Source: Podarcis melisellensis (lineage: Eukaryota). Taken from it: 64,000 bases of DNA. This document shows, in pieces, positions 1 through 64,000 of this stretch. How positions within the stretch are numbered: position 1 is the first letter of the stretch; each line of letters begins with the position of its first letter. A program made the position numbers and the translations under genes. The notes under the pieces were generated by a model. The model saw only the letters and a list, made by a program, of their open reading frames with translations. It made no database searches and was not told where the DNA came from. The stretch is from the NCBI GenBank assembly GCA_964234715.1, contig OZ174279.1. One strand, given 5' to 3'.

Positions 1-3000
1 AGTTCCACAGGTGGACCAGCATAAAAGCTATTATAGGGAAGACTATCTGAAGGGAAGTTAAAACCAGGATGAAGGCAGGAAAGCTGTTAAGGAAGCTGAC
101 AGATTGGAAAGCAGAGAAGATAGGCAAGAGAGCAGACCTAGGTGACAGGCAGGTACCTGGAGCAAGATGACAGAGCTGTGTAAGCAAGGCTAGAATCTGG
201 TTGTTGATCCAAGCAAAGCCCCAGCCTTAACCCAGAAGCATTTATAAAAAGTCTAGGTCTAACAGATGACCTACCTGGGTGGGATGCAGCATGCTTGGAC
301 TCAAAAGGACCATGCTGCCCATTCTTGCTCCTGCATCTATGGCTCACCACAAAAGGCATCACTGCACAAGCCAAGGAATCCTGGTTTGAATCTCACTCAG
401 CCAATCCTGAGAAAACGTTCCTAATGAAAACACAGTGTGCAAGTTAAATTAATGGTCAGTTCAGAGAAGTGCAACATTTCAGGGCCAAACTACGTGTGAC
501 ATTATCCATGCATTTAAACAATATTGCATGTATTTAATTTGAAGATTTACATCCTCTTTTCGATCAAATGATTCTCAAAGTAGGTTTCAAACGGCAGACA
601 TGAAACCCTAAAACTAATGTTCGTGCACGCACAGCCCTTAGGCTCTTGGCTCATGAATGAAGCCTAGCTGCTTTTATTTTGGTGGGGGGTGGGGGGAGGA
701 AAGCAGATCTGAAATGTCACCATCTACTTTACAGGCTTGTTGTGAGAATGAAAAAGGAGGGGAAACTATGCATGCCCCCCCAAGCTGTTTGGAGGAAAGG
801 TAATGTTAGGATGCAGAGCAATTTAATCAGCAGCTAAAATGCATTGAAAATATGCAGGTGCATTGAATGCTGATTTCCATGGTTCTGCTGTTTTGAAGAA
901 GGCCAAAGGCCACCCACGTTTCCTAAGCAGCTGGCTTCTAAAATCTCTGGTTGAAATCGCCCTCTCATAAACTTGTTCACTTACAGACAGACAGCAGAGG
1001 CAGTTTTCTGAGTGAGTGAAGCCTGTCAAAAGCTTGTCAGTGAAGGCAGACTGCTTTGCCAGCGCCAGATTGATTCCTTGTTAAATTTACTATTCTGAAA
1101 AAAAATCTGGAGAGATGAGCAGTCCATAAGGCAGTCAGTCACTGGAAAGTGAACTTGATATTCATTAGGGATTTGTCATTGTCATTAAAATTCTGGATTT
1201 CAGGCTTCGTGCCAGATCCTTCTGGACCCGAGCCAGCAGTGCAAGGCTAGACACCTTTTCCCAGGTCCTTTTAAAAATAATTATTACTTCCAGAATAAGG
1301 TGTGAGCACAGTGTTTAAAGAAGAAGAAGAAGGGGAGCGGCAGGAGATGCAGGCCTTGCCTTTAGGCTTACGATCTATGTAAGTAGCTAGATAAACAAGG
1401 GAAGAGGAATGGAGGAAAATCACCAGCCAGGAGTTCTGTTTCAGAATACCAGACTGAGCTGAGGTTTTTTATCAGACATTTAAAACAGACCAACAGAAGG
1501 AGCCAGATGGATACCAAAAGGCAGAGCTTCAGTGATAGGGAGAAGCAAGGGAGAAAGGTTATACATAGATAGCAAATGGACAGTGTGAATTTTAGGCTCA
1601 TGGAAAGCAACAATACTGCTGAAATAGAGGAAGAGAGCAAAAGAAGAAGCGTGAGTTTAATAATTTCCTCTTTTCTCAAGCACAGCAGTGTACTTTTGCC
1701 TGCTTTGCCAGTGTTTGAGAAGGAGGGCACTGGAAGCATCACTAAGAGTTTTAACATCCCATCCTAGAATCAGTAGAGTTGACTCTGTTTACATGTTTTC
1801 TGGTCACTTTGCCACTTAACCAGTGGGATGAAGAGCCCTGTCCCAATTTCTTGACACTGTTGCTCCCAGGTAAGGACAGTAGAAATTTGTTTCAGTTCAC
1901 ATTTAAAGGCGAACCCACATAATTTGCACTTCCTGAAACAATACTTTGACTGCAGCACAGCCGTCCTTTTACATTTACACTTCTCTGAATTTTGCAGTGT
2001 AGTTTTCCAGCCAATTAACATGCACAAAAAATGCATGTACTTGGTTAAGGTCTGCATAAAAATGCATATATAAGTGAAAAATAACATACAATAAAAGGCA
2101 TTACATTAAGGGAAATCACTTTGCAAAAAATGAGTCTTTTATGCAAAATTGCATAAAGATGTGTATGTTAATGAAAGACATGCACAAGAATACTAATGGA
2201 TATTTAGGAGGACTTTTATTTTCTAAAAAAAGTTGCAAGCTGACATGGTAATGTACAGAACTGAACTGCGGATTGGAAAAATGAGAAACGGAGACACCCT
2301 GAAACTGATAGATTCACCCATCCCTCCCTCTAGGTGGCCCCTTGCCAAGCAGTTGAACAAGTTTCCCATGAGATAAGCTGCAAGAAAAATGACTTGCATG
2401 CAGATAGAGAGAAACTCAGGCTGAATATGATCAAGCACAGCTTGGAGAAGCTCATTTTAGAGCTCATCTTGGCTGGAGCAGGGTTGACATTAAACTCCTG
2501 TCCCTTTTGCCTTATATTAACATATCTAGCCCAGCTAATTTGATTAACAAGCTGCAGTAAATGCACCAGTGCATCAAAGCAGGCAGTGCTGATGCCTACC
2601 TGGTTGAAAGACGTAGTGTTCTGACCCTTGCTTGAAACAGCATTTCCTTGGATCCAGAAGTGTGTAACAACTATAGGACTGTTTCAGCTTTGCCAGTTTG
2701 GGGAATAATAGTTGAGGCAGTGTCCACCCGGCTCCATAGGCATGTCATCGGAAGGTGCGCATGATTCCCATAATTATGATTTTCATATTGGCAAAATAAG
2801 CCATAGTATGGGAATTGTGGGGTGACTTACTTCATTGGGTATCAATTGTGGGTCTTCTTGTGACTCCATCACTTGATGCCAGCCAAAACTCTATTAAGTT
2901 TGTGGCTGGATTTGAGAAACCTACCATTTCTTTCTTGGTGGAAATATGGCACTTGATGCATGTTAGAATTTGTTAACACAGGATGAGGTCAGTTTGGTCC

Positions 3001-3669
3001 TTAGATGTTTAATTTTAGGTAGTTTTCATAATTTGTTGTCATAGGGTACACTTGAGCTATAACTTATTGCGCATAATAGTCCAATATGATTAATGCAAAT
3101 GCTTCATATTAATGCAACTGCCATCCTTCTTTTTCAAACAAAGTAAATTGTCATCAAAAAAGGCATGCAGATTGGATCCTGTCATACTTTGGCTTAAGAT
3201 AATAAACACAAAACCTCTGATGACTGGCTACAAAGAGGAAATTCCAAAGTCTACACATACTGGACAGAAATGCCTCTGGTTTCTTTAGCCAAACAGAGCT
3301 AGCTTCATAATCTGCTGAATAATACAGTTAATACCACGCAAAAACACTCCATGTGATGGAAGAGATATACAAAAGCCGCTTTGTAATAGTTTTGTTTTTC
3401 TCTTCTGTCTGCCATTACTTACTTATCTTTTCAGAAAGCTTCTAAATTTATTCAGAAGCAAAAGAAGATAGCAGTTCATTTCTTCTTGGCAGGGAAAAAA
3501 GATAATGCAGATGTGTTAGCCCCTTTTTAAGAGAAAACTTCTGCCTCGTTTTATTTAAACCTTAATTACCATGTAATCCTAACTGTTAAAAGCCAAGTGG
3601 AAACCTAATTGTTTCTTGTGTTGTTTTGTCAAATGCGGGACGTGATTATTGATCCGCATTGTGTGATTT

Positions 3670-3856
3670 AGGAACATAGGGAAGTGTCAGACTGTTGGGC
3701 CATCTAGCGTGGTATTGTCAACACTGACTGGCAGCAGAGTTCTCCACAGTTTCAGACAGAGGATATTCCCTGTCTTACCTGGAGATGCTATGGATTGAAC
3801 CGGGGACCTTCTCCATGCAAAGCAGGTGCTCTACCACTGAGTTCCAGCCTTTCCCT
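3670..3856 (-). mobile_element. Degenerate tRNA-derived SINE
   Basis: Reverse complement reads ggctggaactcagtggtagagcacctgctttgcatggagaaggtccccggttcaatcc (A/B-box tRNA-like head) followed by a SINE body. Similar copies lie near 4905-5050 and 42840-42950. Boundaries approximate. Confidence 0.6.
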
Positions 3857-3888
3857 GCTTTTAGGGTGACTACCAAACCTGTAGTCAA

Positions 3889-4389
3889 AAACCTAGACAT
3901 CATCTTAAAAAGTACAGACATCACTTTGCCAACAAAGGTCCATATAGTAAAAGCTATGGTTTTCCCAGTAGTGATGTATGGAAGTGAGAGCTGGACCAGA
4001 AAAAAAGGCTAACCGCTGAAGAATTGATGCTTTTGAATTATGGTGCTGGAGGAGACTCTTGAGAGTCCCATGGACTGCAAGAAGATAAAACCTATCCATT
4101 CTGAAGGAGATCAGCCCTGAGTGTTCACTGGAAGGACAGATCGTGAAGCTGAGGCTCCAATACTTTGGCCACCTCATGAGAAGAGGTGGAAAGACCCTGA
4201 TGTTGGGAAAGATGGAGGGCACAAGGAGAAGGGGACGACAGAGGACGAGATGGTTGGATAGTGTTCTCGAAGCTACCAGCATGAGTTTGACCAAACTGCG
4301 GGAGGCAGTGGAAGACAGGAGTGCCTGGCGTGCTCTGGTCCATGGGGTCACGAAGAGTCGGACATGACTAAACGACTAAACAACAACAA
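3889..4389 (+). mobile_element. BovB (RTE clade) LINE, 5'-truncated 3' fragment
   Basis: Broken frames LKSTDITLPTKVHIVKAMVFPVVMYGSESWT and LKLRLQYFGHLMRR..KTLMLGKMEG..RRGRQRTRWLD are typical of the BovB RT C-terminus. Ends in catggggtcacgaagagtcggacatgact plus a (CAA)n tail. Confidence 0.9.
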
Positions 4390-5202
4390 ATCCCATTTCA
4401 GGATTTGTTATTGGCACCTGGTGGAATTTTGTCAAAATCTAGTAAAAAGTAGATTCTGTAGGACATAGCCTACTAGGTATATCTGACAACAGTTGGAAGT
4501 ACTTAAAAAAATATTTTTACACTTTCAGTTGAGACTTTTCTTTAGCTGATTATCCAGAAATGTTGGACTATCTTCCATTCTTTTAAATGCCTATGCTTCA
4601 GGCTTATTTATCTAAATAAGAGTTCTGCCCTCTCATTTTGTAGTCTAGCAAACTGCGTAGCTTATGGCAATTCTTTAAATACTAAGAAATTCCAGTTCTT
4701 GATATTTCATTTTTTGCACCACACCATCCTTGACTGCAGTTATCTTAAAAACGTCAGTCGTTTAATTTCTCATCGAAAAATGACTTGGGGTGGATGTGTA
4801 CTGCCCTAGCATTGGCAGTGAAGTGCTTGCGATTGACAGGAGCGTTCCAATGCGGTTAAAGTCTGTTAAGAGCAGTTAGAAAAGCCAGTTACAACAGAGA
4901 GCGTTCGCTGTCAATCCCTGGCATCTCTAGGTAGGGCTGGGAAAGACCCCTGCAAAATCCTGGTGAGCTGCTGCCAATCAATGTCAACAACACAGAGCTA
5001 ATGGCCCAATGGTCTGCCACCATAAAGGGGCTTCCTATGTTCCTATGACAGATAAAGAGAAAAGAACTATACCGAAAGGGAGACTTTTTCAGTTGCTTAT
5101 AGTCTTGATACATTTAGCATTAGTTTTTAATTCTCGTTTTCTTAGAGATTATGCTAACCAGTTCAGAAGAAATAATCCAGGGATCTGCAACTTTTTGGGG
5201 GG

Positions 5203-5500
5203 TGTTATGTACTGAGTTGAATAAGATCCAAAATGCAGCAGTCTGATTGATCCTAGAACAATAGGATCCAGAATGCAGCAGTCTGATTGGTTCACAGGAG
5301 CCACCCAATCCAGCTCCAGATGGAAGTGAATCCGCAACCTGATTGGCCTACAGGAGAATCCCAGAATTAGCCAATCATGTGGGGCCCATTGTGTAAATAA
5401 TGTATATAAGGCAGACATTATGGGGAAACTTCCATTCCTCCTCACCACTATGAGCTGAATAAAGAGCATGAAATCCACTCTTGACTCCGAGTATATTTCA
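5203..5500 (+). mobile_element. Solo LTR (298 bp)
   Basis: TG...CA termini, GGGGG on both flanks (5-bp TSD, 5198-5202 and 5501-5505), several CCAAT/ATTGG boxes, TATATAA at 5403-5409, AATAAA at 5458-5463. Confidence 0.75.
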
Positions 5501-6990
5501 GGGGGCCAGCGGACACATACGGAATTTTGAGGGAGTGACGCGGTTTGTCCGTTACAAAATGGCTGCTCTGAGGGCCACAGTGTAACACAAAATGGCTGCC
5601 ACGTCCGGAAGAGCAGAAAAAGACACAGAACCACAAAAAAGGTGTAGGCAGTCATCCACCCCCCCCAAAAAAATCAGTAGGGAAAAAGCCACTTAATATC
5701 ATTCACCACATTACTCACAGAGAGAAGCTCTCATCATCTCTCCTCTGTTCAAAACATAAAGAAGGTTGGGTGTTTATTCCTGGCATCCATTGAAATAGGG
5801 GCACATCTGAGGGGGCATGTTCAATGTAGGATAAGCCAAACCAGTCAGGAACTGAGCAGGAAGCACAAACAGTCTTTAGTGCGTTGTGGATTTTTGAGGA
5901 GACATAGACTGAGATATTTTGTGAGCACCATAGGCAGTTCTGGCAGGTGCCACATTGGTAACCTTTCTGCCATGATTTGTTAGAATGCGTCCCACACATT
6001 TCCTCTTTCCTTCTCTTGTGTGCTTATAATTCAACAGTTCTGGGCTTTCTTAAACCAAACTTTCCATTTACATCCAGACGGTGAAACTATTATGAAGCCA
6101 GGAGGATTCGTATCCCGGTTTATAGTTCAAGATTTAAAGCATAGTTTCCTGGTTGGGATTAATGGGACGGTGTGGTTTAAGAAGCCCTGGAAATATTAAA
6201 TTATGGTGCAAGAGAGAGGGGAGGAAGGAGCAGAGGAGTTGGGGTATAGCCCCAAACACTCATTCTCAGTATAATAAAAAGCAGGCTTTATTAGACCAAG
6301 AACATTATGTCTGGACTGGAGCAACATCTGTTTAGTGGCCAGTTCTTCAATAATTGCTTACAGATTCCTCAACATCAATTTTCTCTGCCTTTCTGTATAT
6401 CTGAAGTAAAATATGCATCTGAACGTGTGTATTTGTGTGTTTCACATGCCCTGCTATGGGATTATTATTTTGAAAAAGCGGAATATACTTTTTTGAAATA
6501 AAATAGAACCCCAGATTCATTAGCCTTTCTCACGGGGCAGGTGCTCCAATCCGTAAATAATTTTGGCTGCTCTCTTTTGAACCCTTTCCTGCTCGTAATT
6601 GCCTCTTGCCTTTGCAGGAAGATTAACTGACAGCCTGTTTGGGTTTTTACATTTCAAAGAGTTATTCCTTTGTTATTGAAAGAGGATCACATTGGATTAC
6701 ATAGCTTCATAGCAATTGTGACCCCCCCCTTCCCAGTCTGTGGGGCCCTCCCCATAACTCTGCAGCTTTAACAGTGGGAAGAACATAAAAATTGGTGTCT
6801 GAAAGGCCTAAATCTTCTAAGCTTAGGAGATCAGGTACTTAATTTAGACAATGCAGATCAAACTTTGAGCATTAAGTTAGCCAAGAACTTGTTCTGGCCT
6901 AGCAGTAGCTCCATCAGAAAATTTCCAATTTGCTACAGGTTCAGCTAATGTGCATTTCTTAAAGCGTGTTTTTGTGATTGTTTCTTTCAG

Positions 6991-7045
6991 AGCGATTTGT
7001 GGTCTTTGGGGATAACAGCCATTGAGATGGCAGAAGGAGCTCCTC
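6991..7045 (+). CDS. TNIK: TNIK coding exon (55 nt; kinase subdomain IX, SDLWSLGITAIEMAEGAP)
   Basis: tttcag| acceptor and |gtgagt donor; translation matches the GCK-IV kinase motif; ends in phase 1, joining the next exon. Confidence 0.96.
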
Positions 7046-7690
7046 GTGAGTACAACCCAATTTCACACTTTATCATAACTTGGATTGCTGCTTGTTAAGG
7101 TTCATTATGAGCTATCAGCATGTCCAGTCCTGCAGTGATAAATTGTATATAGGCGATCACCAAGTAGAGCATTGAAATGAGATAGATATGGAATTCATAG
7201 GATAGGATTCATAGGACCCTTCAAGGTCCCTTCCAACTCTATGATTCTAAGTATTTTTCAAAGTATTTGCTTTATTTATTTATTTAATATGGATTTAAAT
7301 TTGTTTAAAATGCTTTTTTGTTTTTAGATGTTTCTAACCTATTTTAAATGTTTTATTTTATTTAATCACAGAACTGTTTGCCATCCCGAGCTCCTTTGGG
7401 AGAAAGGCAGGCATATACACACACACACACACACACACCCCATATTTTTTGCTCTACAGTGGTACCCCGCAAGACGAACGCCTCGCGAGACGAAAAACTC
7501 GCAAAACGAAAGGTTTTTTCGTTTTCGAGTTGTCTCGCAAGACGAATTTCCCTATGGGCTTGCTTCGCAAAACGAAGCTTGCCCCGGGGACAGCGGGTCT
7601 TCTCTTTTGAAGCAAGGGGCGGCGGGGAGATCGTTTCTCCCCACCGCCCCTTGCTTCAAAAGAGGTCCGGGGGCAGCTCTTCCCGCTGCC

Positions 7691-8122
7691 CCCGGACCTC
7701 TTTTGAAGCAAGCGGCTGCGGGGAGATCGCGTCTCTCCGCAGCCGCTTGCTTCAAAAGAGATCCCGGACCTCTTTTGAAGCAAGCGGCTGCGGGGAGATC
7801 GCTTCTCTCCGCAGCCGCTTGCTTCAAAAGAGATCCCGGACCTCTTTTGAAGCAAGCGGCTGCGGGGAGATCGCGTCTCTCCGCAGCCGCTTGCTTCAAA
7901 AGAGATCCCGGACCTCTTTTGAAGCAAGCGGCTGCGGGGAGATCGCGTCTCTCCGCAGCCGCTTGCTTCAAAAGAGATCCCGGACCTCTTTTGAAGCAAG
8001 CGGCTGCGGGGAGATCGCGTCTCTTCGCAGCCGCTTGCTTCAAAAGAGATCCCGGACCTCTTTTGAAGCAAGCGGCTGCGGGGAGATCGCTTCTCTCCGC
8101 AGCCGCTTGCTTCAAAAGAGAT
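7691..8122. repeat. Tandem array of six 72-bp palindromic units (plus a diverged copy at about 7600-7670)
   Basis: Unit cccggacctcttttgaagcaagcggctgcggggagatcgcgtctctccgcagccgcttgcttcaaaagagat starts at 7691, 7763, 7835, 7907, 7979 and 8051. Confidence 0.95.
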
Positions 8123-8127
8123 CCCGG

Positions 8128-8527
8128 ACACCTGCCCCAGCCGCTGGGCTTCGTAGCGCTGCTGCGAAGCCGGGCGGGGGGCGGGAACACCTGCCCCAGC
8201 CACCCCGCTTCGGAACGCTGCTCCGAAGCGGGGTGGGGGGGGCGGGAACACCTGCCCCAGCCGCCGGGCTTCGTAGCGCTGCTGCGAAGCCGGGCGGGGG
8301 GCGGGAACACCTGCCCCAGCCACCCCGCTTCGGAACGCTGCTCCGAAGCGGGGTGGGGGGGGCGGGAACACCTGCCCCAGCCGCCGGGCTTCGTAGCGCT
8401 GCTGCGAAGCCGGGCGGGGGGGCGGGAACACCTGCCCCAGCCACCCCGCTTCGGAACGCTGCTCCGAAGCAGGGGGGGCGGGAACACCTGCCCCAGCCGC
8501 CGGGCTTCGTAGCGCTGCTGCGAAGCC
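8128..8527. repeat. Alternating A/B ~60-bp hairpin minisatellite (~120-bp period)
   Basis: Shared leader acacctgccccagcc is followed alternately by ggcttcgtagcgctgctgcgaagcc or ccccgcttcggaacgctgctccgaagcgggg; about 7 units. Confidence 0.9.
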
Positions 8528-9382
8528 CGCGCCCCCCAGCCTTCAGAAGAGGTCCGGGGACAGACTGTCCCCGGACCTGGTCTGAAGGCGGTTTCCCTAG
8601 GAACGCATTAATTGATTTTCAATGCATTCCTATGGGAAACCGTGCATCGCAAGACGAAAAAACCGCAAGACGAAGAGACTTGCGGAACGAATTAATTTCG
8701 TCTTGCGAGGCACCACTGTATAAGACTCACTTTTTCCCTCCTAAAAAGTAAGTGGAAGTGTGTGTGCGTCTTATGGAGCGAATGCAGGCTGCACAGCTTT
8801 CCCAGAAGCCAGAACAGCAAGAGGGATTGCTGCTTTCACTGCGCAGCGATCCCTCTTGCTGTTCTGGCTTCTGAGATTCAGAATACTTTTTTTCTTGTTT
8901 TCCACCTCCAAAAACTTGTGGTCTTGGTCTGGTGCGTCTTATAGAGCGAAAATACCGGTATAATATCACAAGAATATCACAAGAAATATTAAAGCCCGAG
9001 ATGCCTTCACACTTAAGCTTGGTTCCAAGAAATGGAATGCCTGGTGGGGAAAGAGAAAACAGAGGGGTGGGGTTGTCCGGTTGCAAGTTCTCAGCAAAGT
9101 ACAACGGGTTCTGTGGGAGAAAATAAAATTAATTCTGGAACATGGCTGAAAGAGAAACTGTGCTGTAAGGTTAAGCCTGTAGCTCTTAGCAGGAGTCACG
9201 CATAGCACTGTGTTCTCACTGGGAGAGCAGAGCAGGCGTTAAAGCCCATTGACAAACTCAACAGGTTCAGCTTCCTGTGCCTCATGTGGTTGTAGAGAGA
9301 ACACCAAAAGGATTTCAATAAAGCACTGAATGTCTTTGGTAGAGTGTTCTATGTACTGTATTATGTTTTGTACTGTACCTGA

Positions 9383-9490
<108 letters not shown>

Positions 9491-12400
9491 TGAGTGTGCC
9501 CACCTACCGCTCTCCACATATGAGCTTGATTTGCATGCCGGAAGGAGCCACTGCAAAAACAAGACAAAACCCACCTCTGCAAGAAATGAGGTGTGATTTG
9601 GTCCTTATTAAAAACGGATGGTAAATTGTGTGTGCAAAAATTGGACAACTTCGGTGGGGGTGACAGGTTTTACAAATTGTAATCATTTGCTCATCAAAGG
9701 TATGGGCCGAATTCTATGTGTTAGGGGTGGGAAATCTATAGCCCATCAGCACCAGCCAACAGGTCAGGGATTATGGGATTTGTAGTCTACAAATACTACA
9801 AATCCCATCATCCTTGCCCATTGGTCTGTTGGCTGGTGCTGATGGGTGTTGGAGGGCAGCAGCATCTGGAAAGGTCAAAGGTTCCCTGTCTCTGAGCTAG
9901 GCCAGTACTTTTCAGAAGAAAAAAGACTGGGGAAGATGAAATCCTAAGGGTACAGAACAACAAAGACTGTATTAATCCAACAAGTTTCACATCAGATTCC
10001 ATCTTCAAGGACACTACAGATAACAGCAATGAAGATTTAGATAGTGTAATGCTATTGAAACAATTTATACAATATAATAAAGGCAAAACTAATAGCATTA
10101 GAACATCAGCAGAAAGGGAAAAGGTCATCACATTATCTTCAAAAACATTTGGAATCCTTGTGCATATATTAAAATATACAAATACTCCTCAGAAAGAACT
10201 AAACAAAAAACTTTAGTAAGACCAAAGAGACCTCCTTTTCCTCCCCCCTCCCCACCTTGATCCCAGTCTGGATGAGCATCCCACCCCACTCCAACTGCTA
10301 TTTTAGTAGACAAAAGCAAAGTACTCATGGCCAATCATATGCTCAGTGTCATGTCTATTTTGGCTCAGAGAGAGAGCTCTGGGATGGAAGAACAATGGGA
10401 ACCGTGTGATTAAGTGTTGGGTGGTGAGCCTCCCCTTCTACATCAGTGAAAGCAGAGCGTGCTAAGGATCCTGCCATCTGTCAGCCTTCTGGTTTTTAGC
10501 AAGGCTTACATTCACAGAGGAAAGCAGTGTTTAAACTCTGTTTGTTCAGAGTCCGAGAGATCAGCAGTTCCCTTCTGGACTCTGTGGTTTCAGAGTCCAA
10601 GGAGAAGTGGTCTTAAGTGGGTTTAGACCAGCCTGCCTATAGCATCTGAGGGTGTCTGACTCTAAAGCACTGTAGATGGAGATCTCTTGTTAAATATGGA
10701 GAAAAAATGGTATGTTGGCCGCAAAACCCCTTGGGGGCTGAAGATGAAGAAGTTAAGCCAGTGAAATCCACTGATAAGTAGCGGAGGATTTAGAGTCTCA
10801 CCTGCTGCTGCAAACGGGGGGGGGGGGGTGGGAGCAGAGGGAACGCCAAGGTGAAAAACGCTCCGCTCAGTTCTTGTCTTTGCATCTCTGCACCTGCTTT
10901 CAAATGACTTTCATTTGCTTAAAAGCAGTGGATTGTTTTATAACTCGCAGTCAGCCTATAATCAAGGCGAAACAGTGATTTCGTTTCATTAAGTGCTAGC
11001 ATTTCCTCAGTGTGCTGTGGTACAATTTTTATTCCTTTCTTCTCGCCGTAGTTGTTTTCTTGTGAATCAGTAAGCCTCAGCCAGTGGGTTGTATGCTCTT
11101 AGGGGTGGCTTTCGTTCAAGGATCTCGTAAGGCTTTGCAAGCATTTCCCCCTTGAATCTGGGCTCTTTCCCTTTTTTTTACTATCAGCTGTCAATACATG
11201 ATTTAATCAAGCCCTGCACTCCTTGATTTCCAGGGGGAAAGCCTTGTTAGTCTCTTTTGTAGTAAAAACGACAGTGTTTTATGGCATCTTAAAGACCAAG
11301 GGTTGTATCCAGTGAAGTAATCCTGTTAGTGCAAGGATTTCTGCTTGTGCAATGGAATTTCACCTCCCCCTGCTATTACCACCTGTACCCCAAAACCTGC
11401 TCCAGAGGCTTGGGACATTGCCCATAAAAGATTTGGGAATGGGGTTCACAGGGTGGGAAGATGGATGGGAAGTGCCATTGCACAAGTGGAAGTCCTTGTG
11501 CGAATGAGAAGACTTCATCTGATACATCTCTTAACACATTTATTGTGGCATAAGTTCTGATCATCAGATGCACCAGCTGTCATCCCGAATTGCAGATACA
11601 TGGTGGACAGGGTGGGTGAAATCAGAAGGAAATCAAATGATGGAACTGTGACTAAGGGTCTATTAAGGCAGAGTCGTAGCTACTGGGGGGGGGCAGGCGG
11701 CTAGCCAGGGGTTTCTACCCCGGGTGAAACCTCCAGAAGGGCACTATTGATGCTCCCAGTTTGTATGTATGTGTACACCAATAGACATGGGGGATGCCAA
11801 ACTGGGTCATTATCCCACATGAAATAAAGCCTAGTTTCACTCTTTGTAGTACCTCGTTGCTCAGGGAGTCTGTAATTGTTTGGGTGGGGAGATGCAGCAT
11901 TTATCCATGCACACATCCACAGTGCTTCCCAGGGTCTTTGCAGTATGCAGACTCTCTATTCCCCATTCTTCCATGCATGCACATGTCATCAACATCATCG
12001 TTCCACCCTTATTCCAAGAAGCCCAAGGTAGCTTTCATCATTTCCTCTTCTTTAAAATCTTAACAGCCACTCTATGATGATGGCTGCATGAGCACAGTCC
12101 ATTTAAAGCATATGCGCGCGCGCACGCACACACACACACACACAAATAATCCTGGGGCTGTAGTTTATGCCTCACAGAGCTACAATTCCCAGCACCATTA
12201 ATAAACTACAGTTATATATATGTGTGTGTGTGAGCTTTGTGACCCAGTGGTTTTTTTACTAACACAATGGGCTAGGATCAGCCTGGTTTTGTAACAGATA
12301 TATATACCTACTGTCCTATGAAGGATTGAATTTCTTCCCTTTATTTGAGTCTATAACAATAATTTGTCTGTCGCATTATAATTTTGCAGCTGAACGTTTG

Positions 12401-13799
12401 GCAAATTGCTGTCTGTAGTTAATTTTTCCCTCTGTGCACTCAGGAATATATCTATTATAGATAGGAAAGCATGAGTAAAGCAGAAGCTATTAATCACATG
12501 CAATACACAAGAATGTTTAAAATCCAGCTTGGTGGCAGCTGGGGTTCACCATCAGCTACTGCACAGCTATATCCATACAATTTTTACATCCCTTAAACAT
12601 TAACAAGCAGTCAGTTCATAACCAATTGGTATTTACTGAAAAATAAATACCTTATAAAAGTATCTTGTAAAATTGGTGATTAAAACAGACTGAGCTGTGC
12701 ATGCTTGGGCCCTGCAGATTTTGCACAAAATGTTTGTTTTATGCAAACAGATTATACAAGCTAAAATTGTGCCTCTTGGACAGCTTTGGTCTGTCATGTT
12801 TGTAGTCAAATAGCAATAGATCATCTCTTCTTCTGATGGTATCTACATTTTTGAATCATTTGGAACTGTTTATCATTATGGTTGTTTCCCCCCAGAGTGC
12901 AAGCGAATCCTTTCCCTGTTTCTCCCACAGTGCCCTTTGAGTTTAAGACATACCCTCTCTTCTTCTTTCTGATACGCTCTTTAAATGTTCAGATAGTAAT
13001 TAGGGCTTCAAAGTCTTAGTCCTCCTGTTTGTCTCCAGCACTGCCATCCCATTTGTGCAGCAGATTTGTACTTGCGGAATAAAAGTTTTGCAAGGAAAGT
13101 TTCGTTGCTTCCTAGTTTTGGCGGGAGCGCCATTTTGTTTTGGCGGGAGCGCCATCTTAGTCAGCCTGGGTCCCATTGGTATTGTGTGAACGTTTATTTA
13201 ATGCCACCCCCACCCGGTAAGGAAGGGATCGAGATGCCTATTAAAAGGAATCCCAGTCCTGCACTCCCTTCTAAGAGGGTGATTAGAGGTCCGTCTCAGT
13301 CACTGCGTTCAGCTCCGACCCCTGCAGTCCCTCAACTTACGCTGGATCGCTTGACTGCCCTTAGACAATACCCAACCAGCCTTTACTCAAAAGGAGCACA
13401 CAGAAATCAGTATTGAAACAGAGAGGGAACTCTCAATGCAACAAAACTACTCAAAGCGCTGAACGACAGCGCCCAGAGAGCGACAATCGCAAATTGCCCA
13501 AAGTCACGTTAGCTAAAAAACTGCAAAGCTGCAGCTGCAGCCAAATTAAGGGACACCAGCCACTGCAAGGGCAGCCGAGTGGGCAGAGATCAATGGGCAG
13601 CAGCTCTCAGGGGCTGGAGAGCTAGAAAGAAGGGAAGGAGAAGGAAGGGTGGGGGGAGAGGACAACTCAAAAGGGGAACAATAAAGAAAGCATTAATGAA
13701 AAGGGGAAGAATAATGGAAGGAAATCACCAAGACTATTTGTCAAAGGTAAGTCTCTTGGCTGTGCAGAGGACACGCTGTTAGCTTGTTCTGAATGCAAG

Positions 13800-13946
13800 C
13801 AGTGGCGTAGCGTGGGGGGTGCAGGGGGGGCCGGCCGCACCGGGCGCAACATCTGGGGGTTAGGGTTAGGGGGCGCAAATCCACGGGTTAGGGGGCGCAA
13901 ATTACTTGCCTTGCCCCGGGTGCTGACAACCCACGCTACGCCACTG
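13800..13946. mobile_element. hAT-type MITE (147 bp)
   Basis: Perfect 17-bp TIR CAGTGGCGTAGCGTGGG; 8-bp TSD aatgcaag/aatgcacg (7/8 match). Confidence 0.85.
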
Positions 13947-14683
13947 AATGCACGAGCTGAAAGAGGAAGCTCTGGGTCACGTGCTTGGGTATATATAGGT
14001 CCCTCAATTCGTTTAGACTGCGCCAGATTGAACCCAACATCGAGGGACCTACCAATCGGGTGTTGTGACTAACCAACCTACCCACAACACAGGAGGTCAA
14101 TCTCCAGGTCTCACCGCAACACGTGCCCTCTTTTAGGGAGGACATGATAAACCCAAACATCCCCCTGTATAAATATTTTGATAAGGGTTAGCAAGGCAGA
14201 AATCATGAAATGTTGGCCATGCAGTAGACATATATTTCATCTCCTGGATGTTTTTGTTATATATTTTTAAAAACAGGAACTGAAAAGTGTTATGTTTACA
14301 AACCCAAAGGGGTTAGCAGTTTCACTTAGGCTGAAGTTTCCAAACTCCATTAACTTCTGTCTGAATGATTTGCATGGATTAAGAGGCCTACAAGTAAGGC
14401 GAAAAAAATGTAGCTCATGGGGTATTGGGGGAGGCATGGCAAGAAAGTTGTAAAGAATCCCTCAGGGTAAAGAATGCCTCTGGCCCCAGGGGTACCTAAA
14501 GTTTTTAGGATAAAGAGAGCCATCTACTGACTAAAAGGGGATGATCATAATCTGATAGGTCTGGTAAAACTCCCATTGTGAAATACAGCAATATTGTTTA
14601 AACTCAGACATCTAGCACAAAGGAAAGTGAGAGCACTATGTATAATTACAGAAACAAATATTGTGACTTAAACATTGGTCAGA

Positions 14684-14686
14684 TCT

Positions 14687-14734
<48 letters not shown>

Positions 14735-14736
14735 TC
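14684..14736. repeat. (TTTC)n microsatellite
   Basis: Read directly. Confidence 0.95.
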
Positions 14737-14852
14737 GAGGTCCAGATCGTTTGATCAAAGGATTTTCTTGCTCATTTGTGTGTGAATATCTGTTTGCCAC
14801 CTATAAATCACAGATTTACCATCCTGGTAATTTAGGGCTGTCTATATACCAT

Positions 14853-15205
14853 ACGCGGGTGGCGCTGTGGGTAAAACCTCAGTGCCTAGGACTTGCCGAT
14901 CCTATGGTCGGCGGTTCAAATCCCCGCGGCGGGGTGAGCTCCCGTCTTTCGGTCCCAGCTCCTGCCCACCTAGCAGTTCAAAAGCACCCCTAAGTGCAAG
15001 TAGATAAATAGGTACCGCTTTATAGCGGGAAGGTAAACGGTGTTTCCGTGTGCTGCACTGTTGCTGGCTCGCCAGAGCAGCTTTGTCACGCTGGCCACGT
15101 GACCCGGAAGTGTCTCCGGACAGCGCTGGCCCCCGGCCTCTTAAGTGAGATGGGTGCACAACCCTAGAGTCGGACACGACTGGCCCGTACAGGCAGGGGT
15201 ACCTT
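14853..15205 (+). mobile_element. Sauria SINE (Squam1)
   Basis: acgcgggtggcgctgtggg...aagtgcaagtagataaataggtaccgc...accttt; 12-bp TSD tatataccatac (14843-14854 and 15206-15217). Confidence 0.9.
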
Positions 15206-16217
15206 TATATACCATACATTTAAAGCAGATGACTTCACCCCAAAATCCTGGGAACTGTTGTTTACCGCTACAGTTCCCTGGACCCATAGCAACCTATAGT
15301 TCCCAAATTCCTTGGAGGAAGTCATGCCCTTTAAATGCACTTTAAATATATGGTGTGTGCACAGACAAATTAAGGGAGAAATATTGTAGGTTTTCAGTTG
15401 TCATAAAGTTTAATGGAGCATTAGGTACTAATGATATAGACATTGTGAGAAAAGTAGCCTGACTACAGAGGAGTTTGACTGCCCTACGTCCAGAAGTTGA
15501 AAAACACAAGTGGTCATTGAGGCGCCTTTAAACCTTTTTAACATTATCTTTAAATACTGCTTGGAGAAATGCAGTAAAAAAAGTGACAGGCAATCCTTAA
15601 GTTTAGTACAGGGTTACTTCCTATTGAGGAAACAGTGTTATGGATTAAGGTCAGCCTCCTACTTCCAAAATGTAGTGGTAGATGAAAAGTTGGGAGGTGA
15701 TCACCACCCAAAATTTATAGACTTTTGCAATTCAGTTTAAGCATAGGCCTTGGAGAAAGGCCAGAACCTGCTCATAAATCCTGCCTGACCTCCATAGATT
15801 GAAGCAGGATTTAACACATAACACATTACAGTGGAAAACATTACAGTTGCCCTGGTCAGTTCATTTAAGACTCATTTAAGGCCCTAACCATGTATTAAGT
15901 GAACATCCTTGAGTACCATTGAATTGCGTCTCTCTCTACCCATTCACCCCACACCAATGTCTCCCTAGTAATATAGTGCTGCAGAAAGAGGCTGTTGGAA
16001 TATTTTTGTATTGTTGGGGGGGGGGACAGGAAATGCCCTAATATACCACTTGTTTTTTAAACGCCTGAGATATGACATCATTACATTAGTACCCCGTCCT
16101 TTCACCCAATTGTACCCATATATGGCAGCCAATGCAGGCGACTAGAGAATTTAAGCTTTCATTTGTTTCTCAAATACATGAGCATCTCCATTTCTCTACA
16201 TGAATATTGGCAGCTTA

Positions 16218-16670
16218 CCATATTTTCCATGTATAAGACGCCCCCATGTATAAGATGACCCCTATTTTTTTTTAACCCAAAATTAAGAAATTAAGTTGTT
16301 TAGCTTTTGGGAGAGTGGGGGAAGTCACTTCCGCCAATCGCTCACCTGCCTGCCCACCACTGCCGATCGCTTGCCACAGCCACTGCCGATCGCACACCTT
16401 GCCATAGCCGCCAATTGTCTGCCCACTCGCTGCCACCAACAGCCTACCTGCCCACTTGCCGCAGCTGCCAGTTGCCTGTCACAGCCAATCACCAGCAGGC
16501 CTTGCTGCAGCCACCAATCACCCGCCCAATCACTGCTGCCAATCTCCTGCTTGTTGCTGCCATTAATTGCACGTCCCCCTCTGCATTCAATATCTGTGTA
16601 TAAGACGACACCCAATTTTTGCCTATTTTTTTAAAGCAAAAAGCATCATTGTATACATGGAAAAATACGG
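16218..16670. mobile_element. Tc2/mariner-like MITE
   Basis: TA|ccatattttccatgtata ... tatacatggaaaaatacgg|TA inverted termini; internal degenerate GC-rich repeats. Confidence 0.75.
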
Positions 16671-17957
16671 TAATTTGTCAACTGCCTTCAGGTAATGTGA
16701 GGAGTAAGCTCTCCTCTTTGGTGTGTACATCTCTGGCGACCCATTCACACATGCAGGTAGATGCTCATTAGTGCAGGCATCCAACACACATGTGTACCAA
16801 CCTGTCGATTAAAATCTGTCTGTTCTTTTCCCCCTGAGGAGTGTGCCAGCAAAACTGGTCTTTTCAGGGAGGAGTGGGCACTTCCTCATTGCTTGTTTAA
16901 TCTGTTACTGAATTCAGAAGTACTTTCTTTCTTATCCTAATGAGCGTATTTAGATAAGCAGGAACTGTAAATCTGACAGCTTTAGAAGATAACACTTATT
17001 GTTTCATCCTGCAGTACAGTTTCGGTCATATCTGCCAGTTTGAAGCATTAATTTAAGCTAATATTCTTGTTTACCAAAACTGCATGCTGCATCGTAGTCC
17101 ATCAGAATCTTCCTTTATTGTGAATCCCCAGTAGTCATTTATGTTTTATAACAGGGTAAACTTGATTCTCAGAATGTTTGATAAAAGAATAAGATGCTGA
17201 GCAATGAATTCTCAGAATTTCGTAGGATTTGGTTGGGTAGAGTTTGCATGTTTTCAGGGGAAAGTATGAGAACAACAGCCTAAAAGTATTCTAAGAAATA
17301 ACTATTCCAAAAAGTATATTCATTATTGTTAATACCAGTATTAGTATTATTAATAATAATTCAGTTTATATGCCCTTTCCCTCTCCAAGAAACCCAGGGC
17401 AATAAACACAAACCTAAAGCAATATCATCAGAAAAATTCTATAAACAGTTTAAAACTGCACAATTATTTCAGGAACAGTATCTTCCTACCATCAAATACC
17501 TGGGTAAATTAGAAAGTTTTAAAATACCTCCTGAAAGCCAATAATGAAGGAGACAGATGAACCCCACCAGGGAGGGCATTACCACAAGTGAGGACCCACC
17601 ACTGAGAAGGCCCAATCACAGGTCAATGGCAACCAGGGAGTGCAGCAGCTGGGAGCTGCTGACAAGGCCTCACTTGCCAATTGCAGAGCTTGAGACGGTT
17701 GATATGGTTTCTGGTCACAATCCTTCCATGCAACCCCCAATCCAGAGGCAGTATGCTTGTGTGAATACTAGCTTCTGTGGGAAACAATAAAACTGGAAAG
17801 TGTAGATGGCAAGAAATTTGCCCTGAATCCTTAGTATGCAGTTATGTGCAATTAGATTATCTAAATTCACCATGATTTCAGTTCTTAATGTGTCCTCTGA
17901 ACCATTTATGTGCCCTCAAGTAAATCATCTAAAGGGGACTCTTGATAAGACTGTTAA

Positions 17958-18362
<405 letters not shown>

Positions 18363-19966
18363 TGAAGAAACATGAGAAAACGAGGTGTATCCCAGCACTC
18401 TGGGCACTCAGCACCATCTTCAGTTTGTTTTCTTCAGGGTCATCCTTAACAGATGTTACCGCTGAAACTCAGTATTTCAGATGAGAATGAGCCCTTCCTT
18501 GGAATTAACAAAAATGAAGAGTTCAGAGATACATTAATGGAAGAGAGAATGGAGGGATTCCCAAATGTAATGGAAGATAAGAGAAGATTAATACTCCCCT
18601 AGGACCGATGAGAGATGAAAAAGGCACCTACATATTTGCTCAATATACTCTGTGGTTATTTGAAGAGCAGTAGGGAGATACAACTTGGGCTGCCACCTGT
18701 CCAGGTTTAAGCGGACACAACTGCATTGATTTTATTGGGGTTTCAACCAGGCCAGGGTATTTTCTACTTCATGTTTAGGCAGCAGGGATTTAAACACAAC
18801 AGTATATTTAAACAGCAATGGAGACACATGCTAAAATATAGGCTATCTTTTTAAGTTCATGTGGACAAGCCATGAAATTATCTGGTAATTTGTTATGTTA
18901 TATTTCATTGCAAGAGCACTCTGAATATTTCAGAGAAGCAAACAGAAACAAAACAAGCTGCCAGACTTGTCACGCCGTACTGTTTAATGCAATAATATTT
19001 ATTAATGGCTTGGGCTTTCTCAAAGAATAGATTTGATACTGATTGAATGCTGATTGAATAGGCTCATAAAATGAGGAGCTATTTGCAGAAGAAACTTGCT
19101 CAGTTAATGCATTTCCAACCTACTAACTTCAAAATGTGAATTTATTGATTTTCTATGATGCCAGTAAGAAGTTCTATAAAATATTTTGAATTAACACATC
19201 ACTGGCCTGGTTCACATGTCAGATTAAACCACAGTTTAAAACAAACTACGGATTAATGTGAACAAGAAGCATGCTCTCCCCTGGTCCTGCTGCACTGCAG
19301 ACAAAGCAAGCAACAATCTGGCTTGTCATGTAGTCTGAATCCGCAACACAACGAGCCAAACACTAACTTGCTTTGTCTGTGGCACAGCAGAAGCAGGGAG
19401 GATTGGCCTAGCAATATTTGAGCATTGTTCTCTGACTTGCTGTTCTTTCACATTAAACCATGGCTTGTTTTAAACTGTGAACTGGGGCAGTATTTCTTTG
19501 GCTTTGCCATTTCATCATTATTGATTTTTTTAGGTGCAAGCATATTAGGGCTGAAGTTATGGGGGAAAGGATAGGGATCCTTAAAGAAATTCACAAGCCT
19601 CAACCCCTCACTTACTCCAACTTTTGTCAAATCATAGCACCCCCTCCTCCTGTAGTATTCTAAAAACAAAAGCTGCCGGGGGCAGTGCAGAGGAGCAGGC
19701 TGCCCCCAGCCCCTGTATACCTGTTGTAGGTCATTTTATCAACTCAATCAAAAGCAGATTCTAGTATAGTGTTAGGATGTGTTTTGTCTTGAAAATGGAG
19801 GTTATACCCTAGAATGACAAGTAATTTAATAAATGCAGCTCATTCCCCCGTTGATTTTGTTTGCTATTATATTCTGCATTTGGCTTCCTTTCCAGTGTCA
19901 TAGGAAATGCAGGATAACATCTTAACAGACCTTTTATGTAGACTAGAAGGAAATGTCAGTGTTATA

Positions 19967-20089
19967 CAGTGGTACCTTTGGCTGTGGACAGTATCTGTTT
20001 CAGAGCTCTGGTCGGATCCCAAGGTTTCCGCAACCGGAGGGACTGCTTCTGCGCATGGTGTAGTGGTTACGTAAGCCGAGGTGCTACTG
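19967..20089. mobile_element. Degraded Tigger-like MITE
   Basis: TA|cagtggtacct start and decayed gaggtgctactg end. Confidence 0.5.
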
Positions 20090-20927
20090 CATTATGGTCA
20101 TAAGAAACTGCTTTATACTGTGTTAATCCAGCAAGCCCCATACTACTGACTCCTTCAGTTAGCTACAAGTATTCAGCATATTGCACGAATCCCTTTACCA
20201 CCCCCACTACCAGACATCTTTCCTTAACAGGATTGCTGTGAAGATATCAGTAAGATAATATATGTGATATGTAATAAATAATAATAAATGTAAAGTATTA
20301 TTATTTATTGGCGATTGAACCCAGAACCCTTTGCATCCAGAACGAAGTTTCAAGTCACATTACATCTTATTTCAGTCCTATTCCTTATAGGCTATTAAGA
20401 TATCATAGGTATATTCAGAATACATACAGTTGGGGGTTTTCCCATGATTCCTAGTCCTAGCAGGATGGATTTTGTGTGTAATTCAGGCCCAAATGATGGG
20501 GTTGCCCATTAACTTTATGCAACTGGTCGTTTCAATACATAGTCAGGGGTTCTGAACAGATTATAGTATGTCATCATGAAAAATGTAAGAAGAATCTCAG
20601 CCCTTAACTTACCTCAAGAGCTTGAATTCAGTATATTCCTTTGGTCTGCATACTCAAATGAACAGAGCCTGGTCATGGAAGGTGGAATGCTTTGAATGCA
20701 ATCTTCTTAGCAAGGTTTTTTTTTATCTTTGGTAAAATACAAACTTGTGGGTAGGTTGTGAGGTGTGAAGCCAATTCTTTAAACCATATTGATTCCCCGC
20801 CCCTCAGTGCCACATGTTAAAATGAAAAAGTTTTCTGTTCTCACACCAGAGCCCAGGGGCCTTCATCTAGCAGGGGGGAAAATGAATGATTTCTGTAAAG
20901 GATGCTGACATTCAATTATGTTCCTAG

Positions 20928-20994
20928 ATGAGACTGAATATGAATATAGTGGAAGTGAAGAGGAAGAGGAAGAAAATGACTCTGGAGAACCCAG
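20928..20994 (+). CDS. TNIK: TNIK coding exon (67 nt; DETEYEYSGSEEEEEENDSGEPS)
   Basis: ttcctag| acceptor and |gtaatg donor; conserved EYEYSGSEEE motif. Confidence 0.97.
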
Positions 20995-22109
20995 GTAATG
21001 AATAAATTGTTCTTTTCTGACTCTGTGTGCTTAAGACCAGTGGAGTTTAATAGAAAGTTGTGTAGGGCTAGAGTGGGAAGAGACAGAGAAGATACATTGC
21101 ACTCAGAAATTGTGGCAGAGTGGGCAGCTCTCCCTAAAATTGGATTGCTGCTTGAAAGCGATTCCTTCCTCTTGACTCTCACCCCTCCTATTCCTGACGT
21201 AGGTCGGCTATACCAACAAATATCTGGGCATGCTAAGAACCTGAAGGCGCTTCAAGATTGCTGCTAGTTTGAGGGTGGGATTCAGTCGCATACAAGCAAA
21301 TTCAGGTTGTGCGGTTAAAGTAGATTCGGTGCACTTGCACAAGAAACCTGCTCCCCCCCTCCAAAAAAACAACAACAGACTTTTGTTGTAAGGAAAATGA
21401 TTGGAAAAAGCACTAGATAGCAATTCTTTACATGGTGGCATGCATAACCACTGCGCAAACAAATCAGAACGAATGCTCCATAAACAGCCAGTGCGATGTA
21501 ACCTCCCTGAAAATGATGTTACAGAGGATACTAGAGCACATCTGTCTGGTCCCATTTAGAAGTTAAGCAGTAAAACATTTTCTGGACTGTACCACTTAAG
21601 TCTACTTGTGGAGGCTTGTGAATTCCAGTGTTGCTCCCTGGAAAAGTTTCATACAAACTTCATGCCGTAAAAGACTGGTCTGAATCCTTTGCTGTCTGAT
21701 ATTCTAGCTTTCTACTTGTGAGAAAGATTTTTGCATGGAAGCACTCAACTATGCAAATTGCTGTCTAAAGCGGTACGTTCCAGGAAAAGTGTTATCGCTT
21801 GATTCCACCACTTAAAGAACCTGGGCTTAGGACTGCGCATAGGGAGCCTTGACAATCAGGACTGCAGTTGTGGCTATATGGATATAAATAAGAGAATGCC
21901 AGTCTCTGTGGTCTCTGTAAAGTGTGTGACACAGCTGTGGAAGTACAGAGTTCTCAGAATATTCTCCAAATTAATTGACAGTGTTTTAGAAATTTGTGTT
22001 TCAAAGTGAGCTACTGAACACCCCACAGGAGCCAATTACTACTGCCCTGGCAGACTTAAATTTGCTTGTTTCTCACACTCCTGCTTCCGCTACATGATGC
22101 TGTGCTTGG

Positions 22110-22808
22110 TAGGGCTGGGCGATACCAGCTTTCCAACAGCGTGATGTATCGCCAGCTAAACATCGCGGCTTGGTGATATACCGCAATGTTGAAAAAACAA
22201 GCCGCATTGGCCTCTGCCCACGAGGAACCTGGTGAAACTGCCCCAGCTCTCACCTCAGGAACTGAGGCAGTTTCACCCAGATGCTCGTGGGCTTGGACAA
22301 CACAGCTTGCTTGCCCAGCTGAGACAGCCCCAGTGTTCCTCCTGCTCACAGGTGACTAGGCAGAGCATCGGGGCTCCTTTAACTGCTCACTGTGGGGAGC
22401 GCCAAACGCACTCCCCTCAGCTGAGCAGTTTCACTGAGGCCCACCCCCCTGGCTCACGGGAGGCAGTGGGGCTCCTTTAACTGCTCAGCTGAGATGAGGG
22501 CAGCTGCACACTCCTCAGTTGAGCAGTTTAAAGATGCAGGGGGAGGAACAAACTGTATCGGGAGCTTGTTTCTCCCTCGGCATCATATGAGGGTAGAGTG
22601 TGATGGCGGTTTCACTCAGCAATATATCGTTGGTGAAACTGCCACTGCTCCTGAGTCCCTCTGCTAGCAGCGCTGCTGGAGGAAGGAACTCTTTACTCCG
22701 TCCAGCGGATGCTGCTAGCAGAGGGACTCAGGAGCTGTGGCAGTTTCACCAGCAATATACCAGTGAGTGAAGCCGACATCGCGGTCTGCTCCTCATACCG
22801 GTCCTGGG
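22110..22808. mobile_element. Probable old hAT-like non-autonomous element with internal repeats and a hairpin
   Basis: Starts tagggctgggcgatac; repeated ggctcctttaactgctca and gcagtttcac motifs; right end and TSD not clean. Confidence 0.4.
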
Positions 22809-23168
22809 CTTGACTCTCCGTGTTTCGTATTTCAAACACAAAATTTCCTTGGGGAATAAAATGGTGGAAATGAAACATCAGGATGGTTGTTTCCTTAATG
22901 TTGGTTTAGTGATTTACTGCTGAGCAGAGGCTGCGGCCATCCCCTTAGAGAAGAAGGGGTTATTTCCCTTCTGCTTACATAAAGCCAAGATGGTCATTGA
23001 CAGTGGATTGATTTTATATTGTGGGGTTGACTCCTAGAGATGGTGGGAGGCGGATTCTGCCATTCAAGAACCTCTGTTAGTAGTTGATTCAAACAGTTCA
23101 AGAACCACCAGTGTTGTTGAATGCAGATGTGCCCCTGGAATGACATGCCTTTGTCTTTCCCTGTGAAG

Positions 23169-23373
23169 CTCTATCCTCAACCTTCCTGGAGAGTCAACAT
23201 TAAGACGGGATTTTCTGAGGCTTCAGCTCGCAAACAAGGAGCGCTCAGAAGCCCTTCGTCGGCAACAGTTGGAGCAACAACAACGTGAGAATGAGGAACA
23301 CAAGCGGCAGTTGTTGGCAGAGCGGCAAAAGAGGATCGAGGAACAGAAAGAACAGAGGCGGAGGTTGGAAGAG
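23169..23373 (+). CDS. TNIK: TNIK coding exon (205 nt; [68 protein letters not shown])
   Basis: tgaag| acceptor and |gtacta donor; TNIK-specific [16 protein letters not shown]; ends in phase 0. Confidence 0.97.
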
Positions 23374-23854
23374 GTACTAAATGCGCCTTTGCATGTAGGG
23401 CTTTCTAAAAGGCCTCAAAGGCTTCCAGTTTGGGTAACTGCAGGGAAGTGGGCAAATATGTGTTCTCAGCTGTTGGATGCTGGTAGAGTTTATGTATCCG
23501 CACAAACAAACCCAAGTTTTGAGCTTGGAATAGCAAAGGAAGGACCATATAGATGCATAGGTGATGCAGCAGATGGTAAGGAAGTAGCAGGCATGCCGCA
23601 AGTTGGATGCAATTTAATAAAGGGCAAGGGCTTGTATTTATCTTCATGATGGCTTTAGAAGTTTATTTTTTAAGCTGCGGGTGCCGTACTGTAACTATCT
23701 GGGCTGTAATTTATTAGGTTCATAAACAATTCACAGGCATCAGGGAAAAATTAATATGGCTGCCATAGCCACAAATTCAGCTGCTCAAGCCCAGTGCTTT
23801 AGGCAATGCAGGAAGACTGAAGCAGAGACACAACAGCAATGGCCCCAATATCCA

Positions 23855-23945
23855 TCCAAGTATTACTCAGTGTAGACACACTGAAATGAATGGACCTGAC
23901 TAAGTCAGGTCCATTCATTTCAATGGCTCTACTCTGAGTAAATAC
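23855..23945. repeat. Short palindromic element (MITE-like)
   Basis: Perfect 20-bp arms at 23882-23901 and 23903-23922, plus imperfect outer arms ttactcag/ctgagtaa. Confidence 0.7.
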
Positions 23946-26900
23946 CACACATAAATTGAACACCATCCATGAATTCTAAGTATTTAACATGGACCATGTT
24001 TCTGTCCATCCCATTACTATCTAGCCACAGTACTCTTTATTTCCATATCATTCCCAGTCTAATAAAGCCTGCACAGAGAATACTGTCTGTCCCACTTGCT
24101 TGTAAATTAGGCCTCTTTAACTGCATCAAGTGAGCTCTTTGTTCTCGTGAGTGAAGGACATTCTGACAAAGAGTGGCCCATTTGTGGTTACCTTTGTGAT
24201 GTCCTCATAGCCACTCATATTGAAGTCATCCCATCCCATTAAAAAAAAGAGACAATTAGCTATCTGTGCCAAGAGGTCACTGGACAAAGACTTCAAACAA
24301 ATGGGCTTTCCTGTTACATGGAACCAGTCATTTCGCCCATTTTATTCGGTCAAAGTCGCCTTTTGCTCTCTGGGTTTCTAGGCAATGAACAATGAAGCCT
24401 GAGGCGAGTAATTTAAACGTGAAAGAATTTCAAGCAGCTGATTTTGTGCTACTTGAGGAAAAGTGAATAGTTCTTTTCCGTGGCTGCTATTATTCAGGGC
24501 TAAAAAGAGAAGGCAAAGCATATCTCAAGATAGCAGAATTGATCAGCCTGGTAAATATATGAGGGCTGTTTCACATACTACTTTGTATTGCCATGATGTT
24601 GACCATGACCTAGAATAATACACAACATTTTCCGTTCACTCATGGGTCTTCAGCTTTCTGTTCACAGTAGGTAGCCCCTTGGTGCAGGACCCCATATTCC
24701 ATTTTGAAACTCGGGAGAACTTGGATGCAGTTCATTTAAAAAAAATTAAATCTGTTTTTTATCCAAGGCACTCAGACCAGCTTACAAACAACAACAACAG
24801 AAAGCAACAATCCCTGCAATAAAAACAAAACCATCATCCGTGCAATGAGAGAGTTAAAAAGGTTGCCTTGAGAAGCACAAGCAATTTGCTAATTCAGAAA
24901 AGCCTGCTTAAAGATCCTTGAAACTTGGTATTGTTTCTTACCATTCTTTAAAACATGAACCGTGATCAGCCAGAACCACCAATTTAAAAGTTGTATACAA
25001 TACAGTGGTGTTTTTTAAAAAAATAAAAATCACACACACAACCACTTTCCCACAGGATGTAATTGGGAAATATTGATAGATGCTTGTGTAAAAACAAATG
25101 TTTTACAATGCCTTTTTTAAAAAAAAGAATGTGATGTCCTGGCCAGTTTTGAAACTCCACTGTTTAGTGTAATATTGCCTAGCCACTAAGGAGTCAGAAA
25201 CCCCAAATGTACTTGCTTACAGGGTTACAAGGCCTTCAGGGTTAAGATCAAGGTGGTTGCAGTGGGCAATAAATTTTATAAGACCTCCTTTGCCAGCTAT
25301 ACTGGCCTTCTGGATGCAGGAAGTGTTTGACACAGCATTTAAAAAATGAACTTCAACCTGCGATGTCACAGTTTTTTTCTTTCACTCCTTGTTATGGGGT
25401 TTAATCTGAGGATTGTTTTTATAGTTTAAAACGTTGGGGTTTTTTGTGCTGTATTGTGACTTGTATTGTGCTAGCTGCCTTGAGTTCCTCAGCAAGTAGG
25501 CAGGATATAATTTTTTAAAAATTAATACGTTCAAATATTGACCCACAATAGGGCAAAGAGAAAAGAGATAATGTGTTGCAGGCCGCACAGCAAATGGGGT
25601 AAGAAGAAAACAGCGAGTTAAAATGGAGAAACGCTTTTCCATAGCAAATGTAGTGATACGGCCTTCTGGAGTGAGGAAAAATATATGTAAAAGTGGCCCT
25701 CGGGATGATAGGGTTTATGCAGCTCTGATCTACTACAAGCAATCTGGTCCTGCCATTGCAATTGGATGTGTCTGCCTCCAAAAAAAGAGCAGGTGATCCG
25801 GAACAACCGGTGGATGGAAGAGGAGATGGGATTAGCTGCCGTCTTGCAATAACACAGCGCTGGCTGGCTGTCACGTAGTCAAATGCTCTTTTATGCTGAA
25901 GCAAATAATAATAGCCTTTCTCTGCCTGTCTTCCCCCAAGAGGTTTTCATTTGTGAGCTTCATGGCCTTCTGCTTAACAATTTCTTGGTCATTATAGAAG
26001 ACTTAAGGAGCTGTGGGCACTCTAGCTTGCTTGATGGGGCCTGAGGCTCCTTATGCCCCTGAGAGCGCCACACATCTTATCCTCATATTCTCCCCACCCA
26101 TGGCTTAAAGTAGGGTTGGCAACTGGCAGTCTGCAAACTACATTCCACCACTGTCCTGGGTTTCTGTGGCTTTCCTTTGCTTCCTTTACCTCCAGGCTGG
26201 AAGCAGCTGGCGTGAGTGTCTTTGCCTGCGGCACTGAAAGAAAAAAATCCAAAACAATGTGGTCTGTGCATGATGCTGGGAAATTAATGCTTATGCTCCA
26301 GATGATTGGAAAAGTCACCCAAAGCGGCTGCTTTCACAGCTTCCTTCTCAGGCAATGCACCGCTTTCGAATTCTAAATGTCAAACAGCACCAGATTAATC
26401 CAAGCTTCAAGTAGGGAGACAGCGGATAGAGGGCTTTGTGAGTTTCCGGTGTGCTTTAAATGAGGGCTTTCTAGTTCAGACCAGCTCCGTAGATCACAAT
26501 AATCATTTCTGGATGGACACCCTGGCTTATGCCTTCTCGGTATTGAAAATTGCTGCAGACACCCTAAAAACGATTCATGCTTCATTTTAGCAAATCAAAT
26601 AGTTACCTAGCCCAGAACCATAGCACCTTAAAGCTGTTTATATTGCGATAAATGCACAGCCATTGCTCATTCCTTACAAAGAATTCAGATTGCTTTCCTC
26701 AAGAAAGCCCTTTTATGGTATATGGCAGCTTTTATGCAATCATGCCACAACATATTGTTGTGTAAGTATTATTCTTTCCCCAACTAGTGAATGGGAGCAC
26801 TGTCTAGACGCTTTCTTGCTGAGGGTCACGAATACCTGTTGCCTACTGTCCATGCATCAGTTGGTGGCTGGTGACAGGCAAGCCATGTCCAGCTTCAGGT

Positions 26901-29171
26901 GGCATTTAGGCGTAGGTCAACTGCTGAGACTTAACAGGAGTAGTTCCAGAATCACATCATTACAGAAGATTGAAGTCCAGGTAGAGGACTTCAAGAAGTC
27001 TAAACACAGGGGCAACCTGAGAAGCAAGGTTTTTAAACCTGAGTTTTCAAAGCCCCACCCACAGTACAGCTGCAAGCCATCCATGCTGCTTGCGTATTTG
27101 CTCTACTTGCAAGGAATCCTTGTTTCTCAGGTGAGCTGTTTGGCTTCTAGCAGCTGACTGAGGCTGCACCTTTAGGCACCTGTGCTTGCTCGGTCTCAGT
27201 GGCCACTTCTGATTCCAGAAAGGGGCTACCTGTGTCAGGAAGGGAAGACTGCAATTCTATTTTGCCCGAGGCTCATGGAACCCCCTGGCCTTCCTCCTTG
27301 TCCCTCAAAACAGGCTGTTGCTCTGTGATATTTGCAGGTTGTCCTACAAGGAGGATTCCTTGAGCGTGGCCATAGCACCATAATTCGAGCATCTGGGCTG
27401 CAAAGAGTGGGCTCTCAGGAGAACTGGAACTGACTAGCCTCAAGGCAAAATCTGGATTTACCATTTGGTGCCATTTCTTCCCTATCACCTTCTCCTCTGC
27501 TTTTCTTGAGGCTTAGGTGGGCTGGCTGCCAAGCTTTAGCTGACCAAAGTGCTTCTCAAGACTATACCTTATGAACTAGTCATCTTCAATTCCCATACAA
27601 GTTTACTACCAGGCTGGATAGAGCAGAAACATTCCCCTCCTTTTTGAATAGGTGGAACTGGATGCTGACCGTCACAGTCAGGTGACTCCACCAAGGATCT
27701 GTGAGTGTCTAAATATTTACAAAATTTGTCAGGGAATAAATTTAATGCTTCTGGTCACCAGCTTTCAGGTGCTCGTTCTTTACATATAATAGGAAACCTC
27801 TGATGACTTAAAACTGATAAAGGGTTTGGTGTGACTGGAAAATCTTGATTACAGCATTTTTTTAAAAAAAACTAGTTATCTCCCACCCCCGTGCTTTATA
27901 TCGTCTGGCTCCATGCTTCTAGAAACCCTTAGAAAGCTGTCTCAAACTCTGCTTTCAAAGAGTGCAGGGCTGCTTCCTAATGTGGTAAGTTACCCCTTAA
28001 TAAAGTCATGGAGGGAGCCAATATCCTGATGCTCACAGCTGGTGATAAAACCTGATGTCGTCTTCCAGCAGGCAGTGCAGTCAGCAGAAGAATGGGGTGG
28101 ATTGGTTCCATGCTAAGCCGGCAATGCATAAGAGTGCTTCACTTGAGGCATCATCCATGAAAAAGTGGTCCGTGGCCCTCAGGACTTGTTAGCCTCTGAA
28201 CTCCCATCAGCCACAGCCAGCGTGACCAATGGATGGGACTGATAGGAGTTGTAGTCCAGCAATATCTGAAGGGCCACCGGTTCATCTTTGTGGCTTAAGG
28301 TCTCTGAGCAACATTATCATGCGTCTTGCTCATATATATTCCCCAGCTCACATGAATTTGTTGTAGAGAAGCAAAAAGCCATCCAGACCCAAAGTTGCTG
28401 GCTTAGCATCCGTTAGTATATCTTGCCCTTTCAGCTGGTGTTTTTAGCATCAGCAAATGTCTCCTCCAGGAAGCTGGTGGTTTTCTAAAGAGGCTGAATC
28501 TGAGCATGACAGTGAAAGGGTCATAGTCAGATGAATAATTTGGCAGTCTGGTTGCAGTTGTCTGAAAGCTCTGTAAGTAGTAAATAATTTTCACAAGAGC
28601 AGCTCTTCCAGAGTGGATGATGAAGGAGTGCTTGCAGATTTCACGTTTGTGGCATGCAAGATAGGAAGGGCTGGAACTGAGCAAGTGCAGTGAGAATTGT
28701 AGAGGACTGAAAAAAGGGAAGCCTGAAGGAAGAGAAGTTATTTCCTAGTGGAAAGACTTTTGAAATAGAAAACTATGCACTGGTCTATGGCTACGTTCCA
28801 ACAAATCTAATATGTGTGCATGAAGGAAGGATGCACACAGCAGAGAATTCCTTTGCAGATTTCCCCCTCCATTTCTGAAGGAAAAACCTCTTTATGCTTA
28901 CATTTTAATATATTAATTGTAAAATGGGTTGCTTTTTCAGCATATGGTGACTATCTCAAAGAAAAGGTCAGCATTCAAGGTTTCCAGCCCCCACACCCCT
29001 TCTCAAATGTTATTTCTACATTGATCTTGGCAACTCTCTGGAAGTACTCAAGAGACCACTGATAATCCTCAGGTCACAGTTTAACCATCTATGCAGTATA
29101 AAGTAAATTAGGTTGAGCTAAAACTGGCTAGCCCATTTAGTGGACAATTTCTTTCCTATGAATAAATGCTA

Positions 29172-29217
<46 letters not shown>

Positions 29218-29219
<2 letters not shown>

Positions 29220-29473
29220 TTTCGTAGATTTTCACGGGTACAGGAATGCAGGTTTTGGTGTCCTCGGGTGTCTTCCCGTGTAAAAGTTGGGGTGTCTAGG
29301 CGACGTTTCGACGATCCTATTTATAGGAACTCAAACACTAAGATCCTGCTCTGTTCCAGTAACAAGAAGCCGAAAGCACCAGCCTGAAGATGACGAGTGA
29401 GACCTCGTCGAAACGTCGCCTAGACACCCCAACTTTTACACGGGAAGACACCCGAGGACACCAAAACCTGCAT
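29218..29473 (+). mobile_element. Penelope-like element fragment (inverted pseudo-LTR) inserted in (TA)n
   Basis: Perfect 69-bp inverted repeat at 29246-29314 and 29405-29473; hammerhead-like core; (TA)n on both sides. Confidence 0.75.
29381..29420 (+). ncRNA. Minimal type I hammerhead ribozyme motif
   Basis: CUGAAGA (29384-29390), extra U, stem II gacgag/ctcgtc, GAAA, palindromic ACGU stem III, GUC cleavage triplet ending at 29417; stem I is only about 2 bp. Confidence 0.65.
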
Positions 29474-31527
29474 ATATATATATATATATATATATCCACA
29501 TCTGAAGTCCTGCTTCATTTGCACAGTAAGGAAAAGCAGGGCCTACTTAGCGATGGTGCCATCTCTGTCTTATTTTAACTCCCATGATGTGTCCATGTAG
29601 TTGAACAGAGTTGGTGTCACTGAGGACAAACACACCTAACTCAGTACTGCCCTCCTTCTGAATTACATGTGTTTGGCCTCATTGTCTCCCATGGAACCAC
29701 ATTTACTGTCTCTGCCTCATTGTTACTAGGAAGGAGTGCTATTTTTAAACAAATAGTGACTGCAGAACTCAACCTAGTGCGAAAAAGGAAGGTCTTTTTG
29801 GAAAACAGCAGCAAACCAGTACCAAAAAAATGTAATAGTTTTGAGGTCTTTTGCCAAAAGGTTTGGAAATGCTTGTTCCCAGTTTCTTAGCTTGGTCCTC
29901 TCAAAATAGTTTTGAAAATCGTACTAAGTATACGTGGAAATAATATTTATGGAAACTGACTTAAATTTCTTGGGTTCAACTATCCCTGTTCTATATAGTT
30001 CTGTGCAGGGAATTGAGTACCCGTGCACTGATTTTTTTAGTGATTGTCAAATTTTTGTTTTTAAAAAGTCAGATTGTATTTTCTTTTGCTCATTGCCATA
30101 TTCAGTCTCCTAATGCTGCAGCCTTATGTTGCTATAAACACTTACTCCTCTCCATTGGTATGATTTACTACATTAGTTAACATCTCAGTGGGGAATTGCA
30201 TATCACTGATGTACAGGCAGCCCATACTCCATTAGTTCTATAATGAAAGGTGCATTAAAACAGCAAACATGGTTCCAGAAAGGCAGGAGACGTCCCAGTG
30301 CTAGCAGGGGAGGAGCTGGAAGCAGCTCCGTTGTTTCCATGAACTTCTGCAGTGAGTGATTGAAGCTGTTCCTTCTCTGTTTTATTGTTTGTGAGAGTCA
30401 GGGCTGGCCAACCCTTTAGGCAAGGTGAGTTGACTGCATCAGGCAGCAGGATCCACATGGGCAGCAGATCCAGCCTCCAAGGAATGTATTGGCCACTGCT
30501 GTGGTGTCCGCGACAGCTGCGACAAGCTCCTTCCGGAGGCGGCGCAAAACAGCAATGGCGGTCCTCTTTACCCAGTGAAGAGGGGCTCCGCGAAAAAGGG
30601 TTTTCCGCTACGGCGAAGCGGAGACCCATCCAGATAAACCGCAGGCAGAGCGAGCCTGTGGCCGTGGGACTCGGCGGGTGCCAGAAGCCCCCCCAGAAGC
30701 GAGGAAGGGACCTCGTAAGAGGCTCCGGATCGTGAACGGGGGAGCGGCGCTGTGAGTTCATCGCTCTTTTCGCGGAAGTGAAGCCGCGCTGCTGTTGCTG
30801 ATGAGCGCCGACCTTTCTTCTTGAAAAACATCGAGATTGGCTGCAATTTACCCGTGAGTAAGGGGTACCAAAGAACTGATTAAGGATCAATTTAAATTTG
30901 TCTATTTTGGCTGAAAACGGGAGGCGAGTAACAGGAAGTCCGCCTTCCGGTCCTGCTAATCGGAGCAAAGCAAAGAACCCGATGCGGGCTGAAGTGTTAA
31001 AAAGAGACTTTGAAAGAAATAAGAAGGGGCATTAATAGACTGTGTGTTTTTAGAAATCGAAAAAGGGTGAAGAAATAAATGTTTTAGTCCAGTGTGTTAG
31101 AGAATCTTCCTCCTATTGTGAAGAGACGTGGAATTGAAGGGGACAACCGAGTTATTGGACTGCCAGTGTTGCAAATGAGTACTGTCAGGCTGCAGAAACT
31201 TTTCTTTTAACATAAACTGTTGCACTGATGGATACACTATCGCTTTAATACTGTTATTGAAACCTCTCTGTTACCTTGTGGCACTAATTCGAAACAGAAC
31301 TCTCTGAAATCCTCCTTTCTGAACTTGGGGATTTCAGTCGAAATAGGAGCTTTGATGGTGGAAAAGAAACTTTCTTTCCTTTGAAAACCCCCCCTAGTGG
31401 ATTTGCGGAGACATAGTAGCCTGGGAACTGTATCTTATTGGGATTTTTTGTGGTTTAATTGTTTATACTCTGGACTTGCCTTTCTCATGGACTGAAAGAC
31501 TATTTGACCTTGAACAGCAGCTGGGGA

Positions 31528-32625
31528 ATGAGTGGCCCAGCGAAAACAAGAGCAGCTAAAGCTAAGGAAGCTTTAGCCGAGGAAGTTAAAGAAAAGAAAA
31601 AAGACAAGAGAGCTGGGCAGCTGGTCCAAACAACCTTGATTCACCATCGTAGATCCTCGGTGCCTACTGTGTTGACGGCGCAGGAGGAGGAAGTTGAAAC
31701 GCCTGCTACAGAAGAAATGGCAGCTGGAGGAACTGATCCAGTCTTGAAACAAATTTTGGAACAATTGGCACTTTTGAATAAGAAGGTGGACGATCAGTCA
31801 TCTAAAATTGATAGAGCTACATCTACTATCAGCAAGTTAACAGATCAGGTTTCGCAGCACACCCAGGCTATTGAGAAACTGCAAGGAGCTACGGCGGAGA
31901 ACTACAAATTAGCTGCGGAAGCCAATCAAAAAGCTGAGCAAGCGTGCAAGAAGGTGGAAGAGATCAAAGGGGAAGTAAGACCTCTGAGAAGACAGGTAGG
32001 AGAACAGCAAGCCTACCTGTCAATGGTGGAACTGAAAAGTAAGGAATGTAATCTTAGGCTGAGGGCTGTCCCAGAGTTGGAACAGGGCAACCTAGAGAAA
32101 TTCTTGACGGAGCTGTTTTCTAAATTTTGGGGGGTTGAGGAAGATAAAGACTTCAAGATTGTGACGGCCTTCAGACTGGGAAGATCGGTTAAAAAAGATA
32201 AGTCCAGAGACTGTTTGGTTTGTTTGAGAACAAGAGAGGAAAGAGACAAGATATTAGGCCAACACTTTAAAAAATCCCTGGAAGTCGAAGGTAAAAGGGC
32301 AGAAATTTATAGAGATATTCCTAAATATTTGTTGGACCTTAGAGCCACATATACAGACTTGGCCAAATTGTTAAGATACAACGCAATCCCATACAGGTGG
32401 GAATTTCCTCAAGGTCTGTCATTTACCTATAAAGGAAAGAAGGTAAGAATCAAAACGCCAGAAGACCACCAGAAGTTCCTACACGACAACGAGGAGGACC
32501 TCCAAAAGAGAGCCGCAGATTCTTGGCCTCCACCACCGGGATTACCACCAGGATCCACACCATCTGGAGGCGGCCCGGCACCACAGCTTCCGGAAAAGGA
32601 AGACAAATTAGATACCCAACTGTGA
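31528..32625 (+). CDS. L1 ORF1p (coiled coil, RRM and CTD RNA-binding protein, 365 aa from first ATG)
   Basis: Heptad coiled coil, then NLRLRAVPE (L1 RRM start) and YRWEFP (CTD); ends 20 nt before ORF2. Confidence 0.9.
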   Translation: MSGPAKTRAAKAKEALAEEVKEKKKDKRAGQLVQTTLIHHRRSSVPTVLTAQEEEVETPATEEMAAGGTDPVLKQILEQLALLNKKVDDQSSKIDRATSTISKLTDQVSQHTQAIEKLQGATAENYKLAAEANQKAEQACKKVEEIKGEVRPLRRQVGEQQAYLSMVELKSKECNLRLRAVPELEQGNLEKFLTELFSKFWGVEEDKDFKIVTAFRLGRSVKKDKSRDCLVCLRTREERDKILGQHFKKSLEVEGKRAEIYRDIPKYLLDLRATYTDLAKLLRYNAIPYRWEFPQGLSFTYKGKKVRIKTPEDHQKFLHDNEEDLQKRAADSWPPPPGLPPGSTPSGGGPAPQLPEKEDKLDTQL

Positions 32626-32645
32626 TATCCAAGAAGTAGACCGGG

Positions 32646-35600
32646 ATGTCTCTACAGCTTCTTAGCTGGAATATAAATGGCGGGAATTCTCCAGAAAAAC
32701 GCAGAAAAGTATTTCATATTTTGAAAAAAGAACAATTGGACATTATTTGCCTGCAAGAAACACATGTGACAAGACTCCATAGAAAAGTGCTAATTAATAA
32801 AAGGTTAGGCCAAGAATTTATTTCATCGGATAAAGTTAAGAAAAGAGGAGTGGTGATCTATGCAAAGGAGAACTTGTCCCCAAAATTTGTATTTAAAGAC
32901 GAACAGGGCAGAATTTTGGCAATTGAAATCCAGACACAAGGAGAAAAGTTTTTAATTCTAGGAATCTACGCCCCAAATGATGGAAAATCGGAATTTTTTA
33001 AGAAGCTGCATGAGATTATGCTGGACTATTTGGACTATAACAACATTATCATGTTGGGAGATATGAACGGTGTCGCCTCAGTGAATATGGATAAGTCACA
33101 AAGTGCTAATATAACGAAAGATGGCAGACTTCCAAAAACCTTTTTTGAAATGACTGACAATTTGGATTTGATCGACATATGGAGGATCAAGAACCCTCTA
33201 GGGAAAGAAGGAACTTTCTTTTCTGAGGCCCATATGACATGGACGCGAATCGACCAAATATGGATAACTAGAGGGCTGGCACCTAAGACCAGAAAAGTGG
33301 AAATCTGCCCAAAAACCTGCTCCGACCACAACGCCTTGAGAATGGAATTGAGACTAAATACAACCGGATCGTTCAGATGGAGAATGAATGACGCCTTGTT
33401 AAGAGATCAGGAGATTGTTAAGAAGGCCCAAAAAGTTTTAAAGGACTATTTTGAAATAAACTTAAAGACAAATGTGGAAAAAAGAATAATCTGGGACGCA
33501 AGCAAAGCAGTGATAAGAGGGTTTCTAATACAACAGAACACGATTAAAAAAAGACTCTGGAATGAAAAGAAGGAGAAGATCTTGGAGAAAATAAGAGAAG
33601 GAGAGAGAAAACTGAGATCCAGGCCCAAATCGAAGGAAGTATTGAGAGAAGTGAAGTTTTTCCAGGCACAATATTCGAAACTGATAAATCAAGAGGTGGA
33701 ATGGAAAATTAAACAAATGAAACAAAGATCCTTTGAATCTGCAAACAAATGTGGAAAATTGTTAGCCTGGCAGTTGAAAAAGAGACAAAAACTTAACACA
33801 GTTACAAATTTAGAGATTGAAGGGAGAATGGTTCAGAAACCCGAAGAAATCAGAAGGTCCTTCCAGAAATATTTTAAAGAACTCTATTCTCAAAGGCCAC
33901 AAAAAAGCTCAGAGGTGGACCAATTTGTCATAACTAATGGATTACAAAAAATACCCCAGGAAATGAGAGCAACCCTGAACTGTAATATTACAACCCAAGA
34001 AATTGAATGCGCCATTCAGAACCTCCAACTGGGCAAATCTCCGGGACCTGATGGGCTTACTTCCAAATATTATAAGGTACTGAAGGACTCATTGACACAA
34101 CCATTGTTGGAAGTTTGCAATCAGATTATGGAGGGGAGGAAGGCACCGGAAACGTGGAAAGAAGCCTTCATCACGTTGATCCCAAAACTAGAATCTGAAA
34201 AAACTCAACTTAAAAACTACCGTCCTATCTCACTCCTAAATGTGGATTATAAAATTTTTGCAGACATTTTGGCAAGTAGGTTTAAGAAAGTCTTAAATGA
34301 AGTTATTCATAAGGACCAAGCAGGCTTTCTCCCTGGTAGGCATTTATTTGACAACACAAGAAACATCATTGACATTTTGGAGTTTTTACAGATTAATTCT
34401 AACACAAGAGCGGTGTTGATTTTTATTGATGCGGAGAAGGCCTTTGACAACATTTCTTGGCTGTTTATGAAGAAAAATTTGGAAAGGATGGGAGTAGGGC
34501 GGGGGTTTGAAAATGGAATAGAAGCAATTTATTCAGAACAAAAGGCCAAATTGATAGTAAACAACGTGGTGACAGAGGAGTTTAAAATTGAAAAAGGGAC
34601 ACGACAGGGGTGCCCTCTATCTCCTCTGCTGTTTATTTCAGTTCTGGAGGTGCTACTGAACATGATCAGAAACGACCAGTTGACACAGGGAATTGTGGTC
34701 GGAGAGAAACAATATAAACTGAAAGCTTTCGCAGACGACTTGGTATTAACATTACAGGAGCCAGCCTCTAGTACTAAAAGAGCGTTAGAATTAATTTCTG
34801 ATTTTGGTCGGGTGGCGGGATTCAAGCTGAATAAACAAAAAACTAAAGTTTTAGCAAAAAACTTGACAACTACTGAAATAGAGGAGTTCAGAAAAGAAAC
34901 AGAACTAAATGTGGTTAAAAAAGTAAAGTACCTAGGGGTCTATTTGACCTCCAAAAATTTGAATTTATTTAAGGACAACTATGAGAAATGTTGGTCAGAG
35001 ATAAAAAGAGATCTGGAAACATGGTCAAGATTAAAACTTTCCTTGTTGGGCAGAATAGCTGCCATAAAGATGAATGTATTGCCGAAAATGCTATTTTTGT
35101 TTCAGTCCCTCCAGGTCGTGGATAAGGTAGAATGTTTTGGAAAATGGCAGAGGGATTTATCCAAATTTGTCTGGCAGGGCAAAAAGCCCCGAATAAAGTT
35201 TAAAATACTAACAGATGCGAAAGAAAGAGGGGGGTTTGCCCTGCCGGACTTGAGGTTATATTACGAAGCTGCAGCCCTCTGCTGGTTGAAGGATTGGATC
35301 TTATTGGAGAACACCGATGTCCTTGACCTGGAGGGATTTGATAATGCTTTTGGGTGGCATGCATATTTGTGGTATGACAAGGTTAAAGTTCATAAATTGT
35401 TCAAAAACCATATTGTCAGAAGGGCAATTTTCATGGTCTGGTCAAAATATAAAGACTTATTGGAGAGTAAAACTCCGAGGTGGCTCTCACCGATGGAGGC
35501 CAAAGCACGTAAAAGACTCAATATGGAGGCCCACTGGCCTAAATATTGGGAAATAATTGAAAAAATTGGAGATAAATGGAGGTTACAGAGTATGGAAAAG

Positions 35601-36386
35601 TTAAAAAACAAGGTGCGAGATTGGTTGCATTATGCTCAAATTCAGGAAGCTTTTAAAGCAGACAAAAAAGTGGGTTTTCAGGAGGAAAAATCGAAACTAG
35701 AAACAGAGCTGCTTGAGCCAAAATCCAAGCTAATTTCGAGAATGTATAACTTGCTGCTTAAATGGAACACACAGGATGAGATTGTCAAATCCTCTATGAT
35801 AAAGTGGGCACAGGATTTGGGGCATAACATTATGTTTGAAGACTGGGAAAGGTTATGGAACACCGGAATGAAATTCACGGCATGTACTGCCTTGAAGGAA
35901 AACATTATGAAAATGATATACCGGTGGTACATGACCCCAGTCAAGCTTGCAAAGATATATCACCTGTCTGACAATAAATGCTGGAAATGTAAGGAAGAGG
36001 AAGGGACATTTTTACACCTCTGGTGGACCTGCCCGAAAGTGAAGGCCTTCTGGGAAATGATACATAATGAACTAAAAAAGGTGCTGAGATTCACCTTACC
36101 TAAGAAACCGGAGGCCTTCCTTCTGGGCATGGTAGACCAGAGGATGGTCAAGAAAGATAGAATTTTCTTTATGTACGCTACTACAGCAGCGAGGATTCTG
36201 TTGGCAAAGCACTGGAAGACACAAAATCTACCCACATTGGAAGAATGGCAGACGCAGCTGATGGACTATATGGAGTTGGCTGAAATGACTGGCAGAATTC
36301 GAGACTCGGGAGAAGAAGAAACGGAGGAAGTTTGGAAAAATTTTAAGGACTATTTGAAAAAGCATTATAAGTTGTATGAATGTTAA
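32646..36386 (+). CDS. L1 ORF2p (APE endonuclease, reverse transcriptase, CCHC zinc knuckle; 1246 aa)
   Basis: SWNING, LQETH, GDMN and SDH (endonuclease); KSPGPDG, YRPISLLN, GTRQGCPLSP, FADD and YLG (RT); CWKC..HLWWTC. Confidence 0.98.
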   Translation: MSLQLLSWNINGGNSPEKRRKVFHILKKEQLDIICLQETHVTRLHRKVLINKRLGQEFISSDKVKKRGVVIYAKENLSPKFVFKDEQGRILAIEIQTQGEKFLILGIYAPNDGKSEFFKKLHEIMLDYLDYNNIIMLGDMNGVASVNMDKSQSANITKDGRLPKTFFEMTDNLDLIDIWRIKNPLGKEGTFFSEAHMTWTRIDQIWITRGLAPKTRKVEICPKTCSDHNALRMELRLNTTGSFRWRMNDALLRDQEIVKKAQKVLKDYFEINLKTNVEKRIIWDASKAVIRGFLIQQNTIKKRLWNEKKEKILEKIREGERKLRSRPKSKEVLREVKFFQAQYSKLINQEVEWKIKQMKQRSFESANKCGKLLAWQLKKRQKLNTVTNLEIEGRMVQKPEEIRRSFQKYFKELYSQRPQKSSEVDQFVITNGLQKIPQEMRATLNCNITTQEIECAIQNLQLGKSPGPDGLTSKYYKVLKDSLTQPLLEVCNQIMEGRKAPETWKEAFITLIPKLESEKTQLKNYRPISLLNVDYKIFADILASRFKKVLNEVIHKDQAGFLPGRHLFDNTRNIIDILEFLQINSNTRAVLIFIDAEKAFDNISWLFMKKNLERMGVGRGFENGIEAIYSEQKAKLIVNNVVTEEFKIEKGTRQGCPLSPLLFISVLEVLLNMIRNDQLTQGIVVGEKQYKLKAFADDLVLTLQEPASSTKRALELISDFGRVAGFKLNKQKTKVLAKNLTTTEIEEFRKETELNVVKKVKYLGVYLTSKNLNLFKDNYEKCWSEIKRDLETWSRLKLSLLGRIAAIKMNVLPKMLFLFQSLQVVDKVECFGKWQRDLSKFVWQGKKPRIKFKILTDAKERGGFALPDLRLYYEAAALCWLKDWILLENTDVLDLEGFDNAFGWHAYLWYDKVKVHKLFKNHIVRRAIFMVWSKYKDLLESKTPRWLSPMEAKARKRLNMEAHWPKYWEIIEKIGDKWRLQSMEKLKNKVRDWLHYAQIQEAFKADKKVGFQEEKSKLETELLEPKSKLISRMYNLLLKWNTQDEIVKSSMIKWAQDLGHNIMFEDWERLWNTGMKFTACTALKENIMKMIYRWYMTPVKLAKIYHLSDNKCWKCKEEEGTFLHLWWTCPKVKAFWEMIHNELKKVLRFTLPKKPEAFLLGMVDQRMVKKDRIFFMYATTAARILLAKHWKTQNLPTLEEWQTQLMDYMELAEMTGRIRDSGEEETEEVWKNFKDYLKKHYKLYEC

Positions 36387-36935
36387 AAAATGCTCCTTTC
36401 TAGGAAGGTATAGCTTCAGTATCGGCAAATTTCTGAATTGATAAATAAGACACTATAAGACAGAAGTGAGGTAACGAAATATTTTTATTGTGTGGAAATT
36501 AAAAATTAATGCAATTGTATCGAAATGTTTACATCAGATAACACGATAAAATGGAAGATATATTGTTATGTACAAAACAAGTCAACAAATTGCTGAGGTT
36601 TTGGTTACACAGGGAATGCAGTGCTCGGGAGATGGGGGAAGTCCATTGGATTCATGTAAGTATGTATTTGAAAGTGGAAATTTGTTTATTAAAAACCTAA
36701 TAAAATATTTATAAAAAAAAAAAGGAAGGCGAATCTGCCACCTCCTTGGCAGCCCCCACCCCCAATGCCGCTTCTACGGTGGCCTCTTTGCAAACAGGAG
36801 GAGCTGCTCCTGATGTAGATCTTTATTCTCCGCTTGTTCCTAATGTGGATAGCTTCACTCGGCCTTTCTTCCCTGACAGGGGTGGGCAGGCAGGGAGCAC
36901 CATTTTGTGGTTTGCCTCAGTTGCCAAAATGTGGT

Positions 36936-37240
36936 GCCAGTGTGGTGTAGTGGTTAAGAGCGGTAGACTCGTAATCTGGGGAACCGGGTTCGTGTCTCCG
37001 CTCCTCCACATGCAGCTGCTGGGTGACCTTGGGCCAGTCACACTTCTCACAAGTCTCTCAGCCCCACTCACCTCACAGAGTGTTTGTTGTGGGGGAGGAA
37101 GGGAAAGGAGAATGTTAGCCACTTTGAGACTCCTTAGGGTAGGGATAAAGCGGGATATCAAATCCAAACTCCTCCTCCTCCTCCTCTTCTTCTTCTTCTT
37201 CTTCTTCTTCTTCTTCTTCTTCTTCTTCTTCATCATCTTC
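36936..37240 (+). mobile_element. tRNA-derived CORE/MIR-related SINE (Squam3-like) with (CTT)n tail
   Basis: tRNA-like head gtgtggtgtagtggttaagagc..gggttcg, CORE-like gggtgaccttgggccagtcac; near-identical to 45156-45460. Confidence 0.85.
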
Positions 37241-37491
37241 TTGATCTGGCCCTGCTGAGAATATCAGCCTTTGGTGTCTAAGATCATCTCTCCATGATGG
37301 GAGCAGGGAAGCAATATATGCTTCTTTGCACTCAAGTAGTGCAAAAGTGACTTCAGTGCCATTTGGAAAGCATACAGGAAGGAGCATCCTCAGTGTCATG
37401 TATATTGGCTGGCAACACCTCCAGAGTTTCATATAGGAGTCTCTCTCTACATGGAGATGTGGGGAAACAGTGCTTCTGTACATGCGGATTA

Positions 37492-37699
37492 CAGTGGTAC
37501 CTTGGTTTACAACCATAATCCGTTCCGGAAGTCTGGTTGTAAACCAAAACAGGTTGTAACCCAAGGCGCACTTTCGCCAATGGGGCCTTCCCCCCCCCCC
37601 AAAAAAATGGGTTGTAATCCAAAAAAAGGGACATGCACTTCCGGGTTTGATGTCCAAAACTGTTGTAATCCAAAACGGTTGCAAACCAAGGTACCACTG
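37492..37699. mobile_element. Tigger-like MITE
   Basis: TA|cagtggtaccttggttt ... aaaccaaggtaccactg|TA. Confidence 0.85.
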
Positions 37700-38730
37700 T
37701 ATAGGCTCTGCTACTCAGCTATGACCCTTCCTTAACCCTTCAAGAATACTGATCAGATTTATACATTGAATTATTAAGCAATTGGTTGCGTAATCATCTG
37801 CCTCTTAGTCAATTAATCTACTTAATTTGAAGATATTTGCATATTACCAAAAAGAGACCTCATCAGGTATCTTTTTTATTTTTAGCAAGCTTACAGTTTA
37901 ATAAACAAAAGCAGCCTCTCACTGTTGCAAGATAAGGCAAATCAGTAATGCATTCCTTTCCATTTCCTATTACAGTAACGCATTGAAACCAGAATATTCT
38001 CCAAACAGTCAAATGTGCCTTTAACTCTCAGACTGAAATTGCTTCTTCCACACAATTAATCTAACAGACTAATTAAAGCTGGCAGCCTGAGCAATGATGG
38101 ATAGGATATGCAGGCTTTGCTAGAGTCTGCTGTCAGGCCATTACATACGCCCATGAAGATCTCAGCAGAGCTATGCCCAGGGTAGCCTTGGTGAGAGGTA
38201 GCATTTTCCTGAGGGCGCCATATTGTGCAGGCCCCACCATCTGATCCCATAAGAAGATTCCCAGTTCACCAGATTGCAGTTCCTTCTTGCTGCTGCTGCT
38301 GCTTGTTGCCATTGTCTGCTGGTTTTCTTGGTAGACAGATTGATAAAGCCCTCCTTACTATCATGTTGTCTCCCCGATCTTGCCTTTCTGCTGTTTTACA
38401 GAGCTTTCTCTATGTAACTTAAATATATTGAGCTTTAGTTATATCTACTCCGATCTTCATTTATACTGTGTCTAGTTTAAGCCCAGACACAAGAATGGCC
38501 AAAGCAGATTCCATGAGATTTTGTTTTGAACAGGGCCCTCCACATTGCAACTCACTTTTGAAGGATGCTGTAAACAGCTTCTGGATCTTTTTTGTGGTGG
38601 TATTCTGCTCTATGTGCCAGCTGTAAAGGGCAGAGGATTTCAGCACACGATTCCTTTACCTCAAGGACCACCTCTCCCCATATTAACCATCCAAGACTAT
38701 GCATTCATTACTGGCTTTATTTACTTATTA

Positions 38731-38972
38731 CAGTGGTACCTCGGGTTACATACACTTCAGGTTAAATACGCTTCAGGTTACACACTCCGCTAACCCAGAA
38801 ATAGTGCTTCGGGTTAAGAACTTTGCTTCAGGATAAGAACAGAAATCGGGTTTTGGCAGCGCAGCGGCAGCAGGAGGTCCCATTAGCTAAAGTGGTTCTT
38901 CAGGTTAAGAATAGTTTCAGGTTAAGAATGGACCTCCGGAATGAATTAAGTACTTAACCTGAGGTACCACTG
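38731..38972. mobile_element. Tigger-like MITE
   Basis: TA|cagtggtacctcgggtta ... taacctgaggtaccactg|TA. Confidence 0.85.
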
Positions 38973-41900
38973 TACATTTTTATTCTGCTCTTCCTTCCAA
39001 GAGCAGGATGCACACATGGTGTGGGTGTCCTCTCTTTATCCTCCCATCAACCTTGTACATGGGCTGTGTCCAGAGATTGTGCTATGGTCACCCAGAAAAC
39101 TTTGTGTCTGGTGGGAAGTTTGAATCTGAGTCGCGCTGCTGTAAGCTCAGCCCTCTAACCCAGGGATAGGCCCTTCAGGTGTTGTTGGGCTACAGCTCCC
39201 TTCATCTCTGGCCATTGGCCATGCTGGCTGGGGGACACTTAAGTTGGCTATCCCTGCTCAGATTATTACACAGCTGTTCTCTCTTAAGAGAGGTGAAGAA
39301 CACACTGTGGTGTGCTTTTATGTAACTAGAACCGTAAAGCTTGTGCTGTTGGCCCAGGAGTGAAATAACTGGGATCCCTGGAAGTTGCCTGAATAATATT
39401 GGTGAGGCACACTGCTTGACATCAAATACATTTCTCTTGGGGACAGGGAACTGTTCAGAGCCCAAAATGGAATTGGGTCGCACATGTATTCATATGTAAA
39501 TATGTGTTCAGATGCAAATTTCACAGCAGCCTGATTAGAATGCACCTTCTGGAACTTGCATAATGAGTATTTCTTAATGACAGGATCAATCCCTTGGTGT
39601 CAAAGAGATATACAATTCTAGATTATTAATTTTTTAAAGGATTTAGCTCTTGCTAAAGCCAAAGCCTTAATTAAAGTTTAAAAAGCAATTCCTATTGGGA
39701 AACAAAATGCTCAATCTTAATTGGAGGGGTTCTCTTTGCAGGGGGATAATTAACCTATGAGCAGGGTTAAACTCAGATGGAGTCGCTTTAGTGAATTTAC
39801 ACAACCCAGTTTTTCCATTTTCTCCAGAGTGAGTCCTGGGGAGTTTGCACTATACTTGTGGTCTAGATAGAAGTGGGTCATCTAGAAATGGGAAGATTTG
39901 AAAAGATGTATTAGTAGTCCAAGATGGCATAGCAACCTGAGCCTGGTATGCTAAAATAGGCTGGCTGTGATGTTGCTTCTTGGAAAAGCAGTGTATAAAT
40001 CTACCTTCAAAGCATTGTTACAGCAGATTGCAGCATATCCTTGCTCAGGTGTGATTCCCAAATGAACACAGGATTACTAGTATAAAATGGTGGACAAGTT
40101 CTTCAAAGAGTTTAAAAGTTGTTGTGTTACGCTGTCAAACAAAAAAATTAAATCATTGTCAAAACTGTGATCAGAACAACCCACAAGCAAACTTGGCTCA
40201 CCAGTGGAGATCATGCTTGGTTCCTCACCAGCTCCTGAGTTGTAATGGTGGGGGCACAATGTAAGTTCTTTGCCACAGAGAATCACATTGACTCCCTCTC
40301 CTTCAATGGCAGAAGAAGATGATATTTTTACATTGCGCTTTTGACCTAGGTGGAAACTGGTTATTGATGAGATCTTATGATGTGGTCTTGTTTGGTTTTG
40401 CTGTTGCTCCTGTTGAATTGCACTATAATTTTTTTCCTGACTGTTGTGTAGTTCATGGTAATAACTCATATTTAATCTGTGTTTTATTTTATTATAATTG
40501 ATGGCATGATTGTTAGCAGCCTTGAGGGACCTATAGAAATGGAAAGGTGGGATAGAGTATTTTAGTAAATAATTGAACAGTGCTGAGTCCATCCCCTTAA
40601 AAAATATCTAGGATAAAGTTGTTTTTCCCCAACCAGTTTCCTAAAGGCAAGAGGAATGTGGAGTGGCATCTGGGGCAAGGAGTTCCATAATGATGGTGCA
40701 ACACCAACACAAGCATGATCTCCAAGCAGCTGATGGTGGAGAAAGACCCATTATCCTCAGTGAGAGAATTTTGATGGAGATGGTTGGAGGACAGCATGTG
40801 TTGGGAGCCACTGGATTAATTTTTCCAAACCGCGGCTACTGAGGGCTACTAAGTCTCCCTTAGTAGTTCTAACTTGCATGGCTCGGTTAATTTTACAGTT
40901 CCCAAGGGAGTCTAGCTTACCACTGAACTGCTGCTCATTAGAATTCCTTTTTAGCAGTGCCCTGGAGGCTTGTGGCTTCAAATGGCATCCCTCATCAATA
41001 TTTAAGTCCTGTCATTGCGAACGTGGTAGAAAGAAGCTCACTTTGTGGCTTGGAAGAAGAAAGTGAAATGGTTTTGGAGGGGTAGAGAGACCTTGTCCTG
41101 AAACATCACCTGTGAAGTTGGGTAAACAAACCTGATAATGAATTGGTGGCCTTGCTTCCAATGTATAATAGAGCTGTGTTCTGTGAACATAACCCGGTAG
41201 GCCCAGGAAAACCAAGGGAAATCAGGACATTGTTTTCACAGAGACACAAAGGAGAAAAATTGAGACAGGAGATGCTAGAAAGTTCAGGAAGAATGGTAGT
41301 TTCACCCTCAGAGAGCTACAGTTCCCACGATTTTTTGAGGGGGGGGAGCCATCTGCTTTAAATGTGCAGTGGATGTGTTTGAAATGTTTGGTGCAGATCT
41401 GTCTTCTGTGTCACAAGTTTTAACTCGGGAATTGTGGTGGGAGAGGACAAGCACTTCTCAGTTATCTCGGGAAGATAAAATAATCCCATCTCAATGGAAA
41501 TGGCTATCACTGATGAAGGTGAAAGAGAAGTGCATGCATTTGTATGTATTTGCATGCATGTGTATGTTTACAGTGTGCGTGTGTTTATATGTCTGTTCCC
41601 TCTCATAGAAATGGCCATAGACATGCAATACAACTGTAACCACAAATCAACAAGGGGAGGTAGGGTTGTGTGTATGAAACTAGCAAGTGGATCAGCCTTG
41701 AGCTGTGTTTTGGTCAGTTACATATGATAGTCATCCACGGAACGTGAATTTAGCCACGAATTTCCAATTTCCACCCCCAGTTTTGGTTGCAGTAGTATTT
41801 CATGTTTACGCCGATTCTTTTCTGCTTGTAATCCAGTTTACACATCAGCCGTAATCTTCAGGGGTCATCCCTTGCCAGTTGCAGAACCCAGGCAACCAGT

Positions 41901-43415
41901 GAAGCCACAGAGCTAATTCTTTTTTAAGTCCTAGAAGAAAATTAGCCATTACTTTGGTTAACAGTCAGTCTGATGTGACCTGACGCGTGACTGCCGTACT
42001 AGCTTGGGAGGGAAGTGTTTGGTCCTGATCTTTCACGCTAGACGAGCATATCGAAATTGGCTTTAGCATTTTGAAAAGGCCAAAGAGTTTATTTATATTT
42101 TATGCTGCAGATGTCCTATTAAGCAGGAAAGGATAAACACTGTGCGTGGAACCCTCTGGAAATGCATCTGCAGTTTGCTGAACAGCTAAGGACAGAGAGA
42201 GCTGCTTTACAGCGATTTCAGAATATTCTTGAGTTTCTAAAGCTTTTCAGATCACCCTATGACCTGAACAGATGGTAGAGAGCTGGAAACTTGATCACTG
42301 GCTTTGCTGTGCTTTCCCACTGATACCACTTTATAAATAAACCAGCAAACACTGGCAGGTAGTGCTACAATTCCCACAGTGGATTGTAATCCCCCGTTTT
42401 ATGTAGCTCTGGGAATTGCAGCTCAGTGAGGGGCATAGGAGGTGTGCAAACAATTCTCAGCACCCTTAATAAACTGCCATTCCCAGGATTCTTTGGGATA
42501 AGCCATGACTGTTTAAAGTGGCATGATACTGTTTTGAATTTATATGTGCCCTCGGCCTCTGGGAGCACAGCCAGACATGTCACGGACGCTTGGTGTCAAA
42601 GCTAGGCCATGGGCAGCATTCTAGAGTGATTCAGGAGCTGGGAACCTAGAGTCAGGGATCAGAAGGCAAACCAGGGGACAGAGCTGTAAAATAAGCCACA
42701 AATCTGAAATGAAGAGCAAGACCAGAAATGGAAGACAGGCCAAAGCTCAGGCAGGGCTGCTTACTCAAGCGAAGTTCCCGTGAAACAGGAAGCCCTTGTG
42801 TTCCAAAGAGACACTTGCTCTTTAGGGCAAGAGTCATAGGTCAGTGCTAGAGCATGTGTTTTATGCAGGAGATCCCAGGTTCAGTTTATGGCATTTCCAG
42901 GTAGGGCTAAGAGGGACACCTATCTGAAACCCTGGAGAGGCGCTACAACCATCTGCATTGCAGTTTTGGAATAAAATATTTGTAAAAATAGCAAATATTA
43001 CATATCACCACACTATTATGTTACACCGTTATAAGCTCTTTTACAATTTGGGAGGGGTAAAATGGGAAAGCGACATCTCAGGAACTAATAATATTTATGT
43101 TGGTGGTTGCAGGGTAATAAAAATAGAAAAACTGCAGAGTCCTTGAGACACTGAGTTCTTGGAACAATGAGCTGTGGCAAATCGGCATGGCAGAAAAATT
43201 GACATACTAACTTAAGTTAGTTAAAAATAAAGCCAATATATTTGATTTTTCTTAAAGCGTGGCAAGATTTTATCTCATATACAAATCAGAGATGTATTTA
43301 ACACTGTCAAAGCTTTTCATCAGATTATAGAAAAGAGATTAAGTTGATGAAGTATAATGGAAATTTCCAGGACGCTAATGGATCTTAAATATATGCTTAC
43401 CTACCTATATGTAAA

Positions 43416-43719
43416 GGGACGTGGGTGGCGCTGTGGGTTAAACCACAGAGCCTACGACTTGCCGATCAGAAGGTTGGCGGTTCGAATGCCCGTGATGGGG
43501 TGAGCTCCCATTGTTCGGTCCCAGCGCCTGCCAACCTAGCAATTTGAAAGCATGTCAAAGTGCAAGTAGATAAATAGGTACCGCTCCATGGGAAGGTAAA
43601 CAGCGTTTCCTTGCGCTGCTCTGGTTCGCCAGAAGCGGCCAATAAAGCGAGATGAGCGCTGCAACCCCAGAGTCGTCCGCGACTGGACCTAATGGTCAGG
43701 GGTCCCTTTACCTTTACCT
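43416..43719 (+). mobile_element. Sauria SINE (internally deleted copy)
   Basis: gggacgtgggtggcgctgtggg head and (ACCTTT)n tail; 14-bp TSD tacctatatgtaaa (43402-43415 and 43720-43733). Confidence 0.9.
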
Positions 43720-44204
43720 TACCTATATGTAAAAAGGAAAAAAGTGTTTAGAGCCTTTTACCTTCTGACAGTAATTACACGATGTAACTCTTTGTTGTTG
43801 TTTTTGTATTTTTTTTTTGGACGGGGGAGGGGGAGAAAGAAGGATTCATTACTGCCAGCTCCAGGTAGGGATGGAAAAATGTTGTCCTGTGAAACCCTGG
43901 AAACCTAATAATTATAGAAAACACCAGAGGACCAGTGATCTAACTCAGTGTAAGGCAAATTCCTACTCAGATAAGTACCTCTGGAAATTGTGTTTCTTGA
44001 GGTGTCAGCATTGTGTTTAGTTAGGGAAGGGGGATACAACCGTTGTCAATGTGACAGTGGAATTGTTACCGATAAGGAAGTGTTGCATCCAGAAGAAATT
44101 TCCCTTTGCAAGTAATTAAGAGCAGCAGCAATTACAATAGAGGGTTGAAGGTAGCAATGCAGAAAGAGGACAGGCAGAACGAAAGCGGGGAAATACTGCA
44201 ATTC

Positions 44205-44370
44205 AAGAAGAAGAAGAAGAAGAAGAAGAAGAAGAAGAAGAAGAAGAAGAAGAAGAAGAAGAAGAAGAAGAAGAAGAAGAAGAAGAAAATTTTATTCATA
44301 TCCTGCCCATCTGGCTGGGCTTCCCCAGCCAATCTAGGTGGCTTACAGCATATCTAAAAACATAATAAAA
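44205..44370 (-). mobile_element. (AAG)n microsatellite attached to an L2/CR1-group LINE 3' end
   Basis: About 27 AAG units followed by cctgcccatctggctgggcttccccagcc; the same motif with an (AAC)n tail occurs at about 48293-48465. Confidence 0.6.
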
Positions 44371-44829
44371 GATGAGCAAAAAGATGAGCAATTCTCATTT
44401 AATAGCACACACCTTAATAGTTGACTACCCTCTGCACTTGCACCATTAATAACCAGAAAACCAGATGGACATTTGTTCTGATTCAGCAGTAAACCACAGG
44501 TTTCCCCAGCGAAAGCAGCAGGACAAAAGAAAAACCTCTCAGACCCATGCCTAGAAATCGCTGGACAAACGCAAGTGTGGATGATCCCAGAGACTCATTG
44601 GCAGAGATAGCCCTGTAAAGCCCTGGCATCTGTGTCTTTGCTTCTGTGTTTCCACAACTACTGCCGTCTGGTGGACAGTGTGTCATAGTGTCTGCAAAAC
44701 ATAGCTTGTTTATACAGAGGCTGTGGTGATGGTGGGATTGAAAGTTATATATATATATATATATATGCAGATAAAATGACAAGTCTAGATTAATTGCACA
44801 TGGGGTATAATTGTTTTGGTTCATGTGAA

Positions 44830-44830
<1 letters not shown>

Positions 44831-44880
<50 letters not shown>
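44831..44880. repeat. (AAT)n microsatellite
   Basis: Read directly. Confidence 0.95.
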
Positions 44881-44882
<2 letters not shown>

Positions 44883-45155
44883 TTGAACACTTTTGCAATA
44901 TGGCTCCCTTCAGAGTCAGAACAACATTTGATCTCTAGGGATATGTACCTAAATACTCCTGCAGCTTCTTTTCTCTTTCTCATCATTATTAGGTAAACTG
45001 CACAAAAGGTAAGCAGGGCCCAAAGATAGAAAGGCCAGGTCAGATTATTTGTCTGTGTAGCCCAGAATTGCCTGTTCTGACTGGCAGCAGCTCTCCAGAG
45101 ACCCACCTTCCCCACCCCACCTTGTCCCTGTAATTGTAGCCAGAAGTTCCCTACT

Positions 45156-45460
45156 CAGTGTGGTGTAGTGGTTAGGAGCGGTAGTCTCGTAATCTGGGGA
45201 ACCGGGTTCGCGTCTCCGCTCCTCCACATGCAGCTGCTGGGTGACCTTGGGACAGTCACACTTCTTTGAAGTCTCTCAGCCCTACTCACCTCACAGAGTG
45301 TTTGTTGTGGGGGAGGAAGGGAAAGGAGAATGTTAGCCGCTTTGAGATTCCTTAAGGGGAGTGAAAGGCGGGATATCAAATCCAAACTACTCTTCTTCTT
45401 CTTCTTCTTCTTCTTCTTCTTCTTCTTCTTCTTCTTCTTCTTCTTCTTCTTCTTCTTCTT
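45156..45460 (+). mobile_element. Squam3-like SINE with (CTT)n tail
   Basis: Near-identical to 36936-37240. Confidence 0.85.
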
Positions 45461-47163
45461 CCCTGGGTCTCTAAGATCATCTGCTACCAGACCCTTTTTA
45501 ACTGGGAATGCCAGGACTTGAGACCTTCTGTTCATAAACCTTGTGCTCTGCCACTGAACTATAGCCTATTAGGCGGTGGCAAAGAGCTAAATGAGAATGA
45601 GCAGAGATTGTGAATACTACCTAGCTGAGATACCTGTACCACAGTGTTGTGGAAGTCTGGCACTCTTCCAGTTCTACCTCCATTGTCTGAGGCAGCATGG
45701 AGATTGTAGGAGGCTAGAATGCTGTTGCACTCATGCTACTGCTTGTTGGCTTCTCATAAGCATCTGGCTGTCCCACTGTGAGACCAGGACACTGGACTAG
45801 ATGGGCTTCTTGCTATTCTTACCAGTTTCGCTTGCTTTTAATCAGGATAGTGTGGGCAGAGTCTGGGCAAGAATTGAGGTTCTCCTGGGCACTGTCCCTG
45901 CAAAGAGATGCCCTACATTTTAGGGCTTTTCTGCAGGATGAGAAATTATTTCAGTGGGGTAATTCCCTTAAAATGCTCTTCCTTCATAGATCGAACTGGG
46001 GTAACCTTGTTTAAACTTCAGCACTCAAAATATAAGGCAAGAGCCTGGCTTTGCACAGTGGATGAAGTATATAGCTGCTGAGCAAATAGTAAATCAATAA
46101 ACTGAAAGGTTAACGAAATAGCAGGACAGTAAGAAAGGATGGAACAGATAGCTTGCTCCTCTTTGCAACGTTTAGTTTTCTTAAAAAATAACATGAACTA
46201 TGGGCTCATGAAGTGCCTGACACTGAAGGTCAGGATGTTGCAGCGCTATCTTCACAACAGAAGTGTAGCTTTGTTCGAACCCCAGCAAAACCATGTAATA
46301 AAGGTGCAGGCATTGCACTAGAAGCAGATTTTGCTAGAAGGGCAGTAAATTTTTCAAAGTGAAGGGTGAGCATCGCAATAGAAAACCGGTGAAATACTCA
46401 ACAGTGGAGCGGTGAAAACACGATCAAAATATGGTTGGCGTAATACATTTTTAGCTAAAATGGCATGCAGTGAAAGCCAGCCAGCCAGCTCTGTGTTTCT
46501 GATGTTTGCCAGACTGCTTAATGCCATACTAATGAAGGATTTTACACATCTTCATTTCTCTTTCAAGACACACAGGCCCAATTGTAGACACATCTCATCC
46601 GTGGCTGCAATCAATACTGAGTATGCTTTGCACCGTGGACCCAAGTGGCATGTAATTATGAGACTGTATTGATTTCCCCGCAAAGAGGTTGCTAGCGTAC
46701 AAAATAGCAGCTTGACTTTCAAATGACTGGACCAGCAGCCTTTTCTTTCCCTGAGAAAATTAACATGGTTTGGTGAAAGCTCCGAATTCTGTGCAGGGTC
46801 TTGAAATCGCATTGTAGCAACACTGTAAGAAGTGGGTCACTCTCCCCTGTTATAAATCTTCACCACTCCTGATCATTTTATGTGCAGCCCATTTGGCTGC
46901 CCGGGGGAAATATTTGGGACCCAATCCAGACAGCTGCATGGGGAATTGGCTCTGCCCAGCTGGGCGTCAGTGCCCCTTCCTCGTGCTGAAAGGGGAATTG
47001 GAGATACCATATGTCTGCCTTTGGTCCCTCGTATGCATATGTTAGAATACAGCCGTCTATGCATTTAACAATGTAATTCGGTATTGGAATTAGTATGGCT
47101 TACTTTAAAAAAAGCTTTAAAGAGCTGACGTGGTATAGCTAAGAGACTGAACTCCCTAGTTTG

Positions 47164-47903
47164 TTTTTTTATAGAATATTTATTAAGATTTTCGATAATA
47201 ATACAATGAAAAAGAAAAAATAAGAAAAATACAAAAATAAAAATAATTAAAAACACACAGAATTTCCATTACTTATTTTCCTTTAACTTATTTCCCGGAC
47301 CTCCTCATACCTCCCTTTTTTGTATTCCAGTTCAGATTGTTAGTTCAGCAAATCCTTACCATTAAATTTTTACCTATTTCTAAACCTTTTTTTCATATTC
47401 TCTTAGGCATTACAGCTGGAAACCACTTAAATTCTATCCAACATCATTCTAACATTCATTAATTTTACAATATTTCTGTAAATAGTCTTTAAATTTCTTC
47501 CAATCTTCTTCCGCCGACTCCTCTCCCTGGTCTCGGATTCTGCCAGTCATTTCTGCCAATCCCATATAGTCCATCACCTTCATCTGCCATTCTTCCAGAG
47601 TGGGTAGGTCTTGTGTCTTCCAGTACTTTGCAATAAGTATTCTTGCTGCTGTTGTTGCATACATGAAGAAAGTTCTATCCTTCTTTGGCACCAATTGGCC
47701 GACCATGCCCAGGAGAAAGGCCTCTGGTTTCTTCAGGAAGGTATATTTAAATGCCTTTTTCATTTCATTGTAGATCATTACCCAGAAAGCCTTAATCCTT
47801 GGGCACGTCCACCAAAGGTGAAAGAATGTACCTTCATTTTCTTTGCATCTCCAACATTTATTATCGGGCAAATGATAAATTTTTGCAAGCTTGACTGGGG
47901 TCA
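47164..47903 (-). mobile_element. 5'-truncated L1 (ORF2 C-terminal 151 codons, 3'UTR, polyA)
   Basis: Open frame 47904-47449 is about 75% identical (hand count, 114/151 aa) to the full-length ORF2 C-terminus; perfect 16-bp TSD tgaactccctagtttg (47148-47163 and 47904-47919). Confidence 0.95.
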
Positions 47904-48469
47904 TGAACTCCCTAGTTTGAACCTGTCCTCTTCCGTCACGAATTCAGTAGCCCTAGACCCTCCATCCGCATTAGGAGAATAATAATTACCAATGTTATGC
48001 ATATGTCCTGCTAAAAAATGAGTTGTCCAAGTATGGTTGTTCCGCAGTAAATGTCTAGTGTGGAAGTTGGCTGCAATGAGTTTCTTGTGCAAAAGTCTCC
48101 TTTTGTGCTGAACCCAGGCATCTCTCTACCAAGCGAGTCCTGATTCCCTGTGTTTGATGTAAACACAATTCTTCAGCCTTTTATCACTCCAATATATTAG
48201 CTGTCTCTCAGGCCATGTGACGGTGCAAAATGATGTGCTATTCCCAGTCACTTTTCCTCAAAGAGCTGAGCTATGCGACCTGTTTTAATTTAACAACAAC
48301 AACAACATTTTTATTATTTATACCCTGCCCATCTGGCTGGGTTTCCCCAGCCACTCTGGGTGGGTTACAACATATCTAAAAATATAATAAAAACATCATC
48401 AGTCCTTAAAAACTTCCCTAAACAGGGCTGCCTTCCAATGTCTTCTCAAAGTCGGATAGTTTTACCTGT

Positions 48470-49016
48470 ATATGTATGCTCATTGGAATTCGGTAGAAAT
48501 GGTCAAGAAATGTTCCTTGCTATTTATAGCAAGAGTAATAAAAAGAAATTGTTATTTAGGGGAACTGAAGTTAATTCTAAATTATATTCCGGAAATGTGG
48601 GAAATTTCTTGGGGTCAAAAAAATTGGATGTACCATGCTATATTAGAAGCAAAGAACTTGTTTTGATGAGTTGGAAGAGCCGCAAAAAGATTCCATTGAG
48701 CACATGGATTGATAATATGGACACATTAGCTACATATGAACGAATTGCATGTCGACGCAAAATAAGAATGGATAAATATGAAGAAATCTGGAATGAATAT
48801 TTAAGCGATAAGGCGGATAGTGGTGGGAAGTAGGGGGAGGAGAGAGAGGTGGGAAAATATTGTTTAAAAAGGTGTAGTCATAGGTATATCAATGTATTCA
48901 AATCTGAATTGTCAAATTGTGTTACTATTGTTATTATGGTTTTTGTTGTATGTGTCTTTTGCAGTTGATGTTTATATTGAAAAAATGATGAAAGAAATTT
49001 TTAAAAAACCAAAAAA
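48470..49016 (+). mobile_element. Older, divergent L1 3' remnant
   Basis: Frame ending LMSWKSRKKIPLSTWIDNMDTLATYERIACRRKIRMDKYEEIWNEYL shows the W-K..P...W......E......W..Y pattern of L1 ORF2 C-termini, followed by an AT-rich UTR and A-rich end. Confidence 0.6.
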
Positions 49017-49527
49017 CTGGATTATTTGTTCTGTGTACAGTATTATTATTTTCAGAGGGTGTTGTTGTTGTTTATTTTATTTTTTACATGCCCTCCACCT
49101 ATGGGTCCCAGGGTCCAACAATTTAAAATGCAGTTTAAAACCATTAAAAAAACTTACAACCACAGAAAACAGGGTTATATTTGCTCTAATGACCCTTTCA
49201 TGCTATTTTAAATCTATCTATGTCTATTAGCTGTGATGGAATCTCCAGGTTCAGAGTCAGCATGCTGGTTCAGATACCGGATGCTGGTGAGCCATAGCAG
49301 GAAAGGCGAGGTTGCCTTTGTGTCCTGCCTGTGAGTTCCCAAAAAGCATCTCGTTGGCCAGTTTGGGAAACAAGATGTGGAATTAAACACGACTTTCAGT
49401 ATAATTCAGCAAAGATATTGTTAACTTTGGTCCAAGTAGTACTGGGTGACACCCAACACAGAGCAAATCTGTTTCAGTCACACTTAACAAACTTGTATGT
49501 TTGAAACAGATGTTATATATGCATATA

Positions 49528-49765
49528 CAGTGGTGCCGTGGTTCTCGGACGTAATCCGTTTCGGGAGTCCGATTCCTGAAACCGTTCGAAAACCAAGGCA
49601 CGGCTTCTGATTGGCTGCAGGAGCTTCCTACACTCAAGCAGAAGCTGCGTTGGTCGTTCAGCTTCCGAAAAACGTTTGGAAACCGGAACATTTACTTCCA
49701 GGTTTGCAGTGTTCGGGAGCCGATTTGTTTGGCAACTAAGCCGTTCAGGAACCAAGGTTTGACTG
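49528..49765. mobile_element. Tigger-like MITE (diverged)
   Basis: TA|cagtggtgccgtggttc ... gaaccaaggtttgactg|TA. Confidence 0.75.
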
Positions 49766-50367
49766 TAGTTTTAATGCTGTTAATGTTTAGTTGCTTTTTA
49801 ATTCCTGGTTTTCTCCCTCCATGTTTCTTTAACCATTCTTGTTTTAAATCTGTAACCTGCCTTGAGTCCCATATGGGGGAAAAGGTGGGGTATAAATAAA
49901 TACATAATAATAATTACTAAAAACCAAGTTGTGTCATAAGGGTCTTCTGACAGTGGGTGGCCCAGAGGTGACACCTGCACCCAAATTGTTCCACACTTAC
50001 TGAATTTGCTCTGTGTCTAGGCTTAATGGCATACAGGACTGTTTCATTACCTTTACATCTGTTCAGCAGCTGGTGTGGTTTAGTCCCTCTTGTTCTCTGC
50101 AACAGGGTGGCATGATGTATCTTTTCACCGCATTAGGCAGAATAGGTGGGTTTGCTGGGGAAATCGTGGCAAGTTGGTGCCTCTGACATTGTACAGCCAT
50201 GGGCCAAATTACCTTGTGAGACCACATCTTGATCTGTTGTGCTGCTTGTTCCCCTGAGATCTTCTATTTGTACTGGCAAACAACTTAAGCTTTTGCCCTT
50301 TTTTTCCTCCTTTTTTCTTTTTGTTTTGTTCCTCCCCTGCCTCCGCCCCTCTCCCACATTTCTACAG

Positions 50368-50478
50368 CAGCAAAGGAGGGAAAAGGAATTAAGGAAACAG
50401 CAAGAGAGGGAGCAGCGACGGCATTATGAGGAGCAAATGCGCCGAGAAGAGGAGAGGAGGCGTGCCGAGCATGAACAG
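50368..50478 (+). CDS. TNIK: TNIK coding exon (111 nt; QQRREKELRKQQEREQRRHYEEQMRREEERRRAEHEQ)
   Basis: Long pyrimidine tract, ctacag| acceptor and |gtaacc donor; phase 0/0. Confidence 0.97.
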
Positions 50479-52965
50479 GTAACCCGCATCTCCTCCAGGA
50501 TGAATCTGCTTTTTATGGATGAACCTGCTGATTTCCAAGGTTGGAACCCAGTTTTGTCCATGTGCGTTCGCCCAATATCAAGCTGCTGTTACTTGCAGTT
50601 CCCTGGCATGTGCGTTGTCATCGAGCACATGCTTCTAATATTGTTCTTTGATGTGGTTCAAATAAAGGCGTAAATGATGGGTTTGCCATTTGAGTGCTTC
50701 ACCTCCAGTGCCAATCTCACCTGAGTGAACCCTTGCAGGTGCTTTGTAAAAAAAACATTACCAGCAGCTGCACAGTCTGCTGGGATCGGTACATGTGATG
50801 GCTTGCTCAGACATTTGTTTCCAACGTCTTCACTTTCACTTCCAGCTGGCATTTCAGAGTCACCGCTGATTCAAAATAAGCATTAAAGTGGCTTAGTGAC
50901 TCCCCCCTTGGAAATTTAAGAAACCGTGTTTCATTCATTACACTTGTGTGCTCTGTTGCTTTCACTGCCAAACTCTCAGTCACTTGTTCTGTGTTGATTC
51001 CTGTCCATTATGTGACTCGCCAGCTCACTAACTAATGCAATAAGGCTGGATATCTTCTTCTCACAACCACTTCCTCTCTGCAAAAAAAAAAAAAGTTGGT
51101 GATTTGTCTCTGGATGCTTTCTAGCTTTCAGTGGGGAATATGTTTAGAATTGACTCAGGTATCTATAATGGACTCTTCAGTTTATCATTACTGGATTGTG
51201 CTGCTGTGAGCCTCAGGCTCACACACTCTCCTCTTCCACCATAACCACAGAGAGGAGAACAGCAGATTTTGCTTTCATGTCTGATTAACTACTGTTTAGT
51301 GTTACACCCTGAGCTAAACTTGTTAATCTTAACTATGGTTTGTTTGAAACGAGCCACCTTCACAACCCATGGTTTGCAGCTGGCTTGTTTCAAACAAAAC
51401 ATAGTTAAGATGTACCACAGTTAATTTGGATGAAATGGCAAGCTGTGTTTACTCCAAAATGGAAGCAAAAGGTGCCAAACTCTTTGCGGTCGTGATAGAT
51501 AGTGGGGGGTGTGCCAGGTGTGGAACCTCTTTCCTGATACAGACATCACTGCAGCTTACCTGCAACTGGTGTTGGGCAGGGTGGTAGCAAAGTTAGGAGT
51601 GTACAGGTGTACTGATGGCAGTGAAAGATGGACTCCATCAGTGCATTCACACAGCTCTGACCTCACTGCTACTCTATCCTGTCCAAGTGCTGCCCTGGCA
51701 AGCTGCCATGATGGTGATATTGGGAGGGCAGCACCATGGCTCTTGCCCACCACACCAACTGCTGCTGGTGTGTGCCAGCCCAGGAATTGCGCCAGCTCAT
51801 GCTCATCAAGATAAACCATGGTTTATCATGATCTGTGAGTACAGTCTATTAGTAAATGGGCAAGGTGCATTTTTTGGCCAATGTCAGAATTTAGGGTGAG
51901 TTGCAACGTTTAGAATGAGTTAATGTAAGATGATTTGAATTTTATGATGTTAAGATTTTGTTTATATTTGTTTTACTGTGTGTTGTAGAACACCTTATGC
52001 TCTTTGGAGGACAATAATATTTATTTATTTATTTATTTAAACATATTAAGTAAACAAAATACAGATAATAAAGAAGGAATTTATTAATATTGAAACTGAT
52101 GATTATATTAAATCTCAGCTTTCAACTTCGTTTTCAAAAAGAGAAGCACGTTTTCAGCCCATCTGGCATGAAGACGGGGTTGAAGTGCCTGATAAACACA
52201 ATTTCAAGACCAGAGGCTGTATGGACTCTTTAAGGAAAAATCTTATAGCCATCATTTTCCTACCCGCAACGCCATGATGATGAGCAGTACCCAGATAAAC
52301 CACACAAAATGAAAAGTTGCACCTTTATAGACATATTTCAGCTTTTCTTGGTGCAGGAATTGGGTACTTGAATCAAGCTTGGAGGTAGCCGAATCAGCTA
52401 GCCTGTGACCCTCCAGATGTTGCTGAACTGCACGCCCATCAGTCACAGCCAGCCTGGCCAATGATCAGAGATGATGGGGTTTTTAGTTCAGCATCAGCTG
52501 GTGGTCCATGTGCCACTCCTGCTTTTAAAAAATAGCAAGTCTGAGTAGAATGCTTGTTCTCAAATTAGTTGAACAACATCTGATCAGATTTGTTTAAAGA
52601 GCTCTTCACCAGTGGTGGTTGCATTTCTGTTCAGTTTATCAGATGATTTATCTCTACCTCTTTTTACAGAATTTGGGTAACTGTGGCACGGAAATTGCCT
52701 TCCTTATTTTATGCATAACATACAGGCAGCCCTGAATGTTACTATGCCATCTACTTTGTGGTATCTCAGCAGCGGTTTTTTCAAAGTTGCATGGTGTTCG
52801 TCCAAATGCTTTACTTCACAATAACACTGCATTCCCTTTGGTTCCTCTCCTTAATGTTTCTGCGGTTCTTTCTTCAAATTTCAACATGTGGCCACTTCTT
52901 TCTCTTTGAAATTACGGTTCTTTCTTTTTCTCTCCTTTTTTTTCTGCTCCCTGCTGCGCACCCAG

Positions 52966-53052
52966 GAATACATCAGGCGACAGTTAGAGGAAGAACAGAG
53001 GCAGTTAGAGATCCTGCAGCAGCAATTACTGCAGGAGCAAGCTCTACTTCTG
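52966..53052 (+). CDS. TNIK: TNIK coding exon (87 nt; [29 protein letters not shown]), 29-aa cassette exon
   Basis: cccag| acceptor and |gtaatg donor; phase 0/0; corresponds to the 29-aa alternatively spliced segment of mammalian TNIK. Confidence 0.96.
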
Positions 53053-55366
53053 GTAATGGGGAGTCAGGATCCCTGTCGCATCCTTTGCCCAGCCCTTTCT
53101 GTGTATAATGAGACTGCATGTTATTAGCCAAATGTGTAACTGGGCCTTCAGACTTATAGGGTTGCCATCTCTTTTGGAGATTTGCCTTTCTCCTATACAT
53201 TATAAATCTGAGTACCTTAATTTGTTCAAGCATTGGCATTTGTAATACTTATTAAATTCCCAACACATTCAAATGTTTGGGGGAGCATGCAGTAATGGAA
53301 TGGCCGGCTGGTAGTCCGAGGGTTGGCTCTAGCCCAGGAAGCCATTTTATTTGGCCCTATCTAGTCAGGGCACATTGTTAAAAAGAGTTAAATATCCTAA
53401 GCCCTAACTAGATGTTACTTCAGAGCTTCATGATGTGTTTTACTTCTTCTTAAAAGCAGCTGCTAGGGCAGGCACAATTTGGATCAGAGGCATGACACTG
53501 ATAGAGGTTAACCCCTTCCCCTCCCCGTGCCACAGCCCCAATCCAAATCCACTCCTGGCTGCTGGTAGTTACAGAAGAGAAAATAAACAGGCAAGGATCT
53601 GCAGCTACTAGCATCTCTAGGGGAGTTAATTTAGATTGATTACACCCACAGCACAGAGGGAAATGAATTTTTTTCCTTGGTATTTGCACTAACATACAGG
53701 ACTGTTTAATTTTTTGTAGTAATAGTCACCTGCTATCTAGAGCTGGCCAGATTAAGGATTAAACATATATAGTCTGAAATGAGGATTAAGCACGTATAGT
53801 CTGAAATGCAGTATTCCTGCTACTGCTTCTAGGAAACCCTTGTTCATAGGAAAGCATGTGTCTTCTCCCTGAGTTACAGCCTGTGAGAGCAGTATTGAAG
53901 GGCAGGTGGACTACCAGTGACCAGGCTTGAAGTTACAAAACCAAAAGGCTCAGAATCAAAGTAGTCCTTGATTAAAACAACAACAATTTTAGGTGGCAAT
54001 CCTAAAAGTCTAGGCCAATGTGAGTGTGGAGAGTCTCGTTCAAGAATTATTTTGCCAACTCTTACCCAGGTTCACTCCCGTCACCTGGCAAGAGAATTGT
54101 CCAACTCTCTGCTGTGCTAAGGATAGTGTGCTGCAATGGTGTCTTCCTTGAATGCAAGCACTGCCACGCTCTGAATGTTTTTGTTGCTTTTCTGCCAATA
54201 ACTGGAGCAGCCATTGCTGTGCACGTCTTTTCCTCTGCTCAGTTCGCTTCTAGAACATCCTTCATTTTCATGGAAGCAACAGGCCTCTGCTGGGTTTATT
54301 GCAAAGCTATTAATTGAAAGCTACTGGCACTGTGTGCTGGAATACAATCTAACTGAAACGTACTTGCTCCCTGTAATCTCTTCTTGGTTTTATAGGATTC
54401 GACGGCATATTTCAGTTGCAGGCTGCTTAGCTTTACATTCCTGACAGAAACATTTTTGCACTGCCTTTTCATGCTGTTTACAGTTTTGACATGGTTTATT
54501 TGCTGAATTTCCTGCATATATACTCTTCCCTTTACTCTCCCCACCCTGCCACTTAAGCTAAATTTATATCTTGTCTTTATTTTGGATGTGAATTGTTATT
54601 CTTTTCATTTATCTTTTTAAAAAACAGTATTATATTTATCAGTGCTGTTGGAGAGGTCATGCCTTGTTTCCCTCTTCCCAATAGATCCATTAATTTATAC
54701 GACTGGACAGAGTATGTTAGACTTACCCAACCTAGAGCTCTCCAGATGTGTTGCTCCACAGCTCCCATCATCTCAAACCATAGGCCATTTAGCAGGGACT
54801 GATGGGAGTTTGAGTTCAACATCTGCAAGGCAATAGGTTGGGAAAGAATGGCATAGGCAAACCCTTCATTGCATAAATAATGTTTCCCTCCATCAGTTTC
54901 ATAACCACAGGAGGGACAGAACTTCCAGGCTATAAAATTACAAATTGGACAACTAACTGAACAAAGCAGCAAGTTTAAAATAAACTATTTAGAAAGAAAT
55001 ATGCTGCCTCAGCAACGGGTTTTCCAGACTTTTCTCTGGGCATGCAGTGCGTTCAAGCTAATTTTTAGATAACTCGGTGGTACCATCCAGATACCAAATA
55101 TGCATGATTTAGGAGGCATGCTTAGACTACAAGCTTAAACCGCTTCCACACTTGTTTCAGACTGTCACAATTTCCCAACAAAATGTGATGGTTTTGTGAG
55201 TATACCCCACTTCCCCCAAAGTTGTCACATTTGATGGAGCCTGAAAAGAGATGGTGTGGACCAGAGTTCCTGCTGTCTCAAGGCCACATAAATGTTTAGC
55301 ACATAGCTTCAGAAGTAGTGATGAGTAAGTAGTTCAATACATTGGGGGCAGGGTAAAGATCACAAA

Positions 55367-55403
55367 GAATAGAATAGAATAGAATAGAATAGAATAGAAT
55401 AGA
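55367..55403. repeat. (AATAG)n microsatellite
   Basis: Read directly. Confidence 0.9.
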
Positions 55404-55681
55404 AACGATTCCTTTTTAATCAGCAATATGCTTTACAATGGACACCACCCAGACAATAACACAAGTAAAAAGTAAAAAGAGAAACCTGCTTCAACATCTG
55501 CAAGACCCAGGGTCCATTTGGTCTCTTAGGGTTACTACATCCTTGCTATTTGGGCTTCAGTTTCCACTTGATATGTATCTGTGTTTGCCTTTTGTTGTTT
55601 CCCTCAACACCATACTGACTGTGTACCTTTCAAGCTGCCATGCTGCTTCTAAATATTTGTTTGGCTTACATGTCTTGGTAG

Positions 55682-55885
55682 GAATATAAGCGCAAGCAAT
55701 TGGAGGAGCAGCGGCAGGCAGAGAGGCTACAGCGGCAGTTGCAACAGGAGCGAGATTACCTGGTCTCGCTGCAACAACAGCAGCAGCAACAGCAGAGGCA
55801 GGACCAGAGACCAGCAGAGAAGAAGCCGCTTTACCATTACAAGGAAGGGCTAAATGCCAGTGAGAAGCCAGCATGGGCAAAGGAG
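55682..55885 (+). CDS. TNIK: TNIK coding exon (204 nt; EYKRKQLEEQRQAERLQRQLQQERDYLVSLQQQQQQQQRQDQRPAEKKPLYHYKEGLNASEKPAWAKE)
   Basis: ggtag| acceptor and |gtagga donor; phase 0/0; TNIK-specific KKPLYHYKEG..EKPAWAKE. Confidence 0.96.
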
Positions 55886-58800
55886 GTAGGAATGGCCACG
55901 TTTTCTGTTTTGCACCTTTCCCTGGGCTAGGAAGCAAAAAATCAGCAGAGCCAAAGACATTTACAGTGTTTTGCAAATATTTTCAGTGCTGCCAAAAAAC
56001 CCCCACCCCTTTACCCCTTTTAAACGGCTACTTCACCTGCATTGCACTCATTTGTCCTCTGGTGTCATCACAGACCCAAATCTGATTGGCCACATGGTGT
56101 TATATGATGGCATGATCCCTGATTCATCCATATGACTAAACCAGGGAGCAAGAAGTATCAGCAGTGAGGAGAAAGGAAAGGAGACTGTTTTCACTATTGT
56201 TTCAAGTAAATATTTGCCCTATTGAAATTGCTGGTTTTTACTTGAAAATTAAAACTGCACAATGTTTGGTATAGCTGTAGCAGAAATACTATATAATAAA
56301 TACTGTTAAAAATGCAACCCTTTTAATGCCTACGTTAGACTGTTGCATATTCACCATGAAGTAAAGTCCTAGTTGTGGAGATTTGCTAGGAATCCGTTCT
56401 GAGGAATGGTTCCACCATGCTCCCCTCTACTTTGCTATTGTTACTCAAGAGTGCTTAGATAAAAGCCTTGTTACATACAGCTTGAAGGGGCTTTAGTACA
56501 TAAGTCTAGCGTTCATGAATGGAGTCCACAGAAGACTCACTGACATCACCTTATGGTAGAAAGTGGATTTGAGATTCTCATGTCAGGTGAATGAGGCCTC
56601 AGGCTTGCGCTATAATGAATTGTGTGAGGAGCGAAACTGCGCAACTGTGCAGCAACCCTCATGAACATCTCTCTGAATGCCACCGTTGTGCAAATCCATT
56701 TCTCAGAGGAAGTAGTCTGGAGGGTCCTTTTGGCCAATCTATGGCCTGTCTTCGGTATTAATGGTGACCAGCGTCAGTTCTCTGATGAAGTTAATTCGGG
56801 ATGAGTTTGCCATCAGCCTCTCATTTTGTTTTAAGTACCATTGATAGTGCACAGTTGCTCCCATTTTCTACCCACAGCATTCCAAAGATTCCCCAGGTAA
56901 TCCTCACATAATCTATAGATGGCATTGAAAAATAAAATGGATCTTCGCCTTGAGCGGGGAGGAGGGAGAAAAAAGAAGTGGGTGTGGGTGTGGGTGGGTG
57001 TGTACTGGGCATCCAATTTGCCTGTCCAACACCATTGTCTATAGGTGCCCACAGTGTCATCCTGGCTGATCCCCCACAGGTGGTCACTCTGGACTATCAG
57101 TACTGTACTGTAGGTATTGTGTTTTGAGACCAACCCCAAAAGGTACTTACTGGGCGGTTTTCTGCTGTAACGCACAGGAACTGAACCTAGATCAGTGGCT
57201 TTCAAACTTTGTACGTTAGGGAGCCCTTTCCACATATATTCACGCTCTGAGCAACATTTCCACATCTGCCACAAAAACCTCAGCACATCGCAGAAATCTT
57301 AGTTTCGTTCTAAGGTGCATGCTCAGTTCATGTGAGGGTATTGTCCATGTCTGATGGGTCTCAAACACTGCCTGACATGAACAGAGAGAGGGTGCTGTTG
57401 AACGCACTCTGTGTCCTTGTGGCAGGATGTTGCTGGATAATTCAAGTCCATGGCGGGCGATCAGTCTTTCTAGGAAGCTGCTCTCTGTTACTGATCGTCA
57501 TGTTGAAGAACTCAGGATCCCCCAGAACACAGTTTGAAAACCACCGGCCTAGACCGTGTTAGGAAGCTGCCTTCTGGCCTAGCATATCAGCAGCTCTTTC
57601 ATCATGCTATGGGTTCCATCCATTTTTATTTATTGCCTGATTGGCCACAGTTCTGTATGAAAGTCTTTCTCCGCACGTTGTGCTTCACGAGCTGGTTCAT
57701 CTTCTCCTGTGACCCTGTTGCATGTAATTTGTCTTGACGGCTGCTTATTTGTTAACTTGCTAAGGCGAGAGGCGGAGGGGGGGGGGGGGAACGACTTGAA
57801 AAAAGAGGACAAAGCTTTGAACACCGGCCCCAATTTGTATTTGTGGCTTATTACTGATGATGCCTGCTGATGGGTCAAGGTCAGGAACAGCCTGCTCTTA
57901 TCTCTGCTGTAACTGTGCCAGCTGCTGAATAAGAAACTAGCATCCCCCACACAACACGATTGCCCTGAAAGAAGGTATTGCCCATTCAAAAGGGGATTTC
58001 GGGTATCACTAGAGCAATGGTAATTGCTATCACTTCAAAAGCTTCTTGTCTGTTGCAGACTCTCCATTTGCAGGAGTGTCCTATACACAATTCTGTTTTA
58101 TGATGTAGAATTTAGATTCCTGAAAATCGCCACTATCATTTTCATTTCTTCTTATCTGAAAAGCAGATTTCTTGCCCTTGTGGCTGTGGGAATGTGCTAA
58201 ATGGGACTAGGAGTGGGGAGCTTTGTTCACGGATGGAAACACCTACATTGCATAGTTTTGTGTGCAATGGGAGCAACTTCCTCGTGGAAGTAGCCCCGAT
58301 CTAGCAGCTGTATTTTGATTGCCCCACAGATGTAATGGAGGAGTGTTGAGGGAAAGAGAGTCAAAATCCAAATGCCTTTTTTGTCATTTCTAATGGGGGG
58401 GGGGTTTCTCTTTCTCCTCTGTCAGTCAAGGAGCACTGAAATTGACTGGACAAAGTGACAACAGCTTCTATACTAGTCAATTTCATACCTAGAGGAAGGG
58501 AGGAGAAGGAGGAGGGTTCCTGAAAATCCTGAGCAGGAAGCAGAGCATACTGTTGAATTTAAATGATTTTTAATGGAATTACTTGTGAAATGCTTGCAGC
58601 ATTTTTGCACCCACATGGCCCTCATAGCAGCTGACAATAGTCAGACAGATAACTGTAAAAGGTATAAAAAGGGCAACCACAATGACTGAAATGTTGGAGC
58701 AATTTGCTTATGGGGGGTGAGAATATCTCAGCAGTAGCCAACATGGATTACATGTTCTAGCATCCCTGGCTACTGGCCTCGCTGCCTGGGGCTAATGAGA

Positions 58801-59564
58801 GTTGGAGTCCAACAAAATCCAGAGGGCACTATGTTAGCTACTTTGGGGGCTTCTTAGTTTAGGGGGGAAAGGTGACTAAGCAGGGTGTGATGGAGCTTTA
58901 TACAATTATGAATGCTTAGAGGGATTGGATAGAGAGATTGTTTTCACTCTCTCTTAACTCTGGAGTTCAGCATCATGCAATGGAATTGATTGGGCAGACA
59001 AAAGAAAATATTTAACTAACTTGGCAGGTTCACTGCTGCATGAGACAGTGGTGATGACCATTGGCATAGCTAGCTTTTAAAATGGGTTTAGAGCAATTTA
59101 TGGAAGACAGGTCCATAATAGCTAAATGGTACTTCCATGTTCAAAGTGAAGGTCCCACTGAATGCTGGTCGCTAGGTGGAGGGGGGAAGTGGGAGAGGGC
59201 TGGTGCCTTCATGTTCTCCTTGGGAAGTTCCCCAAAGCATTTGACTGCCCACTGTTAGAAATGGGATGCTGAACAAGACGGCCCCTTGATGTGTTCCATT
59301 CAGGTAGTTATTATGCATTCTCTGCAAAATCAGCCTTGCTGAAGAATGCTGTTCTGAGTGACCTTCTCTCACCTGTGAGTTAGAGCAACTAGCTTCCATG
59401 CAACCCTGGATTGGAGCTGAACTTTCCAAGCAGGCAGGAGCCCTGGTACTTCTTTTGTTAGAAGCTAATCATGGTGAAGGACATTTGCCAATAATTATAT
59501 ACTCGTGCAATTAACCAAAAACATGTGTTTTAATAGTTTGATTTCTGTAATCCTGCTTTCCCAG

Positions 59565-60665
59565 GTACATCAGCGAGCTTTTAATAACCCACCAGTTATT
59601 CCAGCTAAGCAGAACCACAGTTTCGTGCCCCAACAACTGGTGACTTATGTTACTGACAAAGGTGTTGCTCCACAATCCAACTCTAAGCCCTTTTTAAATA
59701 TTGTTAAACCTCGTGGTAGACAAAACCAACGAGCATTAGACCCTCACAGAAAGGACTTTCCGGATTCTGCTAAGCAAACACTCTGGGTGCCTGTTATTAA
59801 GATCTCCATGCCAAGTCCACAAGAAGAGCTAAAGAATAGACCCATCTTTATAGACCACAAAACCAGTCTTGGTTTTCATGAGCAGTTGGGGGAAAATGGC
59901 ATGAAATCCCCCAAAGGGTCTCGGTCTCATGGGTGCAGTCCTGAGAGGCAAATGAGATTGGAGGTCAAGTGTGTGTCTTCTCCCCACCTTCCAGAAGGAG
60001 GTAAGCCACCACTGCCTCCCTATAAAATCAAAATGAATTTCCAAGAACACAATGTGGACAAGGAGAGGAAGCAGCTTCATTATCATCTACATCCAAGTGT
60101 CATTACCTCTTCGAGGAGTGTTCCGTCATTATGCAATATCTCGGCAACACGTGATAACCTAGATCTGAGTGCTTCTAGTCCAGCATGCCTCTTGAGAAGG
60201 ATGAAGATACAAGCTGATGAGAAGCAGCAGCATCATGCATCTTTGGAGAGCCTCTTAGAACATCGCCAGCATCCCACTGGGGTCCATCATGTGCAGATGC
60301 AGAGGAAAAGAATAGGGCGAAGCATGGAAGAGCTTCTTGCTCTGGATCTTTGTCCACAAACTGCTCATCTGAATGTACCCAACTTGACATCTTTGTCTTC
60401 TAGCTCTCGCTCAGCATCTTTAAATTCCCTTTCATTTTCTTCCAACTCGGATCTGATTCAGTCTTCTAAATCTTGCCAGGGTAATTCTTCTTCTGGCATC
60501 ACTTTGCAGATGCCTCTGGCTTCATTTTCTAATTCCTCCTGTTGGTCTTCCAAACTTCCTTCTCGGGTATCTCATGCGAAGCAGACTCTGGGTGTGCATG
60601 TTCATAACTACATATCTCTGGCTTCGAGCACCCCGGACTTGAGATATGCTAGGCAGCGTCACTAA
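59565..60665 (+). CDS. Candidate alternative terminal coding exon of TNIK (366 aa, Ser/Pro/His-rich)
   Basis: tcctgctttcccag| acceptor in phase 0, matching the upstream exon; 366 stop-free codons of non-repetitive sequence; ATTAAA twice downstream. Confidence 0.65.
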   Translation, partial: VHQRAFNNPPVIPAKQNHSFVPQQLVTYVTDKGVAPQSNSKPFLNIVKPRGRQNQRALDPHRKDFPDSAKQTLWVPVIKISMPSPQEELKNRPIFIDHKTSLGFHEQLGENGMKSPKGSRSHGCSPERQMRLEVKCVSSPHLPEGGKPPLPPYKIKMNFQEHNVDKERKQLHYHLHPSVITSSRSVPSLCNISATRDNLDLSASSPACLLRRMKIQADEKQQHHASLESLLEHRQHPTGVHHVQMQRKRIGRSMEELLALDLCPQTAHLNVPNLTSLSSSSRSASLNSLSFSSNSDLIQSSKSCQGNSSSGITLQMPLASFSNSSCWSSKLPSRVSHAKQTLGVHVHNYISLASSTPDLRYARQRH

Positions 60666-60890
60666 AATGAGCCGGGGAGTGATTTCTCTCGCCATTGCCA
60701 ATAAGCTCTTGCCATTCTATAAGCTGGGGCTTGCTCAGGGGCTAGTGCCATGGCGGAAGCAAATTGTATCGAGCCAGGGAACTGGGTGTTGCTTTGCTTC
60801 TGGTGACTCCCTGAGCCTCACATGTCTTTGAAATTATTTTGCAAAACCGACAGCTGCAAAGCCAAGTCAATTAATGGGTTAGGTAAATCA

Positions 60891-60905
60891 ATTAAAAGCA
60901 TTAAA
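60891..60905 (+). terminator. Candidate polyadenylation signals (tandem ATTAAA)
   Basis: attaaaagcattaaa, about 225 nt after the stop at 60665. Confidence 0.4.
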
Positions 60906-62929
60906 AGCATTTTGTTAGAGTAAAAAGCACCTCCCTTTGAATATCTGTAGCTGATTCTTTTTAAAAATATTTTTAATACATATACTGACAAAAAACACGG
61001 AGGCCAGTTTAATTGACTGAAACGTGTTCTTGATAGGCTTGTTTCCTTGCCACTCAGAATTTAGCTGTTGGAAATACATAGAAAATAGCTTCTATTTGGG
61101 ACTTTATAGTTCTTTTAGGTATCCAGGCCATAAATGAGTCTAGTAGAAATAAGGCATACCAGAAGTTGCCTGATCAGACAGTATGTCCATTTATCCCAGT
61201 ATTATCTTTTCTAGCTGGCAGCAGCCCCCCAGGATCTCTGGTACAGATCTTCCCTATTACCTGCTTGCTGATTTGCTTCAAGATGCCAGGAACTGAACCT
61301 GGATGTTTCTACCTTTGAAACATTTGACCTATGCTATGGCTTCTTCCCAAAATGATTAAAGGCCACAAATTACGTGGCAGTGCCTTAATCATGTGCATGT
61401 ATTACAAGCCACTAGGAGATCTTCCATCTTTATCATTGGGAATACTAACCTCTTCTTTTCTATAACTGTAATAGAGTAAGTGGTGTATTTCTAATCATCT
61501 CAAGAACTTATTTCCAAAAATAAGTTCACCTTTGGCATCCTGCCACCACCCTTACTGTCTGTATTCTCATATCTTTTTTGTGAACTGCCCTGAGACCTCC
61601 GGGTATAGGGCGGTATATAAATTCAATTAATAATAATCATTATATATTTTAAAATTTCTGTATGATATTATACCTCAGTATAACTACCATATGATTATAT
61701 GCTATGATTTTAGGTGATTGTTTCAATCCAGTTTTCCACATATATTTTCCTATTTGCTTTTTTAACCTAGTAATTGCCTGCCCCCTTTTCTTGGAACAAT
61801 AGAGAAACACACACACACGACACAGCCCTTCTCTCTCTCTCTAATGCTCAGCTGTAGTTAATGTAAACCAAGGTTTTAAAACTGCCAACAAACCATGGCT
61901 TATGAGTTTGGTTTGTTCTGGTTTGTAAACTGCACTTAAGGTGAACAATCCAGTAAACCATGGCTTAGTGTTACATGCACAATATTTTTTAAAAAGAGTT
62001 TTGAGTTTCAAAAGTAGTTTGCTATGCAATGTATCCAGCTATGCACAAAACCACTTCTGGCTATTCAGAACTTCTAATAGAGTTATTTTGATCCTGGCCT
62101 AGATCAGGCTCCAAAGGATTCCTTGCTTACTTTTGCTCACTTGGTTTAAGTACAATGTCTAAAAAAAAAAAAAGTATAATTATAATAGTTGAAAATAGCG
62201 ATGGGTGCTCACTTGAAAATCAGTGATCATTCCTTTTGAATGCTGAAAAACCTTTGAGGGACTTTTCAAGCATTTGAGAGGATCACTTGCAAGGAGGCAG
62301 TTTCCCTCTCTCAGCTACACTACCTGCTACTCCCTCCGCCAAGGGGGAAAAGCTCCATCTTCCCAGCCAAGATAGCAGATGGCTGAAGTCTCGAAAAATG
62401 AGAGAGGCACAGTGCATCTCTCTCACTATCCAAAGCTAATCGCTACCTCATGATCTGGGTGTTTGTGGCAGGCTGCGATATCAGGTGTCACGGAAGAAGG
62501 TCCAGCATCCAAAACGCCCCTTTTGGAGTGATGGCATGTGATGCAGGGAACATAATGTTGCAGGAAACAATGGTTAAGGAGTGAGGATTGCTTAATATTA
62601 CTTGCATGCTCAAATTGTGATGAAATACTGATTGAGAAGAAGAATCAAATATGTTTTAAAATTACTTTTAAAGTGTGATTGCCTTTTACACTTTTGAACT
62701 TTTTATTGTGGTTGTGAAATGGTTTCCACCAGTTCGTGAGACTGGTGGACTTGAGGAGCCTCTTCCTGTATTATCACTGCACCTGAGACTGATTAGAGCA
62801 TAAATAAAGGCTAAACTCATCTTACTGCAAAGTGTGGTTTGTTCAGCTGTTTGCCTAAGAGTTATTTTTATAAACGTGGAAAACTTTGAAAAGCATATAA
62901 GCTGCTGGGCAGGGGTAATCTTTTAATAC

Positions 62930-63133
62930 GGCAAACGGCGTTTCCATGCACTTTGGCTTCTGTCACATTATTCCGTTGCACCAGAAGCGGTTTAGTCATA
63001 CTGGCCACATGACCCGGAAAGCTGTATGTGGACAAACTCTGGCTCCCTCGGCTTGAAGCAAGATGAGCGTCACACCCCATAGTCACCTTTTACTGGACTT
63101 AACCGTCCAGGGGTACTTTATCTTTTTACCTTT
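62930..63133 (+). mobile_element. Sauria SINE 3' half
   Basis: aaacggcgtttcc..ctggccacatgacccggaa..agatgagcg..accttt matches the copies at 14853 and 43416. Confidence 0.8.
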
Positions 63134-64000
63134 ATCTGTTTACTCTTAATACCACCTGATCTTAAATCCATTTACATGGAAATAACTCCCATTGATTTCA
63201 GTTACTTCTAAGTGCATTCAGGACCATATAAAACTATCAGGGAAGCATTCCACTGATGGAATCTGAACTTTAGACTTGAAGACACATCAATAACTTTCTT
63301 GTGAAACAGATCTACTAAGCAGAAGACTCAGGTGTCTGTTCACTTGCCAGGTTGTGGAAATACTATCGGTTAAAATAGTTGAAGGGTAATACAAGTGCAT
63401 CTCATACTCCACTTTTTGGATTATTTACATTGCCTCCTTAGTCCGCTGAACATCCTGCACATTCCTTCAGGAGACAGGTTTTAGTCTGGTCATCTTTGGT
63501 CTAGACCTGAATGTAGGCATGTTTCCTGAAATTCCTTGGAGACCTATTGAAATAATGCTGTCACCCGCTAGATGTCATCCCAATATTTATGCAGATGCAT
63601 CTTTGTTCTGAAAACATATCGTTTCTTATTCTGTCTCCCAACTTGCCTCATTTCCATGTGCTGCTGCTCAGTAGCCTTAAGATGCTGACAGACTAACCCT
63701 AGATAACCCATCATAGCTGATTTACAATGCAGTACTGTATCTTTTTTGGATTGCCAAATGCTGTAGGTGACAATTCCTACCCCCAGATGCCCTTGTTAAA
63801 CCTTTTGGGGGGAAGAACTACTCCATACCTAGCTTCTTAACATTAAGCTGATCTTCTTGAAAGCCGCAACTGATTCAGTTATGTAGACTGCTCTTCCAGA
63901 TCAAGCTCATTTCACAACAAAGTAGTCATGAGCATTCAATTATGACATCCAAAGCAAAGGTTATTTTAATCCTGTTGTCCTGTGGTAGTTTGCTGCCAAA

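What the first reader, a model, noticed from the sequence alone, without database searches (positions are those of the whole stretch)
59565..60905. Unannotated-looking 366-codon alternative terminal exon of TNIK: a predicted CNH-less kinase isoform with a novel disordered tail
Seen: 3.7 kb after the ...KPAWAKE exon (ends phase 0) there is a strong acceptor (ctgtaatcctgctttcccag|G) opening a phase-0 frame VHQRAFNNPP...PDLRYARQRH* with no stop for 366 codons. The frame opens only about 29 codons upstream of the acceptor. The DNA is non-repetitive, of ordinary GC content and shows no TE motifs; under uniform codon use the chance of such a run is about (61/64)^366, roughly 2e-8. Tandem ATTAAA follows at 60891-60905. 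The peptide resembles a signalling IDR, with PLPPYK (PxxPxK SH3 class II / LPxY WW-type) and basophilic phospho-like motifs RSVPSL, GRSMEELL, RSASLNSL and SSTPDL. Known: canonical TNIK continues VEERSRLN.. and ends in the Rap2-binding CNH domain; I do not recognise this segment from mammalian isoforms. Inference: intronic polyadenylation gives a roughly 900-aa protein (kinase, coiled coil, new tail) uncoupled from CNH-dependent regulation, possibly lineage-restricted.
Basis: partly seen in the sequence, partly recalled or inferred. Interest (0 to 1): 0.9.

Follow-up and report, generated by a model that had tools for sequence, protein, structure and literature searches.

The report
Stop-ending alternative last exon of TNIK
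The long open frame is a real, expressed exon of the signalling kinase gene TNIK that ends the message early in this lizard lineage, giving a kinase without its regulatory end domain; the same exon is already annotated as an internal exon in turtles and crocodilians, so only its use as a last exon is new.

Summary
A 366-codon frame (59565-60662, TAA at 60663-60665) follows a strong acceptor 3,679 bases after the TNIK exon that ends ...KPAWAKE.

Contigs of four small public runs (four studies, three related species) carry the GT..AG joint 55885|59565. The tail exon is about as deep as the upstream exon.

Seven squamates keep the acceptor and a 361-375 codon frame. Omega is 0.50 (2dlnL about 88 against 1), and all 44 alignment gaps are multiples of three. 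AlphaFold2 predicts disorder.

The 'novel, lineage-restricted' part does not hold. The exon is orthologous (43-48% identity) to a 372-379 codon internal exon in RefSeq TNIK isoforms of turtles and crocodilians (about 1,620-1,745 aa). Its first ~147 codons are in salamander isoforms, and a mammal-type contig holds an open copy.

Here a stop lies three codons before the old exon end, and the old donor reads GG.

Verdict: a real CNH-less TNIK mRNA isoform, made by turning an ancient cassette exon into a last exon. Protein and function are untested. Moderate interest.

The parts
50365..50478 (+). TNIK coding exon ending ...RRAEHEQ; its 3' end (50478) is joined directly to 55680 in the RNA contigs. 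The start is approximate.
   Evidence: tblastn with turtle and gecko TNIK. The loose end of the contigs at 55680 matches 50447-50476 with one mismatch.
52966..53052 (+). 29-codon cassette exon (EYIRRQ...QALLL), skipped in the contigs that carry the tail exon.
   Evidence: 100% tblastn match to P0010 residues 15-43. All four runs join the preceding exon straight to 55680.
55680..55885 (+). TNIK coding exon EYKRKQ...KPAWAKE; ends in phase 0 before gtagga.
   Evidence: Sequence; tblastn 96% to turtle TNIK residues 474-539; contig pieces 55680-55883 in all four runs.
55886..59564 (+). Intron of 3,679 bases removed in the RNA contigs (GT..AG). It holds a conserved non-coding block at 57624-58085.
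   Evidence: Joint 'skips 3679, GT..AG (cut +2)' in X1, X2, X7 and X10; block aligned to snake and Phrynosoma at about 70%.
59535..59564 (+). Branch-point and polypyrimidine tract with acceptor AG, nearly unchanged across squamates.
   Evidence: The 30 bases before the exon are aligned in seven squamates and in Phrynosoma.
59565..60665 (+). Coding part of the alternative last exon: 366 codons plus TAA. It encodes a basic, Ser/Pro-rich tail predicted to be disordered.
   Evidence: orthologs; omega 0.50; all gaps multiples of 3; mean pLDDT 43; S 14.8%, P 8.2%, pI 9.9.
60675..60680 (+). Relic of the ancestral 5' splice site of the cassette exon (old exon end 60674). The window reads GGGAGT; the related species in the four runs read T at 60676, giving GTGAGT.
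   Evidence: DNA alignment with squamates that keep CTG|GTGGGT; turtle and alligator proteins end ...PL|VEERSRLN at the homologous point; 60676 G>T in X1, X2, X7 and X10 (table 3).
60666..61400 (+). 3' untranslated part seen in the same contigs as the coding part. The contigs go on for a further 180-271 bases beyond 61400; the true 3' end is unknown. ATTAAA at 60891, 60900 and 61355.
   Evidence: Records 1, 7 and 19, table 8; hexamers.

Best explanation
This is an alternative last exon of TNIK, derived from an ancient large cassette exon. Shown: the exon's 3' splice site is used with the constitutive KPAWAKE exon, and the frame continues in phase 0 for 366 codons to a TAA. Shown: in turtles and crocodilians the orthologous exon is open to a 5' splice site and is annotated as internal, joining the next exon (VEERSRLN). 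In the window a stop lies three codons before that old exon end, and the old GT donor reads GG. Inferred: with the donor unused or lost, the transcript is ended by cleavage and polyadenylation in the following intron. The mRNA would then code for about 880-905 residues: kinase domain, coiled coil and a conserved disordered Ser/Pro-rich basic tail. It would lack the rest of the intermediate region and the CNH domain. Inferred from published work on CNH-less fragments: such a protein would be a kinase freed from CNH-dependent inhibition and Rap2 input. The tail's conserved serine motifs (GSRSxGCSP, SSPH, SRSxPSL, RSxSLNxLS, STPDL) would serve as phosphorylation or docking sites.
For: - Splicing: the joint 55885|59565 with GT..AG ends occurs in four runs from four studies and three species. 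Two contigs (3,186 and 4,136 bases) are continuous from earlier TNIK exons through the tail exon and past the stop. The upstream intron is empty in three of the four runs, so the runs are RNA.
- Abundance: tail-exon contig depth is about that of the upstream exon (195 against 199 in X2; one unbranched contig in X1 and X10).
- Coding constraint: seven squamates keep a 361-375 codon frame and the acceptor. ML omega is 0.50, with lnL -5181.4 against -5225.2 at omega 1. Pairwise pN<pS gives p from 1e-4 to 1e-12, and 44 of 44 gap runs are multiples of three. The indels listed inside the frame in the close relatives are 3, 3 and 6 bases, against 14, 9, 1, 4 and 3 in the 3' untranslated part and 2, 1, 1 and 5 in the intron (table 4).
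- Orthology to annotated TNIK exons.
- Old donor and stop.
- Disorder.
- Function of CNH-less forms: Xenopus TNIK kinase fragments are the active species and CNH fragments are suppressive (PMC3439448).
Against: - All RNA evidence comes from assembled contigs of related species, not raw reads of the window's own species. There is no cleavage site, strand, tissue or quantitative isoform ratio.
- The runs are only guessed to be RNA by the tool, although the spliced contigs show it.
- The related species keep a consensus GTGAGT donor just after the stop. A spliced, NMD-prone form cannot be excluded there.
- Constraint is weak (omega 0.5).
- In Phrynosoma the last third of the exon is out of frame.
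- There is no protein-level evidence.
Confidence: 0.8

Rival explanations
1. Disabled cassette exon: the exon was functional as an internal exon, as in turtles. In this lineage it acquired a stop, and its transcripts are unproductive by-products (NMD targets or retained-intron RNA) with no selected protein product.
For: A stop lies only three codons before the ancestral exon end, and the related species keep the consensus donor. Constraint is weak (omega 0.5). Phrynosoma has a duplicated and frameshifted copy.
Against: Omega is significantly below 1 in pairs that include lineages whose stop or donor change rules out cassette use (window, snake, L003, L007), and across the tree. All gaps are in frame. 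The exon form is about as deep as the upstream exon in the runs, which is not expected for an NMD substrate. The contigs run through the donor unbranched. Five squamate lineages carry different changes that rule out cassette use, yet four of them keep the whole frame and Phrynosoma about two thirds of it.
Confidence: 0.12
2. Independent transcript: an internal promoter in the intron drives a transcript that holds only this frame, so the product is not a TNIK isoform.
For: In X2 unspliced contigs cover 57007-59592 at about one sixth of the exon depth, while 55894-56968 is empty. A conserved non-coding block lies at 57624-58085.
Against: Contigs in all four runs join the exon to TNIK exons. There is no conserved start codon before the acceptor. 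The frame is in phase with TNIK. The hole in X2 may be a filter or divergence effect, as the tool itself warns.
Confidence: 0.04
3. The exon still works as an internal cassette here, giving a long isoform of about 1,730 aa as in turtles, through another donor or stop read-through.
For: Orthologs in three other squamate contigs (L004, L005, L006) keep an open frame and a GT at the old donor. An internal GT at 59640 would give an in-frame 25-codon piece, like the Crotalus adamanteus model.
Against: The TAA comes before the old exon end and the donor reads GG in the window. No branch or joint leaves the exon in any of the four runs.
Confidence: 0.03
4. Chance open frame or exonised mobile element.
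For: None beyond the absence of a Pfam match.
Against: It is single-copy. The only relatives among 1.84 billion representative proteins are orthologs at the TNIK locus. It is conserved with in-frame gaps and spliced.
Confidence: 0.01

Closest known systems
Long predicted TNIK isoforms of turtles and crocodilians, e.g. XP_065413829.1 (Chrysemys picta bellii X4, 1739 aa) and XP_059587126.1 (Alligator mississippiensis X1, 1737 aa); in part also salamanders (Lissotriton XP_078522323.1, 1507 aa)
   Same: The exon is homologous and sits at the same place, directly after ...KPAWAKE in phase 0. It starts VQQR..NNPPV.PAKQNH and ends ...SSTPDLR... It is 43-48% identical to the window's tail and shares the same conserved serine motifs.
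   Different: There the exon (372-379 codons) has no stop and is joined to VEERSRLN and on to the CNH domain. Here a TAA precedes the old exon end, the donor reads GG, and the RNA runs on unspliced. Those isoforms are automatic predictions; I found no paper on them.
Alternative last exons, or hybrid internal-terminal exons, made by intronic polyadenylation (concept; e.g. bioRxiv 10.1101/2021.05.27.446076, listed)
   Same: One exon serves as internal in some settings (other reptiles, possibly some squamates) and as terminal in others. The result is a C-terminally truncated protein with a private tail.
   Different: Here the switch is fixed between lineages by a stop, and in the window by loss of the donor. 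It is not shown to be regulated within one species. The poly(A) site is not mapped.
CNH-less kinase fragments of Xenopus TNIK and MINK made by proteolysis (PMC3439448)
   Same: The product keeps the kinase and part of the central region and lacks the CNH domain. In that work such fragments are the active signalling forms and the CNH pieces are inhibitory.
   Different: Those fragments arise by cleavage of the full-length protein. Here the truncation is encoded by RNA processing and adds 366 specific residues. No activity was tested here.
The classical TNIK splice isoforms of mammals (three optional modules of 29, 55 and 8 residues; from my own knowledge of the gene's description, not tested here)
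   Same: The tail exon lies between the constitutive KPAWAKE exon and the optional 55-residue VEERSRLN module. The contigs seen here also skip the 29-residue module.
   Different: Those isoforms all keep the CNH domain and differ by short in-frame modules.
GenBank snake gene models (Crotalus horridus KAL7990991.1, Naja naja KAG8136157.1)
   Same: They join KPAWAKE to the same exon at the same acceptor.
   Different: They leave the exon through ad hoc internal donors before the stop to reach VEERSRLN; one even translates a polypyrimidine tract. They look like prediction artefacts rather than evidence of a cassette.

Membership tests
Exon of the TNIK gene | Lies between TNIK exons on the same strand and in a compatible phase | tested here: met
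   TNIK exons for residues about 212-540 lie at 6985-55885 on the + strand. The upstream exon ends in phase 0 and the frame starts in phase 0.
Exon of the TNIK gene | Spliced to TNIK exons in RNA | tested here: met
   Joint 55885|59565 in four runs; two contigs are continuous with earlier TNIK exons. These are related species, not the window's own.
Exon of the TNIK gene | Orthologous to a segment of annotated TNIK proteins | tested here: met
   Turtle, crocodilian and salamander RefSeq TNIK isoforms carry it after KPAWAKE.
Alternative last exon (intronic polyadenylation isoform) | In-frame stop inside the exon | tested here: met
   TAA at 60663-60665. No difference is listed there for run X1, whose differences fill the printed table.
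Alternative last exon (intronic polyadenylation isoform) | No splicing out of the exon; RNA continues into the following intron | tested here: met
   Contigs are continuous from 59563 to 61400 and 180-271 bases beyond. The only other joint (60902>61083, AA..GA, with 10 letters between) is a species difference.
Alternative last exon (intronic polyadenylation isoform) | Mapped cleavage and poly(A) site | not testable with these tools
   Only contigs were available. They pass ATTAAA at 60891, 60900 and 61355 and stop near a repeat-like stretch at about 61,570-61,640.
Internal cassette exon (as in turtles and crocodilians) | Open frame up to the 5' splice site | tested here: not met
   The TAA lies three codons before the homologous exon end at 60674.
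Internal cassette exon (as in turtles and crocodilians) | GT donor at the homologous site | tested here: not met
   The window reads GG at 60675-60676. The related species read GT but their contigs run through it.
Poison (NMD) exon | Stop followed by a downstream exon junction in the mature RNA | tested here: inconclusive
   No such junction was seen in contigs of four runs. Contigs drop rare forms, and the next exon lies outside the window.
Mobile-element-derived exon | Repeated copies or similarity to element proteins | tested here: not met
   Single copy in the window, no Pfam hit, and only TNIK-locus orthologs in protein searches. RepeatMasker itself was not available.

The most novel reading that the evidence does not exclude
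The terminal, CNH-less form is the main selected use of this exon in squamates, and perhaps an old second use in all tetrapods. Five squamate lineages carry different changes that rule out internal use: the window's group by a stop and then a lost donor, snakes by a stop, L003 and one gecko by donor changes, and Phrynosoma by a frameshift. Four of them keep the whole frame under purifying selection; Phrynosoma keeps about two thirds. In four RNA data sets the tail form is about as abundant as all TNIK upstream exons. If so, lizards and snakes run much of their TNIK signalling through a kinase with no CNH or Rap2 control and a private phospho-regulated tail. The open copy in a mammal-type contig would then hint at an overlooked exon in mammals.
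Probability: 0.3. Interest if true: 0.65.

Novelty: new variant of a known kind. Interest (0 to 1): 0.45.

Why it matters
TNIK is a much-studied kinase in Wnt signalling, synapse biology and as a drug target. Its regulation is thought to depend on the C-terminal CNH domain.

This is a natural, conserved and apparently abundant mRNA that encodes a CNH-less TNIK with a 366-residue conserved tail. It would be a ready-made experiment on what the kinase does without that domain. It is also a clear case of a cassette exon turned into a last exon during evolution.

It also flags a large TNIK exon, conserved across reptiles and partly in salamanders, for which I found no paper. For genome annotation, squamate TNIK models should carry this isoform. 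Several GenBank snake models splice around the stop artificially.

Tried and rejected
- Pfam, tandem repeats, the ESM Atlas feature search (best 0.86, below the level that means anything) and Rfam over the exon gave nothing for the tail.
- AlphaFold2 gave no fold (pLDDT 43), so no fold search was run.
- Search for a squamate RefSeq isoform of about 880-905 aa: none was found with Phrynosoma (lengths 284-905) or Crotalus (lengths 691-2200) tail segments as query. This is a limited test (word-based, clustered collection), not proof of absence.
- Branch-specific constraint by ancestral states: the machine does not offer ancestral sequences, so I dropped it and used pairwise tests.
Exons were handled separately by reference.
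- The protein cluster of P0012/P0024 occurs in 161 contigs, including metagenomes, and could be host contamination, possibly human. I did not fetch or compare its DNA.
- The mammal-type contigs L008-L010 were used only to recognise the flanking TNIK exon. I do not take them for human, because the exact protein occurs in only a few runs of one series. I cannot name the species and did not pursue them.
- Papers: no report of a TNIK last-exon, intronic-polyadenylation or CNH-less splice isoform.

Full report
**1. What is in the sequence**

The TNIK exon EYKRKQ...KPAWAKE ends at 55885 in phase 0, before gtagga. After 3,679 bases comes ctgtaatcctgctttcccag|GTA at 59564|59565. The frame then runs 366 codons to TAA at 60663-60665, and it is open from 59478, 29 codons before the acceptor. 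ATTAAA stands at 60891 and 60900.

The stretch has no tandem repeats, no second copy in the window, ordinary GC content and no Pfam family. The translated tail is Ser- and Pro-rich (14.8% and 8.2%) and basic (pI 9.9). The window carries TNIK exons for residues about 212-540 on the same strand. The next canonical exon (VEERSRLN) is not in the window; in Phrynosoma it lies about 7.4 kb after the tail exon.

**2. Is it expressed and spliced as proposed?**

I laid window 55500-61400 on the contigs of four small public runs from four studies and three related species; ids are coded.

- **Junction.** All four carry a joint that skips 3,679 bases with GT..AG ends, which is exactly 55885|59565.
- **Continuity.** In X1 and X10 a single contig (3,186 and 4,136 bases) runs from earlier TNIK exons through 55680-55885 into 59563-60902, and on to 61400 plus 209-271 bases. 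In X2 the exon contig reaches 61400 plus 180 bases.
- **RNA, not DNA.** The upstream intron is empty in X1, X7 and X10, apart from a short repeat and two small pieces at about 59,000-59,300. So these runs are RNA, and the region after the stop belongs to the same mature transcript.
- **Abundance.** Contig depth of the tail exon is about that of the upstream exon: 195 against 199 in X2, 3-7 against 11.5 in X7, and one unbranched contig in X1 and X10. Depth per contig is a crude measure, but it suggests that the form is not rare in these samples.
- **No splicing out.** No joint leaves the exon. The 60902>61083 'skip' has AA..GA ends and 10 letters in between, so it is a species difference.
- **29-residue cassette.** The letters before 55680 in all four runs match 50447-50476. 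The contigs therefore also skip the 29-codon cassette at 52966-53052.
- **3' end.** It is not fixed. Contigs pass ATTAAA at 60891, 60900 and 61355 and stop near a repeat-like stretch at about 61,570-61,640.

**3. Is it coding?**

Protein searches found open orthologs of 311-397 residues in Logan contigs, plus two GenBank/UniProt squamate models (alignment A1).

- Six contigs with DNA (a viperid snake, two geckos and three other lizards) keep the acceptor tract almost letter for letter and a frame of 361-375 codons.
- Pairwise Nei-Gojobori dN/dS is 0.31-0.58.
- A codon model gives omega 0.50, with lnL -5181.4 against -5225.2 at omega 1, so 2dlnL is about 88.
- pN is below pS with p from 1e-4 to 1e-12, including the two closest pairs. 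In a DNA-level alignment all 44 gap runs are multiples of three.
- In the close relatives, the indels listed inside the frame are 3, 3 and 6 bases. Those listed in the 3' untranslated part are 14, 9, 1, 4 and 3 bases, and those in the intron 2, 1, 1 and 5 (table 4).
- Alignable DNA extends only about 30-210 bases before and up to about 110 bases after the frame. This pattern is typical of a regulated exon.

The frame is under real, if weak, purifying selection, as is usual for disordered regions. AlphaFold2 with 14 orthologs gives mean pLDDT 43 and only one short helix (206-222). Invariant or near-invariant columns include GSRSxGCSPxR, SSPH, PSRSxPSL, LDLSxSxP, RSxSLxxLS and STPxL.

**4. What it is related to**

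A search with the Crotalus segment, allowing long proteins, showed that the exon is not new. RefSeq TNIK isoforms of about 1,620-1,745 residues carry a 372-379 residue insert directly after KPAWAKE, followed by VEERSRLN and the rest of the protein. The species are:

- **Turtles:** Chrysemys, Malaclemys, Pelodiscus, Chelonoidis, Mauremys, Gopherus and Caretta.
- **Crocodilians:** both Alligator species, Gavialis and Crocodylus.

The insert is 43-48% identical to the window's tail. Salamander isoforms (Lissotriton, Pleurodeles) carry the first ~147 residues.

GenBank snake models (Crotalus horridus, Naja naja) join KPAWAKE to the same acceptor. They then leave the exon through ad hoc internal donors to avoid the stop. 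A mammal-type contig also holds an open 407-codon copy, 28-35% identical, about 1.3 kb after the exon; its flanking exon reads ...MSPSEKPAWAKE.

No squamate RefSeq isoform ending in this exon was found. No paper on such an isoform was found either.

**5. How the cassette became a last exon**

The turtle and alligator exon ends ...PL|VEERSRLN. The homologous point in the window is 60674|60675. The states found are:

| Sequence | Frame up to the old donor | Old donor |
|---|---|---|
| L004, L005, L006 (three squamate contigs) | open | GT kept (CTG|GTGGGT); could still serve as cassettes |
| Snake (L001) | TAG nine codons before | GT kept |
| L003 | open | TT |
| One gecko (L007) | open | AT |
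| Phrynosoma (L002) | in-frame partial duplication, then a stop; last third out of frame | not assessed |
| Window | TAA three codons before the old exon end | GG at 60675-60676 |
| Related species in all four runs | no difference from the window's TAA is listed for X1 | T at 60676, giving consensus GTGAGT; their contigs still run through it (table 3) |

In this group the stop therefore came first, and the donor was lost later in the window's species. Five squamate lineages carry different changes that rule out cassette use. Four of them keep the whole frame and Phrynosoma about two thirds. This argues that the terminal use is what selection maintains in squamates; that step is an inference.

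**6. Likely working**

- **Shown:** an mRNA exists that codes for the TNIK kinase domain, the coiled coil (without the 29-residue module) and this tail, and stops before the rest of the central region and the CNH domain. Its length is about 878-907 residues by turtle numbering.
- **Inferred:** 3'-end formation in the following intron competes with, or replaces, splicing at the weak or lost donor.
- **Inferred from PMC3439448:** a CNH-less TNIK would be an uninhibited kinase. In that work CNH-less Xenopus TNIK and MINK fragments are the active species and CNH fragments are suppressive. From general knowledge of the family, such a form would also be uncoupled from Rap2, which binds the CNH domain. 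The conserved serine motifs suggest phospho-regulation or docking.
- **Not tested:** any of this at the protein level.

**7. Rivals**

- **Unproductive by-product of a disabled cassette (0.12).** It fits the weak constraint and the Phrynosoma decay. It does not fit the abundance, the in-frame evolution in lineages without cassette use, or the unbranched read-through.
- **Independent intronic transcript (0.04).** It rests only on partial intron coverage in X2.
- **Continued cassette use (0.03).** The stop excludes it for the whole exon.
- **Chance frame or mobile element (0.01).** Already refuted.

**8. Verdict**

The claims of a novel, lineage-restricted sequence and of the 60891-60905 poly(A) site do not hold.

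This is a new variant of a known kind: an ancient, already-annotated TNIK cassette exon used as a last exon in squamates. Interest is moderate. It would rise if the terminal form proves to be the main TNIK product in lizard tissues, or if it exists in other tetrapods.

**Limits**

- The RNA evidence is from contigs of related species only; tissue, strand and 3' end are unknown.
- Organisms of most Logan contigs are unnamed.
- The P0012/P0024 cluster was left untouched because it might be human-derived.

Noticed in passing
window 61347-61468 (- strand): Full-length match to U6atac snRNA (RF00619, 56.9 bits against a gathering score of 33), lying antisense within the 3' untranslated part of the tail exon. 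The AGAGA-box region is damaged (three bases missing, several changes), so it looks like a pseudogene.
   Followed up: partly
window 57624-58085: Non-coding block inside the intron before the tail exon, about 70% identical to a viperid snake (L001 2722-2922) and Phrynosoma (L002 10678-11127). No long frame. It could be a splicing or transcription control element for the exon.
   Followed up: partly
window 63487-64000 (also 54287-54643 and 62229-62282): Further blocks alignable to the Phrynosoma TNIK locus at 71-76% without an evident frame. The 62229-62282 block lies just before a small exon (RKFPAPPAKLYCPDKDRCHK) of the GenBank Phrynosoma model, which may be a prediction artefact.
   Followed up: no
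L008-L010 (5866-7152), contigs of one run series: A mammal-type TNIK contig (flanking exon ...LKQERDYLVSLQHQRQEQRPVEKKPLYHYKEGMSPSEKPAWAKE) holds an open 407-codon ortholog of the exon about 1.3 kb downstream. It has an acceptor-like tract, and a Val (GTN) codon stands where the donor should be. Related clusters contain many shorter frames, so the exon may be decaying or variable in mammals. The species is unknown. A sister cluster (P0012/P0024) seen in metagenomes was not fetched, because it could be human-derived.
   Followed up: partly
L002 13208-14805 (Phrynosoma platyrhinos, GCA_020142125.1): The orthologous exon carries an in-frame tandem duplication of about 170 codons, then a stop. Its last third is present but out of frame. 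The GenBank model JD844_007594 stitches it to VEERSRLN.
   Followed up: partly
window 59640-59645: CTG|GTGACT inside the exon would end an in-frame 25-codon piece holding the most conserved segment (VxQRxxNNPPVIPAKQNH, conserved also in newt and the mammal-type contig). A Crotalus adamanteus model uses the equivalent 24-codon piece. None of the four runs shows such a joint.
   Followed up: partly
window 57007-59592 in run X2: Unspliced contigs cover this part of the intron at about one sixth of the exon depth, while 55894-56968 has none. This could be pre-mRNA with a filter or divergence hole, or a start inside the intron; it is unexplained.
   Followed up: no
window 52966-53052: The 29-codon TNIK cassette (EYIRRQ...QALLL) is skipped in the contigs of all four runs that carry the tail exon.
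   Followed up: yes
window 61570-61640: The stretch ...ctgccctgagacctccgggtatagggcggtatataaattcaattaataataat looks like the tail of a lizard short interspersed element (from memory, not tested). The RNA contigs end about here, probably because assemblies break at repeats.
   Followed up: no
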